A stretch of DNA of 60,753 nt, the filler included, from Bdellovibrionales bacterium RIFOXYD12_FULL_39_22 (GTDB lineage Bacteria; Bdellovibrionota; Bacteriovoracia; Bacteriovoracales; Bacteriovoracaceae), in the NCBI GenBank assembly GCA_001770205.1. It is 7 parts of 7 records of this genome, joined end to end, with 100 filler letters (N's around TTAATTAATTAA, not from the genome) between each part and the next. Parts side by side here need not be neighbours in the genome. Positions count along the whole stretch, not along the records: positions 1 to 5,323 come from MEQL01000029.1; 6 more parts are not named here. One strand, written 5' to 3'. A model generated the notes under the pieces. The model was not told where the DNA came from and ran no database searches. It worked only from the letters and a program-made list of their open reading frames with translations. Position 1 is the stretch's first letter, and each line of letters starts with the position of its first letter. This document shows, one piece after another, positions 1-60,753 of this stretch. The position numbers were made by a program, and so were the translations under genes.

Positions 1-71
1 GCCTGCGGTGCGTCATAAAATGCATTTTTTTTATTTTTTTTAACTTAAAATATTATCTGTGAAAGCCTTAC
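1..71 (-). mobile_element. IS terminal sequence (IS66-like GTAAG end) at contig edge
   Basis: Positions 9-71 are the exact reverse complement of 26397-26459. Both copies sit at contig ends and identity stops abruptly at GTAAGGCT. Confidence 0.7.
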
Positions 72-364
72 ACTCTACCTCTTGCTCAATTCCTTCGCCA
101 GGAGAAGCATAACTTAATTTATCTACTGCAATTGAAGTACTCGAAGTTCTGTATGTCTGATTAGGCAAAACAAAGTATGGTTCTCTATAAAAGTGTTGTG
201 TCTCCTGAAGTTCGAAATTCCAGTGATCTCCAAGATTCTTACCTCCTGCCACCGGATCTTTCAGTACTGTTTTCATGTCAAGCGATGGCCCGCCCGCCAA
301 TGAAAATTAGTTTAAAACTCCTTCAGTTAATCTGGGCTTTTTTTGTACGAGCCTACTTGTTATG

Positions 365-976
365 CTATTTGGATCTCACAGAATTTGGGTGCGGATCATT
401 AGGTTTATCATTTGGCTTGGCCTCTTTTTCCCGAATATATCTTTCTAGTTGATTCGTTGAGTTATTTAATTTATAAACTCTTCCATCTGGTGTTTGACAT
501 AAGGATTGGTCAGCGTCGTTTGGAGTGCAAAATCCGTCACCAAAACCTATTCCCATTCCGTTTCTAATGTATTGAGGGTTTCTCATTTCACTAAACCTTA
601 TTCCCATTCCAGGGTTTTGAGGGAGCCCCATTCCACCATTTTCTTTACTGAACTTTAAAAGTAACTCACCTACCCTGGTTTGATAAATTGCCAAGAGCTT
701 ATCCTTATCCTTTTGAGAGGCGTCTATATCCATTTCTATCAGTTCCTTTAAAAATTCTGTTTTGATTTCCAAAATTAATAGACTTTGTTGCGGGGTAATT
801 CCCAGATATTGAGCTTGAATGAATTCATTATTTTTATCAACAAATCCAATCGTCTGGTTGGCGTAAGGGTTTACTTGAGGATAAGGTTTGTAATTCAACG
901 CTTGATTTGGGTCTGTGGTCTCTATGGAATAAATTATATTAGAAATAAACAGTGTGATGAAAATTATTTTATTCAT
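365..976 (-). CDS. Secreted hypothetical protein
   Basis: 203-aa ORF with signal-peptide-like N-terminus (MNKIIFITLFISNIIYS) and a GGAGG RBS. Confidence 0.8.
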   Translation of the reverse strand: MNKIIFITLFISNIIYSIETTDPNQALNYKPYPQVNPYANQTIGFVDKNNEFIQAQYLGITPQQSLLILEIKTEFLKELIEMDIDASQKDKDKLLAIYQTRVGELLLKFSKENGGMGLPQNPGMGIRFSEMRNPQYIRNGMGIGFGDGFCTPNDADQSLCQTPDGRVYKLNNSTNQLERYIREKEAKPNDKPNDPHPNSVRSK

Positions 977-1000
977 ATATCCTCCGATTAGAATAAATAC

Positions 1001-1027
1001 TCATCGGAAATTTGAATAAATTACTTA
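1001..1027 (-). promoter_or_regulatory. Putative sigma28 (FliA) promoter
   Basis: TAAG-N15-TCCGATGA on the minus strand, about 25 nt upstream of the 976 start. Confidence 0.6.
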
Positions 1028-1130
1028 AATGTAAAACTTATGCTTTTTTTTCAGCTGGATATGTTTGACGACTTCTAAAAAGAGGTGAATAGGGATTAAA
1101 AATCAAAATTTTCGGCCTCAAAATTTGACA

Positions 1131-3437
1131 CTACTGCAAAAGATTTGCCATTGCTTTATTACAACTTAATTTAATAGCGCTATGTGGTCTTTCTTCTCCT
1201 ACATCTATCCCCGCGGGATGAGCTTTGGTATCATGCTCAAATAGTTCGACGACAGAGTTTTTAAAGATGCGAGGAATAGAAACATTTTTTTTATTAGAAA
1301 CTACGATTATTCCACTAGAATCTGCTAGTATCTCACCATTTTTTTTTGCAAGTTGAGAGAATTGTTCAAAACTGTTTTCTTCCACAATTTGAAAAAACTC
1401 TTCAGTCTGTGTCCGCCTTTTTAGCGCTGTAATAATTCCATCTTCGGCCAGAAAAACACCCTGTAAGGTATTAATCGCCTTTTTAATTTCAGCTTGCTGT
1501 TTTTTTAAGAGAGAGCTTTTTTGTTCAGCGCCTTCCCTCCAGTTGGTAATTATTAATATTTCATCTAAGTTGTATGCGGTTTTAATTTTTTGGATAAGAT
1601 CAATCTGGTCAGGGAGAGGTCTGTCAAAGGAAGAGAAAAAAAAGGCAGTTTTGCTTCTGGTTCCAAGATTATTAATTTCTCGTGTAGGTAATCCGCGATC
1701 AACCAATGAATCAACTCCAGCATATGCTTCACTGGTAATCTCAGTAAAAGATTTTTTTTCCTTAATTAAATCAATTACCGGCCGTTCATAAGTATCAGCA
1801 AAAGCAGTATCAGAAGGTGGCCGAACGTTTAGGGTTATATGTTGGGCCTTAGTAATCCAATCAGGATTAACAGAACCTCCCAATTCATCAATAACCGCTT
1901 GAACACTTTTTACATATCTGTCTAGTTCATCTGGGAAATCGCTAGGGGGGGTGGGGGGGGCCCATGGCCTATTGTTTGTAAAAATTTCAGTAATTTTTTT
2001 CTCACGCTCCTCTTTTTCAAAAGAAAATGCCTCAATTGATTTTCCTAAGATTTGACGAACATCAAGAATGGCCGGGACAAATCGTTTCATTCCAAAATTT
2101 ATTTTATCGTCGCTCTCTCCTTCTAATTCATAGAGAGCTTTCATTGCAATCATAAAATTATTTTTTGCCTTAATTGATAAATGAGAAATTTCTTCTGAGG
2201 AAAGTCCCAGCCTCGTTAGCCATAGATTAGTAATATGTTTTTTTAAGTTTGCATCAAAAAGTGCGAGGTATTTTGATTTGTTTTCCTTGTTATAAAATTG
2301 ATAATTTGCGGTTCCCATAAATTCTGTAAGATTTGAGATATAATTTTTCATTTGTTCTACTTGTCCATACCTTCCACCCAATTTTAACATTTTTGACATG
2401 TATGGATATTCTTTGTGATGGGCATCTAAATAACGAAAAGTTGCAAGATCAATCGTGCTGCCAAGAGTAGTCCTATTCCCTGCAGTAGGGGAGGCATGCA
2501 CTGCATGTAGATCATAATAACGAGCAGCCTCTTCTGAAATATTAGTAATAAGCTTATGCATGTAGTTTTCAAATTCAACTTCAGTTACAGTCTGTTCTTG
2601 TGGCAGACCAAGATCACGTTTGATAATATAGCTGAAAATCTCTTCAAATTTTTTAGGATCATTTGCATAGTAGCGCAAATGGGCCATTCTCATTTGCCCC
2701 CCCGCGCGAATGGTAATAGCACAATTTAATTTTTCTCTGGTATATTTATCCACTTTCGTTGTGGGGATTTCAATTACTGCTATATCTACAGTGGTATCCA
2801 ACTGATTTTTAAAATTAATGGCACTCATTTCAAAACTATGGACAGCCTCTTCCATGCTTTGCCAGCCATCTTTGTGGCCAGGATCAGTATGATTAAACCA
2901 AGCTAGAGGTGTTTGGCCAATTCCCTTTAGGACGAAATCAATATACTGGATACCTCCATCCTTATTGAGCACAACTAATTCTCCGGCCCAGGCAGCACGT
3001 CCATCACCAAGAGCTCCACCAATTATTTTTTCACCATCTTGATAATACGTGGCAAACATCTCTTGATCGAAATTTTCACCATCCATTGCAATTATTTTTG
3101 CAAATCTCTCAATTATAATTCTTTCCAGTTCGGCAGGATCATCTGGGAGTTCTAACCCAAGAGCTTTGGCCGCGGCATGATTAAAAAGAACCAATCTTGC
3201 CTCTTCTTGAGTTAAGCTTTTCATTTTAAGAGGGACATAAAATTCTTCTCCCAATTGATGAAATGAGTGATGACTTGAATCGGCTGCCCTATCCCAGTTT
3301 GGAGTATCACTGATCGCGTTAGGTGCGCGAGAGGGGGCTGACTCATAAAATTTAAAAAAAATAGGGATGGTAAGCAAAAACAAGGATAGTAGTGAAAACG
3401 GAAGATGTTTAAATTTCATTTTGCAAGCTCTACCCAT
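1131..3437 (-). CDS. SelO/YdiU-family (pseudokinase-fold AMPylase) protein with N-terminal signal/TM segment and an extra C-terminal region
   Basis: LGDGRA and LKGIGQTP motifs and FNHAAAKALGL resemble SelO. Hydrophobic N-terminus; likely start MKFKHL near 3419. Confidence 0.7.
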   Translation of the reverse strand: MGRACKMKFKHLPFSLLSLFLLTIPIFFKFYESAPSRAPNAISDTPNWDRAADSSHHSFHQLGEEFYVPLKMKSLTQEEARLVLFNHAAAKALGLELPDDPAELERIIIERFAKIIAMDGENFDQEMFATYYQDGEKIIGGALGDGRAAWAGELVVLNKDGGIQYIDFVLKGIGQTPLAWFNHTDPGHKDGWQSMEEAVHSFEMSAINFKNQLDTTVDIAVIEIPTTKVDKYTREKLNCAITIRAGGQMRMAHLRYYANDPKKFEEIFSYIIKRDLGLPQEQTVTEVEFENYMHKLITNISEEAARYYDLHAVHASPTAGNRTTLGSTIDLATFRYLDAHHKEYPYMSKMLKLGGRYGQVEQMKNYISNLTEFMGTANYQFYNKENKSKYLALFDANLKKHITNLWLTRLGLSSEEISHLSIKAKNNFMIAMKALYELEGESDDKINFGMKRFVPAILDVRQILGKSIEAFSFEKEEREKKITEIFTNNRPWAPPTPPSDFPDELDRYVKSVQAVIDELGGSVNPDWITKAQHITLNVRPPSDTAFADTYERPVIDLIKEKKSFTEITSEAYAGVDSLVDRGLPTREINNLGTRSKTAFFFSSFDRPLPDQIDLIQKIKTAYNLDEILIITNWREGAEQKSSLLKKQQAEIKKAINTLQGVFLAEDGIITALKRRTQTEEFFQIVEENSFEQFSQLAKKNGEILADSSGIIVVSNKKNVSIPRIFKNSVVELFEHDTKAHPAGIDVGEERPHSAIKLSCNKAMANLLQ

Positions 3438-3568
3438 TTATTAACAGTGCCGATTTGCATAATATGAAGTATTTAAACTTCATTTCATACATAGTGCTCT
3501 TCGGAATTTTTACCATTTTGTATAGCTATTTTTTTGGCGGTGGCGTGGGACATGGAAGATTTTGCCTG

Positions 3569-3602
3569 GCGCAAGTTTACTAAACTCATTTCAAAAAACA
3601 CA
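3569..3602 (+). repeat. 34-bp dispersed repeat containing palindrome AGTTTACTAAACT, copy 1
   Basis: 32/34 identical to 31600-31633. Confidence 0.8.
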
Positions 3603-3652
3603 CGGCCACGGGGTCCTGAGTAGTTACCATAGATAAAAGGTTGTAAACTTTT

Positions 3653-3788
3653 TGGACAGCTAGCCACATCACCCTATAAGAAATTCAATCATCTTTTTTG
3701 CCAATGATTTCGGTTACCATCGAAGTAACTTATTAACCGAACCCGGCACTCAAATGAAGAATAAACACAGAAGTTCTGGGACAATATC
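3653..3788 (+). promoter_or_regulatory. Sigma70-like promoter plus conserved structured leader, copy A
   Basis: TGGACA-N16-TATAAG, then a 55-nt core (3734-3788) that is 47/55 identical to 31024-31078 and 45/55 to 26782-26836. Confidence 0.75.
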
Positions 3789-3799
3789 GAGGATTATTT

Positions 3800-4546
3800 A
3801 TGGATAGAGTATCGTTATTTTTAGGTATTGTATTGTCTGTATTGGTCGCGCAAGCGGCAGGAAGGGTTTACGCAGCTTCTCTTGAAGGAGGAAACTACAC
3901 TCCGCTGGCCGGTGCTTCCACTTGCGACTTCCATGTCGAATCGAGTACGAAAAAACTATTTCTGACATCGATTGCAAATCAACAAACCCGTGAAAGCTGC
4001 GACGAAAATGGAAAGACTTATGAATATGAGTGCGGTTCTGATGACACCTGTACTTATAATGACGATTCTCAAGATGAACCGAAGCAGAAAAAGCTGACAA
4101 TCATTGATAGCAAAAATTTTCTTGATGGGAATACTGGTTTGAAATATGTGTTTAAAAATAGCCAGCAGGTTCTTCCCGCGCTGAAGTTTACGAGATGGGG
4201 TGTATACGGGTATCAGTCACAGCCGGCGGAAATATTCACTTCAGGGGGTGGCAATCGTTGTATGTTTCGAGTATCAGGAGAACGGATTGCCTGTAATGAT
4301 GAGACTTATGCGAGAAAAGTTTTTTGTATTCAGGCCTATTGGATTGCGGCACAGACAGCTTTGAGAGATTGCAAAAAGGAAACTGGAAAGGACTGCGTTA
4401 ATGGCGATATCTATGGCTATGAGAGAGAGCCGGACATCTATTGGTTCTCAACTTTAGGATACTACAACAAGCATTCTCAGACATATGAAGCTATAGCCAC
4501 GCTTGCTTGTAAAGCATATGTAACGGTACTTGCAGAAGAGCCATAG
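3800..4546 (+). CDS. Secreted cysteine-rich hypothetical protein
   Basis: 248-aa ORF with signal peptide (..LVAQA), GAGGA RBS and multiple Cys. Confidence 0.8.
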   Translation: MDRVSLFLGIVLSVLVAQAAGRVYAASLEGGNYTPLAGASTCDFHVESSTKKLFLTSIANQQTRESCDENGKTYEYECGSDDTCTYNDDSQDEPKQKKLTIIDSKNFLDGNTGLKYVFKNSQQVLPALKFTRWGVYGYQSQPAEIFTSGGGNRCMFRVSGERIACNDETYARKVFCIQAYWIAAQTALRDCKKETGKDCVNGDIYGYEREPDIYWFSTLGYYNKHSQTYEAIATLACKAYVTVLAEEP

Positions 4547-4665
4547 ATGGAGTTTAGGTCGAATAGAAGGGGGCTTCTCTGATGAAGATGCAACTCTATT
4601 TTCCGCCCATTAATTATTTGAAAAGTGAGCGCCATAATGGACTCAGCAAAAGGAAAGGAAAAATT

Positions 4666-5109
4666 ATGAAAATAACAATAATATTTTTTTTCACTTTAAT
4701 AATGTTAGTTTCGTCTTCTTTTGGATCTGAAAATTTCTGTAAACTGTATGTTACAAATTTTACTGACAATCGAGGATATTTTGATAGGGACGAAGGAACT
4801 CAAAAAGCAATTATTGCTTCAAGCATATTATCTTATGGAATTGATGCGGCTGTAGTTGAAAACGGTACAGAAATTCCTGAAAATTCGTTCGTAATGGATG
4901 GAGTAATTGATTATTTAGATTCTTCGTTTGGACACCTTAATCCTGGGGTTGTTACGGATGTTGTATTATCCAAAAAGACAGAGAACGGAATAATTGAAAT
5001 TGCACGAGGAACTGGAATCAATTTTTCCAGGTTTATTTTTGAAAATGCGGGAACCCTCGAGTGCCGAAATGGGCAAGTCGAAATAAGAAGCCTGTCCCTG
5101 GCGAAATGA
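4666..5109 (+). CDS. Secreted hypothetical protein
   Basis: Start MKITIIFFF follows an AAGGA RBS; signal peptide ends SSSFG. Confidence 0.75.
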   Translation: MKITIIFFFTLIMLVSSSFGSENFCKLYVTNFTDNRGYFDRDEGTQKAIIASSILSYGIDAAVVENGTEIPENSFVMDGVIDYLDSSFGHLNPGVVTDVVLSKKTENGIIEIARGTGINFSRFIFENAGTLECRNGQVEIRSLSLAK

Positions 5110-5170
5110 TCTTTTTATCACTAAAAATCATAATTTCATAGACTTGTAATGTTTAAATTTCGATATATAT

Positions 5171-5323
5171 TCCCACCTTAGCTAAACCCACATTTATTTA
5201 GTGATTTTTTTTAATTTCCGCCAAATTCTTCTTTAGCCACTAGGTAACCTTTTTCATTGGTAATTTTAATTTTTTTGCTTGGGCATTCATGTAACCAACT
5301 TCATCCTCTGTGAACGCATCTTT
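5171..5323 (-). mobile_element. Possible IS end with C-terminal tail of a transposase
   Basis: Contig-edge ORF tail (..KKLKLPMKKVT*) followed by GCTAAGGTGGG, which resembles IS termini. Single copy, so weak. Confidence 0.3.
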
Positions 5324-5423
5324 NNNNNNNNNNNNNNNNNNNNNNNNNNNNNNNNNNNNNNNNNNNNTTAATTAATTAANNNNNNNNNNNNNNNNNNNNN
5401 NNNNNNNNNNNNNNNNNNNNNNN
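5324..5423. other. Artificial contig spacer (N-TTAATTAATTAA-N); also at 12219-12318, 17545-17644, 26460-26559, 31738-31837, 42624-42723
   Basis: Identical 100-nt N-padded linker with stop codons in all frames. Confidence 0.98.
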
Positions 5424-5586
5424 GTTTTTTATCCACGTAAATATTAAATCATAATATTCATACGAGGCCAAGATCTATCTTAAGAATGAGCAGTTATTTT
5501 TTGACAGTCCCTAGGATTTTCGTTTTAGTGCAAATGATAGGGTGAGTTTTTTTTGAGAGATTGGCAAATAATGGCATCGATTGCCA

Positions 5587-5841
5587 CTATAATATTCCAA
5601 AATGCTTTTTAAAAAGTTCTTTTGATAACACAATCGCTTCTTCGCTAAGTCGAACGGTTTTGTTTTTTGATTTTGGATTGCTGATATAACCTTTTTCATG
5701 CAATCTATCCAGATGATGCCAGTCATACTCCTTCCAAGTGCTAGTACCTAAATTTTTGCCGTTGGGGAAAGTGGTCAAAAACATAAGGGCCAGCAATAGT
5801 TCATCAACCTTATCTTCGTTATATTCCATAATAAATTCCAA
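5587..5841 (-). CDS. Small winged-helix-like protein (DUF6429-like)
   Basis: TWKEYDWHHLDRLHEKGYI..KNKTVRLSEE pattern. Confidence 0.65.
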   Translation of the reverse strand: MEFIMEYNEDKVDELLLALMFLTTFPNGKNLGTSTWKEYDWHHLDRLHEKGYISNPKSKNKTVRLSEEAIVLSKELFKKHFGIL

Positions 5842-5971
5842 GTTTAGTTTTAGAAAACATATATTGGGGAAACAATTATGCCGGTATTGGAGAATAAGTT
5901 CAAACTATATTATTTCAACCAAATGAACTTTTTTCCAGTACAGGACCTTTATGTTTTATTGTCATCACAAA

Positions 5972-8392
5972 TCAACTTTCAGTTAAGATATACCCCATGT
6001 TCTTGTAGGTTTTTTGCCGGTTCCTATACATTTTCAGAGTGAGTGGTAAATTTATGTCTAAATAATCATGGATCAAAACGTCTTTTTTTTCCTCAGACTT
6101 TCTATGTAAGCGCCCTGCATACTGAACCATTCTTCCCTTGAATGACAGAGGCATTGGTAAAAATAAAGTATCTAGGCGAGGCAGATCAAAACCTTCTCCA
6201 ATTAGTGCTGATGTGGCAAATAAGCAGATTGATTCTTGCGCTAGGATTGCCAAGTCGATTTCTTCTAATATTTTGGCCCTTTTTTTCTTACCTTCTCCGC
6301 TTTCAAGTTTGAATATTTTAAATGCTCTCTCGGAATTGCAAGTCAAAAGTTTTTCTTCTAGAGTTTTTAGTTGCTCTTTACGATCAGAAATAATTAGAGA
6401 TACGCGGCCGAGGTTAATGGCCGCTAAAATATCGGAGATAATCAGATTATTTCTTTCGTCATCTTTAATCAAATATTCCCAGACAATATGAATTGGCGGT
6501 TGTGCTCCAATTTCTTCAGGAAGTTTAAAATTTGTTTTTTTGACCTTAACAATTTTTGGAATATCTATTTGTTCGCTGGTGGTGATCTCATGTCGAATCG
6601 GCCCACAGTAAAAATAAATTATTTTTTCAAGACGATCTTTTCGATATGGGGTTGCCGTTAATCCAACTAAGTATTGTGCGGGAACTCTTTTTAGAAGATC
6701 CTCAAACGTGACACATGGAATATGGTGACATTCATCCACTATAATTTGCCCATAGGAAGGTAATTCTGTGAAGTCTTGATACGAAGTTAGTGTTTGCATC
6801 ATTGCCACATCAACCGTTCCTAGTGGCCTTTTTTTACTTCCTTTGATGATGCCGATTTTTTTTGGATCTAAATTTAGAAAATTGCTCAACCTTTCTTTCC
6901 ATTGCGTTAAAAGAGTATCCTTGTTAACGATAATCAAGGTTGGTACTTTGCGGGAGGCAATCATTGCGCATGCCATGACAGTTTTTCCAGCACCCGGTGG
7001 GGCCACCAATACACCGCCCTCATGTTTTAACATCTCTTCCGTTGCGTTTTGTTGAATTGGAGTTAGCTCTCCATTGAAATTAAAATCCTGCAGTTGGGGC
7101 CTTGGCCTTTTATCATGAAGAATAACTTTGGCCTTAATTTTTTTGAACAGTTCAAGTACCATATCTTTAAGGCCAGTCGGAATTATTATGTGTGTATTCT
7201 GCAACTGCCCGGTAAAAATCAATCGGGGAGTATCGTAGGTGGACATTCTCATCCTATTTTTTCTATAAAATTCTGGATTGGAAAAAGTGGCCATCCTTTT
7301 TATTTTGGCAATAACTTTGGAAGGCATTCCTTCTAATGGAATGGTGATGTTAGAATCTATAGTTATATGAATATCGCTTGCGCATTTAAGATGCTCTTCT
7401 TTTGCTATATTAACCTCTGTTATTTTATCATCAATGATCAATTGAAAATCGTCTAATTCCTCGGCGTTTTTTTCGGCGGAAGCTTTTGTGGTCTTGGAGA
7501 GATATTTGGCGATAATCATCGTTACATCATTAAGGGAGAGCTTTTTGACGTTGGCCAAATATTCCCACGGATTTTCAAATGGAGTAAAGGTATCATCAAC
7601 AAAAACAGTTCTGCCCTTTTCTCTAGCTTGGCGCTGAAGAGGGAGCGCGATGAGATTGCCAAACCCACCTTTGGGAATAAAATCTTGATTAGGAAAAAAA
7701 CGATCATAGCTTGCAAGTTTCATCTGTGGTCGGTCTTCATTGGCCCTTGAAAGAATTAGAGTTCCTAATTGCCTTGCTTCTTTGGCAGGTATGAAATCAT
7801 TGAAAAATATCCAGGCGTGAGCGCCATTGCCAGATCTTGAAATTTCCACCGAGACTTCCACTGATAGTGCGGTTGCTGAATTTTTATATGAGATAACGTC
7901 ATCTTTCCAACCATCGCCGTCAAAATCACAGGCAAGAAAGATGCAACTATCATCATCTCTGATAGCGTAAGTTCCAATGGTGTTAGTTCCTTGGAGGTGA
8001 GATTTAATTGCCAATTCGTCTAATGGCAAGAAGGCGTGAGCAGTGCATTCTCCACATTTAATTTTAACTTTTTTCTTTTTTGGGCATATGCCATCGATCC
8101 ACTCATTTTTGCAGACAGGGGAATATCCTTTTTTATTCTGAGCTATATTTTCCCAGAGTTTGGGATAAACATCTTTGCGACAACGAAATAGGCCGAGGAA
8201 AATGTTGCGTTTTTCTTGTGACGAGTGAGAATCGACCGCTTTGTTAATGTGCAAATCATGGAGGTTGTCACATGTGCTAACATTTGCTTCAGACTTTTTG
8301 CTATGGATTTTAGAAATTTGGTCCAATATTCCTGCGCGTTCTTGATCTAACTTTTTTAGCCTATCTTGAAGATGTATTAATTCATCACTCAT
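5972..8392 (-). CDS. AEP primase-like domain (TOTE-type) fused to SF2 DEAD/DEAH helicase
   Basis: N-terminal ACDFD, SRSGNGAHAWIFF and GFGNLIALPLQ; Walker A PPGAGKT, DECHH, TATPYR, EGFDLPRL, QYAGRLHR. Confidence 0.85.
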   Translation of the reverse strand: MSDELIHLQDRLKKLDQERAGILDQISKIHSKKSEANVSTCDNLHDLHINKAVDSHSSQEKRNIFLGLFRCRKDVYPKLWENIAQNKKGYSPVCKNEWIDGICPKKKKVKIKCGECTAHAFLPLDELAIKSHLQGTNTIGTYAIRDDDSCIFLACDFDGDGWKDDVISYKNSATALSVEVSVEISRSGNGAHAWIFFNDFIPAKEARQLGTLILSRANEDRPQMKLASYDRFFPNQDFIPKGGFGNLIALPLQRQAREKGRTVFVDDTFTPFENPWEYLANVKKLSLNDVTMIIAKYLSKTTKASAEKNAEELDDFQLIIDDKITEVNIAKEEHLKCASDIHITIDSNITIPLEGMPSKVIAKIKRMATFSNPEFYRKNRMRMSTYDTPRLIFTGQLQNTHIIIPTGLKDMVLELFKKIKAKVILHDKRPRPQLQDFNFNGELTPIQQNATEEMLKHEGGVLVAPPGAGKTVMACAMIASRKVPTLIIVNKDTLLTQWKERLSNFLNLDPKKIGIIKGSKKRPLGTVDVAMMQTLTSYQDFTELPSYGQIIVDECHHIPCVTFEDLLKRVPAQYLVGLTATPYRKDRLEKIIYFYCGPIRHEITTSEQIDIPKIVKVKKTNFKLPEEIGAQPPIHIVWEYLIKDDERNNLIISDILAAINLGRVSLIISDRKEQLKTLEEKLLTCNSERAFKIFKLESGEGKKKRAKILEEIDLAILAQESICLFATSALIGEGFDLPRLDTLFLPMPLSFKGRMVQYAGRLHRKSEEKKDVLIHDYLDINLPLTLKMYRNRQKTYKNMGYILTES

Positions 8393-8691
8393 ATCAGTAC
8401 TTGCTTCACCATGTTTGGTGGTTAATTAAAATTGTCAGCTAAACCTGTTGCTACTATGCCTATTATAGTATTTTCTTTTTTTCGCTTATGCAATAAGCGG
8501 GTGTAGTCGTGCAACTGGGGATCAGTTTATTGCTGCACTAAGAAAACTGGCTGCAGCGCAGGATTTAAGTACTATGTTTTGTGTCGATGGCAATTCTTTG
8601 ATTTTATCTGGAACGTGATGACAGAGTTGCGCGTCACCAAAATACAGCAAAATGGTGACAAGAGGTGACCTAATATCATTGAAAAGGATTA

Positions 8692-9210
8692 CTATTTTTT
8701 ATTTCTTCCATTAACCTGTAAATCTATTTTTGAAATTTGTTTGTTGAATTTCTCGGCCGATGGGACAAAGTCAATTTTACTATCAAGTTGAGGGTAACAA
8801 CAACTGAACACTGTTTTTCCTTTTTCTATCGTTAGAGCAAAGTCTCCTCTTGAGATAATATCCATGCCGATTAAGATATCTACTGTTTGCCCAATGTCAC
8901 CACCGCTTATTTCCAAGGTGCTGGCCTTTACGTTGTATGGAAGGATTAGATCGACGATATATGTATCGACGAGTTGGATGCCATGAACTCCCTGAATACG
9001 GCCGGCATTTATTTTTTTTAGTCCAAGTTTATCAATCAGATTTTTGTTAATCATTGAGCCAGTAGCACCAGTATCCCATAGCGCCCTTAATTCACCAATT
9101 ACGATTGGTGGATTGGCAAGAGGGTTGATAACTTGTACTGGGGTTTTTATTTCCCGCGTTATACCATTAAATAAAACAGTAAACGCACGTTTTGGAGGAG
9201 GAAGTTTCAT
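8692..9210 (-). CDS. Retropepsin-like (clan AA) aspartic protease
   Basis: ALWDTGAT and LIGMDII motifs. Confidence 0.85.
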   Translation of the reverse strand: MKLPPPKRAFTVLFNGITREIKTPVQVINPLANPPIVIGELRALWDTGATGSMINKNLIDKLGLKKINAGRIQGVHGIQLVDTYIVDLILPYNVKASTLEISGGDIGQTVDILIGMDIISRGDFALTIEKGKTVFSCCYPQLDSKIDFVPSAEKFNKQISKIDLQVNGRNKK

Positions 9211-9213
9211 TAT

Positions 9214-9447
9214 TTAACATGCCACGCGTGAGTGAAAAATTATTATATCGTCGCCTTCAGTAACTTCTCTAACCATGAAAGTGCCAAGTTCATGAGACTT
9301 TACCGCTTGCTTAATGGCATCTAATTTATCATCAGATATGGCAATTATGCTGGTACCTTTTATGGCCAAAAATTGGCCTTTATATTTCTGAAGAAATTCT
9401 TCTTTTTTTGATATGTAATACTCATATTCAGCTTTTAGTCCACACAT
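9214..9447 (-). CDS. Small partner of retropepsin (DUF5678-like)
   Basis: EFLQKYKGQFLAIKG pattern; lies directly upstream of the protease. Confidence 0.7.
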   Translation of the reverse strand: MCGLKAEYEYYISKKEEFLQKYKGQFLAIKGTSIIAISDDKLDAIKQAVKSHELGTFMVREVTEGDDIIIFHSRVAC

Positions 9448-9634
9448 AGAATCCTCCTAAGCGATCTGGCCAGTATTTTACATTTGTTATGAGGCAAAAA
9501 CAAGAGCAGTTTTGCTTCATATCGCCCTATTCTTGAACCAATATTAAGAGGCCAATGGTAGAATTCCTGTATAGTTGGTTAATCTGGATAAATTTATTTT
9601 ATGACAACTCGCAACGAGCGTAGGGCATTTTCGG

Positions 9635-9780
9635 CAAAAATAGACAAAAACCAAATACATGTGGGCGAAAAAAAAATGGATCGCTCCTTTTTGGTAAAGT
9701 ACTCTTTAAGATTAGTATTTTTTACTCGTTTGTCATTGTTAATTTTTGTGCAGATTATTTTATAATTTTTCATTTTAGGG
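9635..9780 (+). repeat. Diverged ~145-bp direct repeat, copy 1 (att-arm-like region)
   Basis: Aligns with 11266-11408 (CAAAAATAGRCAAAAACCAAATACA ... GCAGA..ATTTTATAATTTTTC). Confidence 0.7.
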
Positions 9781-9823
9781 ACTACGCTTTTTTTGACACT
9801 TATGTTGACAAGTGTGATCAAAA

Positions 9824-10036
9824 ATGGTACTATCTGTTGTGGGCAAGATACGCTATAAAAATTTTATAATTGTTACATGGGTAGGAGATCATAGTCCGAG
9901 ACATTGTCATGTGTATAAGGGAGGAAGGTTAGTGTTGAAATATAACCTTGAAAAGATGTGTCCTATGAAGGAATGCTCTGACTTGAAGGCAATTAAAATT
10001 ATCAAGCAGTTAGTTGCCAAAGGTGTATTGAAATGA
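9824..10036 (+). CDS. Putative toxin, DUF4160-like
   Basis: GDHSPRHCHVY motif; ATGA overlap with the following HTH gene. Confidence 0.65.
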   Translation: MVLSVVGKIRYKNFIIVTWVGDHSPRHCHVYKGGRLVLKYNLEKMCPMKECSDLKAIKIIKQLVAKGVLK

Positions 10037-10494
10037 AGATAAAACTTATTACATTGAACAAGAGAAAGAAAGTACTAGAGATCGTTACTAGGAATGATAA
10101 GAAATTTTCTTTGCCGCTGGCAAAAATTTTGGCCAAGACATCGGACATTGGCCAGATAGAAAAATGTTTTATCGATCACGAACTTGGAAACGAAGGTATT
10201 ACTATCGTTTTTAGCAATGGGAAAGAGACGTCTGTTTTGCTGGATCAATTTTTAGATTATAACTCCGACCCGGATTATGTTAATAGTTTGCGATTGCATG
10301 AATTATCCATCAAAGCACGGGAGGCTATCGATGAGTCTGGCCTGTCAAGAAGAGAGGTTGCTCGAAGGCTCAAGACATCGCCTGCGCAACTGCTGAGGCT
10401 TTTGGATCAGACAAATTACAATAAGTCGATCAACAGTATCTTTGCCATCCTTGACGTATTAGGCAAAAAGATTGAAATAAATATTGGCGCATAG
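10033..10494 (+). CDS. XRE-HTH antitoxin-like protein
   Basis: C-terminal SGLSRREVARRLKTSPAQLLRLL HTH. Confidence 0.75.
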   Translation: MKIKLITLNKRKKVLEIVTRNDKKFSLPLAKILAKTSDIGQIEKCFIDHELGNEGITIVFSNGKETSVLLDQFLDYNSDPDYVNSLRLHELSIKAREAIDESGLSRREVARRLKTSPAQLLRLLDQTNYNKSINSIFAILDVLGKKIEINIGA

Positions 10495-10557
10495 ATTCCG
10501 TACCAGGGCTTTAGGTGTCTCTTATTAAAAGATTAAAAGAGACTGCGTAGGTAAAAA

Positions 10558-10911
10558 TTAACCGTGTTTTAGCAGGAGTTCTTTTTCAATCTGCTTGGTT
10601 TCTCTTACCGAACGTACCGGGCCACTCAATATTCCAAACATTAGATGCAAATGTTCTTTTGTTTGCGGATCAATCTCGGCCAATTTATTTGCATACAAAA
10701 GCAATCGGTCTACGGTGTAGTTATCTGTTTTATAATTTAAAATATCACTCACTCTTGTTTTTGGTAACTCAACCATTTCTGAAAACTCAATGGCCTTCAT
10801 TTTGTTTTTTACCACAAAGCGAACAAATAGTTTGCATAAAGAAAATTTCATCATCTCATCAAATGAAGCATCTTCTGGCAACGCTTGAGGAATTTTTTTG
10901 AGTTTGCCCAT
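10558..10911 (-). CDS. XRE-family HTH regulator/antitoxin
   Basis: KTRVSDILNYKTDNYTVDRLL; same family as 29592-29897. Confidence 0.75.
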   Translation of the reverse strand: MGKLKKIPQALPEDASFDEMMKFSLCKLFVRFVVKNKMKAIEFSEMVELPKTRVSDILNYKTDNYTVDRLLLYANKLAEIDPQTKEHLHLMFGILSGPVRSVRETKQIEKELLLKHG

Positions 10912-11241
10912 CTTTTCAACTTGCCCGATAAAATCTAAAACAGCGTCAGTATCAGGGACTTTATTTTTTTTTATTTTCTTCTCCTATCTATCTAACTCTA
11001 TACAGAGTTATTGTTCCAATTACTTCAAAATCGTTTTTGGATGTAGTAAAAATCATTCTAAACTTTTTTCCAAAGTCAGTTCAATTTCGATAAATGCTTT
11101 AGAATAAGAAGCATCATTAAACTTGATCGTTCGGCCAATTTCTATTTCAATAATTTTTCCGCGTTCAGTCATGCTGATCCTTTTGGCCATTATAGCACAG
11201 AAAAATAAAGTTACCAAATATGGTAACAAAATTAAAATTGA

Positions 11242-11427
11242 GGGGCAAATTAGGGGCAATCTAGACAAAAATAGGCAAAAACCAAATACAGTAGGCGAGA
11301 AATAAACGGGGAGCTTGATGGGGGAAATCCCCTGTTAGATTAATAGTTTACGTTACTTTATTGTTGTTGATTTTAGCGCAGACAATTTTATAATTTTTCG
11401 TCTTTGGGTCTCCAGTCCTGGGCACCA
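11242..11427 (+). other. Integrase attachment-site remnant (arm-like repeats plus tRNA-3'-end-like core)
   Basis: GGGGCAAATTAGGGGCAA direct repeat, copy 2 of the 145-bp repeat, then TCCAGTCCTGGGCACCA ending in CCA immediately beyond the integrase stop. Confidence 0.55.
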
Positions 11428-11451
11428 ATTCTTCCAACTTATTGAAATCAT

Positions 11452-12027
11452 TCAGGAAAATCGCATCAAAAAAACCTTGTGTGGGGAATATGTGGGCCTT
11501 TCAACTTTTTGCTCACTTTCTAACTCACTTCCAAAATTTAAAATCTCGGTCGTTCCTGCCAGATAGGCCGGACTTAAATGAGCATATCTTTGGGTCATGT
11601 TTACTGACGTGTGGCCTAGTATTTTCTGAAGATCATAAATATTTCCGCCCTTCATCATAAACTGACTGGCAAAGGTATGTCTTAAATCATGAAACTTTAT
11701 CTGTCTGACGCTGGCCTCTTTGGTTGCCTTCGAGAATTCACGGTAGATATGGGCCGTTCTAAGTGGAAGGCCATCGTTCCTACTTAGAACAAAATCAGAT
11801 CTACGATTTTTAAATTCTCGTTCAAGATATTGTCGCACCCTAAGATTCATTGGAACATATCTGATCAGATTAGTCTTCGTTGTGCCAAGCCCATATCTCG
11901 TTAAGTTGCCTAAAACTTCGATAAGGCCCGCGGTGAAATTAACCTGATCCCATTTTAGTCCACAAAGTTCGCCTCGTCGCATTCCTGTATTGATCGCCAA
12001 GAGATACAAAAGGAAATTTTTGTTTTG
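11452..12027 (-). pseudogene. Tyrosine recombinase/integrase, catalytic domain only (5'-truncated)
   Basis: TGMRRGEL, HDLRHT, LGH and RYAH catalytic motifs; N-terminal and core-binding domains are absent. Confidence 0.85.
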
Positions 12028-12218
12028 CACTGTGCCTTTAACATGGATTTTCATTCCAAAATTTAAAGTAGGAATTTTTCACGACTTTGTGGCACCCTTA
12101 AAATAAATCTCCATGTTATTTAGCCATCTTAAAGAAAGCAAGCCGTTTCTGAAAAATATTTTCCCTTTCCTCGAAATGAGTAAAACGTTCAGCGGCTTTG
12201 CACGCCGAACTGTGCACC
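12028..12218 (-). mobile_element. Probable IS end inserted into the integrase
   Basis: An ORF tail runs in from the contig edge (..KRLAFFKMAK*), then TTAAAGGCACAGTG occurs where integrase similarity begins. Confidence 0.45.
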
Positions 12219-12318
12219 NNNNNNNNNNNNNNNNNNNNNNNNNNNNNNNNNNNNNNNNNNNNTTAATTAATTAANNNNNNNNNNNNNNNNNNNNNNNNNN
12301 NNNNNNNNNNNNNNNNNN

Positions 12319-12400
12319 AAAAAATGATTAGCTATATGAATACTGCTGAGAAAAGTTTTTCAACTTATCAAAAAACTGCACTAATACCTGAAACATACCG
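12319..12400 (+). mobile_element. IS terminal sequence, copy 1 of 3
   Basis: Exact reverse complement occurs at 17451-17532 and 60666-60747; all copies are at contig edges with different flanks. Confidence 0.85.
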
Positions 12401-13037
12401 ATACCTAATCGTGCTCACGAACTTTGCTTTCTCACATATTTGGATGGGAGCCGTAAATAAGGCCAATCTCCAAAACATTTTTTACTGGATATTCATTACC
12501 CTTGGAATAATCCTCCTAATCGCTTCCCGCAGACGCAGCTCCTCCTGGGATGCGGCGTTCGGTGGTCTGGCCGGATTGTTTTTTTGGGCGGCCTTTGGCG
12601 AGTGCGGGAAAGCTGGGGAACTCTACAAAACACCTGCTGTCTGGGGAAGTGTTATCGTGCTAACTATCTTTTTAATGCTTCGCCAGGGATCACGTTGCGA
12701 TTTCCATATCTTCATCCAGAAAATCTTGAGAATCTATAGAGTCCCAGAAGATGAACCCCATTGGTATGCCCTTGGAACTGCGCTAGTATTCTATTGGACG
12801 GTTTGGCTAGGGCACATGACAGAGCTAACCGCCTACTATGATCCACGCTTTGGCGTTCACTCGTGGTTGACATGGGCGATCTTCATTGCTTCAGCAGGAG
12901 CTACACCAGGGATTTTCTACCGCCTGTGGAAAACCCACAACTGGGCACAGGCCTGGGGACGTGCGATTCCATCCGTGCTCATCTCTTGGATGGCCATTGA
13001 GATCCTTATGAAATGGGGGATTTTTCCAAAGCTGTGA
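12401..13037 (+). pseudogene. Multi-pass membrane protein, 5' end cut by IS
   Basis: About seven hydrophobic segments; the first 26 aa of the ORF-track protein derive from the IS end. Confidence 0.7.
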
Positions 13038-13184
13038 TTTGGGAGATGACATCCAGCAAATTTCTGAAAGCGAAAAAATTAAAGATAAGGGCTGCTTTCC
13101 TCCGGTTAAAGCGCCGTTGGAAATTGTTCGCTACTAAAAAAATTTGTCTTTCTGCTCACTAAGGTATGTAAATAATCTCAGCCT

Positions 13185-13219
13185 AAAATGAAAAGGGCCA
13201 GCGCGGCCCTTTTCATTTT
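13185..13219. terminator. Bidirectional intrinsic terminator
   Basis: AAAATGAAAAGGGCC-agcgc-GGCCCTTTTCATTTT between convergent genes. Confidence 0.85.
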
Positions 13220-13254
13220 TCCTTTGCTATTAAATTTTGAAATTGCTCATTTTC

Positions 13255-13863
13255 CTAGATACAAATAGGTTGATTAGATTCAAAAAAATCATTAAGGTCT
13301 TTACCAGTTGGTAGAAAGTCTATGTTCAAAGTCATATCATTTTCTCTTTGTTGATGTGCTATTTCTATTTTTTTTTCAGAAATATAATTTATAAGGTTCA
13401 AGTAATCACAATTAATCGACTGTTTACAATCATTTTCGGTGAACTCTGTAATCCTCTCCCATTCGTATTTTGGGTTTATCTTACAAGTTTTTGTAGATAA
13501 CTGGTTAAGAAGCGAAATTTCTCTAGTATTATCAACAATCATTTTTTCTTTAGATATCCAGGTAGCAACACTACTTGATATATTAGTATCAAAAGGGACT
13601 AGTGCCAGATTATTTTTGTAAAGGTATTCAAATGACTTTATAACTTTATCGGCCACGGCCTTATTACTTATGTCTCTAAAACGCTTACAGTCACGATAGT
13701 TTGTAATAACTCCTTGATTCAAGGAACTAGCTATAATTTTTCTTCCAAATTCTGATTGCGTAGAATTTGTTCGATACGTCGTTCTAAGAATTTCTAGAAA
13801 ATTATCTTCCGCAAATGCGGTACCCCAAATTAGAAAAACCAATACAAGCAATATCTTTTTCAT
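13255..13863 (-). CDS. Secreted hypothetical protein
   Basis: Signal peptide MKKILLVLVFLIWGTAFA. Confidence 0.8.
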   Translation of the reverse strand: MKKILLVLVFLIWGTAFAEDNFLEILRTTYRTNSTQSEFGRKIIASSLNQGVITNYRDCKRFRDISNKAVADKVIKSFEYLYKNNLALVPFDTNISSSVATWISKEKMIVDNTREISLLNQLSTKTCKINPKYEWERITEFTENDCKQSINCDYLNLINYISEKKIEIAHQQRENDMTLNIDFLPTGKDLNDFFESNQPICI

Positions 13864-14150
13864 ATTTTTTATCCTAATGGTTTCTGCTCACCCGATGCTC
13901 GCAAATCCCATACGTTTATATTGTTCTTAGCTAAGATGGTATTCGAGATAAAAAAAATTATCATGCTCTTTTTTTTCACTAAGGCACAAATTACATACCC
14001 TGTCAGGAAATAGACAGTCCGATATACTTAGAATCATTGGAATCATGGAATCGGGGGTATTTTAAGATCGTGTTTCTACATTATAAATTAGAAATTGGCG
14101 GCAACCAAATTTCTGGCAACCGCCACAGTCAAAACAATACCCACATTATG

Positions 14151-14486
14151 CTAGAACCTAGCTGTGCTACTCGCTCCTCCTCCTGAACGATCGCCACCGC
14201 ATAACTGTAGATTGCTGGTCAATCCAAGTTTAGATTTAATTTTTATCACCTTCGCGGCACTTTCAACGAAAACGCTTTTCACTTCGTCTCCGTAGATAAT
14301 TTGGTTATTATTCAGTTCAATTTGATCAGCGACTTTTTCGTCATCATAAACGATGGCCTTAATATCGCTTGCGGGAACAAATTCCCCGCTGTAAACAGTT
14401 AGGCCTTTTAATATTGGCCCACCGTCCATAGCAAACGATGAAGATAGAAAAACCGACACTACGACAGATATTAGTAATTTTTTCAT
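14151..14486 (-). CDS. Small secreted protein with Gly-rich GGDRSGGG tail
   Basis: Signal peptide ending SSSFA; overlaps the stop of the upstream regulator. Confidence 0.75.
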   Translation of the reverse strand: MKKLLISVVVSVFLSSSFAMDGGPILKGLTVYSGEFVPASDIKAIVYDDEKVADQIELNNNQIIYGDEVKSVFVESAAKVIKIKSKLGLTSNLQLCGGDRSGGGASSTARF

Positions 14487-15265
14487 AACGCATACTCCTT
14501 TTTGGTTGTTTCTGATTCGATCGATGTAAATGAGTCACACAGTGCTACTGAGAAAAATGGAATTTCCCCATGATTCCTTTTATCGTCCATAATCTTTGCC
14601 ATCTCCTCATGAAACCTTTTGTGCGCACTACGTGCGGCCATCATTCCATTTAAATTCAATCCCTCTGTCATCGTATGGACATAGTTTCTCTTTTTTTCAA
14701 TGTGGCCAATCTTATAAAAATCTACATAAGTATTTAAGTGGCGCTTGATACTATCAAACGATCGCACCATATTATGCTTACTAGATTTATAATATCGGCC
14801 ATTAAATTCGCTTACCCACTCCCGTTGGACCAATAAACTGATTGCGTCCATCCCAGCACTACCTAAGACATTTATTAACTGTGCCTTATCAGTTCCACTA
14901 TCTAGTGACGATAAAACATAGGCCACAAATACCGTACGATCATTAATTAGCTTTTCAAATTCGTGAGAGACAATTTTATTATCCTCACTAGCAAGAGCGA
15001 TATCAAAGACGTTGGCGACGTCTGCATCATAAGAGTCTAAGGCCTCTTTTACCAACACATCATTGCCAGAACCAATGAGTATTTTAACCAAATTGGCCAA
15101 ATGCGGCCGACGTTTTTCGTTGTATACTCGATTTAATGTTGCTCGATTCATTCCGATTTTGGATGCAATCTGGGCCTCAGACAAGTTCTTGTACTTATCT
15201 CTAAGATCCGTTAAGCAGCGATCAAGAATTTCTTCCCATCGCGCCCTCATACATTTAGTTTCCAT
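14483..15265 (-). CDS. XRE-HTH protein with winged-helix and DUF4423-like C-terminus (TIGR02147-like)
   Basis: LSEAQIASKIGMNRATLNRV HTH and C-terminal VHTMTEGLN..FFSVAL; GGAGG RBS. Confidence 0.6.
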   Translation of the reverse strand: METKCMRARWEEILDRCLTDLRDKYKNLSEAQIASKIGMNRATLNRVYNEKRRPHLANLVKILIGSGNDVLVKEALDSYDADVANVFDIALASEDNKIVSHEFEKLINDRTVFVAYVLSSLDSGTDKAQLINVLGSAGMDAISLLVQREWVSEFNGRYYKSSKHNMVRSFDSIKRHLNTYVDFYKIGHIEKKRNYVHTMTEGLNLNGMMAARSAHKRFHEEMAKIMDDKRNHGEIPFFSVALCDSFTSIESETTKKEYAL

Positions 15266-16063
15266 AAAATCTCCTCCCGTAATAGTTTCTTCAAATGCAA
15301 AAAATCAAAGGTGGCCTCTCCTAATTTTACCATTCACCGGCGAGAATAATGCGATTGGCGTGCCAACTTGCTACTGGTGCATTGGCATTAAAATTAGTAA
15401 CTTATTGGTGATGCAATAAGAATTTAGTGTTCTCGTTTAAGAACAAACTGTTTCAAAAATGAAACATCTACAAAAGAAATTCCCAACGACACTACAGGCC
15501 TTTGGTTGTACTAAGCTGTAGTACCGTAGATTGTGATGGGTACAAGTGGCAGATCAAACATAAGACAAACCTAGGCCTAGTCCAGTTTCCATAATATCTC
15601 ATATTATTTCGGCCCACCGAATATCATTAGTAGCATAGATTTTTTTAATGAATAGTTTTTTTTGTTGAGAGAAAGATATTTTTCAAAAGTGAAATTACCA
15701 ATTTTTCATTTGCGAAAAATGCTTTGTAATATTTTTCGGGCCACTTTACATCGTAGCAAAATTGTGAAGTCCATTTTTTTTCCAGCGAATGCAGCCATTT
15801 TGTCTCACGATGCAACACTGTCTCACGGTGAGACAACTTTTTTGCTGCAAAATAATCAATTTTAAATCACTTACAGGATGTTGGCCTTGAGCGTGTCGAC
15901 TCATGAGACACAGATTCGGCCAACATCTTCCATTTTATTTTTTTGCGATTAAAGTGTGCAACGTTTTCTTGAGTGGGCGCGCCCTCAAGAGAACAACGCA
16001 AAACAAAAGTGGCGTAAACGAACGGCGTAATGTTCTGGCCATCAAAAATTTATAGGAGATTTT

Positions 16064-16543
16064 ATGAAAGGTATAGATATAGATAGTAACATCAACAGTA
16101 AGCAAGAAAAAGTACAACCATGTAAATCAGCATTGTGCCGGCCATGGCTGGATCAGAAAGGTAAACCAATTGGTAATGATAAACTAAAAATCATATCAAA
16201 AGATTGGGATCAGTCCATGTGGGAAAAGTATCTAAGCTGGTATGAGACACCTAGCAAGGAAATATTAATTCACCACCGCACCTATGATGCGCTTGCTGAG
16301 CAAATGGAAGAGTCCGTTTTTGCACTTAGTGCCAGTGGTGCAGATGACGAGCTGAAAGTTTTTGTAAGGAAGCTAGTTTCTAAGCTTACTCCGAAGCAGC
16401 AGCGAGTGATTCATATGATCTACTGGGATGGAAAAAGCGAGAGAGAAATCGCGACAGAATTAAATCTCTCTCGAATAGCAATTTCAAAATTAAAAAAACG
16501 TGCATTTCGAAAAATTACAATGCTTTGGCCAAAAAAAGGTTAG
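16064..16543 (+). CDS. Sigma70 region-4-like HTH protein
   Basis: KLTPKQQRVIHMIYWDGKSEREIATELNLSR. Confidence 0.8.
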   Translation: MKGIDIDSNINSKQEKVQPCKSALCRPWLDQKGKPIGNDKLKIISKDWDQSMWEKYLSWYETPSKEILIHHRTYDALAEQMEESVFALSASGADDELKVFVRKLVSKLTPKQQRVIHMIYWDGKSEREIATELNLSRIAISKLKKRAFRKITMLWPKKG

Positions 16544-16599
16544 CCAAAAGTACATTAGTAGAAGGGCAAAAAATATTTTTGCTCAAAAACGGAGGAGTT

Positions 16600-16764
16600 A
16601 TGAAACAGGAGTTTTACAAAAAAATTTGGACTTGGATGACGGACTTTTTCCGATGTCCCAATGAAAACAATGACGCTGAACTTGCTTGGCGCAGGTGGGA
16701 ATATTTCGAAAAGAAGCAAACTCAAACAGAGAACCGAAGGAGTGATTATGTTCGATATTTCTGA
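16600..16764 (+). CDS. Small hypothetical protein
   Basis: GGAGGAG RBS before MKQEFY; fills the gap in the operon. Confidence 0.55.
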   Translation: MKQEFYKKIWTWMTDFFRCPNENNDAELAWRRWEYFEKKQTQTENRRSDYVRYF

Positions 16765-17023
16765 AGAAGCAAGAAACAACATGAGTAAACGCCTTATGAA
16801 AATGTTTCGCAAACTAAGCAAGAATGCGCAGAGAGCACTTCATCTGCGCTATTGGGAGTTAATGACCATTGAAGAAATTTCTCATGACATTGGTATGTCG
16901 TGGGCCGAGACAGATCGGTTAATCGATTCTTCGTTGGTAAAACTGCGCTACCTGTTTTTGTGTGGCAATAAGGCCGAGGCCGAGAAAATGATGAAAGAAA
17001 ACATGCAGGCACTAAGTGCCTAA
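16748..17023 (+). CDS. Second sigma70 region-4-like HTH protein
   Basis: LSKNAQRALHLRYWELMTIEEISHDIGMS; AAGGAG RBS before MFDISEE. Confidence 0.75.
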   Translation: MFDISEEARNNMSKRLMKMFRKLSKNAQRALHLRYWELMTIEEISHDIGMSWAETDRLIDSSLVKLRYLFLCGNKAEAEKMMKENMQALSA

Positions 17024-17032
17024 GGAGAGATT

Positions 17033-17450
17033 ATGACAACATTATTAAAGAATCTATTTATTATTATGTTATTACTGGGGATAGTTGCGTGCAGTTTTGT
17101 ACAGGATAAACCTAAAACAACGCCTATGCCAGCGGCAACACCAGAAAGAAAATTAGACGAGCAAACGCCAGATGATAATCAAGACTCTGATGGAGACAAA
17201 GTTCCCGACATAAAAGAGCGGCCAATGGGTAGACGGCCATATCTGGCCGATCTGCCAGAGGTACGAGTGCGCTTTTTGCAGGATTACTCTATCGAGGCAA
17301 AGTTTAAAAGTGTGGCAGATGGTTCGGTGGCATCGTTTGTGATTGATACCAAAGTTGGGCGTAATGATCCAAACTTCAAGTATCGCATTGGAGACATTTT
17401 TATCAGGGGCCAGGCGTACAAAGCTGCGGCCAATGTTGGAAAATTTTCTA
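17033..17450 (+). pseudogene. Lipoprotein with DxDxD Ca-binding motif, truncated by IS
   Basis: Lipobox IVAC and DSDGDKVPD; the frame runs into the IS end at 17451. Confidence 0.75.
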
Positions 17451-17544
17451 CGGTATGTTTCAGGTATTAGTGCAGTTTTTTGATAAGTTGAAAAACTTTT
17501 CTCAGCAGTATTCATATAGCTAATCATTTTTTCTTCTACCGTCA
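17451..17544 (-). mobile_element. IS terminal sequence, copy 2 of 3
   Basis: Identical to the reverse complement of 12319-12400 and to 60666-60753. Confidence 0.85.
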
Positions 17545-17644
17545 NNNNNNNNNNNNNNNNNNNNNNNNNNNNNNNNNNNNNNNNNNNNTTAATTAATTAA
17601 NNNNNNNNNNNNNNNNNNNNNNNNNNNNNNNNNNNNNNNNNNNN

Positions 17645-17804
17645 AAGTCCTTAGGTGTTGAAGTAAATCACTACACCAAAGAAAAGATTGAAGCGGTGAC
17701 AAAGATCTCTGCATAAGTTGGTTTAACATTTTAAAATTGTAAGAGAGCTTGATTAAAAGTTCAGGGAAGGTCTGTGCCCTTGAAAACGTTCGCTTATATA
17801 GCAA
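17645..17804 (+). mobile_element. 3' part of a probable IS (ORF tail ..HYTKEKIEAVTKISA*)
   Basis: 17670-17804 is 134/135 identical to the reverse complement of 30558-30692; located at a contig edge. Confidence 0.65.
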
Positions 17805-17901
17805 TATTAAAAATCTGGGCCATGCCCGTTATTTCTCAACTTTCGTGATCTTGCTCAGAAAAGCTCGCTTTTTCGAGCATTGCTCACTATCTGCCAGCGT
17901 T
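17803..17901 (+). repeat. ~100-bp hairpin-containing repeat, copy 1
   Basis: First 58 nt are 57/58 identical to 19211-19268. Confidence 0.85.
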
Positions 17902-17992
17902 CTCATTAATTGGTCGATCACATTCCTAGTGTTATTATGTGAGCCCCATATTTAAGACAGTTCCATCCATATTTAATGATTTATAGTTTCCG

Positions 17993-19081
17993 CTATTTAG
18001 TTTTTATTAGCGGAGATTTGTACGCAAGAAATTCTGAGAAACTTGTATCGCCTATTGGGAAATCCATTATATTTGAAAAAACAATTGGCAGTGATCTGTT
18101 TTTCATCATGTCAGGACCATCCATCAAATGATAATGAAGATGAGGTCCTGTTGAATTTCCTGAATTTCCGAGCAATGCTAAGACTTGACCTTGTTTTACC
18201 TTTTGCCCTTCTTCAACTTTTATTGATCCTGGCACGCAATGTGCAATGAAACTATACTCATTTTTCCCATGGTTAATTATTATCACATTTCCTGCTGCAG
18301 CATGAATAAGTCCCCATTTACTAATTCTTTCTTCCGTTAATTCAGGAGTTACGCCAATCTTCTTATTTTCGGGTAGTCCGTCTTTAACTAAAACAACAGT
18401 GCCATTTGCTGGGGAAATAATCTCTTTTTTGTAAGTAGGAAAATCAGTGTTTTTATTCCCTCTGTTTTTAAATAGATTTGCTTGGCCATCAAGAATGCAT
18501 ATATCGTATCCAAATTCTTGGGATGTAGTTTGCCTATGATGACTAACGCCAGTCGCTGGACCATTAAGGGCCCATGCGATTCCTCGAAGAGGAAAAATAT
18601 ACTTGTTTTTTAGTTTATATTTTTTTAAGTTAAATGTTTTTGTGCAGATTTTATTGAGCTGATTAGATTTATATTCGACTTGTACTATTAGCTTTGTTGG
18701 AGTGATTGATTTTAAAAATGAATAGTTGTTTGTAATAAGTGTTTTTTCATTTTCCTTGAGCTTATTAGATGGACTATATTCTGAGCTACCTTTGAAATTT
18801 TTCGAGAGCCAAAATGATAAAAAATTTAAGTTTTTCATTAGCGTATTGTTAAAGCGGTGAGAGGATTTTGTAAACTCGTTTTCTAAGGTTTTTCCTTCAA
18901 AAATTGTTGCAGAAATTGCCTCATTTTTTTTTGCCAATGTATAAGTGACTTTTTTGATAATAATCTGTGAGGCAGATATGTTTTTAAGCTCAATCCCGTG
19001 AACCATTAGTTCAAAAATTTTGTGCCCATGCGATTCGTACATAAGGGGAACTAATGATTTGCTAAGCAACTTAATTTCCAT
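17993..19081 (-). CDS. M23 family metallopeptidase
   Basis: GNVIIINHG..YSFIAH and GNSGNSTGPHLHYHL. Confidence 0.9.
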   Translation of the reverse strand: MEIKLLSKSLVPLMYESHGHKIFELMVHGIELKNISASQIIIKKVTYTLAKKNEAISATIFEGKTLENEFTKSSHRFNNTLMKNLNFLSFWLSKNFKGSSEYSPSNKLKENEKTLITNNYSFLKSITPTKLIVQVEYKSNQLNKICTKTFNLKKYKLKNKYIFPLRGIAWALNGPATGVSHHRQTTSQEFGYDICILDGQANLFKNRGNKNTDFPTYKKEIISPANGTVVLVKDGLPENKKIGVTPELTEERISKWGLIHAAAGNVIIINHGKNEYSFIAHCVPGSIKVEEGQKVKQGQVLALLGNSGNSTGPHLHYHLMDGPDMMKNRSLPIVFSNIMDFPIGDTSFSEFLAYKSPLIKTK

Positions 19082-19210
19082 ATAAAAAACGCTCCTAATT
19101 AATAACTTGTTCGATGCTGATTTTATTTAAAATTATAGGCAAATAACCAGAAAAAAAAGAGTAATTCAACTTGATTTTTTGAAGTAGGTAATAATGTAAG
19201 ATATCAATGT

Positions 19211-19309
19211 AATATTAAAAATCTGGGCCATGCCCGTTATTTCTAAACTTTCGTGATCTTGCTCAGAAGCGCTCGTTTTTCTGCGCAAGATCTGTTATCC
19301 GCCAACGTT
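19211..19309 (+). repeat. ~100-bp hairpin-containing repeat, copy 2
   Basis: GATCTTGCTCAGAA-N10-TTCTGCGCAAGATC inverted repeat followed by GTTATCC. Confidence 0.85.
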
Positions 19310-19350
19310 ACAGAGCACAAGTCACTTACAATCTTAGTAAAAAAAGTACA

Positions 19351-19850
19351 CTAATTATCACTTAAACTTGAGTGCATACTACACCAAAGATCTTCCTCCT
19401 CTTTGTCAATATTTAGAGTCAGAAAAAATTCATGAGATTCATCATTAAAGAGTTTAGTTGAATAGTTAGTGTAAAACTGGCCAATGTCAGACGACTGTTC
19501 ATTTACTGGCGCAATATGAGCATAATAAACATCAAATGAAACTTCACCTTCGGAGTCAATTTTCGCAGACGTAACAAAAACTTTGGCGTTTACAGCATTC
19601 TGTTTAAGATAATTATTCAGATTTGTTCCAATTACATCGTTATGAAAAATCTCCTGCTTATCGGTGCCGTTAATATTGAAGATAGTAACGGAAGACTGGT
19701 TGCTTAGGGCATAGTCTGAAGGAGTCAATACAGAAGCTCTGTTGTACACTCTTTCTCGATCAAGGGTACATTCAATGAATCCTTGAGTTACTGCTCCAAA
19801 TGATTGAGTCGATATAAATATTAATAGAATGTCCCATACTAAATCGTGCG
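19351..19850 (-). CDS. Hypothetical secreted protein, 5' end probably damaged
   Basis: Open frame with a signal-peptide remnant (ILLIFISTQSFG) but no clear start or RBS. Confidence 0.5.
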
Positions 19851-20161
19851 GCTTTACTCGGGCATTGCTGGTTATAACATACAAGAGAGCACTCCCAATC
19901 CAGTCCAAATACGACTTCAAAAAATATCAAAAGATCTCCGACTTTCGCCAAATACCTAGTTTTTCAACATCGTTGGCACAGTGGCATATTTTTATGCGGG
20001 AACTGTGATTCGGACAGTGGTTTTTAGGGTATAGTTCGTCCAGTCTAATCAAATAATTAGGGCTTTCATTTTCTTTTTTATCAAAAAAATATTTAAAAAT
20101 TCCCCAATTCTTAAATTATCCCTTGATTCTTATATAAACATGCGTGTATAGTCTATGCAAG

Positions 20162-20560
20162 ATGAATCAATTAAGCAATCAGCAAATTTCGACATACCGG
20201 CAAAAACTTAGAGTCCTCCTGGAAAGTCTTGAGAAAAAAGTTTCAAAGGCATTCTATTCTGATGCTCTTTTTCAAGGAACACCGATAGAAGTTTTTAGAA
20301 AATGCGGAAATCAAAACTGCAAGTGTGCGCAGGGGGGAGATCAGCGACATGGGCCATATAAAGTTATTCAAACCAAAATTGATGGAAGGCAAAAGCAAGT
20401 ATCGCTAAAAGGTAGTGAGGAAAAATATTTTAAAATGGCCCAGTATTATCAGTGGCAAATTAGTAATTATCGAGAAGTAAAAATGGTTTTATCACAGATT
20501 GATGAGTTGATGGCCAGTGCTATTGATGCTCGGATAATAAGAGAGAAGCAAAATGATTGA
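20162..20560 (+). CDS. DUF6788-like Cys/His transposon accessory protein
   Basis: RKCGNQNCKCAQG..HGPY motif. Confidence 0.75.
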   Translation: MNQLSNQQISTYRQKLRVLLESLEKKVSKAFYSDALFQGTPIEVFRKCGNQNCKCAQGGDQRHGPYKVIQTKIDGRQKQVSLKGSEEKYFKMAQYYQWQISNYREVKMVLSQIDELMASAIDARIIREKQND

Positions 20561-21863
20561 GGGAGTTGGAAGCGGTGGTTTTATATTTCCACAAGTATTT
20601 TGTCAGTCAAAAGATTATGTCACCAAGAAGCTTCAAGATGGTGCCATCGATCATGCGGATTTTAGTTCGTGGAGTTTTGCAGACAACTTTTTTTCATATT
20701 TGCTTAGTAAGAAATTTATAGAGTTTATCGATGAAACATATCCATCTCCCAGAAAAAAAACAGAAGTGCCAATTTGGTTTTTAATTTGCTGTCAAATATC
20801 GATGCGCTTAGCATTGAAAAATAGCTACAGCTCATTGCCGGCGATATTGCTCAACTCTGGGCCAATTCTTTTGAAAATAGGGTTCAATGTTTCCAGCAAA
20901 GATATTGGGTTTAATAACAAAAACAAAAAAGAGCGCAAAACGTATGTTGATGACAGCACTGTTTTAAAATTTTTCAAGGACAGTGAAGCTAATAATATTC
21001 GCAATTGGTACAACATTGATCTTCAATATTGGTTTCGCCGGGAAAAGTACTTTGATGACAAGGGAATATATGTTTTAGATCAAACTCATTGCGTTGTTCC
21101 TGACAATGAGAATTATAAAGACGCTGTACGAATGCCGGTTGATGAGCATGGCCAGCTCTATAAAAAGCTAGATACTCTAACTCCAGAGCAAAGAAAAGCA
21201 CTCAAATACCACCCATGTTATGCGCTGAGTTTTATAATGCATGCCTCCCACACAAAAGATTATTTCCATATTGCTGGATATAGTTGGGGCGCTGGAAATA
21301 TCGATGAATTGCCACAGGGAAAAAAACTCATTGATGATTTTAACAAGCACTCCAATGGCAAAATGAAGCTTTTAATAGTAGATCGAGGATATTTATCTGG
21401 AGAATTTATCACCTATATTAAAAGTGAATATGGAACGGATGTATTGGTTCCTTTGAAATCAAGTATGGCGCAATATCAAGATGCTATTGAATTATCCAAA
21501 TTTTCCGGCACCACCTGGGAGGAGACTATCGTTGTCGACAATAGTCGAGACGACGAAATTTTTACTAAGTATCGCGCTTGTATCATTGATAAAATCTGTG
21601 TATGGGATCAGTGCAACGTTCCCATACACATGATCGTTATAGATGTTCAAGAGGTCGACAGTAATACCGGCGAAATTAAGTCGTCGCACTATTGGGTATT
21701 GGCCACCACTAAAAAATATCGCTCTGCAATCTCCGCAATGAATAATTATAAATTGAGAGTGTCGATAGAAGAGAGAAATCGGCAGATAAAAAATTTTTGG
21801 CACATCTCTCGTTTTTCATCACCGCAAAAAAATCTGGTTGAATCACAGGTCTGTTTCACCTAA
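20553..21863 (+). CDS. DDE transposase (IS4-superfamily-like), possibly C-terminally shortened
   Basis: VLDQT, IVDRGY and the Y-x2-R-x3-E-x6-K signature (YKLRVSIEERNRQIK). Confidence 0.85.
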   Translation: MIEGVGSGGFIFPQVFCQSKDYVTKKLQDGAIDHADFSSWSFADNFFSYLLSKKFIEFIDETYPSPRKKTEVPIWFLICCQISMRLALKNSYSSLPAILLNSGPILLKIGFNVSSKDIGFNNKNKKERKTYVDDSTVLKFFKDSEANNIRNWYNIDLQYWFRREKYFDDKGIYVLDQTHCVVPDNENYKDAVRMPVDEHGQLYKKLDTLTPEQRKALKYHPCYALSFIMHASHTKDYFHIAGYSWGAGNIDELPQGKKLIDDFNKHSNGKMKLLIVDRGYLSGEFITYIKSEYGTDVLVPLKSSMAQYQDAIELSKFSGTTWEETIVVDNSRDDEIFTKYRACIIDKICVWDQCNVPIHMIVIDVQEVDSNTGEIKSSHYWVLATTKKYRSAISAMNNYKLRVSIEERNRQIKNFWHISRFSSPQKNLVESQVCFT

Positions 21864-22178
21864 TTGTATATGCGGATGATAAATATGCAATAATCCCCCT
21901 CTTGTTCAATAAAAGCGTTCTATATTAACGCCTGCCCCTGTCTGTACTAAAAACCACTGTCCGAATCACAGCAGAGAATCTTTCTCGCACATTGCACAAG
22001 TTTAATTTTTTTTATACAATTTTTTTATCAAAGCTTTGACAAAAAAATTGTTTGATGTTTTGGTATTGCTGTAGACCTCTTCAATGCGATGGGTTGTTAC
22101 TAAAAATATCCGCAGGTACACCTATCTGGACGACTACAAATGAATCAATGGGACAGGCAACCACCGAGAGTATGTAAT

Positions 22179-23102
22179 GTGAAAAAATTGTTTCTGTCAC
22201 TAACACTTGCGGCCTGCTCGGCAGTTGGATTTCTAGTTGGCCAATATGCGAGTTCCCGTTCTGGCCAGAAATTGAAAGAGACAAATAGGGAGTATGATCA
22301 AAGACAAAAAGTGCTCGATCGCGTCAGTACGGCACTTAAACAGGAATGGGATGGCAGTTCCAAAGCTCTTGAAAAGTATCTGGATGATTATCCAGAACAA
22401 CTGCGAAGCGATATCTATGCTCTGTATTGGAAAATTGGCACAACCACCGAAATCGATGTGCATCGCCGTACAGTTTTTGTGGATCACATGCTGTCCCGGT
22501 GTGCTATTGAGACACCTCTGTTGCGTAACAAACTTTTGAAGTGGTTGCAAGATTTTCACCGTAACGATTTTTCTAAAGCGTCTCGGCAATTACTCAATTC
22601 TCTGCCATGGACCATTGATTTTTTGCCAGAGGTGATTCGCCTTATTGGAATAGTGGAATTACACGAAGCATTACCTAGGCTTCGCAAGTTGGTGGAAAAC
22701 AATCAACTAGGTGACCGCCCCCCTCTTGGCTATCACAACAACAACACCTGGGCCGCACTGATGGCCTTGGCCCGAATGGGTGATGATATTAGTCTTACCG
22801 AGATGCTTCATAAAATTCAACAGGAACAAGATATCATTGTTAAGGTTACTTTTCTGCTTATGGATTTGGCCTATACACGACGGCCGGAGGCCTATAACGT
22901 TCTCAGGCAATATTTAAACAGTTATCAAAGGCTACCACAAGTAAAAGAAACAGTTCCAGGTCGACTTGCGGCAGCCTATGTTGCGGCCGCGTTTTCGAAA
23001 TATTTAACAGGATTTCCAATTATTGAGACAGATTTTTCTGAATTGCAGGTTGCTCAAGCTCGCGACTGGGCAAATGCACAGACGCAGTGGAGATTCAAGT
23101 AG
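22179..23102 (+). CDS. Membrane-anchored helical-repeat (HEAT-like) hypothetical protein
   Basis: Hydrophobic N-terminus and AALMALARMGD-type helices. Confidence 0.65.
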   Translation: MKKLFLSLTLAACSAVGFLVGQYASSRSGQKLKETNREYDQRQKVLDRVSTALKQEWDGSSKALEKYLDDYPEQLRSDIYALYWKIGTTTEIDVHRRTVFVDHMLSRCAIETPLLRNKLLKWLQDFHRNDFSKASRQLLNSLPWTIDFLPEVIRLIGIVELHEALPRLRKLVENNQLGDRPPLGYHNNNTWAALMALARMGDDISLTEMLHKIQQEQDIIVKVTFLLMDLAYTRRPEAYNVLRQYLNSYQRLPQVKETVPGRLAAAYVAAAFSKYLTGFPIIETDFSELQVAQARDWANAQTQWRFK

Positions 23103-23551
23103 AACGGCCAACGGCCCGCAAGGAGAAAATGTGTTAAAAATTGTACAGACTTCATGCAAGGCCATATGCTTTTTACTGATGAACTTATTTCATCAACTTT
23201 CTTTTGCAACTGAATGGGGAAAAAACATGAACAGCTCACTAATATCATCTATCGATTTATATCTTTCGGAGCTGTATTGCTTAAGGGTGATTATCCCCAC
23301 CCAATGGCCTATGGGTCTCTCTGTCTACGCTTACCAATCTTCGTTACCTAAATTGGCCAAGACTCGATACATGGCCTCCATTACGAGCTACCATGGCCGG
23401 ACTTGGTGGTCTTGTGTAAGATCACCGCACCAGCAGATCGGTATAAGTTGCGCCTAGCGCACATATGAATCGACACTAGCACTAATATATCCATAAATAT
23501 AGCCATAAACACCCATATTTCTTGATTATATGGCTATTTATGGATATATTT

Positions 23552-24604
23552 ATGAATATGGAACTTTATAAGAAACCAATAGTAATTAGTCCAAAGATCC
23601 TTAAACTCATAGCAGAAATTGATGAGTTTAAAGGTAGCTGGTCGTCTTTGGGCCAGCTTGCACCAGATAGACTGACGTCACTAAAAAAAATTGCAACGAT
23701 TGAATCTATTGCCTCTTCGACTCGAATTGAAGGTGTGAAATTAAGTGATTCAGAAGTTAAAGCACTTCTTTCTGGCCTTGATATCAACTCTTTTAAAAGT
23801 AGAGATGAAGAAGAAGTTGCTGGTTATGCTGAAGTTATGAATCTTATTTTTGAAAGTTACCGTGAAATGACCCTCGCTGAAAATACAATCAAGCAGCTTC
23901 ACCAGGTTCTTCTAAAATTTTCAAGCAAAGACGTTCGCCATAGAGGAGATTATAAGAAATTAAATAATCATGTGGAGGCCTTTGATTCATCTGGCAAGAG
24001 CCTTGGTGTTGTTTTTCAGACGGCGACACCTTTTGAAACACCACTTAAGATGGAGAGGCTTTGTCAGTGGCTAAATAAGGCCATTCTTGAAACTGATGAG
24101 CACCCACTTTTAGTTATCTCAAAATTCATCATAGATTTTCTTGCGGTCCATCCATTTCAAGATGGGAATGGCAGGCTTTCAAGAGCGCTCACCACGCTTC
24201 TCCTTCTTAAATCAAACTACGATTATGTTTCTTACTCATCAATGGAGCGAGTAATTGAAGAGAATAAAGATAAATACTATCTTTCATTAAGAGGAGCACA
24301 GACTGAATCAGGTGACTCGAGCGTTTTGCTTGTAAAATGGATTGAGTTCTTTCTTGATTGCTTAGTGACACAAAAAAATGTGCTTTCACGTAAATTAGAA
24401 AAAGAAAAAACTCTTCTCTCTCTTCCTAAATTATCCGAGCAAATAATGATAGCGCTCAAGGATCACGGCAAACTTTCTATCGCAGAGATTGTAAAAATCA
24501 CTCAGGCCAATCGAAATACAGTAAAGGTGCATTTATCTAAACTTGTATTTGAAAAGCAAATTCAAAAAGAGGGTGTTGGTAAAGGAACTGTTTATTATCT
24601 CTGA
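23552..24604 (+). CDS. fic: Fic family protein with C-terminal wHTH
   Basis: Canonical HPFQDGNGRLSR and inhibitory SSTRIEG motifs. Confidence 0.92.
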   Translation: MNMELYKKPIVISPKILKLIAEIDEFKGSWSSLGQLAPDRLTSLKKIATIESIASSTRIEGVKLSDSEVKALLSGLDINSFKSRDEEEVAGYAEVMNLIFESYREMTLAENTIKQLHQVLLKFSSKDVRHRGDYKKLNNHVEAFDSSGKSLGVVFQTATPFETPLKMERLCQWLNKAILETDEHPLLVISKFIIDFLAVHPFQDGNGRLSRALTTLLLLKSNYDYVSYSSMERVIEENKDKYYLSLRGAQTESGDSSVLLVKWIEFFLDCLVTQKNVLSRKLEKEKTLLSLPKLSEQIMIALKDHGKLSIAEIVKITQANRNTVKVHLSKLVFEKQIQKEGVGKGTVYYL

Positions 24605-24833
24605 GCTGTCGGTTTGATTCAGAAGGTCTTGCTTGTCGCCAGTTACAATATAATTGGCATTACCACAGACGGCAGCTCGAGTATTCGATTATCGAAATCT
24701 TTTCTTTTTATTACTGTTGTTGGCGGCCAATTAAAATCTTGGCGAGTTAGCTATTCACGAACTGCTGCATATTAGATTATGGCCACTTTAGTAGGAAAAT
24801 AATGCAAACATCACCGTTTCACGGAATAAATTC

Positions 24834-24860
24834 TAAAGAATTATACCGAGCATCCGAGAA
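24834..24860 (+). promoter_or_regulatory. Putative sigma28 promoter
   Basis: TAAA-N15-TCCGAGAA upstream of the 24916/24973 start. Confidence 0.4.
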
Positions 24861-24972
24861 TAATGGTTAGCTGAGTAATAAAAATAGTCAAGTTGTACAG
24901 TTGAAGGCAGCATAGATGGGGTTAAAATTTCAACTAAAAAAAAGGCTTGCCCGGCCCCGACATGTAGTTATC

Positions 24973-26400
24973 ATGCGCAGGGCCCTGATCTCATACGCAA
25001 TTGTAGTTTTGGTATTGCAAACGATCACGATTTTCCCCATCCTTGGGGAAGCTGCTGAACTCAGTCGCAATGGAGCTATTGGCACCTACGCGGAGGCATT
25101 GATTGAAGGGTTGGAACAAGAATCCGTACAACCCATAATCCCGCCAAAGGAACGCGCAGTGTCTCGCATTCTCATGGCCGTTGGAGAAAAGACACTTTTC
25201 AATGCACCATACTTCGGCCTTCTAAACTTCCATCAAAGCGGTACAACCCGAGGCTCAAGCGGGTCGGACTCCCGTAAACGCCGGGCCTTTGTCGAAGAGA
25301 GCATTCTTCGTAATAATAGTGGAGGGAGCTTGCTCTATCCGAAATATGCCTACTACGATCAGGCCGGAGATTTTCAAATCAACTTTATGGAGCACTACGG
25401 TTCGATTCTCTTTGAGCCGCGCGACCATGTTTATCGGCGCTCAACCTACACCCTTGGAGACTCAGCTGACGATTTTCGAAGGCCAGTCCCCCTGGGCAGA
25501 CGAGCATCTATAAATCACCTCCCGGGAAAAATCGCCTACGTCGAAGCGCAGATGTGGGGAGGACTTTGGCTATCCGATATAGAGAAAATATATATACCCG
25601 AAGAAGTTTTTAAGGCAAATCAGTCGCGTCTGATTCAAATGTCCAAAAAATTCGGTTTCGGTATAACTCTCATTCGCTGGAAGGAGAAGCCACGGCGCAT
25701 TGAGATGGGCCGTGTAGTTCGCGCACCTTCAGAAGGGGTGCATCCAAAAATAGAAAGCGTCAGTGCCATCAAGCAACATCTGGCCCACCTTGACGACGCT
25801 AAACACTGGGAAAGCGTGCTTAGCTCAACGTCCCTGGATCTTCCGAAAGAGACTCAGGCCGAAATTGCAAGACAGTTCCCCCACGTTAAGGATGAGCTTC
25901 TAAAGGCCCAACAAGCTCACGCGGAACTTCTCCGCCATTCCATCATGGATCGCAATACGCCTGTTATCGCTCGAGTGGAAGCTCTCCGGCAGTGGACAAC
26001 GATTGGATCATCTATCGACCAGGCATTGCTTGTACCTGTGATGGAGCTGGCACATGACAAGAAAGCTATTCGTTACGCTAAAAAAATAGGATTCGAGATT
26101 GCCGATTTTCAAGGCCTCAGCAAAGCGACAGGGCGACTTTCGGGAAAAACGTCCATTAAGGAACTCATTTTGAAAGGCCAGATGGGCTACCCTCTGAAAT
26201 CTGATGAGGTGACGAGACTGAAAAAATATTATTATAAGACGCCAGACCAGGAAATTCTTGCCGTACTTTCCAAGATTGAACCTCTGTTCATATATGATGA
26301 AAAAATCCTTCTGACGCTCCCCCATGATTCTTCCCTCGTTAGAATACTCATGCAATCATTGACCGAAAATCCGATTGACTCCATCACTCTTGCAACGTAA
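24973..26400 (+). CDS. Signal-peptide-bearing protein with DUF3626-like domain; C-terminus cut by IS
   Basis: PKYAY, HYGSILF, STYTLGDS and YVEAQMWG motifs; the stop codon is supplied by the IS end (GTAA). Confidence 0.55.
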   Translation: MRRALISYAIVVLVLQTITIFPILGEAAELSRNGAIGTYAEALIEGLEQESVQPIIPPKERAVSRILMAVGEKTLFNAPYFGLLNFHQSGTTRGSSGSDSRKRRAFVEESILRNNSGGSLLYPKYAYYDQAGDFQINFMEHYGSILFEPRDHVYRRSTYTLGDSADDFRRPVPLGRRASINHLPGKIAYVEAQMWGGLWLSDIEKIYIPEEVFKANQSRLIQMSKKFGFGITLIRWKEKPRRIEMGRVVRAPSEGVHPKIESVSAIKQHLAHLDDAKHWESVLSSTSLDLPKETQAEIARQFPHVKDELLKAQQAHAELLRHSIMDRNTPVIARVEALRQWTTIGSSIDQALLVPVMELAHDKKAIRYAKKIGFEIADFQGLSKATGRLSGKTSIKELILKGQMGYPLKSDEVTRLKKYYYKTPDQEILAVLSKIEPLFIYDEKILLTLPHDSSLVRILMQSLTENPIDSITLAT

Positions 26401-26459
26401 GGCTTTCACAGATAATATTTTAAGTTAAAAAAAATAAAAAAAATGCATTTTATGACGCA
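26397..26459 (+). mobile_element. IS terminal sequence (IS66-like GTAAG end)
   Basis: Identical to the reverse complement of 9-71. Confidence 0.7.
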
Positions 26460-26756
26460 NNNNNNNNNNNNNNNNNNNNNNNNNNNNNNNNNNNNNNNNN
26501 NNNTTAATTAATTAANNNNNNNNNNNNNNNNNNNNNNNNNNNNNNNNNNNNNNNNNNNNTGAGCTGGCCCTTTTCATAGCAACTGAAGAGCTGGATCAGG
26601 CAAAGAAAAATATCGGGAATTAAGCGAAGAACTCGGTACTCTCAAGTGGCTTAAATTAATGTTTTAACACCAGTAATTTGAGTAGGTTGGCCTATGGTTT
26701 TTCAAAATCCTATCTTTTTTACAAAATTTAAACAAAAAAGAAAACGGCGCTCAGCG

Positions 26757-26836
26757 TTGTGGTAAATAGACTGTAATTTATTAACCGTCCTTTGAACTCA
26801 AGTGAAGAATAAACACAACAGTTTTGGGACAATATC
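26757..26836 (+). promoter_or_regulatory. Conserved structured leader, copy C
   Basis: Ungapped 55-nt match (26782-26836) to copies A and B, plus an upstream hairpin. Confidence 0.75.
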
Positions 26837-26871
26837 AAATCAACAGTGTTCCACTCAAAACAGGAGAAGTT

Positions 26872-27285
26872 ATGAAAAAATTATTAGTAGTTATCAGCGC
26901 TCTAGTGCTTTCGGCAAATTCATTTTCATCACAATCAGAAACATATGTCGGTGAAAATTTTATTTCATCAGATAACATACAAAAATGTAGTATAAAAATT
27001 TTAAACTCTTCAAATAAGTCGATTCTTGTGGAAGTGAATGGCTTAACTGATACCGCTCGATCAATAAACCTTCTCAAAGAACAAGATAATCTTTTTTTTG
27101 GTCGTGAAACATTCGAAGATGATACTTATTACATTGGTGGCTCAATAAATAAATTTAAAAAAGCTGTTCATCAAGTTAGCTTAGAGCTTGATAACAATGG
27201 GACCCCCATTGAATTCACTTATGAGCGTAATATTTTTGGTGGTGGATCCTTTATAGATTGCAAGTCGTTGGAGCTAGCGAAATAA
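26872..27285 (+). CDS. Small secreted hypothetical protein
   Basis: AGGAG RBS and signal peptide MKKLLVVISALVLSANSFS. Confidence 0.85.
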   Translation: MKKLLVVISALVLSANSFSSQSETYVGENFISSDNIQKCSIKILNSSNKSILVEVNGLTDTARSINLLKEQDNLFFGRETFEDDTYYIGGSINKFKKAVHQVSLELDNNGTPIEFTYERNIFGGGSFIDCKSLELAK

Positions 27286-27357
27286 TCACACGGGGCTTCT
27301 TGCACCCCAAACACTAGATAACTGAGCTTAGTCTCAACATAAAAATTCAGAATTAAT

Positions 27358-27390
27358 GAGAGCGGAGCAAATGCCCCGCTCTTTTTTTTT
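27358..27390 (+). terminator. Intrinsic terminator
   Basis: GAGAGCGGAGCA-aa-TGCCCCGCTC followed by a T9 run. Confidence 0.8.
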
Positions 27391-27433
27391 GAATTAAAAT
27401 ACACTCAATTGTGAACACCCGGAGTAATTTTTT

Positions 27434-29391
27434 TTAGAAACGAACTATTTCTAAGGGTTCCATCTGAGCTGGAATTGCTTGGCGCGTAGATGGCATATCT
27501 GCTTCTTTCGGTATGGCGTACGCGCCGTAGTCCCAAAGGCCACCGGAGAGGGCACCCCGAAAACCAGCATTGCTCCAGTTAAAATAATAGTCTCCATGAA
27601 ATTTTACTGAACTTGCACCCCAAGTCATTGTAGTCTCTGGCGGTGAAATGGAGGCTGCTGGTACTGGCAACGCTAAAGGTAATAAAATTTTTCCTTGAGT
27701 TAAAAAATCACTACTCAGTGAAAATTCTAAATCATCAAATAGTAGTCCATTAAAATCGCTGTTAGTTGGAACAACTGCCGAAGTAATCCCGGTACATATT
27801 GAACCATCACAAGATGTTTGATCCGAATTCCAATTTAAAACATCCCCTACCATACCTTGAATCCCGTAGCGAGAAACACAGGTCGATGTTGTCACTCCGC
27901 CTGTTATTAAACTTCGAATATTAGATCCACCACTAAGTGTTCCTGGTAGCGTCTCTTTGACAGTGGGCATAGCATTGTTATCATATGCAAGCCCATGCTA
28001 CCGCTATCTGTATTACAGTCGGTGGCAGCAATGCCATCTTCAATTGAGCTAATCTCTGCATCGGATAATTGCTCATCCCATGCGGCTGCAACTACCCACT
28101 CTTTACGAGAAAGAAGTCTTTTGTTTCCTGCAAACCCAGATTCGCTCATTGATGCGCAGGTGGAGTTACTGTCTTCCTGATCGATAACTACAAGCGGAGG
28201 AAGTCCGGGTTTATTAGATGCCATCAATGCTCTTTGCGCTGAAGTTATTGTGCTGGTGGCATCGGTTATCCAGCTATTACCAGTTCCCGATGAATTGTTA
28301 ATAAAGCATCTTCCGTTTGCCCTGCTGTAGTAAACGGAATTTTCTGCAGCGGCCACAACTCCACTTGGGGTCGCAATTGTTCCCAAACAATAGCTACCAG
28401 CACATGCAGTTTCAGAATAGTTGCATCCAAGCTTAAATGCATCAACCAGAAGTGGGCCACCCATGTCAAAGTATGTTCCATCACCGCCAGGTCCTGCGTG
28501 AGGGCATCGATAGTAATTGTCGCGGTCTATTTGCGCCATTTTTCCCATCAGCATGCACATCTCTCGATTTGCTATCCAGCGATGCACTAATGCCATATTG
28601 GGAGGCGCTACAATCACTTTTATCTCTTGATCAGAGTAGATATCATCAGGAACGGCAACAATTCCATTAACCACTGGTGCTACTCGGTAGTAGTAGGTTG
28701 TTCCTGAGGTAACGGTAGAGTCGGTGTAGGTTGTAGTCGCGGGGTCAACTCCTTCCGCGTATGGCGTTGTTGATTTGGTAACAACAATGTTGGGTGATGT
28801 ATCGCGATAGACATTATAAGTTCCAACTAATCCAGACACCACATCCATAGCACTAAATTTAAGCTCAACATAAGCGGGGACTGCTGCTGCACCTGTGAGT
28901 GCAATAGCGGATTTTGTTCCTAGTGCTTTTACATTCGTCCAGCCATAGAAGGTGGAGATGTTATCAATAGTCAGAGTGGCAGAGGAGGAATTGGAGATTA
29001 ACCCGTTTGCTGTAACAGTATAGTTAAAACTGGCAGATCCTGCGTAGTCAAGAGTGCCAGTAATACCAACCGTACAAACGCCACTTCCATTGCAAAAACA
29101 AGCGGTGCTCTCTGTTATGTTGGTAAGATTTGAAACAGCGCAAGCGGTCGCTAAATGTGATTCAGTGTCAGTATATGAGAGTGTAATTGTTTGTGGTGAA
29201 TTGGCATCAAAGCTTCCTGGTGTTATCGTTGAGGTAACTGGTGCGCTGTCGTTTGGAGCTGGTGTCGCAGCTGCTATTTTTTTAGCAACAATTCTGTGAT
29301 AAACAACGCCACCTTTTCCGCATCCAGCAAATGAAAATAGTATCAGATTTACTAGTAAAAATAAAAAAATTGGTGCCGTTGTTTTTATCAT
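27434..29391 (-). pseudogene. Surface lipoprotein (Ig/cadherin-like + FN3-like + FGE-sulfatase/C-lectin-like domain), frameshifted
   Basis: Lipobox FAGC; YNVYR..YTDSTV..TYYYRV; RLLSRKEW; CVSRYGIQGMVGDVLNW. The reading frame shifts near 27995. Confidence 0.7.
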
Positions 29392-29591
29392 AACGCTATT
29401 ACTTGTTTGCACAACCACTATCCTAATATTGAAGTAGTATAAATAAAACTTGAGTAAACTATTCTTCTCTTGCTGACTATTTAATTCTACGTCTGGCTTA
29501 GTGGACTTGTTTTTTCTGGCGTACCGGTGAATGGGAACGCTGGGCAATTAATAGATCTTGCGCGGAAACAACATTCATTGCCGGCCACAGC

Positions 29592-29897
29592 TCAGGATAC
29601 TCTTAGTTCCTTAGATGGTTTAATAATATTTAATAAGCTTAAAAGTTTATCGATGGTGAAGACCTCAATGCGATATTTTATAATTTTATTTACCCTTGCT
29701 TTATCAATACCCAATTCGTCAGCAAGCTCGACCTGAGAAATTTTATTGGAAAGAATGTAATCCACAAATTCACGGCATAGGTCATATTTTATCTTGTCTA
29801 CAGAGGATGCATTCTTCCGATCAAGCACAAAAGTTGGTTCGACATTTTCTAGTTTTTTTAAAACTTTTTGAATCTCCTTATTGCTTGGGAATGTCAT
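29592..29897 (-). CDS. XRE-HTH antitoxin-like protein
   Basis: ISQVELADELGIDKARVNKII..FTIDKL. Confidence 0.8.
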   Translation of the reverse strand: MTFPSNKEIQKVLKKLENVEPTFVLDRKNASSVDKIKYDLCREFVDYILSNKISQVELADELGIDKARVNKIIKYRIEVFTIDKLLSLLNIIKPSKELRVS

Positions 29898-30193
29898 AAT
29901 AACCTCCTATCTCTAAACGCAGTAATAATACCTACGTAAAACCTATGATCTTCCAATAACCAGACCATTTTATAAAGCTTATCGCCGTGAGCAATTTCAG
30001 AAACAAAATATTGAAAACCTCCGTCATTTTTCTCTGCTATGTGCTCTGTATGAACCAACTCAGCGACAAGCTCAATAATTAAATCGTCAGAAATATGGTC
30101 TGAGTGTTTATCGACGTGCGGATCAATTACAATTTCTTCAATCTCTCTTTTGTTGATAATGATCGCATTAATTTTATAAACTCTTCTTTCCAT
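29894..30193 (-). CDS. Putative toxin of a TA pair (RelE/BrnT-like topology)
   Basis: Small gene overlapping the HTH gene; C-terminal YKMVWLLE..VGIITAFR. Confidence 0.6.
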   Translation of the reverse strand: MERRVYKINAIIINKREIEEIVIDPHVDKHSDHISDDLIIELVAELVHTEHIAEKNDGGFQYFVSEIAHGDKLYKMVWLLEDHRFYVGIITAFRDRRLL

Positions 30194-30508
30194 CAAGGTA
30201 GATTATAGACGAAGTAGACAAATTTGTCAACTTCGTTTTCGGCGGTTACAACTAATGAATCTTACGCTAAAACGCGAATTTTTTTGAGCAAGATTCTTTC
30301 TATCCATTCTCCGTTAGCTTGGTTGTGTTCGAATCTCATTTTTCTCCGCCACAGGTGGTAAGATTCCAAGATGTTATACCTGCACAATTTTTTTACAGAG
30401 CATGTAATTGTGAACATGAAAATTTTTTTTCAGCCATTTGGCCTTTATTTGCATGCTACACTCATTAACGTAGACGGTTTATGAGTGTGCTTCGAATATC
30501 AATTAATT

Positions 30509-30532
30509 GATATTGTCCCAGAACTGATGTGC
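30509..30532 (-). repeat. Partial copy D of the conserved leader
   Basis: 24-nt exact inverted match to 31055-31078. Confidence 0.8.
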
Positions 30533-30557
30533 GAGTCCTAACTAATCCCACAGAAAC

Positions 30558-30873
30558 TTGCTATATAAGCGAACGTTTTCAAGGGCACAGACCTTCCCTG
30601 AACTTTTAATCAAGCTCTCTTACAATTTTAAAGTGTTAAACCAACTTATGCAGAGATCTTTGTCACCGCTTCAATCTTTTCTTTGGTGTAGTTCTCAACT
30701 ACCATCTCGTTGGTAAAAGCGATTAAAACCTTCAAAAAGCCGGGAATACCCTCCCTTTCAAATAGATCGGCAGTCTCATTGATTAGCTCGTCAAAAGAAA
30801 ATGAAAGTCCTGATAGACAGGCGGTGATATTTAAAGCAATATTTTTACTGATCATGGGCCCTCCTTGGCGCAA
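30558..30873 (-). mobile_element. Internally deleted IS derivative
   Basis: Short ORF joining a start region to the tail YTKEKIEAVTKISA shared with the contig-edge copy at 17645-17804. Confidence 0.55.
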
Positions 30874-30941
30874 TTTATATTTTTAGTCGAATCTAAATTT
30901 AACCATACGGTCCATGGTTTATCAAAAAAGTGTCGATTTAT

Positions 30942-31078
30942 TTGACAGCAAAAATTACTTTCCTATAAGAATTTCAAAAGGCTATTTTCGATTTAAAATT
31001 TCGATTACCATCTAGATAGCGAATAACCGAGCCCAGCACTCAGGTGATGAATAAGCACATCAGTTCTGGGACAATATC
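30942..31078 (+). promoter_or_regulatory. Sigma70-like promoter plus conserved structured leader, copy B
   Basis: TTGACA-N16-TATAAG, then sequence colinear with 3653-3788. Confidence 0.8.
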
Positions 31079-31108
31079 CAATATCAATTAATTTCGATAG
31101 GAGAATTT

Positions 31109-31600
31109 ATGAGAATTTTACCAGTTTTATCCTTGTTAATAATGTGTACATCGTTGCCGATCTTTGCGGCGACAAATTACTCTGTCGGTGGTAGCGGATC
31201 GAAGGGAACTTTTATTAATATTGATGGGAGAAATTTTTGCTCACACAGCAAAACTAACTTAGGATATAGTTATGTTTTAACCGATCGCTATATCGCTGGG
31301 CTTATAATCAGAAATTTGGAAACGGGGGAGGCGACAACTTACAAAGATCAAGGATTTGTTCTTAGCGGAAAGTATGAAGATTCTAGGCTTTTTGAAAAAC
31401 TTGAAACACTTACAGAAAACGATATGCCACGGTATGTATTATTGGGAAAATATCGAAAATATGCAAAGAATAATGGAACCTATTTTTCACATGACTACGA
31501 GGATGAGTCTGCAGAAGAGACAACAATGACCGACAAGGGATTTTACCTCGAAATTTCATGGCAAGCCGACAACACCAATATTACATGTATCAAGCACTAG
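31109..31600 (+). CDS. Small secreted hypothetical protein
   Basis: AGGAG RBS and signal peptide ending PIFA. Confidence 0.85.
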   Translation: MRILPVLSLLIMCTSLPIFAATNYSVGGSGSKGTFINIDGRNFCSHSKTNLGYSYVLTDRYIAGLIIRNLETGEATTYKDQGFVLSGKYEDSRLFEKLETLTENDMPRYVLLGKYRKYAKNNGTYFSHDYEDESAEETTMTDKGFYLEISWQADNTNITCIKH

Positions 31601-31837
31601 CGCAAGTTTACTAAACTCATCTCGAAAAACACAGACAACTATGCAAAATATTACGCAAAACCAGCCACCTAAATATTAACCAAAACCTGCCAATAAAACA
31701 TCAAATGTAAGATCCTCAATATTAATCTAATGTTTCTNNNNNNNNNNNNNNNNNNNNNNNNNNNNNNNNNNNNNNNNNNNNTTAATTAATTAANNNNNNN
31801 NNNNNNNNNNNNNNNNNNNNNNNNNNNNNNNNNNNNN

Positions 31838-33028
31838 CGCAATAAACTCAGTGGCCAAGTCAACGTTAGAAAGTTCAATAGATTTAGAAAGAATCTCTCC
31901 TCGTCCGGCCTCATGAGGTTTACCCATCGCGGCCTGTCCTGACTTAGAACTTTCTTTGAAAAGATTTTTTCCAACTTTAAATAACCCTTCATTATTTTCA
32001 AATTTAGCAACTGCAATTTGCGCCAAATCCCGACTTTCGCCATTATTATAAGCGGCCGTCAAAACACCTTTGTCGTTAAATGATAAACTAGTTAAGGTAG
32101 CGGCAGTTGCTCCATCTTGCGTATGACGAGATACGGCAGATTCGGAACCATATTGAGTGGCGGCATCAATTCCAGATCCACCTTCCGTAAACGATTGGCC
32201 ATAATTAAACAGAACCTTCTGTCCGGGGGCCGCACCTTTATTGAAGTTGAAATCATTCATCACATCAACTTCTTCTTGTAAAATACCCTTATCGTTAAAA
32301 ATTAATTTACCGGCGGCCATTTCATAGTATTTGCCCTCTTCGCCGCCAGCAGCATCTTTTCCATCAATCACTGCATGATATTCCCATGTATTATTTTCTG
32401 CTTTGTTGTAATACATGGTGATAAGGCGAGGTGTGCCAATGTTGTCGTAAATAGAAAGGGTGGTGCTATAACTAGAGGTTTTCTCTGGATTGGTAATATC
32501 AAAAACCTTCACATCCTCTCGAGAATCTAAATTCATATTTATATTTACATTCTCTGTTGCTTTAGCAGCAATCGTGGTCTGGCCCAACTTAATGGGAGCA
32601 ACCTTATTGGTAATAGTTCCATTATCTCCCACTTGAAATCCTCTGACTACATATCCATCAGCGTTAATCAACACTCCATCCTTATCAAAATGAAAGGATC
32701 CATCTCGGGTGTAACCATAACCAAAAGGAGCATCTAATTGGAAAAAGCCATTTCCACTAATTGCAAGATCAGTAATATTTTCTGTTCTAGCAATATTTCC
32801 TTGAGTGAACATGGGTTTAATGTGCGCTAGTTTAGTACCAGCTCCAAATTGGTCACCTCCATCAATACCTTTAAGTGAAGTAGCTAGCACATCTTGAAAT
32901 TCTGCTCTTGATGATTTGAATCCGGCAGTACTTGAGTTAGCGATGTTATCACCAACTACCGCGAGTCCCCCGCCTGCCGCACTAAGGCCTGAAATACCTA
33001 CCTGGAATGCACCTAATATACCAACCAT
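31838..33028 (-). CDS. flgE: Flagellar hook protein (3' partial)
   Basis: GDNIANSSTAGFK, TDLAISGNGFF, YTRDGSF, ELSNVDLATEF. Confidence 0.95.
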
Positions 33029-33111
33029 TTGTCCCTCCTAGACATTATCTGAGTGCTTAGATACTACAGATCTAAGCTGGCCTCCAGAAAGGACCGGCCG
33101 TTTCTCAGCGT

Positions 33112-33555
33112 TTAATTAACAAACAAAGTTGAATCAATTTTCGTAAATACATTTTCGGCCATATTGTTGCGATCCATCGCCGTCACAATTTTATTATTAT
33201 CTACATCAACAATGTAGGCCGCATTATTCGTTATAATTAACGAATCTTTTCCTCCCTTATCGCGCAATTTATCTATTGCGCCTTTTAATTTAAAATATTC
33301 CTCATTATCAATTATTAAATTTCTTTCTTGTAATCTTTTAGCGGCATGAGCGGAAAGCTTTATTCCCTCACTTCCCCTGGCCATCGTCTCTGTCTCTAGA
33401 TTTTCTTTACTCGGGGCCAATCCTTGATCTAAAAGTTTTTTAAATTCTGATTCAGTGCCACTGTCCTCCACAAGACGATTGCGAGATCCCTCTTTGGGCG
33501 TTGGTAGCTTAGAGATGTTCGGGATCAGAATGTTGTTAATCTTATTATTTACCAT
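33112..33555 (-). CDS. Flagellar operon protein, TIGR02530 family
   Basis: KLSAHAAKRLQER..KGGKDSL..IVTAMD..VFTKIDS; lies between flgD and flgE. Confidence 0.85.
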   Translation of the reverse strand: MVNNKINNILIPNISKLPTPKEGSRNRLVEDSGTESEFKKLLDQGLAPSKENLETETMARGSEGIKLSAHAAKRLQERNLIIDNEEYFKLKGAIDKLRDKGGKDSLIITNNAAYIVDVDNNKIVTAMDRNNMAENVFTKIDSTLFVN

Positions 33556-33570
33556 TTTTATCTTTTCTTT

Positions 33571-34425
33571 TTACTGCCAGTTTTGCGTACCAGTATACGC
33601 TTCATTTGCCTGCTTTGTTATTTTCCCCTCTCCTGTTGGCAATTGATTCTTATTCATATTCATATTATTGTCTACTAATTCAATTCTTTCAACATCTCGC
33701 AAAAAAACACTTTTTTGCCCATCCAATTTCAATACCGTCTCGCCCCCATCAAATGCTACACCAGTAACAACTCCATAAGATTTTGTTTCACCTTTAAATT
33801 CCTCTAACTGCTCATCCCACGCAGTAACTTCCACGCGATATTTCCCATTCCCAACTTTCCCGGTGTCTAGAGCATGTCCATCCCAGGAGATTTGCTGGGA
33901 TCCTTTAGATAATCCCTCTTTTTCAATTTGCGCAATCATCTGATTTTTTTCATCGTAAATTTTCATTACCAGGGCCTTAGCATCTTTAGATAAATTAAAA
34001 GGAATATCTACACTTCGCTCGCCCTTATAATCAATAGTAGTACCCGCTGTTAAAACTTTTTTACCTAAAAAGCCAGCGGCATAAAATTTATTCTCTGCTG
34101 GACGATTTTCATTTTGTTTTTCTAGTGCTGCTCGCATGTTCGTCAACTGTTCCAACTGAGTAAATTGTGCTAAGTCGGCAGCGAACTGTTTCTGATCCAT
34201 CGGATTTAGTGGATCTTGCTGAGATAGTTGATGCGTTAGTAGTTTTAGAAATTCATCTTTTCCCATTTTATTATGTTCTTTAGCATCAACAAATTTAACT
34301 CCGGCATCTTTCCCGGTTATATTTTCGATTATTTTTTGTTTGTTTTTTTCATCAGAAGGTTTATGCATTTGCAATTGCGCAAACTGTTGCTGTGTCGGAG
34401 ATGTTGGCCGTCCCATTACTGTCAT
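33571..34425 (-). CDS. flgD: Flagellar hook capping protein
   Basis: GKDEFLKLLTHQLSQQDPLNPMD..LAQFTQLEQL. Confidence 0.95.
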   Translation of the reverse strand: MTVMGRPTSPTQQQFAQLQMHKPSDEKNKQKIIENITGKDAGVKFVDAKEHNKMGKDEFLKLLTHQLSQQDPLNPMDQKQFAADLAQFTQLEQLTNMRAALEKQNENRPAENKFYAAGFLGKKVLTAGTTIDYKGERSVDIPFNLSKDAKALVMKIYDEKNQMIAQIEKEGLSKGSQQISWDGHALDTGKVGNGKYRVEVTAWDEQLEEFKGETKSYGVVTGVAFDGGETVLKLDGQKSVFLRDVERIELVDNNMNMNKNQLPTGEGKITKQANEAYTGTQNWQ

Positions 34426-35948
34426 TATGCTTGCTTCCTATTCATAAACTCTTCCCACAAATCTTTTCTTCGTTGAGAATCATTTTGCTCTGATTGTCTC
34501 TGCGAAAAAGAAGACTCATCTTTCCAGCTGCCATTACCACTAAATCCCCGATCTCCGCCAGCGCTATTGTTGTGAGAATTCGAGGCCCCATCCCATCCTT
34601 TCGATGTACCACTATTGGCCAACAATTCTCCTCCCGAAACGATCTTAACCGTAGACAAATCAATACCCGCACTATTTAGCGCCTGTACTAATTTGCTCTC
34701 GTGGCGTACAAAAAAGTCATTACCCATTTCATTATTGGTAGTTATTTTTAAATCAACCTGTCCATTGCCAATACCTTGTCCGGTAGTGGCATTAACCTTG
34801 AATGTCCCTAGAGAGTCATGCTTAACAGTAATATCAAGAGTGGGCCTGGCATTAACAATATTTTTGTCTACATAGTCAGTAATCCGCGCAATGATCTCTT
34901 CAACATTAGAGGATTTTACTGAATTGAGATCTAAAACCTTCGGGGCAACCATCTGATTGCCACCATGAACAGGCATTGTGGAATTATACAACAGTCCTGT
35001 TCCGGCCAACGCACTGGCCTCTGGACGGGCGGCCATAAAATCTAAAATATTAGAAGTTTCTTGTTTTTCTCCTATTTTGCTAGCAACTGATTCTTTGTTA
35101 GCAATAATCGCACTCGGCCGTTTACCACTAATGTTAATAACATTATCTTTGAGTAAATTTTGCTCTTTGCTATAACTATTCATTCCCATTTTGGAAACAC
35201 TATTATCTCGAAGCTTTCCGGTTAATCCGGCCAACTCACTATTTTTTCCTTTGCCAATTGATCGGCGCGCAAAGATAGAATGTTCACTCTCTATCGGTAA
35301 TGCAATCTTTTTTACATCTGCAGAATCGTTCCCTGCCAATATTTGCGATTCCATTTTTTCAGGCAATATCTTTGCCTGGCCTGCGGCCGCAGTTTGAAGT
35401 TCTTGTTGTTTGGATATTGGCACTGCTTGCTCTACTTCTTTATTTTTAGGTGCCAAAATATCTGTCAACGTCCTAATTGAGTTTTCTTCTACCGCATTTA
35501 CTTCTTCCACTCCCTGAGCTGGTTGCGCTAATTGGGTTGACTGAGTTGAGAAATTTTCTAAAGATCTCTCTGCTGGCATACGTAAAAGAGCATCCAATTT
35601 AGGATTTAACTCATTTGTCTGATTAACAAAATCAACATCGCCTTCAAAATCTTTCTCCACTAAAAACTGGTCAGAAGAGAAATTGAATTTTTTTGCAACA
35701 TTTGATTGGCCAGTAAGCTGTTGGGAAATATCTTCTGTTGTGGCCAAAATATCTTGTAGTGAGCTTTTTAAACTTTTATCCTCACTACCTAGTGATGCTA
35801 AAAGTTCTTGGGAAAAGGGAGTAGCTGTCTTGGAATCAACTCCAATTGATAACGGAAAGGCCAAAGCAGCGCCACCAGCACCAACACTCGTGGCAACTGA
35901 AGTGCCAAGCGTAGGTGAAAATTGATTTGTTATTTTTGCTGCTTCCAT
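34425..35948 (-). CDS. fliK: Flagellar hook-length control protein-like
   Basis: Low-complexity N-terminus, C-terminal HDSLGTFKV..LVQALNSAGI domain, and position before flgD. Confidence 0.7.
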   Translation of the reverse strand: MEAAKITNQFSPTLGTSVATSVGAGGAALAFPLSIGVDSKTATPFSQELLASLGSEDKSLKSSLQDILATTEDISQQLTGQSNVAKKFNFSSDQFLVEKDFEGDVDFVNQTNELNPKLDALLRMPAERSLENFSTQSTQLAQPAQGVEEVNAVEENSIRTLTDILAPKNKEVEQAVPISKQQELQTAAAGQAKILPEKMESQILAGNDSADVKKIALPIESEHSIFARRSIGKGKNSELAGLTGKLRDNSVSKMGMNSYSKEQNLLKDNVINISGKRPSAIIANKESVASKIGEKQETSNILDFMAARPEASALAGTGLLYNSTMPVHGGNQMVAPKVLDLNSVKSSNVEEIIARITDYVDKNIVNARPTLDITVKHDSLGTFKVNATTGQGIGNGQVDLKITTNNEMGNDFFVRHESKLVQALNSAGIDLSTVKIVSGGELLANSGTSKGWDGASNSHNNSAGGDRGFSGNGSWKDESSFSQRQSEQNDSQRRKDLWEEFMNRKQA

Positions 35949-35993
35949 TTTAATTATAAATCCTAAACTTCTTACAATTAAATCTTACCCTAT

Positions 35994-36587
35994 CTATCTT
36001 TTCATAGTTAGGTACTGCTTTTGAAGCCGGGCAGAAACTTCCTTGTCCATCAGATTGAAAATTTTTGAGACCTTGGTGGCCTCCAGCTTATCCAGTATTT
36101 TTACTGCAATTTCTGCATCTTGTACTGACAATACCTCGGCGGCACTGGCCGGTTTCATCCCCGAGATAACTTCCACCATATGATTAATTCTTTTGTCTTC
36201 TTGCTTTTCTACATCAGTCAAACAGCCGATCAATTTACTCTGTTGCTCTTGAAATTCTAAAATTTTTCCCTCAAAGGCCTTTATATTGATGGCCAGCTCT
36301 TCTTTCTGTTTTTGAATGGCCAGATCCTTGCGCTTAATATCATCTTCTTTGCGTAGCAATTCCATCGATAAATCGACCGCATTATCTTTTTTTAAAATTT
36401 TTAACTTTTTTTCAACTTCTTCATAAACCGCCTTCATAAATTCATCTTCGGTATAAACACGTCTCTCTTCTGTCTTAGGTTTAAATTCTGTTTGATCTTC
36501 TACTAAAGGATCTTTTTCGCGGGCCTTGGCCATTGCCGAAATACTTATAAATTGTAGTAGCAGCAGCGCAATAATAATTTTTTTCAT
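35994..36587 (-). CDS. MotE/FlbB-like (MgtE_N domain) flagellar protein
   Basis: Coiled coil followed by GMKPASAAEVL..AVKIL..SKIFNLMD. Confidence 0.8.
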   Translation of the reverse strand: MKKIIIALLLLQFISISAMAKAREKDPLVEDQTEFKPKTEERRVYTEDEFMKAVYEEVEKKLKILKKDNAVDLSMELLRKEDDIKRKDLAIQKQKEELAINIKAFEGKILEFQEQQSKLIGCLTDVEKQEDKRINHMVEVISGMKPASAAEVLSVQDAEIAVKILDKLEATKVSKIFNLMDKEVSARLQKQYLTMKR

Positions 36588-36600
36588 AAAAAGCTTCCTA

Positions 36601-37053
36601 TTAAAATTCTATGCCTTCTCTATTGCCTTTCATAATATGATTTTCTTCAATTGCTTCTTGCTGTTTTTTCTCCACGTACTTAACATGTTTTTCCATTTGT
36701 TTTTCTTTTAACTTCTCAATCAACTTAACATCAGCTTTCTTTTGTTTCAGCTCTTCAATTTTTTTTTCATATTGTGACTGCAAGCCGTCTATTTGCTTTT
36801 CGACAACATCTATATGCGCCTTTTTAGACTTAACATAGTAGGGGTGAAATTCTAGAAATTTTGCATTAACCGCCTTATCCATCATTGCTTCTTGATTCTT
36901 ATATGCCTCATCAATATCGTTATTCAAGGCCTGAATCGTATCCTTGTTTTTTTGTATTTCTGATAAAATAACTCCAAGTTCGGCCTTCACCTGTTTTTCT
37001 CTAGCAATCCTTACTTTTAAAAGGCCTTGTAACTTAAAATTAAACTTGTTCAT
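36601..37053 (-). CDS. fliJ: Flagellar export chaperone
   Basis: MNKFNFKLQGLLKVR..EKLKEK; follows fliI. Confidence 0.9.
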   Translation of the reverse strand: MNKFNFKLQGLLKVRIAREKQVKAELGVILSEIQKNKDTIQALNNDIDEAYKNQEAMMDKAVNAKFLEFHPYYVKSKKAHIDVVEKQIDGLQSQYEKKIEELKQKKADVKLIEKLKEKQMEKHVKYVEKKQQEAIEENHIMKGNREGIEF

Positions 37054-37055
37054 GA

Positions 37056-38456
37056 TTATTTAGATCTGCTTAAATTATTCATATTAATAGTGTTCTCTGC
37101 TTTGCGTGCTAGCTCGACCATGATGTCATATAGTTCATCAATATTTTTTTTCTTGTACAATCCAACTTCCTGTCGCAACATGGCCATAATATCATGATAA
37201 ATAACTAACGCCTTATCTACGCGCGGATTTGATCCTCGCGCATAAGCACCAACATTAATCAAATCCTCTGACTCTTTATATGCGGCCAGAAGATCTTTCA
37301 AATGTGATGCAACAATACGATGCTCATTAGTAACAACTTTTGTCATAACCCTGGATAACGAGGCCAAAACATCAATGGCCGGAAAATGGTTTCGTGATGC
37401 TAATTCACGACTTAGCACAATATGTCCATCGGCAATAGCTCGAATTGCATCAGAAATCGGTTCATCCATATCACCACCTTCCACCAAAACGGTATATATT
37501 CCAGTGATACTTCCAACACCACTCTTAGTTCCTGCCCGTTCCAGCAATTTAGGTAATTTTGAAAAAACTGATGGCGTGTAACCTTTTTGCCCTGGAGGCT
37601 CTCCGGCCGCCAGTGTAATTTCTCGATGGGCCATGGCAAAACGAGTAATGGAATCCATCATTAAAACTATATCTTTTTTTTGATCACGAAAATATTCTGC
37701 AATCGTGGTGGCAACAAAGGCCGCACGCATCCTAATAAGCGGTGCCGTATCTGAAGTTGCCACCACTACCACTGAACGCTTTATTCCTTCTGGCCCTAGA
37801 TCATTTTGAATAAATTCTAAAACCTCTCTACCTCGCTCTCCGATCAGCGCAATAACGTTAACGTCAGCGTTCGTATTTTGCGCAATCATACCTAATAAGA
37901 CAGATTTACCAACCCCAGATCCAGAGAGAATAGACATACGCTGGCCTTTTCCCGCAGTCATAAAACAATTTATGGCAGCAATACCAGTATCCAAAGGTTC
38001 TTTTATGGGAGGACGACTAATTGGGTTAATAGGATGGCCAAAAATAGATCGCTTTTCCATTTTGCCGCTAATTGGCCCCTTACCATCAATAGGATTTCCC
38101 TGAAAATCAATAACTCTACCCAACATTTCATCACAAATATTTATTTCAGTTGAAAGATTTTTTAAATAGATGCGGGTCTCCGAATTAATCCCCGATATCT
38201 CCTCGTAAGGCATGGCCAAACAACGATTTCCGCTAATTGCAACTACCTCTCCTTCAGTCCTACTTCCAAACTCTGTAACAAACTCCACCGTGGCACCGAC
38301 TACTGCTCGAGATAGATTAATTTCATACAATGCTCCCTTGGAAGCATGAATCTTTCCAATTTTCTTATAGGGAGAAGCATATTCATAGGCCTTATGTAAA
38401 GATTGCCAATCCAAATCTAGATTATTCTCTTCTGGTAAAAAAAGAGCACTACTCAT
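37056..38456 (-). CDS. fliI: Flagellar export ATPase
   Basis: GSGVGKS, GERGREV, MDSITRFA. Confidence 0.97.
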   Translation of the reverse strand: MSSALFLPEENNLDLDWQSLHKAYEYASPYKKIGKIHASKGALYEINLSRAVVGATVEFVTEFGSRTEGEVVAISGNRCLAMPYEEISGINSETRIYLKNLSTEINICDEMLGRVIDFQGNPIDGKGPISGKMEKRSIFGHPINPISRPPIKEPLDTGIAAINCFMTAGKGQRMSILSGSGVGKSVLLGMIAQNTNADVNVIALIGERGREVLEFIQNDLGPEGIKRSVVVVATSDTAPLIRMRAAFVATTIAEYFRDQKKDIVLMMDSITRFAMAHREITLAAGEPPGQKGYTPSVFSKLPKLLERAGTKSGVGSITGIYTVLVEGGDMDEPISDAIRAIADGHIVLSRELASRNHFPAIDVLASLSRVMTKVVTNEHRIVASHLKDLLAAYKESEDLINVGAYARGSNPRVDKALVIYHDIMAMLRQEVGLYKKKNIDELYDIMVELARKAENTINMNNLSRSK

Positions 38457-39315
38457 CTATGCCCACGCTTGTAAATAGTTTATCTAAATTATCAAACTGT
38501 TCGGCCATAGAAGCATTTACAATTCCATTTTCTGAATCCACCACAATTCCACTACCATCGATATCATAACCAATCTCTAAGCGAACATTCGACAATTCAC
38601 CTAGCTTTTCCTGTACAACCTTCAAAACTTCCGGCATTTTTTCAAAATCTTTTTGATTAACCTGGATAAGTAAATTTGATCGCGACTGCACTTCTAAAAT
38701 TAACTTCTCTAATAATCGAATCAAATATTTCCCATCATCTTTTAGCTCGCGCAAAATAATCCATTTAGTTAAATTTTTAACCATTTTGTAGATATCTAAT
38801 TTTTGTCGCTTTAAAATTTCACCGTAATTGTTTAAAACAATCGATATCATTTCACTTAATGCCGTAATCTTTTCTTCCGTGCTGGCCTTCGTCTGTTTAA
38901 AAACTTCCTCTCTCCCGCGTTGAACACCTTCTTCAAACCCTCGCTCTTGGGCCTCCTGCTCCAGCTCCGCTACTCTGCGGGCCACTTCCTCCTGTATCTG
39001 CTGTTCTCGCTCCTCTTCTGCCTGCCGAAGCAAACCGCGCTGTTTCGAAACAATGGGAGAAATTTCGAAGCCTCGCTCTGCAGCATTTTTTCGCTCGACA
39101 CGCATTTTTTGCGTTTTATTATCTCCGCTATTAATTATTTTATTTCTTAAATCTTCGAAGTGATAAGTAGTAATGTTTCCATCTGATAATCCACTTTTAT
39201 CACTTTTTTGACGGCCATCATCTAGTGATTGAAACTGGTATTCCGAAATTTGTGCAACATTCATTTTTTCTGCTTTTTCTTTTTGTAAAATCATATTATC
39301 ACCACTTCCTGGCAA
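38449..39315 (-). CDS. fliH: Flagellar assembly protein
   Basis: GFEEGVQRG repeat; lies between fliG and fliI. Confidence 0.85.
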   Translation of the reverse strand: MPGSGDNMILQKEKAEKMNVAQISEYQFQSLDDGRQKSDKSGLSDGNITTYHFEDLRNKIINSGDNKTQKMRVERKNAAERGFEISPIVSKQRGLLRQAEEEREQQIQEEVARRVAELEQEAQERGFEEGVQRGREEVFKQTKASTEEKITALSEMISIVLNNYGEILKRQKLDIYKMVKNLTKWIILRELKDDGKYLIRLLEKLILEVQSRSNLLIQVNQKDFEKMPEVLKVVQEKLGELSNVRLEIGYDIDGSGIVVDSENGIVNASMAEQFDNLDKLFTSVGIDE

Positions 39316-39330
39316 ATACGTATGCCCAGT

Positions 39331-40374
39331 TTATACCAAGGAATCTCCATCACCACCTCTAGAGATAAATGCCTTGCCTTGTGCCTCCAACTCTTTGGCC
39401 TTTTGTACAATTTCTGACTGAGCTTTTTCCACATCAGAAAGTTTAGTAGGCCCAAGCGCATCCAAATCTTCTTTAAGCAAGGTTGCAGCACGATTAGACA
39501 TATTTTTAAACAGCTTGGTTTTAATCTCCTCTGGTGCCGTCTTAAGTGCAATAACCAACTTTTGATTGTCCACTTCTTTGAGAAGATTTTGAACACCTCT
39601 ATCATCAACATATACAAGATCTTCAAACACAAACATGAGTTTTCTAATCTCTTCTGCCAACTCCGGATCCTTCTCCTCAACGCGGGCCATGATGTTTTTC
39701 TCATTATTTTTATCCATAAGATTCAACATCTCCGCAATTGGCTCCACTCCTCCAATCTGACTTGTATCAATTGAACCAAGAGTCGAAAGTTCTGTTTTCA
39801 ACACATCATCCAATTGTGCAATCAATTCGGGCGAAACGTAATCCAGATTGGCCACCCGCAAAACAACCTCTGCCTGCAACCCCTCGGGCAATCTTCGCAA
39901 AACATCCACTTTTCGCTCGGGACTCAAGTGCGCAATAATCAGCGCAATCGTTTGTGGATGCTCATTAATTAAAAAGTTAGACAAAGTTCTGGTGTCAACA
40001 AGCTCCAGAGACTCTAGCGTATTAGAAGAAGCAACATCTATAATTTGTCCCAATAGTTGCTTGGCACGATCCTCACCCAAGGCACTAACAATAAAATCAC
40101 GTCCACGATTATCCGCAAATAGCAAACTCGCATCTTCGTTTAGTGCCGAGTAAAACTCCTCTAGAACTTTTTTTACCATCCAGATTGGTGCTTTCTTAAC
40201 ATTCCCCATGGCATTAACCATTCGCTTAACATCATTATCTTTCATATATTGAAAAATAAGTTGCGTAGTCTGCATACCCAATGAACTAAGCAAAAGCGCT
40301 GCACGGTCTTGTCCGGACATTAAAGAATATTCGACTTCTGGATCAAGTGTTCCGCCTTCTACTGGCCCTGGCAT
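39331..40374 (-). CDS. fliG: Flagellar motor switch protein
   Basis: EHPQTIALI, MFVFEDL, NMSNRAA. Confidence 0.97.
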   Translation of the reverse strand: MPGPVEGGTLDPEVEYSLMSGQDRAALLLSSLGMQTTQLIFQYMKDNDVKRMVNAMGNVKKAPIWMVKKVLEEFYSALNEDASLLFADNRGRDFIVSALGEDRAKQLLGQIIDVASSNTLESLELVDTRTLSNFLINEHPQTIALIIAHLSPERKVDVLRRLPEGLQAEVVLRVANLDYVSPELIAQLDDVLKTELSTLGSIDTSQIGGVEPIAEMLNLMDKNNEKNIMARVEEKDPELAEEIRKLMFVFEDLVYVDDRGVQNLLKEVDNQKLVIALKTAPEEIKTKLFKNMSNRAATLLKEDLDALGPTKLSDVEKAQSEIVQKAKELEAQGKAFISRGGDGDSLV

Positions 40375-40413
40375 AAATCCCCCTCCCTTCCCCTCTCAAC
40401 TTCTTCTCATCAT

Positions 40414-42120
40414 CTAAGCAATATGCTTATCTGATTCGGTCGCATGAATCATCTCGTGAATTACCTGAGCTGCTTTTCCAGGATTATTTTCTACCAACGA
40501 AATAACTTTTTCTCGCAGCATATTTCCTTCAATTTTTTCTGGATTTAATTTTTCTTCCAATTGCGGCAATGCATCCTCTAGTCCTGGAAGTTTTTGATTA
40601 ACCTGTACCTTCTCTAATTCTTCTAAAGTTTTTGGTAAAAAATCCTCTACGGACTCAACCGTATTATCCGTTACCCATTGAATAAACGGCCGGGCCACCA
40701 CTAAGAAAAAGAGAGTAATCGTTAATCCAATGGCCAAATACTTGACAACATTTTTAATCATCTCTCTGTTTTCTTTTTCTCGAATAATTGCTTCTACTGC
40801 TTCCAGATCTTCCTGAGCAAACTCCATATTCTTAATTACCACCAAATCACCTCGTTTATCACTCATTCCAATAGTAGACGCAACAATGGCCCGGAAATTT
40901 TCCAGATCCGCCTCCGACCATTTTTCATACACCATTTTCTGCCGGCCATTATCATCTAATACCGCCTGTCCTTTCTCATCTACTGCCGGAACCTTCTTGC
41001 CATCAATCATTACTGCTGCACTAATTTTTTTTAGTTCGGCCGTGGGCCTCGTTGATTTAGTAACTTTTGATGGAACATTGAAGTTACGTGTTGTAAGTTC
41101 TTTATCTACATTATTGGAAGTTTCAGGAATGCCTGGCTGCGGTTTTTCTCCTGGTAAGTTACTGCGCGCTCCGGGGATTCCCTGGGGTGAAGGACGACTT
41201 CCATTTAACTTTTGACTATTTTTGACCTCGGATAACACTGCCGCATTTTCATTATCAAAAGAAGTTTCCGTAGCAACTGATTGTGTAAAATCCATTTCTG
41301 CAGTTACTTTAGCAATAACTCGCCCCTCTCCAACTACCTTGCCCAAGATTTGTTCGATCTGCTGTTCATACTGTCTGTTCATTCTAGATTCTAACGCAAT
41401 ACGATTGGCCGTGATTTCCGTGACAGGATCTCCCACATTCTCTGACAATTTTTTTCCTCTACTATCCAAAATAACTACATTCTCCTGCCGCATACCCTCC
41501 ACGGCCGAAGAAACAAGCGAAGCTATTCCTCTAATTTCTTGCTCTGTTAACACTGATCCATCTTCTAACTCCAAGACCACCGATGCGGCAGGAGGACGCT
41601 GCTCAGAAACAAATGGACTCGATTCTGGAATAGATAGATGCACACGTGCACGCGCTACTCCTCTGATATATTTTATGGTTTTAATCAACTCGCCTTCAAG
41701 TGCGCGTTGCTTATTTACTCTTTGAACAAAACTGGTGGCCCCGAAAGATTGTTTGTCAAAAACTTCATACCCCACCGTACCGGTAAACGAGACCCCCATC
41801 GTAGCAAGTTGTAATCTCCACTCCTGCACCATATCTTCGGGAATAGCGATTGTTTTCCCATCACTAGAAGTCTGGTAGGGAATTTTCTTCTGCTCTAATA
41901 AAAGAGCAATTTGTTTGGAGTCTTCACGGTTAAGATTGGTGTATAACGTTTCAAACCGTGTCTTTGACGCCCACACCACTATTCCCATCATCCCTGCTAA
42001 AATAAATGCTGCTATCACCACCAACCCAACTCTTCGTGCAGCATCTAGTCCCTTGAAAAATTCCTTAAAACTCCTAAATATCTTCTCTAAAAAATCTTCC
42101 AAAGTACCCTCCTGGTACAA
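40414..42120 (-). CDS. fliF: Flagellar M-ring protein
   Basis: GYEVFD, RALEGEL, ARVHL, ASVVL; two TM segments. Confidence 0.97.
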   Translation of the reverse strand: MYQEGTLEDFLEKIFRSFKEFFKGLDAARRVGLVVIAAFILAGMMGIVVWASKTRFETLYTNLNREDSKQIALLLEQKKIPYQTSSDGKTIAIPEDMVQEWRLQLATMGVSFTGTVGYEVFDKQSFGATSFVQRVNKQRALEGELIKTIKYIRGVARARVHLSIPESSPFVSEQRPPAASVVLELEDGSVLTEQEIRGIASLVSSAVEGMRQENVVILDSRGKKLSENVGDPVTEITANRIALESRMNRQYEQQIEQILGKVVGEGRVIAKVTAEMDFTQSVATETSFDNENAAVLSEVKNSQKLNGSRPSPQGIPGARSNLPGEKPQPGIPETSNNVDKELTTRNFNVPSKVTKSTRPTAELKKISAAVMIDGKKVPAVDEKGQAVLDDNGRQKMVYEKWSEADLENFRAIVASTIGMSDKRGDLVVIKNMEFAQEDLEAVEAIIREKENREMIKNVVKYLAIGLTITLFFLVVARPFIQWVTDNTVESVEDFLPKTLEELEKVQVNQKLPGLEDALPQLEEKLNPEKIEGNMLREKVISLVENNPGKAAQVIHEMIHATESDKHIA

Positions 42121-42143
42121 TTATCTTGCGTCTCCTACCTCAA

Positions 42144-42527
42144 CTATATTTGCATTCGCATAATTTCTTTATATGCCTCAATCACTTTCAATCGAACCTG
42201 ATTCATCGTTTTAAAAGCAATATCTGCTTTCTCTACCGCCAGCATTGTCTCATGCAAATTCTTCGATTCTCCACTGGCCAATTTCTCCATGGCCACATTG
42301 GCCTCACTTTGCAATTTATTAACTTCACTCATAGAATCAACTAACATCTCGGTGAAAGATCTATTATTATCGGCCTTAAACAGATCCAAATTGGGAAGAT
42401 CGTTATTTTTGATCTCAAGTTCAGGGGGAATCGTTAACTTTCTTTCAAAGTCTGCTGTCCGTGCCCACTTCTGAGCATCTGCCGTTTTTAAAATATTTTC
42501 AAATGAACCGATTGTTTGTATTGACAT
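42144..42527 (-). CDS. fliE: Flagellar hook-basal body protein
   Basis: NLHETMLAVEKA..AYKEIMRMQI. Confidence 0.95.
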   Translation of the reverse strand: MSIQTIGSFENILKTADAQKWARTADFERKLTIPPELEIKNNDLPNLDLFKADNNRSFTEMLVDSMSEVNKLQSEANVAMEKLASGESKNLHETMLAVEKADIAFKTMNQVRLKVIEAYKEIMRMQI

Positions 42528-42557
42528 AATTTATCCCCACATCCTCTTGCTTAAAAC

Positions 42558-42623
42558 TTAATTTCTCCCAATCTCTAGCGCTTTCATGGCCATACCCTTG
42601 GCCGTATTCATGGCATTAACGTT
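42558..42623 (-). CDS. flgC: Basal-body rod protein, C-terminal fragment
   Basis: NVNAMNTAKGMAMKALEIGRN* directly upstream of fliE. Confidence 0.85.
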   Translation of the reverse strand, partial: NVNAMNTAKGMAMKALEIGRN

Positions 42624-42723
42624 NNNNNNNNNNNNNNNNNNNNNNNNNNNNNNNNNNNNNNNNNNNNTTAATTAATTAANNNNNNNNNNNNNNNNNNNNN
42701 NNNNNNNNNNNNNNNNNNNNNNN

Positions 42724-42804
42724 AAAAATTTTAAAGAGTAATGAAAAAGCGTAAAATCTTTTTTGATATTAAATGGTTAGTTGCTTTTTAAGCGGACAGT
42801 TACG
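42724..42804 (+). mobile_element. Possible IS4-like right end
   Basis: Contig-edge ORF tail followed by TTTTAAGCGGACAGTTACG; single copy. Confidence 0.3.
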
Positions 42805-42870
42805 AAAGAGATCTATTATATGCAGCGATTACCTTACGCGAAACAGTTCTGATGCTATTTTTCCCTGCCG

Positions 42871-43341
42871 TCATTTTTTAACTTCTCCGCCAATATAAAC
42901 TAGCTCATATACTAGTTCGCCATTCTTGTAGATTTTTTCTATGCCATTAAATCTTTTGTAATCACCAAAGTTCATGTCGCGATATTCAAATGATCCATCA
43001 GTGTAATAAAATCCTCCCAAAAATCTTTTTTCATCATACATTTTTGTGAGCGCTTTTTTTAGAATAGTGACGGCTTCATCGCCTGAAAATATTTTTGGGT
43101 TCAGAAGGTATCCATAGTAGGCCATGCTCCAGACCGGCTCTTGCTTGAACGTGACATGTTCCTGGCCGCAAAAATCGGAGAACCCAACAAAAGAATCACG
43201 ATAATGAAAATCTCCATCATCAAAAATAATATCAAATGCACCAAGGCGAGATGATGGTACTTTTTTTCCGCCTGCATGGGCCCCAACCCAACCGTTTGCT
43301 TTTGCGCTAACAATAAATTGTTCTAGTTCCATATTTGTCAT
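42871..43341 (-). CDS. DUF5680-like protein
   Basis: YRDSFVG..GQEHV..PVWSMAYYG..FNGIEKI. Confidence 0.75.
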   Translation of the reverse strand: MTNMELEQFIVSAKANGWVGAHAGGKKVPSSRLGAFDIIFDDGDFHYRDSFVGFSDFCGQEHVTFKQEPVWSMAYYGYLLNPKIFSGDEAVTILKKALTKMYDEKRFLGGFYYTDGSFEYRDMNFGDYKRFNGIEKIYKNGELVYELVYIGGEVKK

Positions 43342-43361
43342 AATATTTTCCCCAACCAGAC

Positions 43362-43784
43362 TCAGTCTTTAGGTAGTTCATAATAAAAACTGCGCTTTGC
43401 ACATTCTTCATAAGCATCTGTCAATAACTTGCCATCAACAACGACATTATCGAATGGATGTTCAGATATATGAATAACAGGAACCCAGTCCTGCTGTTTT
43501 GTTCCTCGTGCAAAAGCTGCGACGAGGGCCGCTCCAACTTTTTGCTTTACTGATCTTTTGAGCCTTGGGCTGTAAACTAGCATATGCAAATATGGCAAAG
43601 CGCCAGGTACATCGCACAATTGTCCTCCCATAGCCGCCGAGTCTTGTTCGTATTCAAAAAATCGAAGTCCCAATATTTCGGAAGAATGACCCGTAGAAGA
43701 GCAGAACGCCTCTGTCAATTCACTTGCCAGCGCAGATTTAATTTCCCGATTCACTTTCGGTAAAGATATTTCAATGCATGGCAT
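43362..43784 (-). CDS. Tautomerase-superfamily protein
   Basis: N-terminal Pro (MPCIEI) and two beta-alpha-beta repeats. Confidence 0.75.
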   Translation of the reverse strand: MPCIEISLPKVNREIKSALASELTEAFCSSTGHSSEILGLRFFEYEQDSAAMGGQLCDVPGALPYLHMLVYSPRLKRSVKQKVGAALVAAFARGTKQQDWVPVIHISEHPFDNVVVDGKLLTDAYEECAKRSFYYELPKD

Positions 43785-43807
43785 GACTTTCTCCCTTTTT
43801 AATAACT

Positions 43808-44752
43808 TTAAAGTTCACTGATTTTTTTCTCCCAGTAGGTTTGAAAATATTCATAAGAAGATCGATCTGGCCCTGAGGGAAGTGATTTATTTAAAACTTT
43901 GGACATGTGATAAAAAAAATGATCATTTGTTTGATATGCAATTTTATATTTGAACTGTAGATAAACATCGCTACTCAACGCTGCTTCTAAACTAATAAAC
44001 GAGTACCCTCTGGCCCTCAATCCTTTGATGAGAGATTTCATCATTTTCCCGTTTAGTTGATTAGCGTGAAGTAAAATGATCTGCGGAATTTGTTTTGAGA
44101 ATATTTTATCAGAGGCCTCTTCAGCATATGAAACACAATCGAATATATGCTCAAGGTAAATTTCAGTGAGTTTGTTTGCTTTTTTAAAATCAGTGGTTAA
44201 AAAATCTCGATAGTATTGAGCAAATGCCCAATCAGAGGTGTCAACAGATACATGAGCTAGCATTGTTTGTGTTTCAAAAAAATAGTTGTTGGCAGCGATT
44301 TCTTGTTTTTTAGTGTCCCCCTGATTTAACATCGGGAATCGGAAGGCAAAAGGCCAAGGCCCGTATTGAGTTTGAAATGGTTTTAAAAATGCTTGGGTCT
44401 TATTCAAACTGACAAGAAATTCATCTACTGACTGCGAAGAATATTTTTCATGATCCCAAGTGTGATTAGCTAGAATTAGACCATGACTGGCCCAGTAATG
44501 AAGAGACTGTATTTGAACATTCGATTGTGCCGCTAATTTTCCAATTACAAATCCCGTGGCCGGAATTAATTCGGCGTTGAGTGTATCCGTAATTTGACGT
44601 AGGAATGGTTGAATGTTTTGATTTTGGCTCTCCCATCCTGGTAGATCATCAACTGTAATGGCAATGACTTTTTCAGCATGCGCATAAGAGGTAAATGCCA
44701 ACGCAATTGCGCTGATGAGTAAAAACATTTTCATATTCAAATCACATTTCAT
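43808..44752 (-). CDS. Secreted polysaccharide deacetylase (CE4/NodB)
   Basis: AITVDDLP, NHTWDH, FRFPML, IILLH; signal peptide. Confidence 0.9.
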   Translation of the reverse strand: MKCDLNMKMFLLISAIALAFTSYAHAEKVIAITVDDLPGWESQNQNIQPFLRQITDTLNAELIPATGFVIGKLAAQSNVQIQSLHYWASHGLILANHTWDHEKYSSQSVDEFLVSLNKTQAFLKPFQTQYGPWPFAFRFPMLNQGDTKKQEIAANNYFFETQTMLAHVSVDTSDWAFAQYYRDFLTTDFKKANKLTEIYLEHIFDCVSYAEEASDKIFSKQIPQIILLHANQLNGKMMKSLIKGLRARGYSFISLEAALSSDVYLQFKYKIAYQTNDHFFYHMSKVLNKSLPSGPDRSSYEYFQTYWEKKISEL

Positions 44753-44753
44753 T

Positions 44754-45263
44754 TCAACTCCTTTCATTTTCAATTCTTTTATTCAGTAAAGGGGAGAAAT
44801 GCCCTTGATATAACTTTTGAAGATGCGGATCTTGCCAATCTTTACCAGTAATTTTTTTTCGACATTGCGTTGCCTTACATTGACAATCCCAGGACGAATT
44901 ATAACTCGCATCACCGTCCCACATGGCGTAATCTGCTGTTATCTCTTCGCCAGCCTGAATTACCCTGCGTGCCGTGATAGTATAGGCATCATTCATCCAC
45001 GCATTTGGGTCACAAGAATGATTTATCAAAAACGGAGTTTCGTCTTCTTCAGTTATCTCAACGCTAAATACATCCTCATCCCATTGCATAGTGAATCTGC
45101 CTTCTTCCAGGGCCTTCATTGCTCCTTCCTTATTGGTATAACTATTACCGCCCCAAACTACTATGACCTCGCCATCCTCGATGTCTGTAGAAGCAAACAT
45201 ACCCTTTCCCTGAATGATACTATTACGAAGTTCAATTTTTGGGTTAACCCATGATTTATGCAA
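44754..45263 (-). CDS. SET-domain protein with post-SET cysteines
   Basis: GKGMFA, INHSCDPN, GEEITADY, CQCKATQCR. Confidence 0.92.
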   Translation of the reverse strand: MHKSWVNPKIELRNSIIQGKGMFASTDIEDGEVIVVWGGNSYTNKEGAMKALEEGRFTMQWDEDVFSVEITEEDETPFLINHSCDPNAWMNDAYTITARRVIQAGEEITADYAMWDGDASYNSSWDCQCKATQCRKKITGKDWQDPHLQKLYQGHFSPLLNKRIENERS

Positions 45264-45732
45264 TTTGTGGCTCCTTCGCAGCCCTTCTCATTAGAAGGAA
45301 ACTCTTATCGGCGTAATTGAGTCGATAAGAGTTAATGCGTTCTTGAAGGAAAACAGGAGCCTCATCGTCTGAGATTGTTTTAAAATTGATTGTTCCGTAA
45401 AAACGCTTAAGATGACCGTATGGAATGCAAAAGGTGTTTTTGATGTTATTCTTGATTAGGTAATTTTCAAAAGCGTGAAGTAACAGCTCACCTAATTTTT
45501 TTCCTCTAAAATCAGGATGAACATTCATACTGCGCAACATTGATACGCCTTCCTCAACACAATATCTCACAGTGCCTATTACATTGTTGTTGGCAGAATC
45601 GAGTAAAATAAAAAAAGTATCATCGTTTCTAGCTTGATAATGACTTTTTCCAACTGCCACATAAAATGGATCAACCAAAGCCTTTGCTTCGGCTCCATTC
45701 ATAATTTCTACACGGGTAAGAACATTATTCAT
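45256..45732 (-). CDS. GNAT family acetyltransferase
   Basis: MNVHPDFRGKKLGELL and KRFYG. Confidence 0.88.
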   Translation of the reverse strand: MNNVLTRVEIMNGAEAKALVDPFYVAVGKSHYQARNDDTFFILLDSANNNVIGTVRYCVEEGVSMLRSMNVHPDFRGKKLGELLLHAFENYLIKNNIKNTFCIPYGHLKRFYGTINFKTISDDEAPVFLQERINSYRLNYADKSFLLMRRAAKEPQIA

Positions 45733-46648
45733 TTGCAATCCGCATGAGGATATTCTCAATTTCTTTTGAGAAATCATCTTCCGTCCAGACTACCATCTCA
45801 TTTAGATTAGATGATTTTGCAATTTCTTCGACAACTTTAAAGCCTAAACAATAACCACGACGAGTTGGTTTAGTTTGACCGCCCATAGAAAACCAATCGT
45901 CATATATTTGTTCTCCACCAGAGTTGAGTGCCACCAAATACTCCTTGGCCCATGTCTTAACAAAAGCATGGTCATTGCAGTGATTTGCCAGCTCATTATC
46001 CATTAATAATACTGCGGTAGATTGAGTGGGATTTAAAAGACCACTGACATAAGTTGCAAATCCCTCAAGCCAAAGCGGCGTTGCCATCGTTTTCCAAATA
46101 GATCCATCAGGAAGTTTGTCAAAGTGATAAGCATGAAAAAATTCATGAGAGAATAAAACGTCTAAATTATCGCTTCGATAGGAAATAAAATCGACCCCCA
46201 TCAATAATCCATTTCTCTTGAATTCAGGGAGGAGCATAACCCGTCCATTAAATGAAAAAATGGATGGCATAAAAACAACTGGTATATTGTCAGATAAATC
46301 AGGAAACAATTTTTTAAATGCAAATTCTTTTTCTGTAACCAATCGTTCGGCTGCATCAAAGAGTATATTCATTTTAGTTTCAATGTTTGGAAGTTCTTTG
46401 AAAAAAATTTCACGCCTCTTTGTTTTTCGAGCAGTCCAATCGCCATCCCCCTTACGATATACGCCTGTGTCGTAGAGAAATTGATTTTTGGATTCAAAGT
46501 TATCAAGCAAAATATTTTTTTGCTCATCATCAAGATCTCGCCAGCCACTCATGTCCTGATTAAATTGAGGGCCTAAGTTGATGACATTGGCAGCGTAGGA
46601 ATTGGTAAATGACAGCGCAATTGCGCTGATGAGTAAAAACTTTTTCAT
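45725..46648 (-). CDS. Secreted HEXXH zinc-protease-like protein (DUF2268-like)
   Basis: SHEFFHAYH..LWLEGFATY..RRGYCLG; signal peptide. Confidence 0.8.
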   Translation of the reverse strand: MKKFLLISAIALSFTNSYAANVINLGPQFNQDMSGWRDLDDEQKNILLDNFESKNQFLYDTGVYRKGDGDWTARKTKRREIFFKELPNIETKMNILFDAAERLVTEKEFAFKKLFPDLSDNIPVVFMPSIFSFNGRVMLLPEFKRNGLLMGVDFISYRSDNLDVLFSHEFFHAYHFDKLPDGSIWKTMATPLWLEGFATYVSGLLNPTQSTAVLLMDNELANHCNDHAFVKTWAKEYLVALNSGGEQIYDDWFSMGGQTKPTRRGYCLGFKVVEEIAKSSNLNEMVVWTEDDFSKEIENILMRIANE

Positions 46649-46915
46649 GATGTCTCCCGTGGCATTGATTTCTCAATAAAACTACACAAAGTCAACAAAT
46701 CCACCGTCTCCAAAGGGTGGACTCTCTCATTCGTGAGAGACCACTTTCTCACAAATGTGGAGCCAAATTGACGCCAAAATCACTCTCCCACGAGTGACTC
46801 ACAGCGAATTTCTACATTTCCCCAGCAAAAACTGTGAAATAAGTGCACGAAAATCCACAGAAAAGGCCCACATCTTGCTTTTTGATCACCTCTGTCATAA
46901 AGAAACCGCGTAGCT

Positions 46916-46930
46916 TGGCCTACTTTTCGC
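46916..46930 (+). promoter_or_regulatory. Putative sigma54 promoter
   Basis: TGGCCTACTTTTCGC (GG-N10-GC), 50 nt upstream of an operon encoding a sigma54 activator. Confidence 0.5.
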
Positions 46931-46979
46931 TCTAGGGGTATTTGTAACTGAAACAATGCTTTGAAAGCGGGGGAAGTAA

Positions 46980-48488
46980 ATGAAAACTTGGGGGAACATT
47001 TTTCTAGCAATCATAATTGGATTGTTGATCCAAGCTTCCCTGTACGCTCAAAATGAGGCCAGACCCTATATCAAAGGCCTTTACTCACTCCCTCTTTCGC
47101 TCGATCCCATTAAAATGAACGACACCGCCTCGCTGGTGGTTGGCAATTTGATTTATGATGGGCTTTTGAAATTCTCACCATCACTACAAATCGAAGGTGC
47201 ACTGGCCGAGTCGTGGTCCACCAGTCAAGATGGGCTTACGCTCACTTTCAAACTCAAACCAAAAATTATTTTTCACGATGGCACTCCCATCACCGCCGCC
47301 GATGCCAAGGCCTCTTTGCTTCGCGCACTCTCTGCTGAAAGCAAAGTACGAAAATTTTATGATTGCATCTCTGACATTTCTGCTCGTGATGATAAAACTC
47401 TGGTAATCACTCTCAGTCATCCGTTCCCACCATTTCTGTCAGTGCTTGCTGGGGCCACCGCCAAGATTTTACCTCAGAGCAAATTAAGTGGTCCTAAATT
47501 TTTTGATCATCCCATTGGATCAGGTGCCTTTCGCTTCGTTCAACAAGACAAAAGCGAGATTCATCTGCAAAGATTTGATTCCAACTACGAAGCCAAACCG
47601 CAGATTGAAAAAATGATTTTAAAGGCGACCACTGAAGAAAAAGCCATCAAACTAGCACAGACAGGCGCTATGGATGATCTTGCCAGTTGGCCCTTGACCG
47701 CCGACAACGCTATTTTTGCCTCTGGAAAGAAGATTTCCGCTCCTGTTGCCGCGACATGGATCATCGGACTTAACACCACCAAAGCGCCATTTGATAACTT
47801 GGAAGTGCGACAGCGCTTTAAACTGGCCGTGCCAACAGAAACATTTAGAACTACTTTTAATCCTGATGCACTGTCGGCCACAGGCTATGTCCCTTATGGA
47901 CTTCCTGGCTCCCAGGTCAAAACTCAGATTACTGTTAAAAATGCGCCACCTCCAAAAGCAAAAATTACAATCGCCATTCCAACAGAGCTTGCGCGTGCAA
48001 GTGAAATGAAACTCTTTTTTGAAAATGCCCTTCAAGCCAAAGGGTGGAATGTCGAATTTACGCTAACACCCTGGGATCAGCTCATGGATGGATATGCCAA
48101 GCATACTCTTCAAGGATTTTTAGTTTCGATGAACATGGATTATCCCGATGCAGATTTTTTACTTAAAAACTTTGAATCCACTAGTCCTGATAATTTCAGT
48201 GGACTAAAAAACAAAAAACTTGATGAGCTATTACAAAACTCACGCGCCAGCCGTGATCGCAAAAAGCGAGAGCAGTTATACGAAGAGGCCTTGCACTTGG
48301 TAGAAGAGTCTGCTGTCACTGTGAATCTCTTTTATCCCAGGGCCAACTATTGGGTGTCAAACTGCGTGAGTGGTTTTATTCCAAACATTTTATCCGATGT
48401 CTACATTGATTACACAAAAGTCAACTTTAACTCAGACTGCGCCATGAAGAGCGCAGTTACAGCTAAACGCATGGAGAAGCGAAAATGA
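46980..48488 (+). CDS. Family-5 (Opp/Dpp/NikA-like) solute-binding protein
   Basis: SLDP, IYDGLL, LAESW, FHDGTPITAAD, PIGSGAF, PFDNLEVR. Confidence 0.92.
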   Translation: MKTWGNIFLAIIIGLLIQASLYAQNEARPYIKGLYSLPLSLDPIKMNDTASLVVGNLIYDGLLKFSPSLQIEGALAESWSTSQDGLTLTFKLKPKIIFHDGTPITAADAKASLLRALSAESKVRKFYDCISDISARDDKTLVITLSHPFPPFLSVLAGATAKILPQSKLSGPKFFDHPIGSGAFRFVQQDKSEIHLQRFDSNYEAKPQIEKMILKATTEEKAIKLAQTGAMDDLASWPLTADNAIFASGKKISAPVAATWIIGLNTTKAPFDNLEVRQRFKLAVPTETFRTTFNPDALSATGYVPYGLPGSQVKTQITVKNAPPPKAKITIAIPTELARASEMKLFFENALQAKGWNVEFTLTPWDQLMDGYAKHTLQGFLVSMNMDYPDADFLLKNFESTSPDNFSGLKNKKLDELLQNSRASRDRKKREQLYEEALHLVEESAVTVNLFYPRANYWVSNCVSGFIPNILSDVYIDYTKVNFNSDCAMKSAVTAKRMEKRK

Positions 48489-49834
48489 AATACACATCAC
48501 TATTTAATCACGTTCACAATTCCCTGAATCCTTACCGCTGGGCCTTGGCGATGGTGGCCGCGCTCATGATTGCAATTTTATTTGCCGGGATCTCTTTGAG
48601 CAGTCGGCTGCGTGCAGATCAGCAGATGGCGCAGGCCATCTCACCTTATCTTTCGACTTTGATTGAGTCATCTGATCGGCCAGAGCTGCTTCGGATTGTA
48701 AGCTCAATTGCAAAAGCAAAAGAATCAAAGGTGATTATCACCCAGGATAATAAAATCCTGGCCACCAGTGAAAGCGTTACCGATCTTGACACTCCGTTTG
48801 CGCAGCCTTTGGTGAAGGCCCAGTTTTTTGATTTGAAATTTACAAACAGTGCTCTTCTAACAAAAGAAGAGATTGCCAGCACTGGTGCCACTCTCTACAT
48901 TATGACGCCTCTTGCGCCATCCCTCTTTGGAGCACTCGGAATCTATTTTGGAACTTTTTTTCTGACTTTTTTAGTTTCCTTGTTTTCTGCTCGTCAAATG
49001 AAAAAGGCCATCAAAAAGGCGCTCCGTCCTCTTAATCAACTGCATTCTGAAATTGAAGGACTCACCATCGAAGAGCTTGAACCGTCATCGGAGCCAATTT
49101 CTATTTATGAACTTGAAGAAATCCGAAACACCGTTCGAAAAACAAAAATTGATTTGGCCAACATCAAAGACCGACTGGCCGAGGAAAAAGCAAAAAAATT
49201 AAGTGCAGAATCCTATAAGCGCCTGATCCATGATCTCCACAATCCAGTGGCGGCACTCAAGCAGATGGCCAATATCTCAACCAGCACCACTCATGATGAG
49301 GAGACTCGCCAGGAGGCCTCCGAAAGCATTCCTCGTATCGCTGATCAGATTTTGGCGCAAGTGACTGCTGCTAAAAAAAATCTTGAAGAGGAACCCGCTT
49401 CCTTGCGCGAAACCAATTTGCTTACTTGCGTGCAAGAGGGCATCAAGCAAGTTTCGGCCCTCAGCAATAGCAAAAAAATTATTAGCTCCTGCCCAGATAG
49501 CGAGCTTTTAATTCCTCATGATCCAACACTACTCAAAAGGGCCATTGTTAATCTTTTAGAAAACGGCATTGAAGCTGCTAAATCTACTGTGCGTGTCTCT
49601 GTGCAAAAAGTAAATCAGAGTGCCTTTATCAAGATTTGTGATGATGGGCCTGGAATGGATGAACATCAAATTCCGATTTTCTTTCAAGGGCGCGGACAAT
49701 CTGGCAAGGCCAAACGGCAGGCCTTTGGACTTTCATCAACGAATCACATCGTGCGCACCCATGGAGGGAAATTGATTTACCGAAAAAGTGATCTCGGAGG
49801 CTCAAGCTTCGAGATTCGATTGGGGGGACCATGA
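48485..49834 (+). CDS. Sensor histidine kinase
   Basis: Two TM segments; H-box LIHDLHNP, NLLENG, DDGPG, GLSS. Confidence 0.92.
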   Translation: MKYTSLFNHVHNSLNPYRWALAMVAALMIAILFAGISLSSRLRADQQMAQAISPYLSTLIESSDRPELLRIVSSIAKAKESKVIITQDNKILATSESVTDLDTPFAQPLVKAQFFDLKFTNSALLTKEEIASTGATLYIMTPLAPSLFGALGIYFGTFFLTFLVSLFSARQMKKAIKKALRPLNQLHSEIEGLTIEELEPSSEPISIYELEEIRNTVRKTKIDLANIKDRLAEEKAKKLSAESYKRLIHDLHNPVAALKQMANISTSTTHDEETRQEASESIPRIADQILAQVTAAKKNLEEEPASLRETNLLTCVQEGIKQVSALSNSKKIISSCPDSELLIPHDPTLLKRAIVNLLENGIEAAKSTVRVSVQKVNQSAFIKICDDGPGMDEHQIPIFFQGRGQSGKAKRQAFGLSSTNHIVRTHGGKLIYRKSDLGGSSFEIRLGGP

Positions 49835-51198
49835 TACAAAAACCATCTCTACTAATTTGTGATGATGACTCTGAAATTCTCCAAACTCTACATCTCAGTC
49901 TAAAATCTTCTTACGACATCCAAACCTCCAACTCGGTAGAAAAAGCAAAACTACTTGCCATCAAACATGAATTTGATGCGGCCATCATTGATCTGAATTT
50001 TGAAGGGCAAGAATATGATGGAATTCATCTTCTTGATTTTCTCACTAAAAACTCACCTGGAACTTTTTTGATTGTTCTAAGTGGAGATACTTCCACCAGG
50101 CGCGTGATTGAGGCCTCCAGAAGAAGACTCTTTGAATTTATTGTTAAAGAGAAAAACTTTTTTACTCTACTTCTTTCTGCACTCAAGAAGGCCACGCAAA
50201 TCAAAGTGGCCAATCGCGAGCAAGCGCAAGCGAAATATCTCACCCAATCAACAGTGGTTAAAGATATGCTTCGCAAAGTGGACACCATTTTGCGAAGTAA
50301 TTCAGAGGCCCCCATTTTGATTTTAGGTGAGACTGGAACCGGAAAAGAATTTTTGGCCCAGCACATTGCCATGAATCTTAAAATCAAGGCCGTCACCGCC
50401 AACATGGGGTGCATTCCGAAGGATATGGCCGAGTCCATTTTGTTTGGACATGAAAAAGGTGCTTTCACCGGAGCTGTTGCCAACAAGATCGGGTTGATTG
50501 AAGCGGCCCACGGTGGACTTTTCTTTTTGGATGAAGTTGGCGAGAGCCCCTCGGCGGTGCAAACAAAACTCTTGCGTGTGCTACAAGAAAAAGAAGTGCA
50601 ACCACTGGGATCACTCAGATCGCGCAAAGTGGATGTGCGCTTTATCGCTGCCACCAACCGCAACCTTGACCAAATGGTAAGTGACGGCGACTTTCGCCTT
50701 GATCTGCTTCAGCGTTTAAATACGTTTGTTCTAAAACTCCCAGCACTGCGCGAGCGGCCCGAAGATATTATTTACTACGCCAACCTGTTTATTCAGGAGC
50801 TTTCACATAATGGCGCACGCTTTTACCTCACACCCGATGGAGAGCAAGCACTGCTCTCGCACAGGTGGCCCGGTAACATTCGGGAACTGCGCAATGTGAT
50901 TGAGCGCATTGTCGTCCTTTCACCCAAAATGAGCATTGACCAAAACGTAGTGGTCGAGGCACTACAAACAGGACAGCTACCAAGTGAAGTTGAAATTAAG
51001 ACAGTAGAAATTGTTGAAACCAACGCTCGCCGGGAAGAGGTTATCAAGGCCCTCACCGAATATAATGGCAACAAGCGAAAGGCCGCAGTCAGCCTTGGAG
51101 TAAGTGAGGCCACGCTGTATCGTTGGCTAAAAGAATTTGATCTTTCAAAAGTTTTAGGTGCAGATGCCTTTAAGGCAAAAACAGGAGCGCTCGTATGA
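49831..51198 (+). CDS. Sigma54-dependent response regulator (NtrC family)
   Basis: Receiver domain, GETGTGKE, GAFTGA, WPGNIREL, Fis-type HTH. Confidence 0.95.
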   Translation: MIQKPSLLICDDDSEILQTLHLSLKSSYDIQTSNSVEKAKLLAIKHEFDAAIIDLNFEGQEYDGIHLLDFLTKNSPGTFLIVLSGDTSTRRVIEASRRRLFEFIVKEKNFFTLLLSALKKATQIKVANREQAQAKYLTQSTVVKDMLRKVDTILRSNSEAPILILGETGTGKEFLAQHIAMNLKIKAVTANMGCIPKDMAESILFGHEKGAFTGAVANKIGLIEAAHGGLFFLDEVGESPSAVQTKLLRVLQEKEVQPLGSLRSRKVDVRFIAATNRNLDQMVSDGDFRLDLLQRLNTFVLKLPALRERPEDIIYYANLFIQELSHNGARFYLTPDGEQALLSHRWPGNIRELRNVIERIVVLSPKMSIDQNVVVEALQTGQLPSEVEIKTVEIVETNARREEVIKALTEYNGNKRKAAVSLGVSEATLYRWLKEFDLSKVLGADAFKAKTGALV

Positions 51199-51983
51199 TT
51201 AAGCTGACAAACATTTCATCCAAAAGCAAAAACGCACCCACGCTTTTTTTAATTGCAGGTGGGCCTGGACTTAGCTCGATTACGTTGCGATCAATGGATG
51301 TGCTGGCACGAAGTTTTAATCTTGCCTATGTGGATATGCCAGGCACCAACGGCAACCCATACACCAAAGATCACAGTCATCAAGAGTTGTCAGAAGCACT
51401 GCAATTGGCAGTCAAACAAGTTGCTGGCAAAAAGTTTGTCTTGGGGCATTCCTACGGTGGATTTTTGGCCGCTGATTGTTTGCTGGCTGGCGTATGTGAT
51501 GGGATTGTCTGTGTGGCCACTCCTTTTTCAGATGAATCTCTAAATGATGCTTCTAAAAATTACGAAACACACATGACTGATGCACTTGTGGCCGCAGGCA
51601 ATGAGTGGGGCAAAAAGAAAGATGATCGCGCTCTTGCTCGCTGGCTCTCTGAGTACGGCAAACTTTATTTTTGTAACCCCGATGGAAAGAACTTAATTTT
51701 AAATGACAAAGTATCGGCCAAATATTTTATCGCCAACCGTGGAGACATCGGCCCGACTGGTTCTGTTGATAAAGTGGCTCTGCTTCGTAACCTCAGCGCA
51801 TATAAATGCGTTAGGCTTTTTATCGCAGGAGCTGAAGATAAACTGCTTCCAGAAAAACTTTTAAAAGAGGATTCCAACCGTGGTGGATTTGATTTTGCAA
51901 GCGTCAAAGATGCAAGTCATTTTGTCACCTTCGATCAACCTGAAATTGTCGCCAGGCTGATTGAAGATAAACTGTTGCGATAA
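51195..51983 (+). CDS. Alpha/beta hydrolase (proline-iminopeptidase-like)
   Basis: AGGPG, GHSYGG nucleophile motif, D and ASH triad residues. Confidence 0.88.
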   Translation: MIKLTNISSKSKNAPTLFLIAGGPGLSSITLRSMDVLARSFNLAYVDMPGTNGNPYTKDHSHQELSEALQLAVKQVAGKKFVLGHSYGGFLAADCLLAGVCDGIVCVATPFSDESLNDASKNYETHMTDALVAAGNEWGKKKDDRALARWLSEYGKLYFCNPDGKNLILNDKVSAKYFIANRGDIGPTGSVDKVALLRNLSAYKCVRLFIAGAEDKLLPEKLLKEDSNRGGFDFASVKDASHFVTFDQPEIVARLIEDKLLR

Positions 51984-52000
51984 TAACAAGAGGGGGAACT

Positions 52001-52153
52001 ATGAAACATATTCTTCAAACTTTGGTGCTTGCTTTGGCCATCGCCGCAATTGCTCAGACAATTGCGCTAGCAAAGACAGACGCACCCAGCACAAAAGGAT
52101 GCAACAACCGCCATGCTCGCGCCTGTGGTGAAATCCACGAGCCAGGAATTTAG
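52001..52153 (+). CDS. 50-aa secreted peptide (not in ORF track)
   Basis: GAGGGGG RBS; MKHILQTLVLALAIAAIAQTIALA-KTDAPSTKGCNNRHARACGEIHEPGI*; fills the operon gap exactly. Confidence 0.75.
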   Translation: MKHILQTLVLALAIAAIAQTIALAKTDAPSTKGCNNRHARACGEIHEPGI

Positions 52154-52157
52154 CTGA

Positions 52158-52724
52158 ATGAAACTTGTTGGCCCAATTAACCACTACAGGGCCGATCTGT
52201 CAGGATGGATTGGGTCTGTAGTGATGTTTATTTTTGCCCTGTTTGCCACCTACCGCTGGCACACGACTGGTTTAATCTTTTTTGCTCTACTGGTCGTGAG
52301 AGACTTGGCCGCGAGTTGGTTTTTGCTTTCGAGAAATCCAAGCGCATCGGTACAAAGTTCAGTGAGACCCTGGAGGTTGACCGATCTGCTTGCCTACATC
52401 TCCAGCGCACTACCGTTGCTTTATCTTCCTGCGGAGTCAGCATCATCTTTTGCTGCACTCGCCAGCACGCTACTGGCCATTGCTGGCTTTACCATCTCCA
52501 CTCTGGCCCTGCTTGATCTTGGGACTTCATTTGGTGTGGCACCTGCTAACCGAGGCATTGTTCGCTCTGGCCTTTATCGCTACCTACGTCACCCTATGTA
52601 TGCAGGGTACGTGATTGCAGAGGTTGGTTTTGTTCTCCTGAATCCAGTAAATGCGGTGATTCTTGCGGCCTCATTTTTTTTCTATATTCTGAGAGCAAAA
52701 CTAGAGAATCGCATCTTTGACTAA
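52158..52724 (+). CDS. Isoprenylcysteine carboxyl methyltransferase (ICMT/PEMT)-family membrane protein
   Basis: GIVRSGLYRYLRHPMYAGY; multiple TM segments. Confidence 0.85.
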   Translation: MKLVGPINHYRADLSGWIGSVVMFIFALFATYRWHTTGLIFFALLVVRDLAASWFLLSRNPSASVQSSVRPWRLTDLLAYISSALPLLYLPAESASSFAALASTLLAIAGFTISTLALLDLGTSFGVAPANRGIVRSGLYRYLRHPMYAGYVIAEVGFVLLNPVNAVILAASFFFYILRAKLENRIFD

Positions 52725-52836
52725 GCTCAATAGCGCAGTCCGATTAAACATTATCTTCTTGTATTAGCTTGTCAAAAGCAGTCTTTGATGCTCTAATTTT
52801 AACCTAATTAAGGTTAAAACGCATAGGAGATACTTC

Positions 52837-53049
52837 GTGAACGAAACAGAACGATGGCTTTCAGTCGAAGAGATTGCTGCACATTTAGGTGTTTCTAAAG
52901 AGACCGTCTATCGTTGGCTAGAAAGAGAGAAGATCCCTGCTCATCGAGTTGGGCGTCTTTGGAAATTCAAGGCCAGTGAAGTCGATAAGTGGATTTGCGT
53001 AGGCGGAGCAGCCTCCTTAGATGGGCAACAGGAGCAACAACATGGCTAA
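52837..53049 (+). CDS. Excisionase-like HTH_17 DNA-binding protein
   Basis: WLSVEEIAAHLGVSKETVYRW..IPAHRVGRLWKF. Confidence 0.9.
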   Translation: MNETERWLSVEEIAAHLGVSKETVYRWLEREKIPAHRVGRLWKFKASEVDKWICVGGAASLDGQQEQQHG

Positions 53050-53755
53050 AAAGACAACTTCAACATCGTCCATTTCTGATAGTTACTTAGAAGCACTTAG
53101 GGCAATCAACGAATGGACAACGGTATCTGAGTGGGCCATTAAAGTTGGAGAAATGTTCCCAGAGCTTTTAGAGAAAGCTAATGCCGAAGCTAAAAAACAT
53201 AAACGTCCATCGACAGGAATCCGTGAAGTTGCAGCTCGAATAAGTTCGGCAGTGGCCATGGGGCGCTTTTCTGCAAAAATTGAAGTTGATGAATCTGAGC
53301 GACCTAAAAGGGTCAAAATTCTTTCTGAAGTTGATGCTGCAAATTATGAAGAGAGAGAAATTGAAGCTGATCTCGAACCATTAACCCGTGCACAACGAAT
53401 TAAATCTGATGAAGAATCGTTGGGAACAAAAGAGAGATATCGGGTTGCAGAATTGGACGCCATCATAAGACAATTAAAGGAGTTCTTTAATCTTGACTTT
53501 GAACTTGAACACGCAAAGGCAATTTTAAATCCAAATGATCCTGGTAAGCATCATCCAGATAATCTTCAAATTCTTCTAAAGTCGCACAATCGACTGAAAA
53601 GCAACGAAAACTGGGAGCGATTCTCTCTTCAAGAGCAAATTGAATATGTTCAGGCAGTAGTAAAAGTTCAAAAACTCGTATCAACAAAAATGAAAATTGA
53701 TCTTCATGAGGAAGTCATTGGATCAATTATCGAAAGACTGAAGCTAGTCTACTAA
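53042..53755 (+). CDS. HNH endonuclease-domain protein
   Basis: FELEHAKA..GKHHPDNLQILLKSHNRLKSN. Confidence 0.75.
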   Translation: MAKKTTSTSSISDSYLEALRAINEWTTVSEWAIKVGEMFPELLEKANAEAKKHKRPSTGIREVAARISSAVAMGRFSAKIEVDESERPKRVKILSEVDAANYEEREIEADLEPLTRAQRIKSDEESLGTKERYRVAELDAIIRQLKEFFNLDFELEHAKAILNPNDPGKHHPDNLQILLKSHNRLKSNENWERFSLQEQIEYVQAVVKVQKLVSTKMKIDLHEEVIGSIIERLKLVY

Positions 53756-53765
53756 GGGAAACTTC

Positions 53766-54059
53766 ATGGAAAAGCAAAAAGAGAAAAATGTAACCATCGC
53801 TATCGGCCTTGAAAAGCAGCTTTGGCTTATGGCCGACAAACTCCGCACCCACATGGACGGTACTATCTATAAGCACGTTGTCTTGGGGCTAATCTTTTTA
53901 AAATATGTTTCAGAATCTTTCGTGGATTGCTTTAATAAACTCAAGAACGAAGGAGATGGCTTCGAAGATGAGAAAGATGCTTACTTAGAAAAAATACGCA
54001 ATCTTCTTTTCCCTAAACTGATCTCTGGGGAAATTTATTTAAAGGGTGCAAATGTCTAG
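53766..54059 (+). pseudogene. Type I R-M scar: hsdM N-terminus fused to hsdS C-terminus
   Basis: LEKQLWLMADKLR..YKHVVLGLIFLKYVS (HsdM_N) then LEKIRNLLFPKLISGEI (typical HsdS tail). Confidence 0.8.
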
Positions 54060-54837
54060 TTTAACAGCGATAGAAAAAAATAAGCTCGAAAAGCTGTTCA
54101 GTATGAATTCTGGGTACGTTCTTCATTTTACAAATCGTACTTTTGAAAATTTCTTTTCTGATTTTGAGATAGAGATATATAACGAAAAATATAAACAGGG
54201 AGGTGACTCTAAAGCTAATCTTTTAAGAAGCTTTTGGAAGATTGAATCCGACCATTTGGTTGGCCAGGTTATTACTGCCTTGATCGAATCTGCAACCTCC
54301 TCTAATGAGGAAAAAGACCTGATTCAATCATGCAAGGAAATATCTCAAAGGCTTTTGTCTGGCAAAGTCAATCTCACAAATATTAAAACAACAGTTACCT
54401 CGTTCAATCTGAAGTATATTGAGAATCAGATTCGGCGAATCGAAAACTCAATAGACTCTGATCCAGATCTTGCAATTGGCACCTCAAAAGAGTTAGTTGA
54501 ATCTTGTTGTAAGACGATACTGGCAGAGCGAGCCGTTCATTTTGATGATAAAAGTGACGACCTCCCGAAGTTAGTAAAGCTGACCCTTAAAGAATTAAAT
54601 CTAATACCTGATTCAATTCAGGACTCTGTAAAAGGAGCTGATATTATTAAAAGGATTCTTTCTAATCTTTCTTCCGTTCTACAGGGAATCGGAGAGTTAA
54701 GAAATAAATATGGAACAGGTCATGGCAAACAAGGGAGTGCAAAAGGACTAAATCCTCGCCATGCACGACTGGTTGCTGGAGCGACGGCAACAATTGTTCA
54801 TTTCATTTTTGAGACACACCAAGTGAGGATTAATTGA
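54052..54837 (+). CDS. Abortive-infection family protein (AbiJ-like N-terminus + Abi_C HEPN-like domain)
   Basis: MNSGYVLHF..SKANLLRSFW; DPDLAIGTSKELVESCCKTIL; ELRNKYGTGHG. Confidence 0.85.
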   Translation: MSSLTAIEKNKLEKLFSMNSGYVLHFTNRTFENFFSDFEIEIYNEKYKQGGDSKANLLRSFWKIESDHLVGQVITALIESATSSNEEKDLIQSCKEISQRLLSGKVNLTNIKTTVTSFNLKYIENQIRRIENSIDSDPDLAIGTSKELVESCCKTILAERAVHFDDKSDDLPKLVKLTLKELNLIPDSIQDSVKGADIIKRILSNLSSVLQGIGELRNKYGTGHGKQGSAKGLNPRHARLVAGATATIVHFIFETHQVRIN

Positions 54838-55454
54838 TGGAAGCTATAGTTGGTATAGTCGGAGTAATTATTGGCGCAGGTATTACATGGGCGCAAACTT
54901 TGTGGATGCATAAACAAGAGCAGAATAAAAATGCTAAATACCTGGCTATTAGAGTCGTAAATACTCTACGGGAATATGTTTACAAGTGTTGGCTTGTATC
55001 TGTAGATGATGGTCTTAATCAAGGACAGAGAGATTCTAATGATTGCTTAGCTCCTCAAGCAAAAGACCCCGGACCTATTATTTACCCAGAAGATATAGAT
55101 TGGAAGAGTATAGATGCAAATTTGGCATATCAACTGCTCTCATTGCCAAACAAAGCGGAGTCGGCTGATCGAGCTATTTTAGCTGCCGTTGAATTTTGCT
55201 CAGGCCCCCCTGATTATGAAGAGGTCTTTGATGAACGACACATTAGATATTCATTGATTGGACTAGGAGTCCTTTCGTTAGAGAAAACACTATGTAAATT
55301 ATTTGAAATTCCACAAGAGCAATCATTGGATGACTGGGACCCAGCTAATGGTTTTCAAGAAGCGATTAAGCAAGTTGAGAATCGTCAGCTAAAACGAGCC
55401 GAGTCTCAGAAAAAACTTATGGATGAACTTGATAATTCAAAAGGAAAAAAATGA
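54837..55454 (+). CDS. Hypothetical protein with N-terminal TM helix
   Basis: About 205-aa ORF, translationally coupled to the abi gene. Confidence 0.75.
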   Translation: MEAIVGIVGVIIGAGITWAQTLWMHKQEQNKNAKYLAIRVVNTLREYVYKCWLVSVDDGLNQGQRDSNDCLAPQAKDPGPIIYPEDIDWKSIDANLAYQLLSLPNKAESADRAILAAVEFCSGPPDYEEVFDERHIRYSLIGLGVLSLEKTLCKLFEIPQEQSLDDWDPANGFQEAIKQVENRQLKRAESQKKLMDELDNSKGKK

Positions 55455-55579
55455 CATCAATTACTGAATACACCCTAGAACAAGAAAAAAAAATTGTTTG
55501 AAGTGCCATTTTATTAGTCGTGCAGGTCTTGAATTGCCGATAACAAATTGGAGTTTTTTTACAGAGAACGGAGAGATTG

Positions 55580-56353
55580 ATGAAACAAAATAAATCGAAA
55601 TATGGTGTTGCAGATATCATTCACACAGCGGAATTTTACGATGCCTTGAATACGTTCACAACAGACATTCCCTTTTATCTAAAAGAGGCCAAGAAAGCTC
55701 GTGGGCCTGTATTGGAACTGTGTTGCGGGACAGGGCGAATCACCTTGCCACTAGCTCAAGCAGGTATTGATATTACTGGAATTGATATTTCGTCTTCAAT
55801 GTTAAATTGCGCCAAAGAAAAGGCATCTGCTTTAGGGGTGAAAAATGCAACTTTTCATCTCGGCGATATGAGGAAATTAAAACTGAGGCAGAAATATAAA
55901 CTTATTTTTATACCCTTTAACTCACTTCAAAATACTTACTCTATTAGTGACATTGAGAAAGTTTTTTTAGCGGTTCGATCACACCTTACTCCTGATGGCA
56001 GATTTGTTTTTGTAGTCTTTAATCCAAGTTTAGAATTTATCGTGAAAAGTAAAAAACTACAAAAAGGGAAATATAAATTTCGATTAAAAGATGGAAAGAA
56101 AGTAGCGATTGACGAAATTTGCACTTATGATGTCGCTGGACAAGTAAATCGAGTTACTTGGTACTACCGAATTAATAATCAAAAACCTATTCCAGAAAAG
56201 CTTGATATGCGCTGTTTTTTTCCACAAGAGTTGGATGCACTTTTAAAATATAATGGATTCAAAATATTAAAGAAGTACGGAACTTACGATAGAAAACAAT
56301 TTACAGGCGACTCTGCTAGGCAGTTGTATATTTGCAAGAGAACAGCAGAATGA
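55580..56353 (+). CDS. Class I SAM-dependent methyltransferase
   Basis: VLELCCGTGR, GIDIS, GDMR, IPFNSL. Confidence 0.9.
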   Translation: MKQNKSKYGVADIIHTAEFYDALNTFTTDIPFYLKEAKKARGPVLELCCGTGRITLPLAQAGIDITGIDISSSMLNCAKEKASALGVKNATFHLGDMRKLKLRQKYKLIFIPFNSLQNTYSISDIEKVFLAVRSHLTPDGRFVFVVFNPSLEFIVKSKKLQKGKYKFRLKDGKKVAIDEICTYDVAGQVNRVTWYYRINNQKPIPEKLDMRCFFPQELDALLKYNGFKILKKYGTYDRKQFTGDSARQLYICKRTAE

Positions 56354-56446
56354 CTGTTTGTGTCGACGATATAACCACGGAGCTTGCAAAGCAACTCTGT
56401 TGAGATTAGGCAGAATGGTTTATTTGAAGAGTTAAAGGATTGATAA

Positions 56447-57520
56447 ATGGAAAGAGATATACCAATCTATGACCCTACCTCAGTTGAAATTCCAGAAGCA
56501 GTAACACTCGCTGCTCAAGAAGGGTGTCTTTCATTTTTTATTGGTAACGGGTTATCAAGATTGTTTAAAATTCCTTCTTGGGATGATCTCGTAAATCGTA
56601 TGCTGGAAGAGTTAGCCAAAAATGGCGTCATAAATCACAGCGATGCTTCTCTTCTGAAAGAACAGCCTTTGAAGGTCAAATTTTCGATTGCAGATCATTA
56701 CTTTAAGAGAAACAGTCATGAAAAAAACTCTAACCCTAAAGAAGGTTTAAGTTACAAAAAAATGCTATCAATACCAAACGGTAGCGAAAAGAAAAGCATA
56801 TTTAGACTACTTGCTAAATGTGGAGTCAAATTCATCACTACGAATTACGATACTTTGCTTGATGAGGCTCTTGTAGAAAGATTTAGAACAAAAAGTGATT
56901 TCAATACTCCTGAAGAGATAGATAATCTTGAACCCCAAATTGTTGACTCCATCGAAGTAATTAATAAAGAAAAAGAATTTTTAATTTTTAGCCACCCAAG
57001 TGAACTTAGAAGTATTGCACAAATAGAGCAAAATGTACTTTTACATTTGCATGGCTCCATTGCATCTCCGGAATCAGAGAGAAAAATCATAGCTTCTACC
57101 GCAGACTATCTAGGCTTATATACAGATGAAAAATTGATGGATAAAGTCCGAGATCTCTTGAAGGAACAGACTATAGTTTTTCTTGGATATGGTCTTGATG
57201 AACTAGAGATTTTAGAGCTTGTTCTACGATCCGCTGCCATTGTTGATAATCAGGCGGACTCCCAACAGCAATTTTTCCTTTTGCTTCCGGTGCTTTCCCA
57301 TCAAGCACCTATTTTAAAGCATCTTTCAATCTATTGGGAGGAACAGCTAGGTATAAAAATTCTAGCTTATAATATTGATAAAAAAGGATATGACTCAATT
57401 GAAGAAGTTATTGAGACTTGGTCTGCTGTTTTGTCAAAGAGATCTAAAGCCCCTCCTCGTGTAAAACACGTTAACTTGATGGATGATCTCATGAGTCGAT
57501 TTGATGGAGCTGTTGAATGA
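56447..57520 (+). CDS. SIR2-like (SIR2_2) NADase-domain protein
   Basis: FIGNGLSR, PSWDDL, ITTNYD, LHLHGS, VFLGYGLDE. Confidence 0.9.
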   Translation: MERDIPIYDPTSVEIPEAVTLAAQEGCLSFFIGNGLSRLFKIPSWDDLVNRMLEELAKNGVINHSDASLLKEQPLKVKFSIADHYFKRNSHEKNSNPKEGLSYKKMLSIPNGSEKKSIFRLLAKCGVKFITTNYDTLLDEALVERFRTKSDFNTPEEIDNLEPQIVDSIEVINKEKEFLIFSHPSELRSIAQIEQNVLLHLHGSIASPESERKIIASTADYLGLYTDEKLMDKVRDLLKEQTIVFLGYGLDELEILELVLRSAAIVDNQADSQQQFFLLLPVLSHQAPILKHLSIYWEEQLGIKILAYNIDKKGYDSIEEVIETWSAVLSKRSKAPPRVKHVNLMDDLMSRFDGAVE

Positions 57521-60348
57521 AAAAAGATATAATAATACATGATATAATAACTCTAATTGAAAAAGGATATCAAGATAAGATCTACTTTTTCACTAAAGCT
57601 AAAAACCATAACTACTTTCCAATTCTTAAAGAGCGCGGATATTTCAAGCCAAGCTCAATCGATTTCTCGACAGCATCATCGCATTTGCCTTTTCATCCCT
57701 GGCCACAAATTTTTTACCTACAAGAAATATCAAAACAAATTGCGTTAGGTGAAATAAGTTCTAATGAATTTATAAATAGCTTTTATGAATCCATTAGAGA
57801 GATTGATAAAATCCCTGATAATTTTCATCTACTCAGGGCTCTCACCGAGATAAATTTTGCAATACCTCTAAGCTACATTGCAGAAGATGATATAACTCGA
57901 GTTTTTAACCTAGTTGATCAGGTTTCATATCCCGATAGACTAATTGAGTTTTCGTTATTTGAAGGTTTTGGAAAAATTACGTCGCAAATTGCTAATGATG
58001 ATCACTCTATCAAAATTCTTAAAAAGTTGTTTTGGTGGATACTTGATTTTTATAAAAAAGATAAGATATCTTATAATGAATATATTCTAAAATATTTTGA
58101 TAACTATGGATACCAAGATTTTTTATCCAATAGACTAGATCTTCAAAATTTATACGATAAAAATTCGTCGTCTGTGTTAGCGCTAATTAGTATAACAGCA
58201 GATCGTTTGAACTCTCTGCTTAGAATCGCTTCTGATCTGGATGATTCAACTGAATATTGGAGGCCAGCCATACCTCCACACCACCAGAACGCTTATCATG
58301 ACTCTGCTCCGTCCATTTTAGTTGATCTTCTGTTTAAATTTTCTGTTTTTGAACTTAAGAAAAAGCAGGAACTTTGTTATCTCCCTGAGTGGAAAAAATC
58401 AAATCTTGAGACGTACAAGAGACTATTTATTGCTCTAGCCACTGATTTTACAGATTTGATACCGCCGGAGGACACAGTCAGAATCATTCTAAAACAAGGC
58501 CTTGATGAAGGCTCAAGGTATGAGCGGTATCATTTTCTTAAAGAAAATTTTGATAAGTTGAGTTTAGAATCACAAAAAGACATTTTGCAAGCTATTACTG
58601 TCCTTGAAGATCAGTACTCCAAAAATGAAGAGGAAAAGAAAACATTTACTGCATGGAAACAAGTGAGATGGGCACAGGCTCTCAAAGAGTCCTCTTCGCA
58701 AGAGGCAAGGCAGTTATATAGTGACTTGTATAACCTTACGGGACAAAAAGAGGATGACCATCCTGATTTTTCAACCTATATGAGTTCTGGATGGGTGGGG
58801 CCCATATCACCTTGGAGTATAGAAGATTTTGGAAAAGCAACAGCAACAGATATCTCAAATTTTTTAATAAACTTTAAAAGTCAGGACAAATTTCGAGGAC
58901 CTGATGAGGATGGGCTTTCCAGAACACTTGAGCAATATGTTCAGCAAGAACCAGAAAAGTGTTCATTGATACTTATGGATCTTCGAAAATTTAATTATCA
59001 ATTTGTTTCTGCAATTGTTGATGGATATTCAAAAGCCTGGGAAGATAAGAAACCAACTCCAGTTCGAGAGATCTTAAATACGATAGAGGACTACTCGTCA
59101 TTTGATCAGTTTCGGCATGATATTGCCAACAAGGAATCAAAAGCAAGATGGGTCGTATCATCAATCGCTAGATTTATTGGAGCCGGAACTAAAAACGATG
59201 AGAATAGTTTTAATATTGATACAGCAAAGCAATGTTTCACAATTCTTAAAAAACTCGGGGGTTTTACGCCGGAAGACGAGGATTATTCGAGCAACTCTGA
59301 TGCATTCACAAGGGCAATAAATGAGCCACGAGGAAAAATATTTGAAGCATTTATATTACTGTCATTGCGTAGATGTAGGGCGGCTGGAAAAGACACTGAA
59401 AATCTTAATTTTGCTTGGAACGATTTCAAATTGATAGTCGAAGATGTTTTAAAAAATACGGAAAACGATGAAATATCGTTGCGTGCGCTGATCGGTGCAT
59501 ATTATCGACAGTTTCTGTTCATGAATAATAATTGGATATTTGATAACATCGATTTAATTCTTTCCACCGATGGTTCACAAAAGAGATGGCTTGCTTTCTT
59601 AGAAGGATTTTCATATGTAACAGTCTTTGTTGAAAAAATGTACAGCGAATTAAATGCAAGAAAGATGTTATTGGCCTTTCTTCGATACGACGACCAGTCC
59701 CGTAAAAATCAAAGCCGCTTAGACAAACTCCAAAAAAGGGTTATCGAGCTAGGCATAATTGCTTACTTACATTGTAAAGATGATTCCGTTATTAAATCAA
59801 TATTGAGCCAGAAGCTGCCTTCCGAATGGAGTCACTTGTTCCATTCAATCTCAATCATTGTAAAGCACGATACATCTAAAGAAATCAAAAGCAAGGCAAA
59901 GAACTTGTTAGATAGTATGTTTGCAATTTACGAAAAGAACATAAATGCGTTTAACTCCGATCATTTTTCGAACGTGAGCTGCGTCCTGAATATTTTTACT
60001 GGTCCTGATGATGCTATTGTCTTGAAAGTTTTTGAAGTCTCTTCAAAATATGCAAAAGGGGGGTGGGAGTTTAAAAATTTGGTTGATTTTATGGAAGAAC
60101 ATGTTCTTACTTATCCGAAAAAGATTGGCTTATTATATGTGAAGCTTCTCGAATCGACTAGTTTTTTTCCAGCGTGGCCCGAGGAGAAAATTAGAAATAT
60201 TTGCAAAACATTAAATGAAAGTAGAGAATCGTTGAATCTTTCTACGATTTGCAGAATCTATGGAGAGAGATCAATAAATTGTGAGCCAATCAGAGATATT
60301 TGCTCTGGCATAAAACCAAATCACCCTTGCGACACCAAACGCAAATGA
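57517..60348 (+). CDS. Large helical partner of SIR2 (DSR-like C-terminal/sensor region)
   Basis: 943 aa, ATGA-coupled to SIR2; contains SGWVGPISPWS and RAINEPRG; no NTPase motif seen. Confidence 0.7.
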   Translation: MKKDIIIHDIITLIEKGYQDKIYFFTKAKNHNYFPILKERGYFKPSSIDFSTASSHLPFHPWPQIFYLQEISKQIALGEISSNEFINSFYESIREIDKIPDNFHLLRALTEINFAIPLSYIAEDDITRVFNLVDQVSYPDRLIEFSLFEGFGKITSQIANDDHSIKILKKLFWWILDFYKKDKISYNEYILKYFDNYGYQDFLSNRLDLQNLYDKNSSSVLALISITADRLNSLLRIASDLDDSTEYWRPAIPPHHQNAYHDSAPSILVDLLFKFSVFELKKKQELCYLPEWKKSNLETYKRLFIALATDFTDLIPPEDTVRIILKQGLDEGSRYERYHFLKENFDKLSLESQKDILQAITVLEDQYSKNEEEKKTFTAWKQVRWAQALKESSSQEARQLYSDLYNLTGQKEDDHPDFSTYMSSGWVGPISPWSIEDFGKATATDISNFLINFKSQDKFRGPDEDGLSRTLEQYVQQEPEKCSLILMDLRKFNYQFVSAIVDGYSKAWEDKKPTPVREILNTIEDYSSFDQFRHDIANKESKARWVVSSIARFIGAGTKNDENSFNIDTAKQCFTILKKLGGFTPEDEDYSSNSDAFTRAINEPRGKIFEAFILLSLRRCRAAGKDTENLNFAWNDFKLIVEDVLKNTENDEISLRALIGAYYRQFLFMNNNWIFDNIDLILSTDGSQKRWLAFLEGFSYVTVFVEKMYSELNARKMLLAFLRYDDQSRKNQSRLDKLQKRVIELGIIAYLHCKDDSVIKSILSQKLPSEWSHLFHSISIIVKHDTSKEIKSKAKNLLDSMFAIYEKNINAFNSDHFSNVSCVLNIFTGPDDAIVLKVFEVSSKYAKGGWEFKNLVDFMEEHVLTYPKKIGLLYVKLLESTSFFPAWPEEKIRNICKTLNESRESLNLSTICRIYGERSINCEPIRDICSGIKPNHPCDTKRK

Positions 60349-60410
60349 GGCGACTTAGTTGGATAACGAATAGGACGATGGGTTTGGATATATTTCTTAA
60401 GGAGGTTTTT

Positions 60411-60665
60411 ATGAACAAGGTAAATGGAGAAATTTCAAGTTTAGATGGATTTATCAATACCAAAATGTTTTTTGAAAAACACGACACTAGAAAACTTTCA
60501 AATGACAATCTTCGACAATTACTATTAAGAATTTCAACTCTCAACACTCACGTAGAACTTTCCGCCTTTATTTCTATTGTAAAGTCTGAGTTAGAATCAC
60601 GGGATGCACACCGCAATTTCTTAATAACAACTACAATTGCAATTATTGCATTAATCACTTCAATT
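60411..60665 (+). pseudogene. Small membrane protein truncated by IS
   Basis: AAGGAGG RBS before MNKVNG; the frame runs into the IS end at 60666. Confidence 0.6.
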
Positions 60666-60753
60666 CGGTATGTTTCAGGTATTAGTGCAGTTTTTTGATA
60701 AGTTGAAAAACTTTTCTCAGCAGTATTCATATAGCTAATCATTTTTTCTTCTA
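60666..60753 (-). mobile_element. IS terminal sequence, copy 3 of 3
   Basis: Identical to 17451-17538. Confidence 0.85.

What the first reader, a model, noticed from the sequence alone, without database searches (positions are those of the whole stretch)
3653..3788. Conserved two-hairpin leader element in front of three unrelated secreted-protein genes (candidate new cis-regulatory RNA)
Seen: an ungapped 55-nt core, TAACCG-N8-ACTCARRTGAWGAATAARCACANNAGTTYTGGGACAATATC, at 3734-3788 (A), 31024-31078 (B) and 26782-26836 (C). Identity is A/B 47/55 and A/C 45/55. Each copy lies 11-35 nt upstream of, and on the same strand as, a non-homologous small signal-peptide gene. A and B stay colinear back to a T(T/G)GACA-N16-TATAAG promoter, which places the element in a ~120-nt 5' UTR. 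Pairing survives the substitutions. Stem 2 is CCCGGCACU/AGUUCUGGG (A), CCCAGCACU/AGUUCUGGG (B, G-U to A-U) and GUCCU..GAACU/AGUUU.GGGAC (C), with an inner (G)UG/CA(C) helix closing an AWGAAUAAR loop. Stem 1 closes on UAACCG (UCGGUUA in A, UCGAUUA in B, UGGUAAAUAG in C). I do not recognise it as a known riboswitch class. Inference: a riboswitch, a protein-bound leader, or a portable expression module controlling a secretome regulon.
Basis: partly seen in the sequence, partly recalled or inferred. Interest (0 to 1): 0.82.

Follow-up and report, generated by a model that had tools for sequence, protein, structure and literature searches.

The report
Shared promoter-leader module before orphan secreted genes
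A conserved non-coding stretch of about 170 bases, ending in a small RNA hairpin, sits just upstream of many unrelated secreted-protein genes in one family of predatory bacteria and probably gives them a common expression programme, by a mechanism not yet known.

Summary
The three copies exist exactly as described (A/B 47/55, A/C 45/55; start codons 11, 30 and 35 nt downstream). A fourth copy, loop-deleted and inverted, lies at 30505-30552.

The genome, a Bacteriovoracaceae predator, has 13 model matches. The element also occurs in 17 of 150 other genomes of the family, and 16 of 69 genera have a match. It was found in 0 of 127 genomes from 24 other families of the phylum, and Rfam has no match.

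It is the 3' part of a unit of about 170 bp: a promoter-like TTnGACA-N16/17-T(A/G)(T/G)AA(G/A) box, a variable leader, then AUUAACC, a hairpin and ACAAUAUC. Similarity stops sharply 3-35 nt before the ribosome-binding site. Downstream lie different orphan genes, 31 of 41 with signal-peptide-like starts and no two alike.

Hairpin 2 has comparative support: 84% of cells pair, 8 of 12 pairs change on both sides, and a quarter are G-U wobbles. It is thermodynamically weak. Hairpin 1 is not supported. A leader peptide, a sigma-28 promoter, an integron site and a classical riboswitch fit poorly.

Best reading (about 0.5): a portable promoter plus 5' leader whose hairpin and invariant tail are recognised in trans or set mRNA fate. 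The transcription start could not be tested.

The parts
3653..3680 (+). Copy A: promoter-like boxes TGGACA-N16-TATAAG
   Evidence: Sequence read. The homologous TTnGACA box lies 137-143 nt before the end of ATATC in 13 of 39 distinct copies from 5 genomes. Function as a promoter is inferred.
3681..3725 (+).
   Evidence: Alignment. The stem-1 pairing is not supported.
3726..3792 (+). Copy A: conserved core (covariance-model match). AUUAACCG, hairpin with 5' strand 3742-3750 and 3' strand 3772-3780, then tail ACAAUAUC at 3781-3788
   Evidence: 78.1 bits. Pair counts.
3800..4546 (+). Gene A: 248-aa orphan with a signal-peptide-like start
   Evidence: No homologue in 200 other genomes of the family. 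Only sub-threshold lipocalin-like leads in the Atlas.
30942..30969 (+). Copy B: promoter-like boxes TTGACA-N16-TATAAG
   Evidence: Not called by the strict sigma-70 scan, because position 6 of the second hexamer is not T.
31016..31082 (+). Copy B: conserved core
   Evidence: 82.3 bits.
31109..31600 (+). Gene B: 163-aa orphan with a signal-peptide-like start
26774..26840 (+). Copy C: conserved core. It has a different upstream box, TCTTTTTTACAAAA, near 26712-26725
   Evidence: 86 bits. Its upstream region is about 90% like a copy in another genus (L151).
26872..27285 (+). Gene C: 137-aa orphan with a signal-peptide-like start
30505..30552 (-). Loop-deleted copy that keeps stem 2 (UUAGGACU-CGCACAUC-AGUUCUGGG). 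It is inverted relative to copy B, and no signal-peptide gene follows it
   Evidence: (24.9 bits). A 29-nt inverted repeat, 93% complementary, pairs it with 31055-31083, 522 nt away. An identical 51-nt stretch lies on contig C54.

Best explanation
The flagged stretch is one copy of a portable, non-coding promoter-plus-leader module of about 165-175 bp that is specific to Bacteriovoracaceae.

From 5' to 3' the module holds a T-rich run with a -35-like TTnGACA box, then a -10-like T(A/G)(T/G)AA(G/A) box followed by ATTTCA 16-17 nt later. A poorly conserved leader of about 50 nt follows. The conserved core comes last: AUUAACC, a 9-bp stem with an internal loop and a short GUG/CAC helix, and an invariant single-stranded tail ACAAUAUC. 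Similarity ends there, 3-35 nt (median 22) before the Shine-Dalgarno sequence and start codon of a different orphan signal-peptide gene in each copy.

I propose that transcription starts at the upstream boxes, so the core is RNA. In the hairpin, the 3' strand and tail are fixed in sequence, while the 5' strand is fixed only in complementarity. I read this hairpin as a docking or processing site for a trans-acting factor: an RNA-binding protein, a small RNA or an RNase. Such a factor would set translation or stability, giving a changing set of secreted proteins one shared expression programme.

Shown here: the copies, their orientation, their boundaries, their restriction to the family, the pairing of hairpin 2, and the unrelatedness of the downstream genes.

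Inferred: the transcription start, action at the RNA level, and the regulatory role.
For: **Copies.** G000 has 13 model matches, two loop-deleted copies and one 3' fragment.

**Distribution.** 17 of 150 other genomes of the family match at E<=0.01, and 16 of 69 genera have a match, counting G000's own. In a phylum-wide draw, 3 of 23 family genomes matched and 0 of 127 genomes from 24 other families did.

**Not catalogued.** Rfam gives 0 matches at gathering thresholds and only noise at E>=3.

**Hairpin 2.** On a MAFFT alignment of 35 distinct copies, 84.0% of cells pair, 8 of 12 pairs change on both sides, 0 of 500 shuffles reach the covariation score, and slid registers give 23-58%. Searches agree. 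By my count from the table, 77 of 315 helix-1 cells are G-U or U-G. These would be A.C mismatches on the other strand, which favours a sense-strand RNA. The sense strand folds better than the antisense in 22 of 38 copies (mean -8.3 against -6.8 kcal/mol).

**Promoter-like boxes.** The TTnGACA box lies 137-143 nt before the end of ATATC in 13 of 39 copies from five genomes, and the blocks align across genera.

**Downstream genes.** 31 of 41 start like signal peptides, plus 2 more by eye. Among 35 of them there is no homologous pair. Protein A has no homologue in 200 family genomes.

**Unit boundaries.** A B-type module 96.5% identical over 174 nt has unrelated flanks on both sides.
Against: - The transcription start is unknown.
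- The -10-like box almost never ends in T, and the strict sigma-70 scan does not call it. My regex finds the boxes at the fixed distance in only 13 of 39 copies.
- The hairpin is weak. The mean z-score against shuffles is -0.96, and only 5 of 38 copies fall below -2. Whole-leader folds of A, B and C give z of +1.1, -0.9 and -1.3. RNAalifold on the long alignment gave -0.46 kcal/mol.
- The copies are related to each other, so the shuffle controls overstate significance.
- No trans-acting factor was identified, and the upstream neighbours are heterogeneous.
- Eight of the 41 copies lack a signal-peptide-like gene even after inspection by eye.
- Near-identical modules in unrelated contexts fit mobility or gene conversion as well as they fit selection.
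Confidence: 0.5

Rival explanations
1. Gene-capture platform. The module would be the fixed head, comparable to an integron's Pc-attI, of a non-integron recombination system. New genes would be inserted just after ATATC, and the abundant repeat of about 125 nt (M2) would play the part of attC.
For: - The 3' boundary is sharp in every copy, and each downstream gene is a different orphan.
- On contigs C5 and C28 the module is followed on the same strand by gene-M2 units. An earlier scan note on this genome (e1-7869302) describes such strings.
- Both modules end in AATAT(C/T) just before the Shine-Dalgarno sequence and ATG.
- There are mosaic joints. On C54 the module abuts an inverted M2, and on C13 its 3' fragment is fused to the inside of an M2.
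- The tail is duplicated in tandem in copy B and in the C39 copy.
- One copy, in G095, lies next to a divergent Xer-like recombinase.
Against: - There is no integron integrase: the best TIGR02249 match is 52.7 bits against a cut-off of 265.
- By inspection there are no RYYYAAC/GTTRRRY core sites.
- Nine full copies stand alone with no M2 nearby.
- The G095 recombinase adjacency is a one-off. Homologues occur in 136 of 151 genomes, and among the matches listed no other lies on a contig that holds an element copy (19 matches were not listed). Its closest relatives, at 68-69% identity, are in genomes without the element.
- No recombinase lies next to the copies in the window.
- The element was not found in the plasmid or phage collections, and the one viral hit is a chance match inside coding sequence.
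Confidence: 0.12
2. Interspersed repeat with no RNA function. The module would be one of several selfish or neutrally spreading intergenic repeat families in this genome. It might carry an outward promoter and be homogenised by gene conversion, with the hairpin incidental.
For: - The genome holds several other interspersed intergenic repeat families, and many small contigs end in repeats.
- Near-identical modules sit in unrelated contexts.
- Remnant copies have no gene: C61, the second copy on C38, and the loop-deleted copies.
- The thermodynamic signal is weak.
Against: - Orientation and spacing relative to a start codon are strict in most copies (31-33 of 41).
- The core is conserved across at least 15 genera, although the genes behind it have no detectable relatives.
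- The variable 5' strand keeps its complementarity to the fixed 3' strand.
- No terminal inverted repeats were found: the only repeat pairs involving the element in the two contigs searched join separate copies.
- No transposase turned up among the neighbours scanned.
Confidence: 0.15
3. Alternative-sigma promoter or DNA operator. The conserved core would itself be the promoter or a regulator's binding site, for instance for an attack-phase sigma factor, and transcripts would start at or after ATATC.
For: - The 3' half reads ATAAA-N15-ACAATA, a loose echo of the Bdellovibrio attack-phase FliA motif TTAAG-N16-CCGATA (PMC3627812, passages read).
- The C44 copy reads CCGATA exactly.
- The long invariant sequence would suit recognition by a protein.
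- Some copies have an ATG only 3-7 nt after ATATC with no Shine-Dalgarno sequence.
Against: - By inspection, the copies other than C44 lack the CG of CCGATA, and the -35 position does not match TTAAG even in C44.
- The second apical form lacks the AATAAA run altogether.
- In most copies the Shine-Dalgarno sequence would sit at or before the predicted +1: ATATC is followed within 0-5 nt by AGGAG or GAGGA in A, C12 and C38.
- G-U wobble pairing and a variable but complementary 5' strand are not expected of a double-stranded DNA site.
- A separate promoter-like pair of boxes is conserved upstream.
Confidence: 0.1
4. Metabolite-sensing or second-messenger-sensing riboswitch.
For: It is a conserved structured element in a 5' leader and is unknown to Rfam.
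Against: - It is a single small hairpin with no multi-helix junction.
- The apical region exists in two forms and is deleted in some copies that keep the stem.
- There is no terminator, and no conserved sequence links it to the ribosome-binding site.
- The downstream genes are orphans with no metabolic theme.
Confidence: 0.05
5. Leader peptide. The in-frame RTG-AWG-AAT-AAR-CAC... would encode a short regulatory peptide.
For: An in-frame ATG, GTG or TTG is present in many copies, and AAR varies at its third position.
Against: - The two apical forms differ by 2 nt, which puts the invariant 3' half in different frames.
- The third positions of GGG-ACA-ATA never vary.
- No Shine-Dalgarno sequence precedes the putative start.
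- The G024 copy has ATA there.
Confidence: 0.01

Closest known systems
Candidate cis-regulatory 5'-leader RNA motifs, as catalogued in Rfam under 'Cis-reg; leader'
   Same: A conserved hairpin lies in the presumed 5' UTR, always in sense orientation and close to the ribosome-binding site of its genes, and the pairing is kept through substitutions.
   Different: It matches none of the 4227 Rfam families. The conserved unit includes the promoter-like region. The downstream genes are unrelated orphans and not a functional gene family. Conservation is mainly of sequence (the 3' strand and tail) and less of structure.
Upstream homology box of Borrelia erp/OspEF-related lipoprotein genes (search listing only: PMC10016077, PMC9112904; the properties are recalled)
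   Same: A long conserved non-coding region is shared upstream of many exported-lipoprotein genes and gives them common regulation.
   Different: In Borrelia the genes are paralogues on cp32 prophages and, as I recall, the conserved DNA is an operator for DNA-binding proteins. Here the genes are unrelated, the copies are chromosomal and not on phage or plasmid records, and the conserved part looks like an RNA hairpin.
Integron platform (Pc-attI) and attC cassette arrays, including CALINs
   Same: A conserved non-coding head with a sharp boundary lies in front of diverse orphan genes. Two copies head strings spaced by a second repeat, and toxin-antitoxin genes are nearby.
   Different: There is no IntI and no R/L core sites. 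Most copies stand alone. The element carries its own promoter-like boxes for each gene.
ops/JUMPStart leader element recognised by RfaH (start of abstract seen for PMC5995543)
   Same: A short conserved element lies in the leaders of unrelated surface or secretion operons and acts after initiation through a hairpin.
   Different: As I recall, ops is 12 nt and acts as non-template DNA within the transcription bubble. This hairpin is about 45 nt. G000 has a single NusG and no paralogue, and the genes here are short single units.
FliA (sigma-28) attack-phase promoters of Bdellovibrio bacteriovorus (PMC3627812, passages read)
   Same: One shared upstream motif in a predatory bacterium governs many non-flagellar genes, including genes for uncharacterised and cell-surface proteins.
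   Different: The motif TTAAG-N16-CCGATA is not matched (see the membership test). The conserved stretch is far longer than a promoter, and Bdellovibrio belongs to a different family, in which the element was not found.

Membership tests
Any Rfam 15 family | Covariance-model score at or above the family's gathering threshold | tested here: not met
   0 matches over the whole window. Over 30400-31150 at E<=10 there were only three noise hits with E>=3, none on the core.
Riboswitch (generic) | A conserved aptamer core whose loop and junction nucleotides are invariant | tested here: not met
   The apical region has two forms, GUGAWGAAUAAACAC and GUGAUGAUUUACAC. It is deleted in two copies that keep the stem.
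Riboswitch (generic) | An expression platform: a terminator, or a conserved pairing that hides the Shine-Dalgarno sequence | tested here: not met
   No terminator-like site in 30850-31700. The distance from ATATC to the start codon is 3-95 nt, and the sequence there is unrelated between copies.
Riboswitch (generic) | Ligand binding | not testable with these tools
   Needs in-line probing or SHAPE.
Integron (attI/attC with IntI) | An integron integrase gene | tested here: not met
   The best TIGR02249 match in G000 is 52.7 bits against a cut-off of 265. The recombinase next to the G095 copy scores 61.5 bits.
Integron (attI/attC with IntI) | R''/R' core sites RYYYAAC ... GTTRRRY (consensus recalled) | tested here: not met
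   By inspection, the stem reads YYYRR-AACU ... AGUU-YYGGG. That gives AAC/GUU but with purines and pyrimidines swapped, and conservation runs 14 nt past GTT.
Integron (attI/attC with IntI) | Co-oriented arrays of cassettes separated by the repeat | tested here: inconclusive
   M1 is followed by gene-M2 units on C5 and C28 only, and nine full copies stand alone. The assembly is fragmented at repeats.
Sigma-28 (FliA) promoter | TTAAG-N16-CCGATA, the consensus in PMC3627812 | tested here: not met
   The core reads ACAATA at the -10 position in nine of the ten copies listed. Only C44 has CCGATA, and it lacks the -35 match.
Sigma-70 promoter inside the core | TTGACA-16/18-TATAAT with A2 and T6 | tested here: not met
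   The scan of 30850-31700 calls nothing in the core or in the upstream box. By inspection, CAATAT has no -35 partner.
IS or MITE end | Terminal inverted repeats, target-site duplication, or an adjacent transposase | tested here: not met
   The only inverted repeats involving the element are between separate copies. The neighbours are heterogeneous and include no transposase. No plasmid or phage match was found.
CsrA-bound leader | GGA motifs exposed in hairpin loops and over the Shine-Dalgarno sequence (recalled) | tested here: inconclusive
   G000 encodes one CsrA. The core's GGA lies in UGGGACA at the paired 3' base of the stem and not in a loop. Binding was not tested.
Leader-peptide attenuator | A conserved short ORF in one frame | tested here: not met
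   A 2-nt length difference between the apical forms shifts the frame of the invariant half.

The most novel reading that the evidence does not exclude
The module is the fixed head of a previously unknown gene-capture or gene-shuffling system of predatory Bacteriovoracaceae that uses no integron integrase. New secreted-protein genes would be placed directly behind ...GGGACAATATC, inheriting a ready-made promoter and leader. The ~125-nt M2 repeat would act as the cassette spacer, and AATAT(C/T) would be the shared junction.
Probability: 0.12. Interest if true: 0.9.

Novelty: new member of a known kind. Interest (0 to 1): 0.58.

Why it matters
Bdellovibrio-like predators kill other bacteria with secreted proteins, and very little is known about how members of the Bacteriovoracaceae control them. 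Here one non-coding module is better conserved across genera than any of the genes it precedes. That marks out a candidate regulon of lineage-specific, fast-turnover secreted proteins.

It also gives a concrete handle for experiments: a 60-nt core with an invariant 17-nt strand. This can be used to find the regulator by RNA or DNA pull-down, to list the regulon in any genome with the covariance model, and to build expression tools for these bacteria.

If the sharp ATATC junction turns out to be a recombination point, it would also show how such predators recruit new secreted proteins.

Tried and rejected
**Leader peptide.** Rejected because the apical forms shift the reading frame.

**Stem 1.** Not supported.

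**Sigma-28 and sigma-70 promoters in the core.** The motifs are not met.

**Integron.** No IntI.

**Invertible promoter.** This is the 522-bp segment between the inverted 29-nt arms. No recombinase lies nearby, no signal-peptide gene lies on the far side, and same-strain metagenome loci show the same orientation. It is neither shown nor excluded.

**Recombinase association.** The G095 adjacency is a one-off.

**Sigma-54-driven small RNA as the pairing partner** (lead from note e1-7869314). I identified a candidate on C50 only by its promoter pattern and terminator-like end. Its duplex energy with the core is -11.7 kcal/mol, against a background mean of -11.2, so there is no special complementarity.

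**Specialised NusG paralogue for antitermination.** G000 has only one NusG.

**Mobile DNA.** The plasmid and phage collections gave no match. The one viral-contig hit lies in coding sequence with no module.

**RNA evidence.** No RNA holder was listed for window 26560-31737.

**Scan of species-representative genomes with the 17-mer.** I used it only for the family name.

**Metagenome scan.** It returned 14 loci, 8 of them identical to G000, so it added little diversity.

**ESM Atlas for protein A.** Only sub-threshold lipocalin-like leads.

**Literature.** A search for Bacteriovorax/Halobacteriovorax with 'intergenic repeat', 'gene cassette', 'conserved upstream' and 'untranslated region' listed nothing relevant. 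That is one search of an open-access library, not proof that nothing is in print.
Full report
**1. The observation**

| Check | Result |
|---|---|
| Identity A/B | 47/55 |
| Identity A/C | 45/55 |
| Start codons after ATATC | 11, 30 and 35 nt, same strand |
| T(T/G)GACA-N16-TATAAG | 3653-3680 (A), 30942-30969 (B) |

The invariant 17-mer occurs 5 times in the window at up to 3 mismatches, against 0.42 expected, and 0 of 100 shuffles reach 5.

It lacks the apical loop but keeps the stem.

The window itself is a chain of small contigs of one assembly joined by N linkers. Copy A lies on one contig of about 5 kb, and B and C lie on another.

**2. Extent and distribution**

The genome is 3.95 Mb, 39% G+C, in 62 contigs. 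It has 13 covariance-model matches, two loop-deleted copies and one 3' fragment. Record titles of other genomes that hold the word place it in the Bacteriovoracaceae, which are Bdellovibrio-like predators.

| Search | Result |
|---|---|
| 30-nt pattern, other genomes of the family | 6 of 200 |
| Model, other genomes of the family, E<=0.01 | 17 of 150 |
| Model, genera with a match (counting G000's) | 16 of 69 |
| Model, family genomes, E<=0.001 | 9 of 149 |
| Model, phylum draw, family genomes | 3 of 23 |
| Model, phylum draw, 24 other families | 0 of 127 |

Two of the weakest matches (L164, L167) lie in sequence that looks coding, and I dropped them from later counts. Rfam has nothing at gathering thresholds or at E<=10 around copy B.

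**3. Anatomy of the unit**

Aligning 215 nt from 35 copies shows that conservation does not stop at the core. Upstream lies a T-rich run ending in TTnGACA. After 16-17 nt comes T(A/G)(T/G)AA(G/A) followed by ATTTCA. Some copies also carry a further block, AAATTTAACCA...GGCC...TTTCAAAAAA.

By a strict regex, the -35-like box sits 137-143 nt before the end of ATATC in 13 of 39 distinct copies from five genomes. The other copies carry variant boxes such as TTTTACAA.

The repeated unit has clear ends. Within the genome, pairwise similarity begins about 20-30 nt upstream of the -35-like box. A metagenome copy 96.5% identical to B over 174 nt has unrelated sequence on both sides.

At the 3' end every copy loses similarity right after ATATC. 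The unit is therefore a promoter-like region plus a leader and nothing else. No terminal inverted repeats were seen in the two contigs searched, and no transposase among the neighbours scanned.

**4. Structure**

Thermodynamics alone are unimpressive:

- Leaders A, B and C fold with z of +1.1, -0.9 and -1.3.
- RNAalifold on the long alignment gives -0.46 kcal/mol.
- The 38 distinct hairpin segments average -8.3 kcal/mol, against -6.2 for shuffles. The mean z is -0.96, and 5 of 38 fall below -2.

Comparative evidence is better for hairpin 2:

| Alignment | Cells paired | Pairs changed on both sides | Shuffles reaching the covariation score | Slid registers |
|---|---|---|---|---|
| MAFFT, 18 copies (whole structure) | 86.6% (helix 1 alone: 89.5%) | 3 of 12 | 1/500 | 25-52% |
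| MAFFT, 35 distinct copies | 84.0% | 8 of 12 | 0/500 | 23-58% |
| Model-fitted, 43 rows | 86.3% | 9 of 12 | 0/500 | 26-57% |

The copies are related, so the shuffle figures are not probabilities.

The pattern is asymmetric. The 3' strand and tail, AGUUYUGGGACAAUAUC, are almost invariant, while the 5' strand varies but stays complementary. By my count from the table, about a quarter of helix-1 cells (77 of 315) are G-U or U-G. That fits a sense-strand RNA better than a double-stranded DNA site. The sense strand is the more stable in 22 of 38 copies.

It pairs in 62.7% of cells, which 146 of 500 shuffles match, and its covariation is below the shuffle mean. Local hairpins do occur there, but they differ from copy to copy.

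**5. What it is not**

- **Leader peptide.** The core contains an in-frame RTG-AWG-AAT-AAR-CAC. However, the apical region exists in two forms that differ by 2 nt, GUGAWGAAUAAACAC and GUGAUGAUUUACAC. This puts the invariant half in different frames.
- **Sigma-28 promoter.** The Bdellovibrio attack-phase consensus is TTAAG-N16-CCGATA (PMC3627812, passages read). The core reads ACAATA. Only the C44 copy reads CCGATA, and it has no -35 match.
- **Sigma-70 promoter in the core.** The scan calls none.
- **Integron site.** There is no integrase (52.7 bits against a cut-off of 265), and by inspection no R/L core sites.
- **Classical riboswitch.** The apical region is dispensable, there is no terminator, and the spacing to the ribosome-binding site is variable and unconserved.

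**6. The genes**

Of 41 distinct copies, 31 are followed by an ORF with a signal-peptide-like start by a crude rule. Two more qualify by eye: a lipobox start and one start that lacks a basic residue. The median distance from ATATC to the start codon is 22 nt, and the range is 3-95 nt.

The remaining eight are as follows:
- the two copies without upstream boxes (C61 and the second copy on C38);
- the loop-deleted copy;
- a truncated ORF;
- a non-secreted 371-aa protein;
- three copies with no clear gene.

Among 35 downstream proteins from 18 genomes, no pair is alike apart from a 35-residue match between signal peptides. Of the nine G000 proteins scanned, none has a Pfam family above cut-off apart from a borderline HEAT_2 match in C28.

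Protein A has no homologue in 200 other genomes of the family, and the ESM Atlas gives only sub-threshold lipocalin-like leads. The non-coding module is thus far more conserved than anything it precedes.

**7. Context**

The genome holds several other interspersed intergenic repeat families, and its small contigs end in repeats. The most abundant I call M2. It is about 125 nt long, has 24 copies found by its 3' anchor (27 by BLAST), and has two copies in the window, starting at 17803 and 19211.

M2 ends in a small GC hairpin plus a U-run and AAUAUU. About 6 of its 24 copies sit within 25 nt of a start codon that opens a signal-peptide-like ORF.

My own map shows the present element in that leading position on C5 (M1-gene-M2-gene-M2). 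On C28 it sits inside a string (M2-M1-gene-M2). Nine full copies stand alone.

Mosaic joints exist. A loop-deleted copy abuts an inverted M2 on C54, and a 3' fragment is fused inside an M2 on C13. The tail is duplicated in tandem in B and in the C39 copy.

**8. Mechanism**

The leader model is favoured by four things:
- the fixed upstream boxes;
- the sense-strand pairing with many wobbles;
- the strict orientation;
- the position just 5' of the ribosome-binding site.

The invariant 3' strand and tail call for sequence-specific recognition. Candidates are an RNA-binding protein (G000 has one CsrA, though the GGA is in the stem), a small RNA, or an RNase acting on the single-stranded AU-rich tail next to a stem.

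A specialised NusG-type antiterminator has no candidate, because G000 has a single NusG. Upstream neighbours are heterogeneous.

One copy, in G095, sits next to a divergent Xer-like recombinase. Homologues of that enzyme are in 136 of 151 genomes. Among the matches listed, no other lies on a contig that holds an element copy (19 matches were not listed), and its closest relatives are in genomes without the element.

I therefore put about 0.5 on a promoter-plus-leader module acting at the RNA level. The rivals are 0.15 for a repeat with no RNA function, 0.12 for a gene-capture platform, 0.10 for a promoter or operator with a downstream start, and 0.05 for a riboswitch.

The deciding datum is the transcription start. 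I could not obtain it, because no RNA holder was listed.

**9. Comparison and novelty**

The module works most like a shared upstream region that gives many exported-protein genes one programme, as with the Borrelia erp upstream homology box (search listing only). It also resembles short leader elements such as ops/JUMPStart (start of abstract). It is a member of neither, nor of any Rfam family.

It is a new, family-restricted member of the known kind 'conserved 5' leader or expression module'. Its unusual twist is that the genes behind it are unrelated orphans.

One literature search on Bacteriovorax/Halobacteriovorax repeats and leaders listed nothing relevant. Supplements of PMC3627812, which hold its promoter tables, were not read and concern a different family.

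Noticed in passing
window 17803-17930 and 19211-19335 (contig C34); 24-27 copies genome-wide: A second interspersed repeat of about 125 nt (M2). Read on the minus strand, it ends in GGGCAUGGCCC plus a U-run and AAUAUU, which looks like a terminator. About 6 of 24 copies sit within 25 nt of a start codon for a signal-peptide-like ORF. It has internal alternative pairings (GATCTTGC...GCAAGATC against GCTCAGAAA...TTTCTGAGC) and no Rfam match.
   Followed up: partly
window 30504-30532 and 31055-31083: The 29-nt inverted arms (93% complementary) of the loop-deleted copy and copy B bracket 522 bp that hold B's promoter-like boxes. This is the geometry of an invertible promoter switch. No recombinase is adjacent, and no flipped form was seen in the same-strain metagenome loci.
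   Followed up: partly
G000 contigs C38 (copy near 68384, minus) and C44 (copy near 46836, plus); outside the window: Homopolymer tracts lie inside two module copies. One is a run of 11 C in the leader of the C38 copy. The other is a run of 10 G between the Shine-Dalgarno sequence and the ATG of the C44 copy. Both are candidate slipped-strand phase-variation sites.
   Followed up: no
window 29595-30196, minus strand: A likely toxin-antitoxin pair: a 100-aa ORF with no Pfam family, followed by a 101-aa HTH_37/HTH_3 protein. It has its own TTGACA-N17-TATAAT promoter-like site and lies between the module copies.
   Followed up: partly
L158:1768-2805 (genome G095, contig C190): A 346-aa Xer-like tyrosine recombinase, below every curated cut-off, lies divergently next to a module copy. 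Relatives at 68-69% identity are in three genomes that lack the element.
   Followed up: yes
G000 contig C39 near 311879 (outside the window); also window 31069-31085: The tail is duplicated in tandem: GGGACAATATC-GGACAATATC-CAATATC in the C39 copy and CAATATC-CAATATC in copy B. Several other copies are followed by CATATC or CATA.
   Followed up: no
G148 contigs C37, C51 and C64; G050 contigs C11 and C19: In other genomes, identical module sequence lies at the ends of several contigs, with one upstream context and two downstream genes in G148. The module is thus a multi-copy near-identical repeat there too, and it breaks assemblies.
   Followed up: partly
window 5324-5423, 12219-12318 and four further joints: The window is built from seven contig pieces. 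Each linker is made of two 44-N runs around the same 12-base word.
   Followed up: yes
G000 contig C50, 74896 onwards (outside the window): A sigma-54-type promoter (TGGCATATTGGTTGCA) is followed by about 110 nt ending in a strong terminator.
   Followed up: partly
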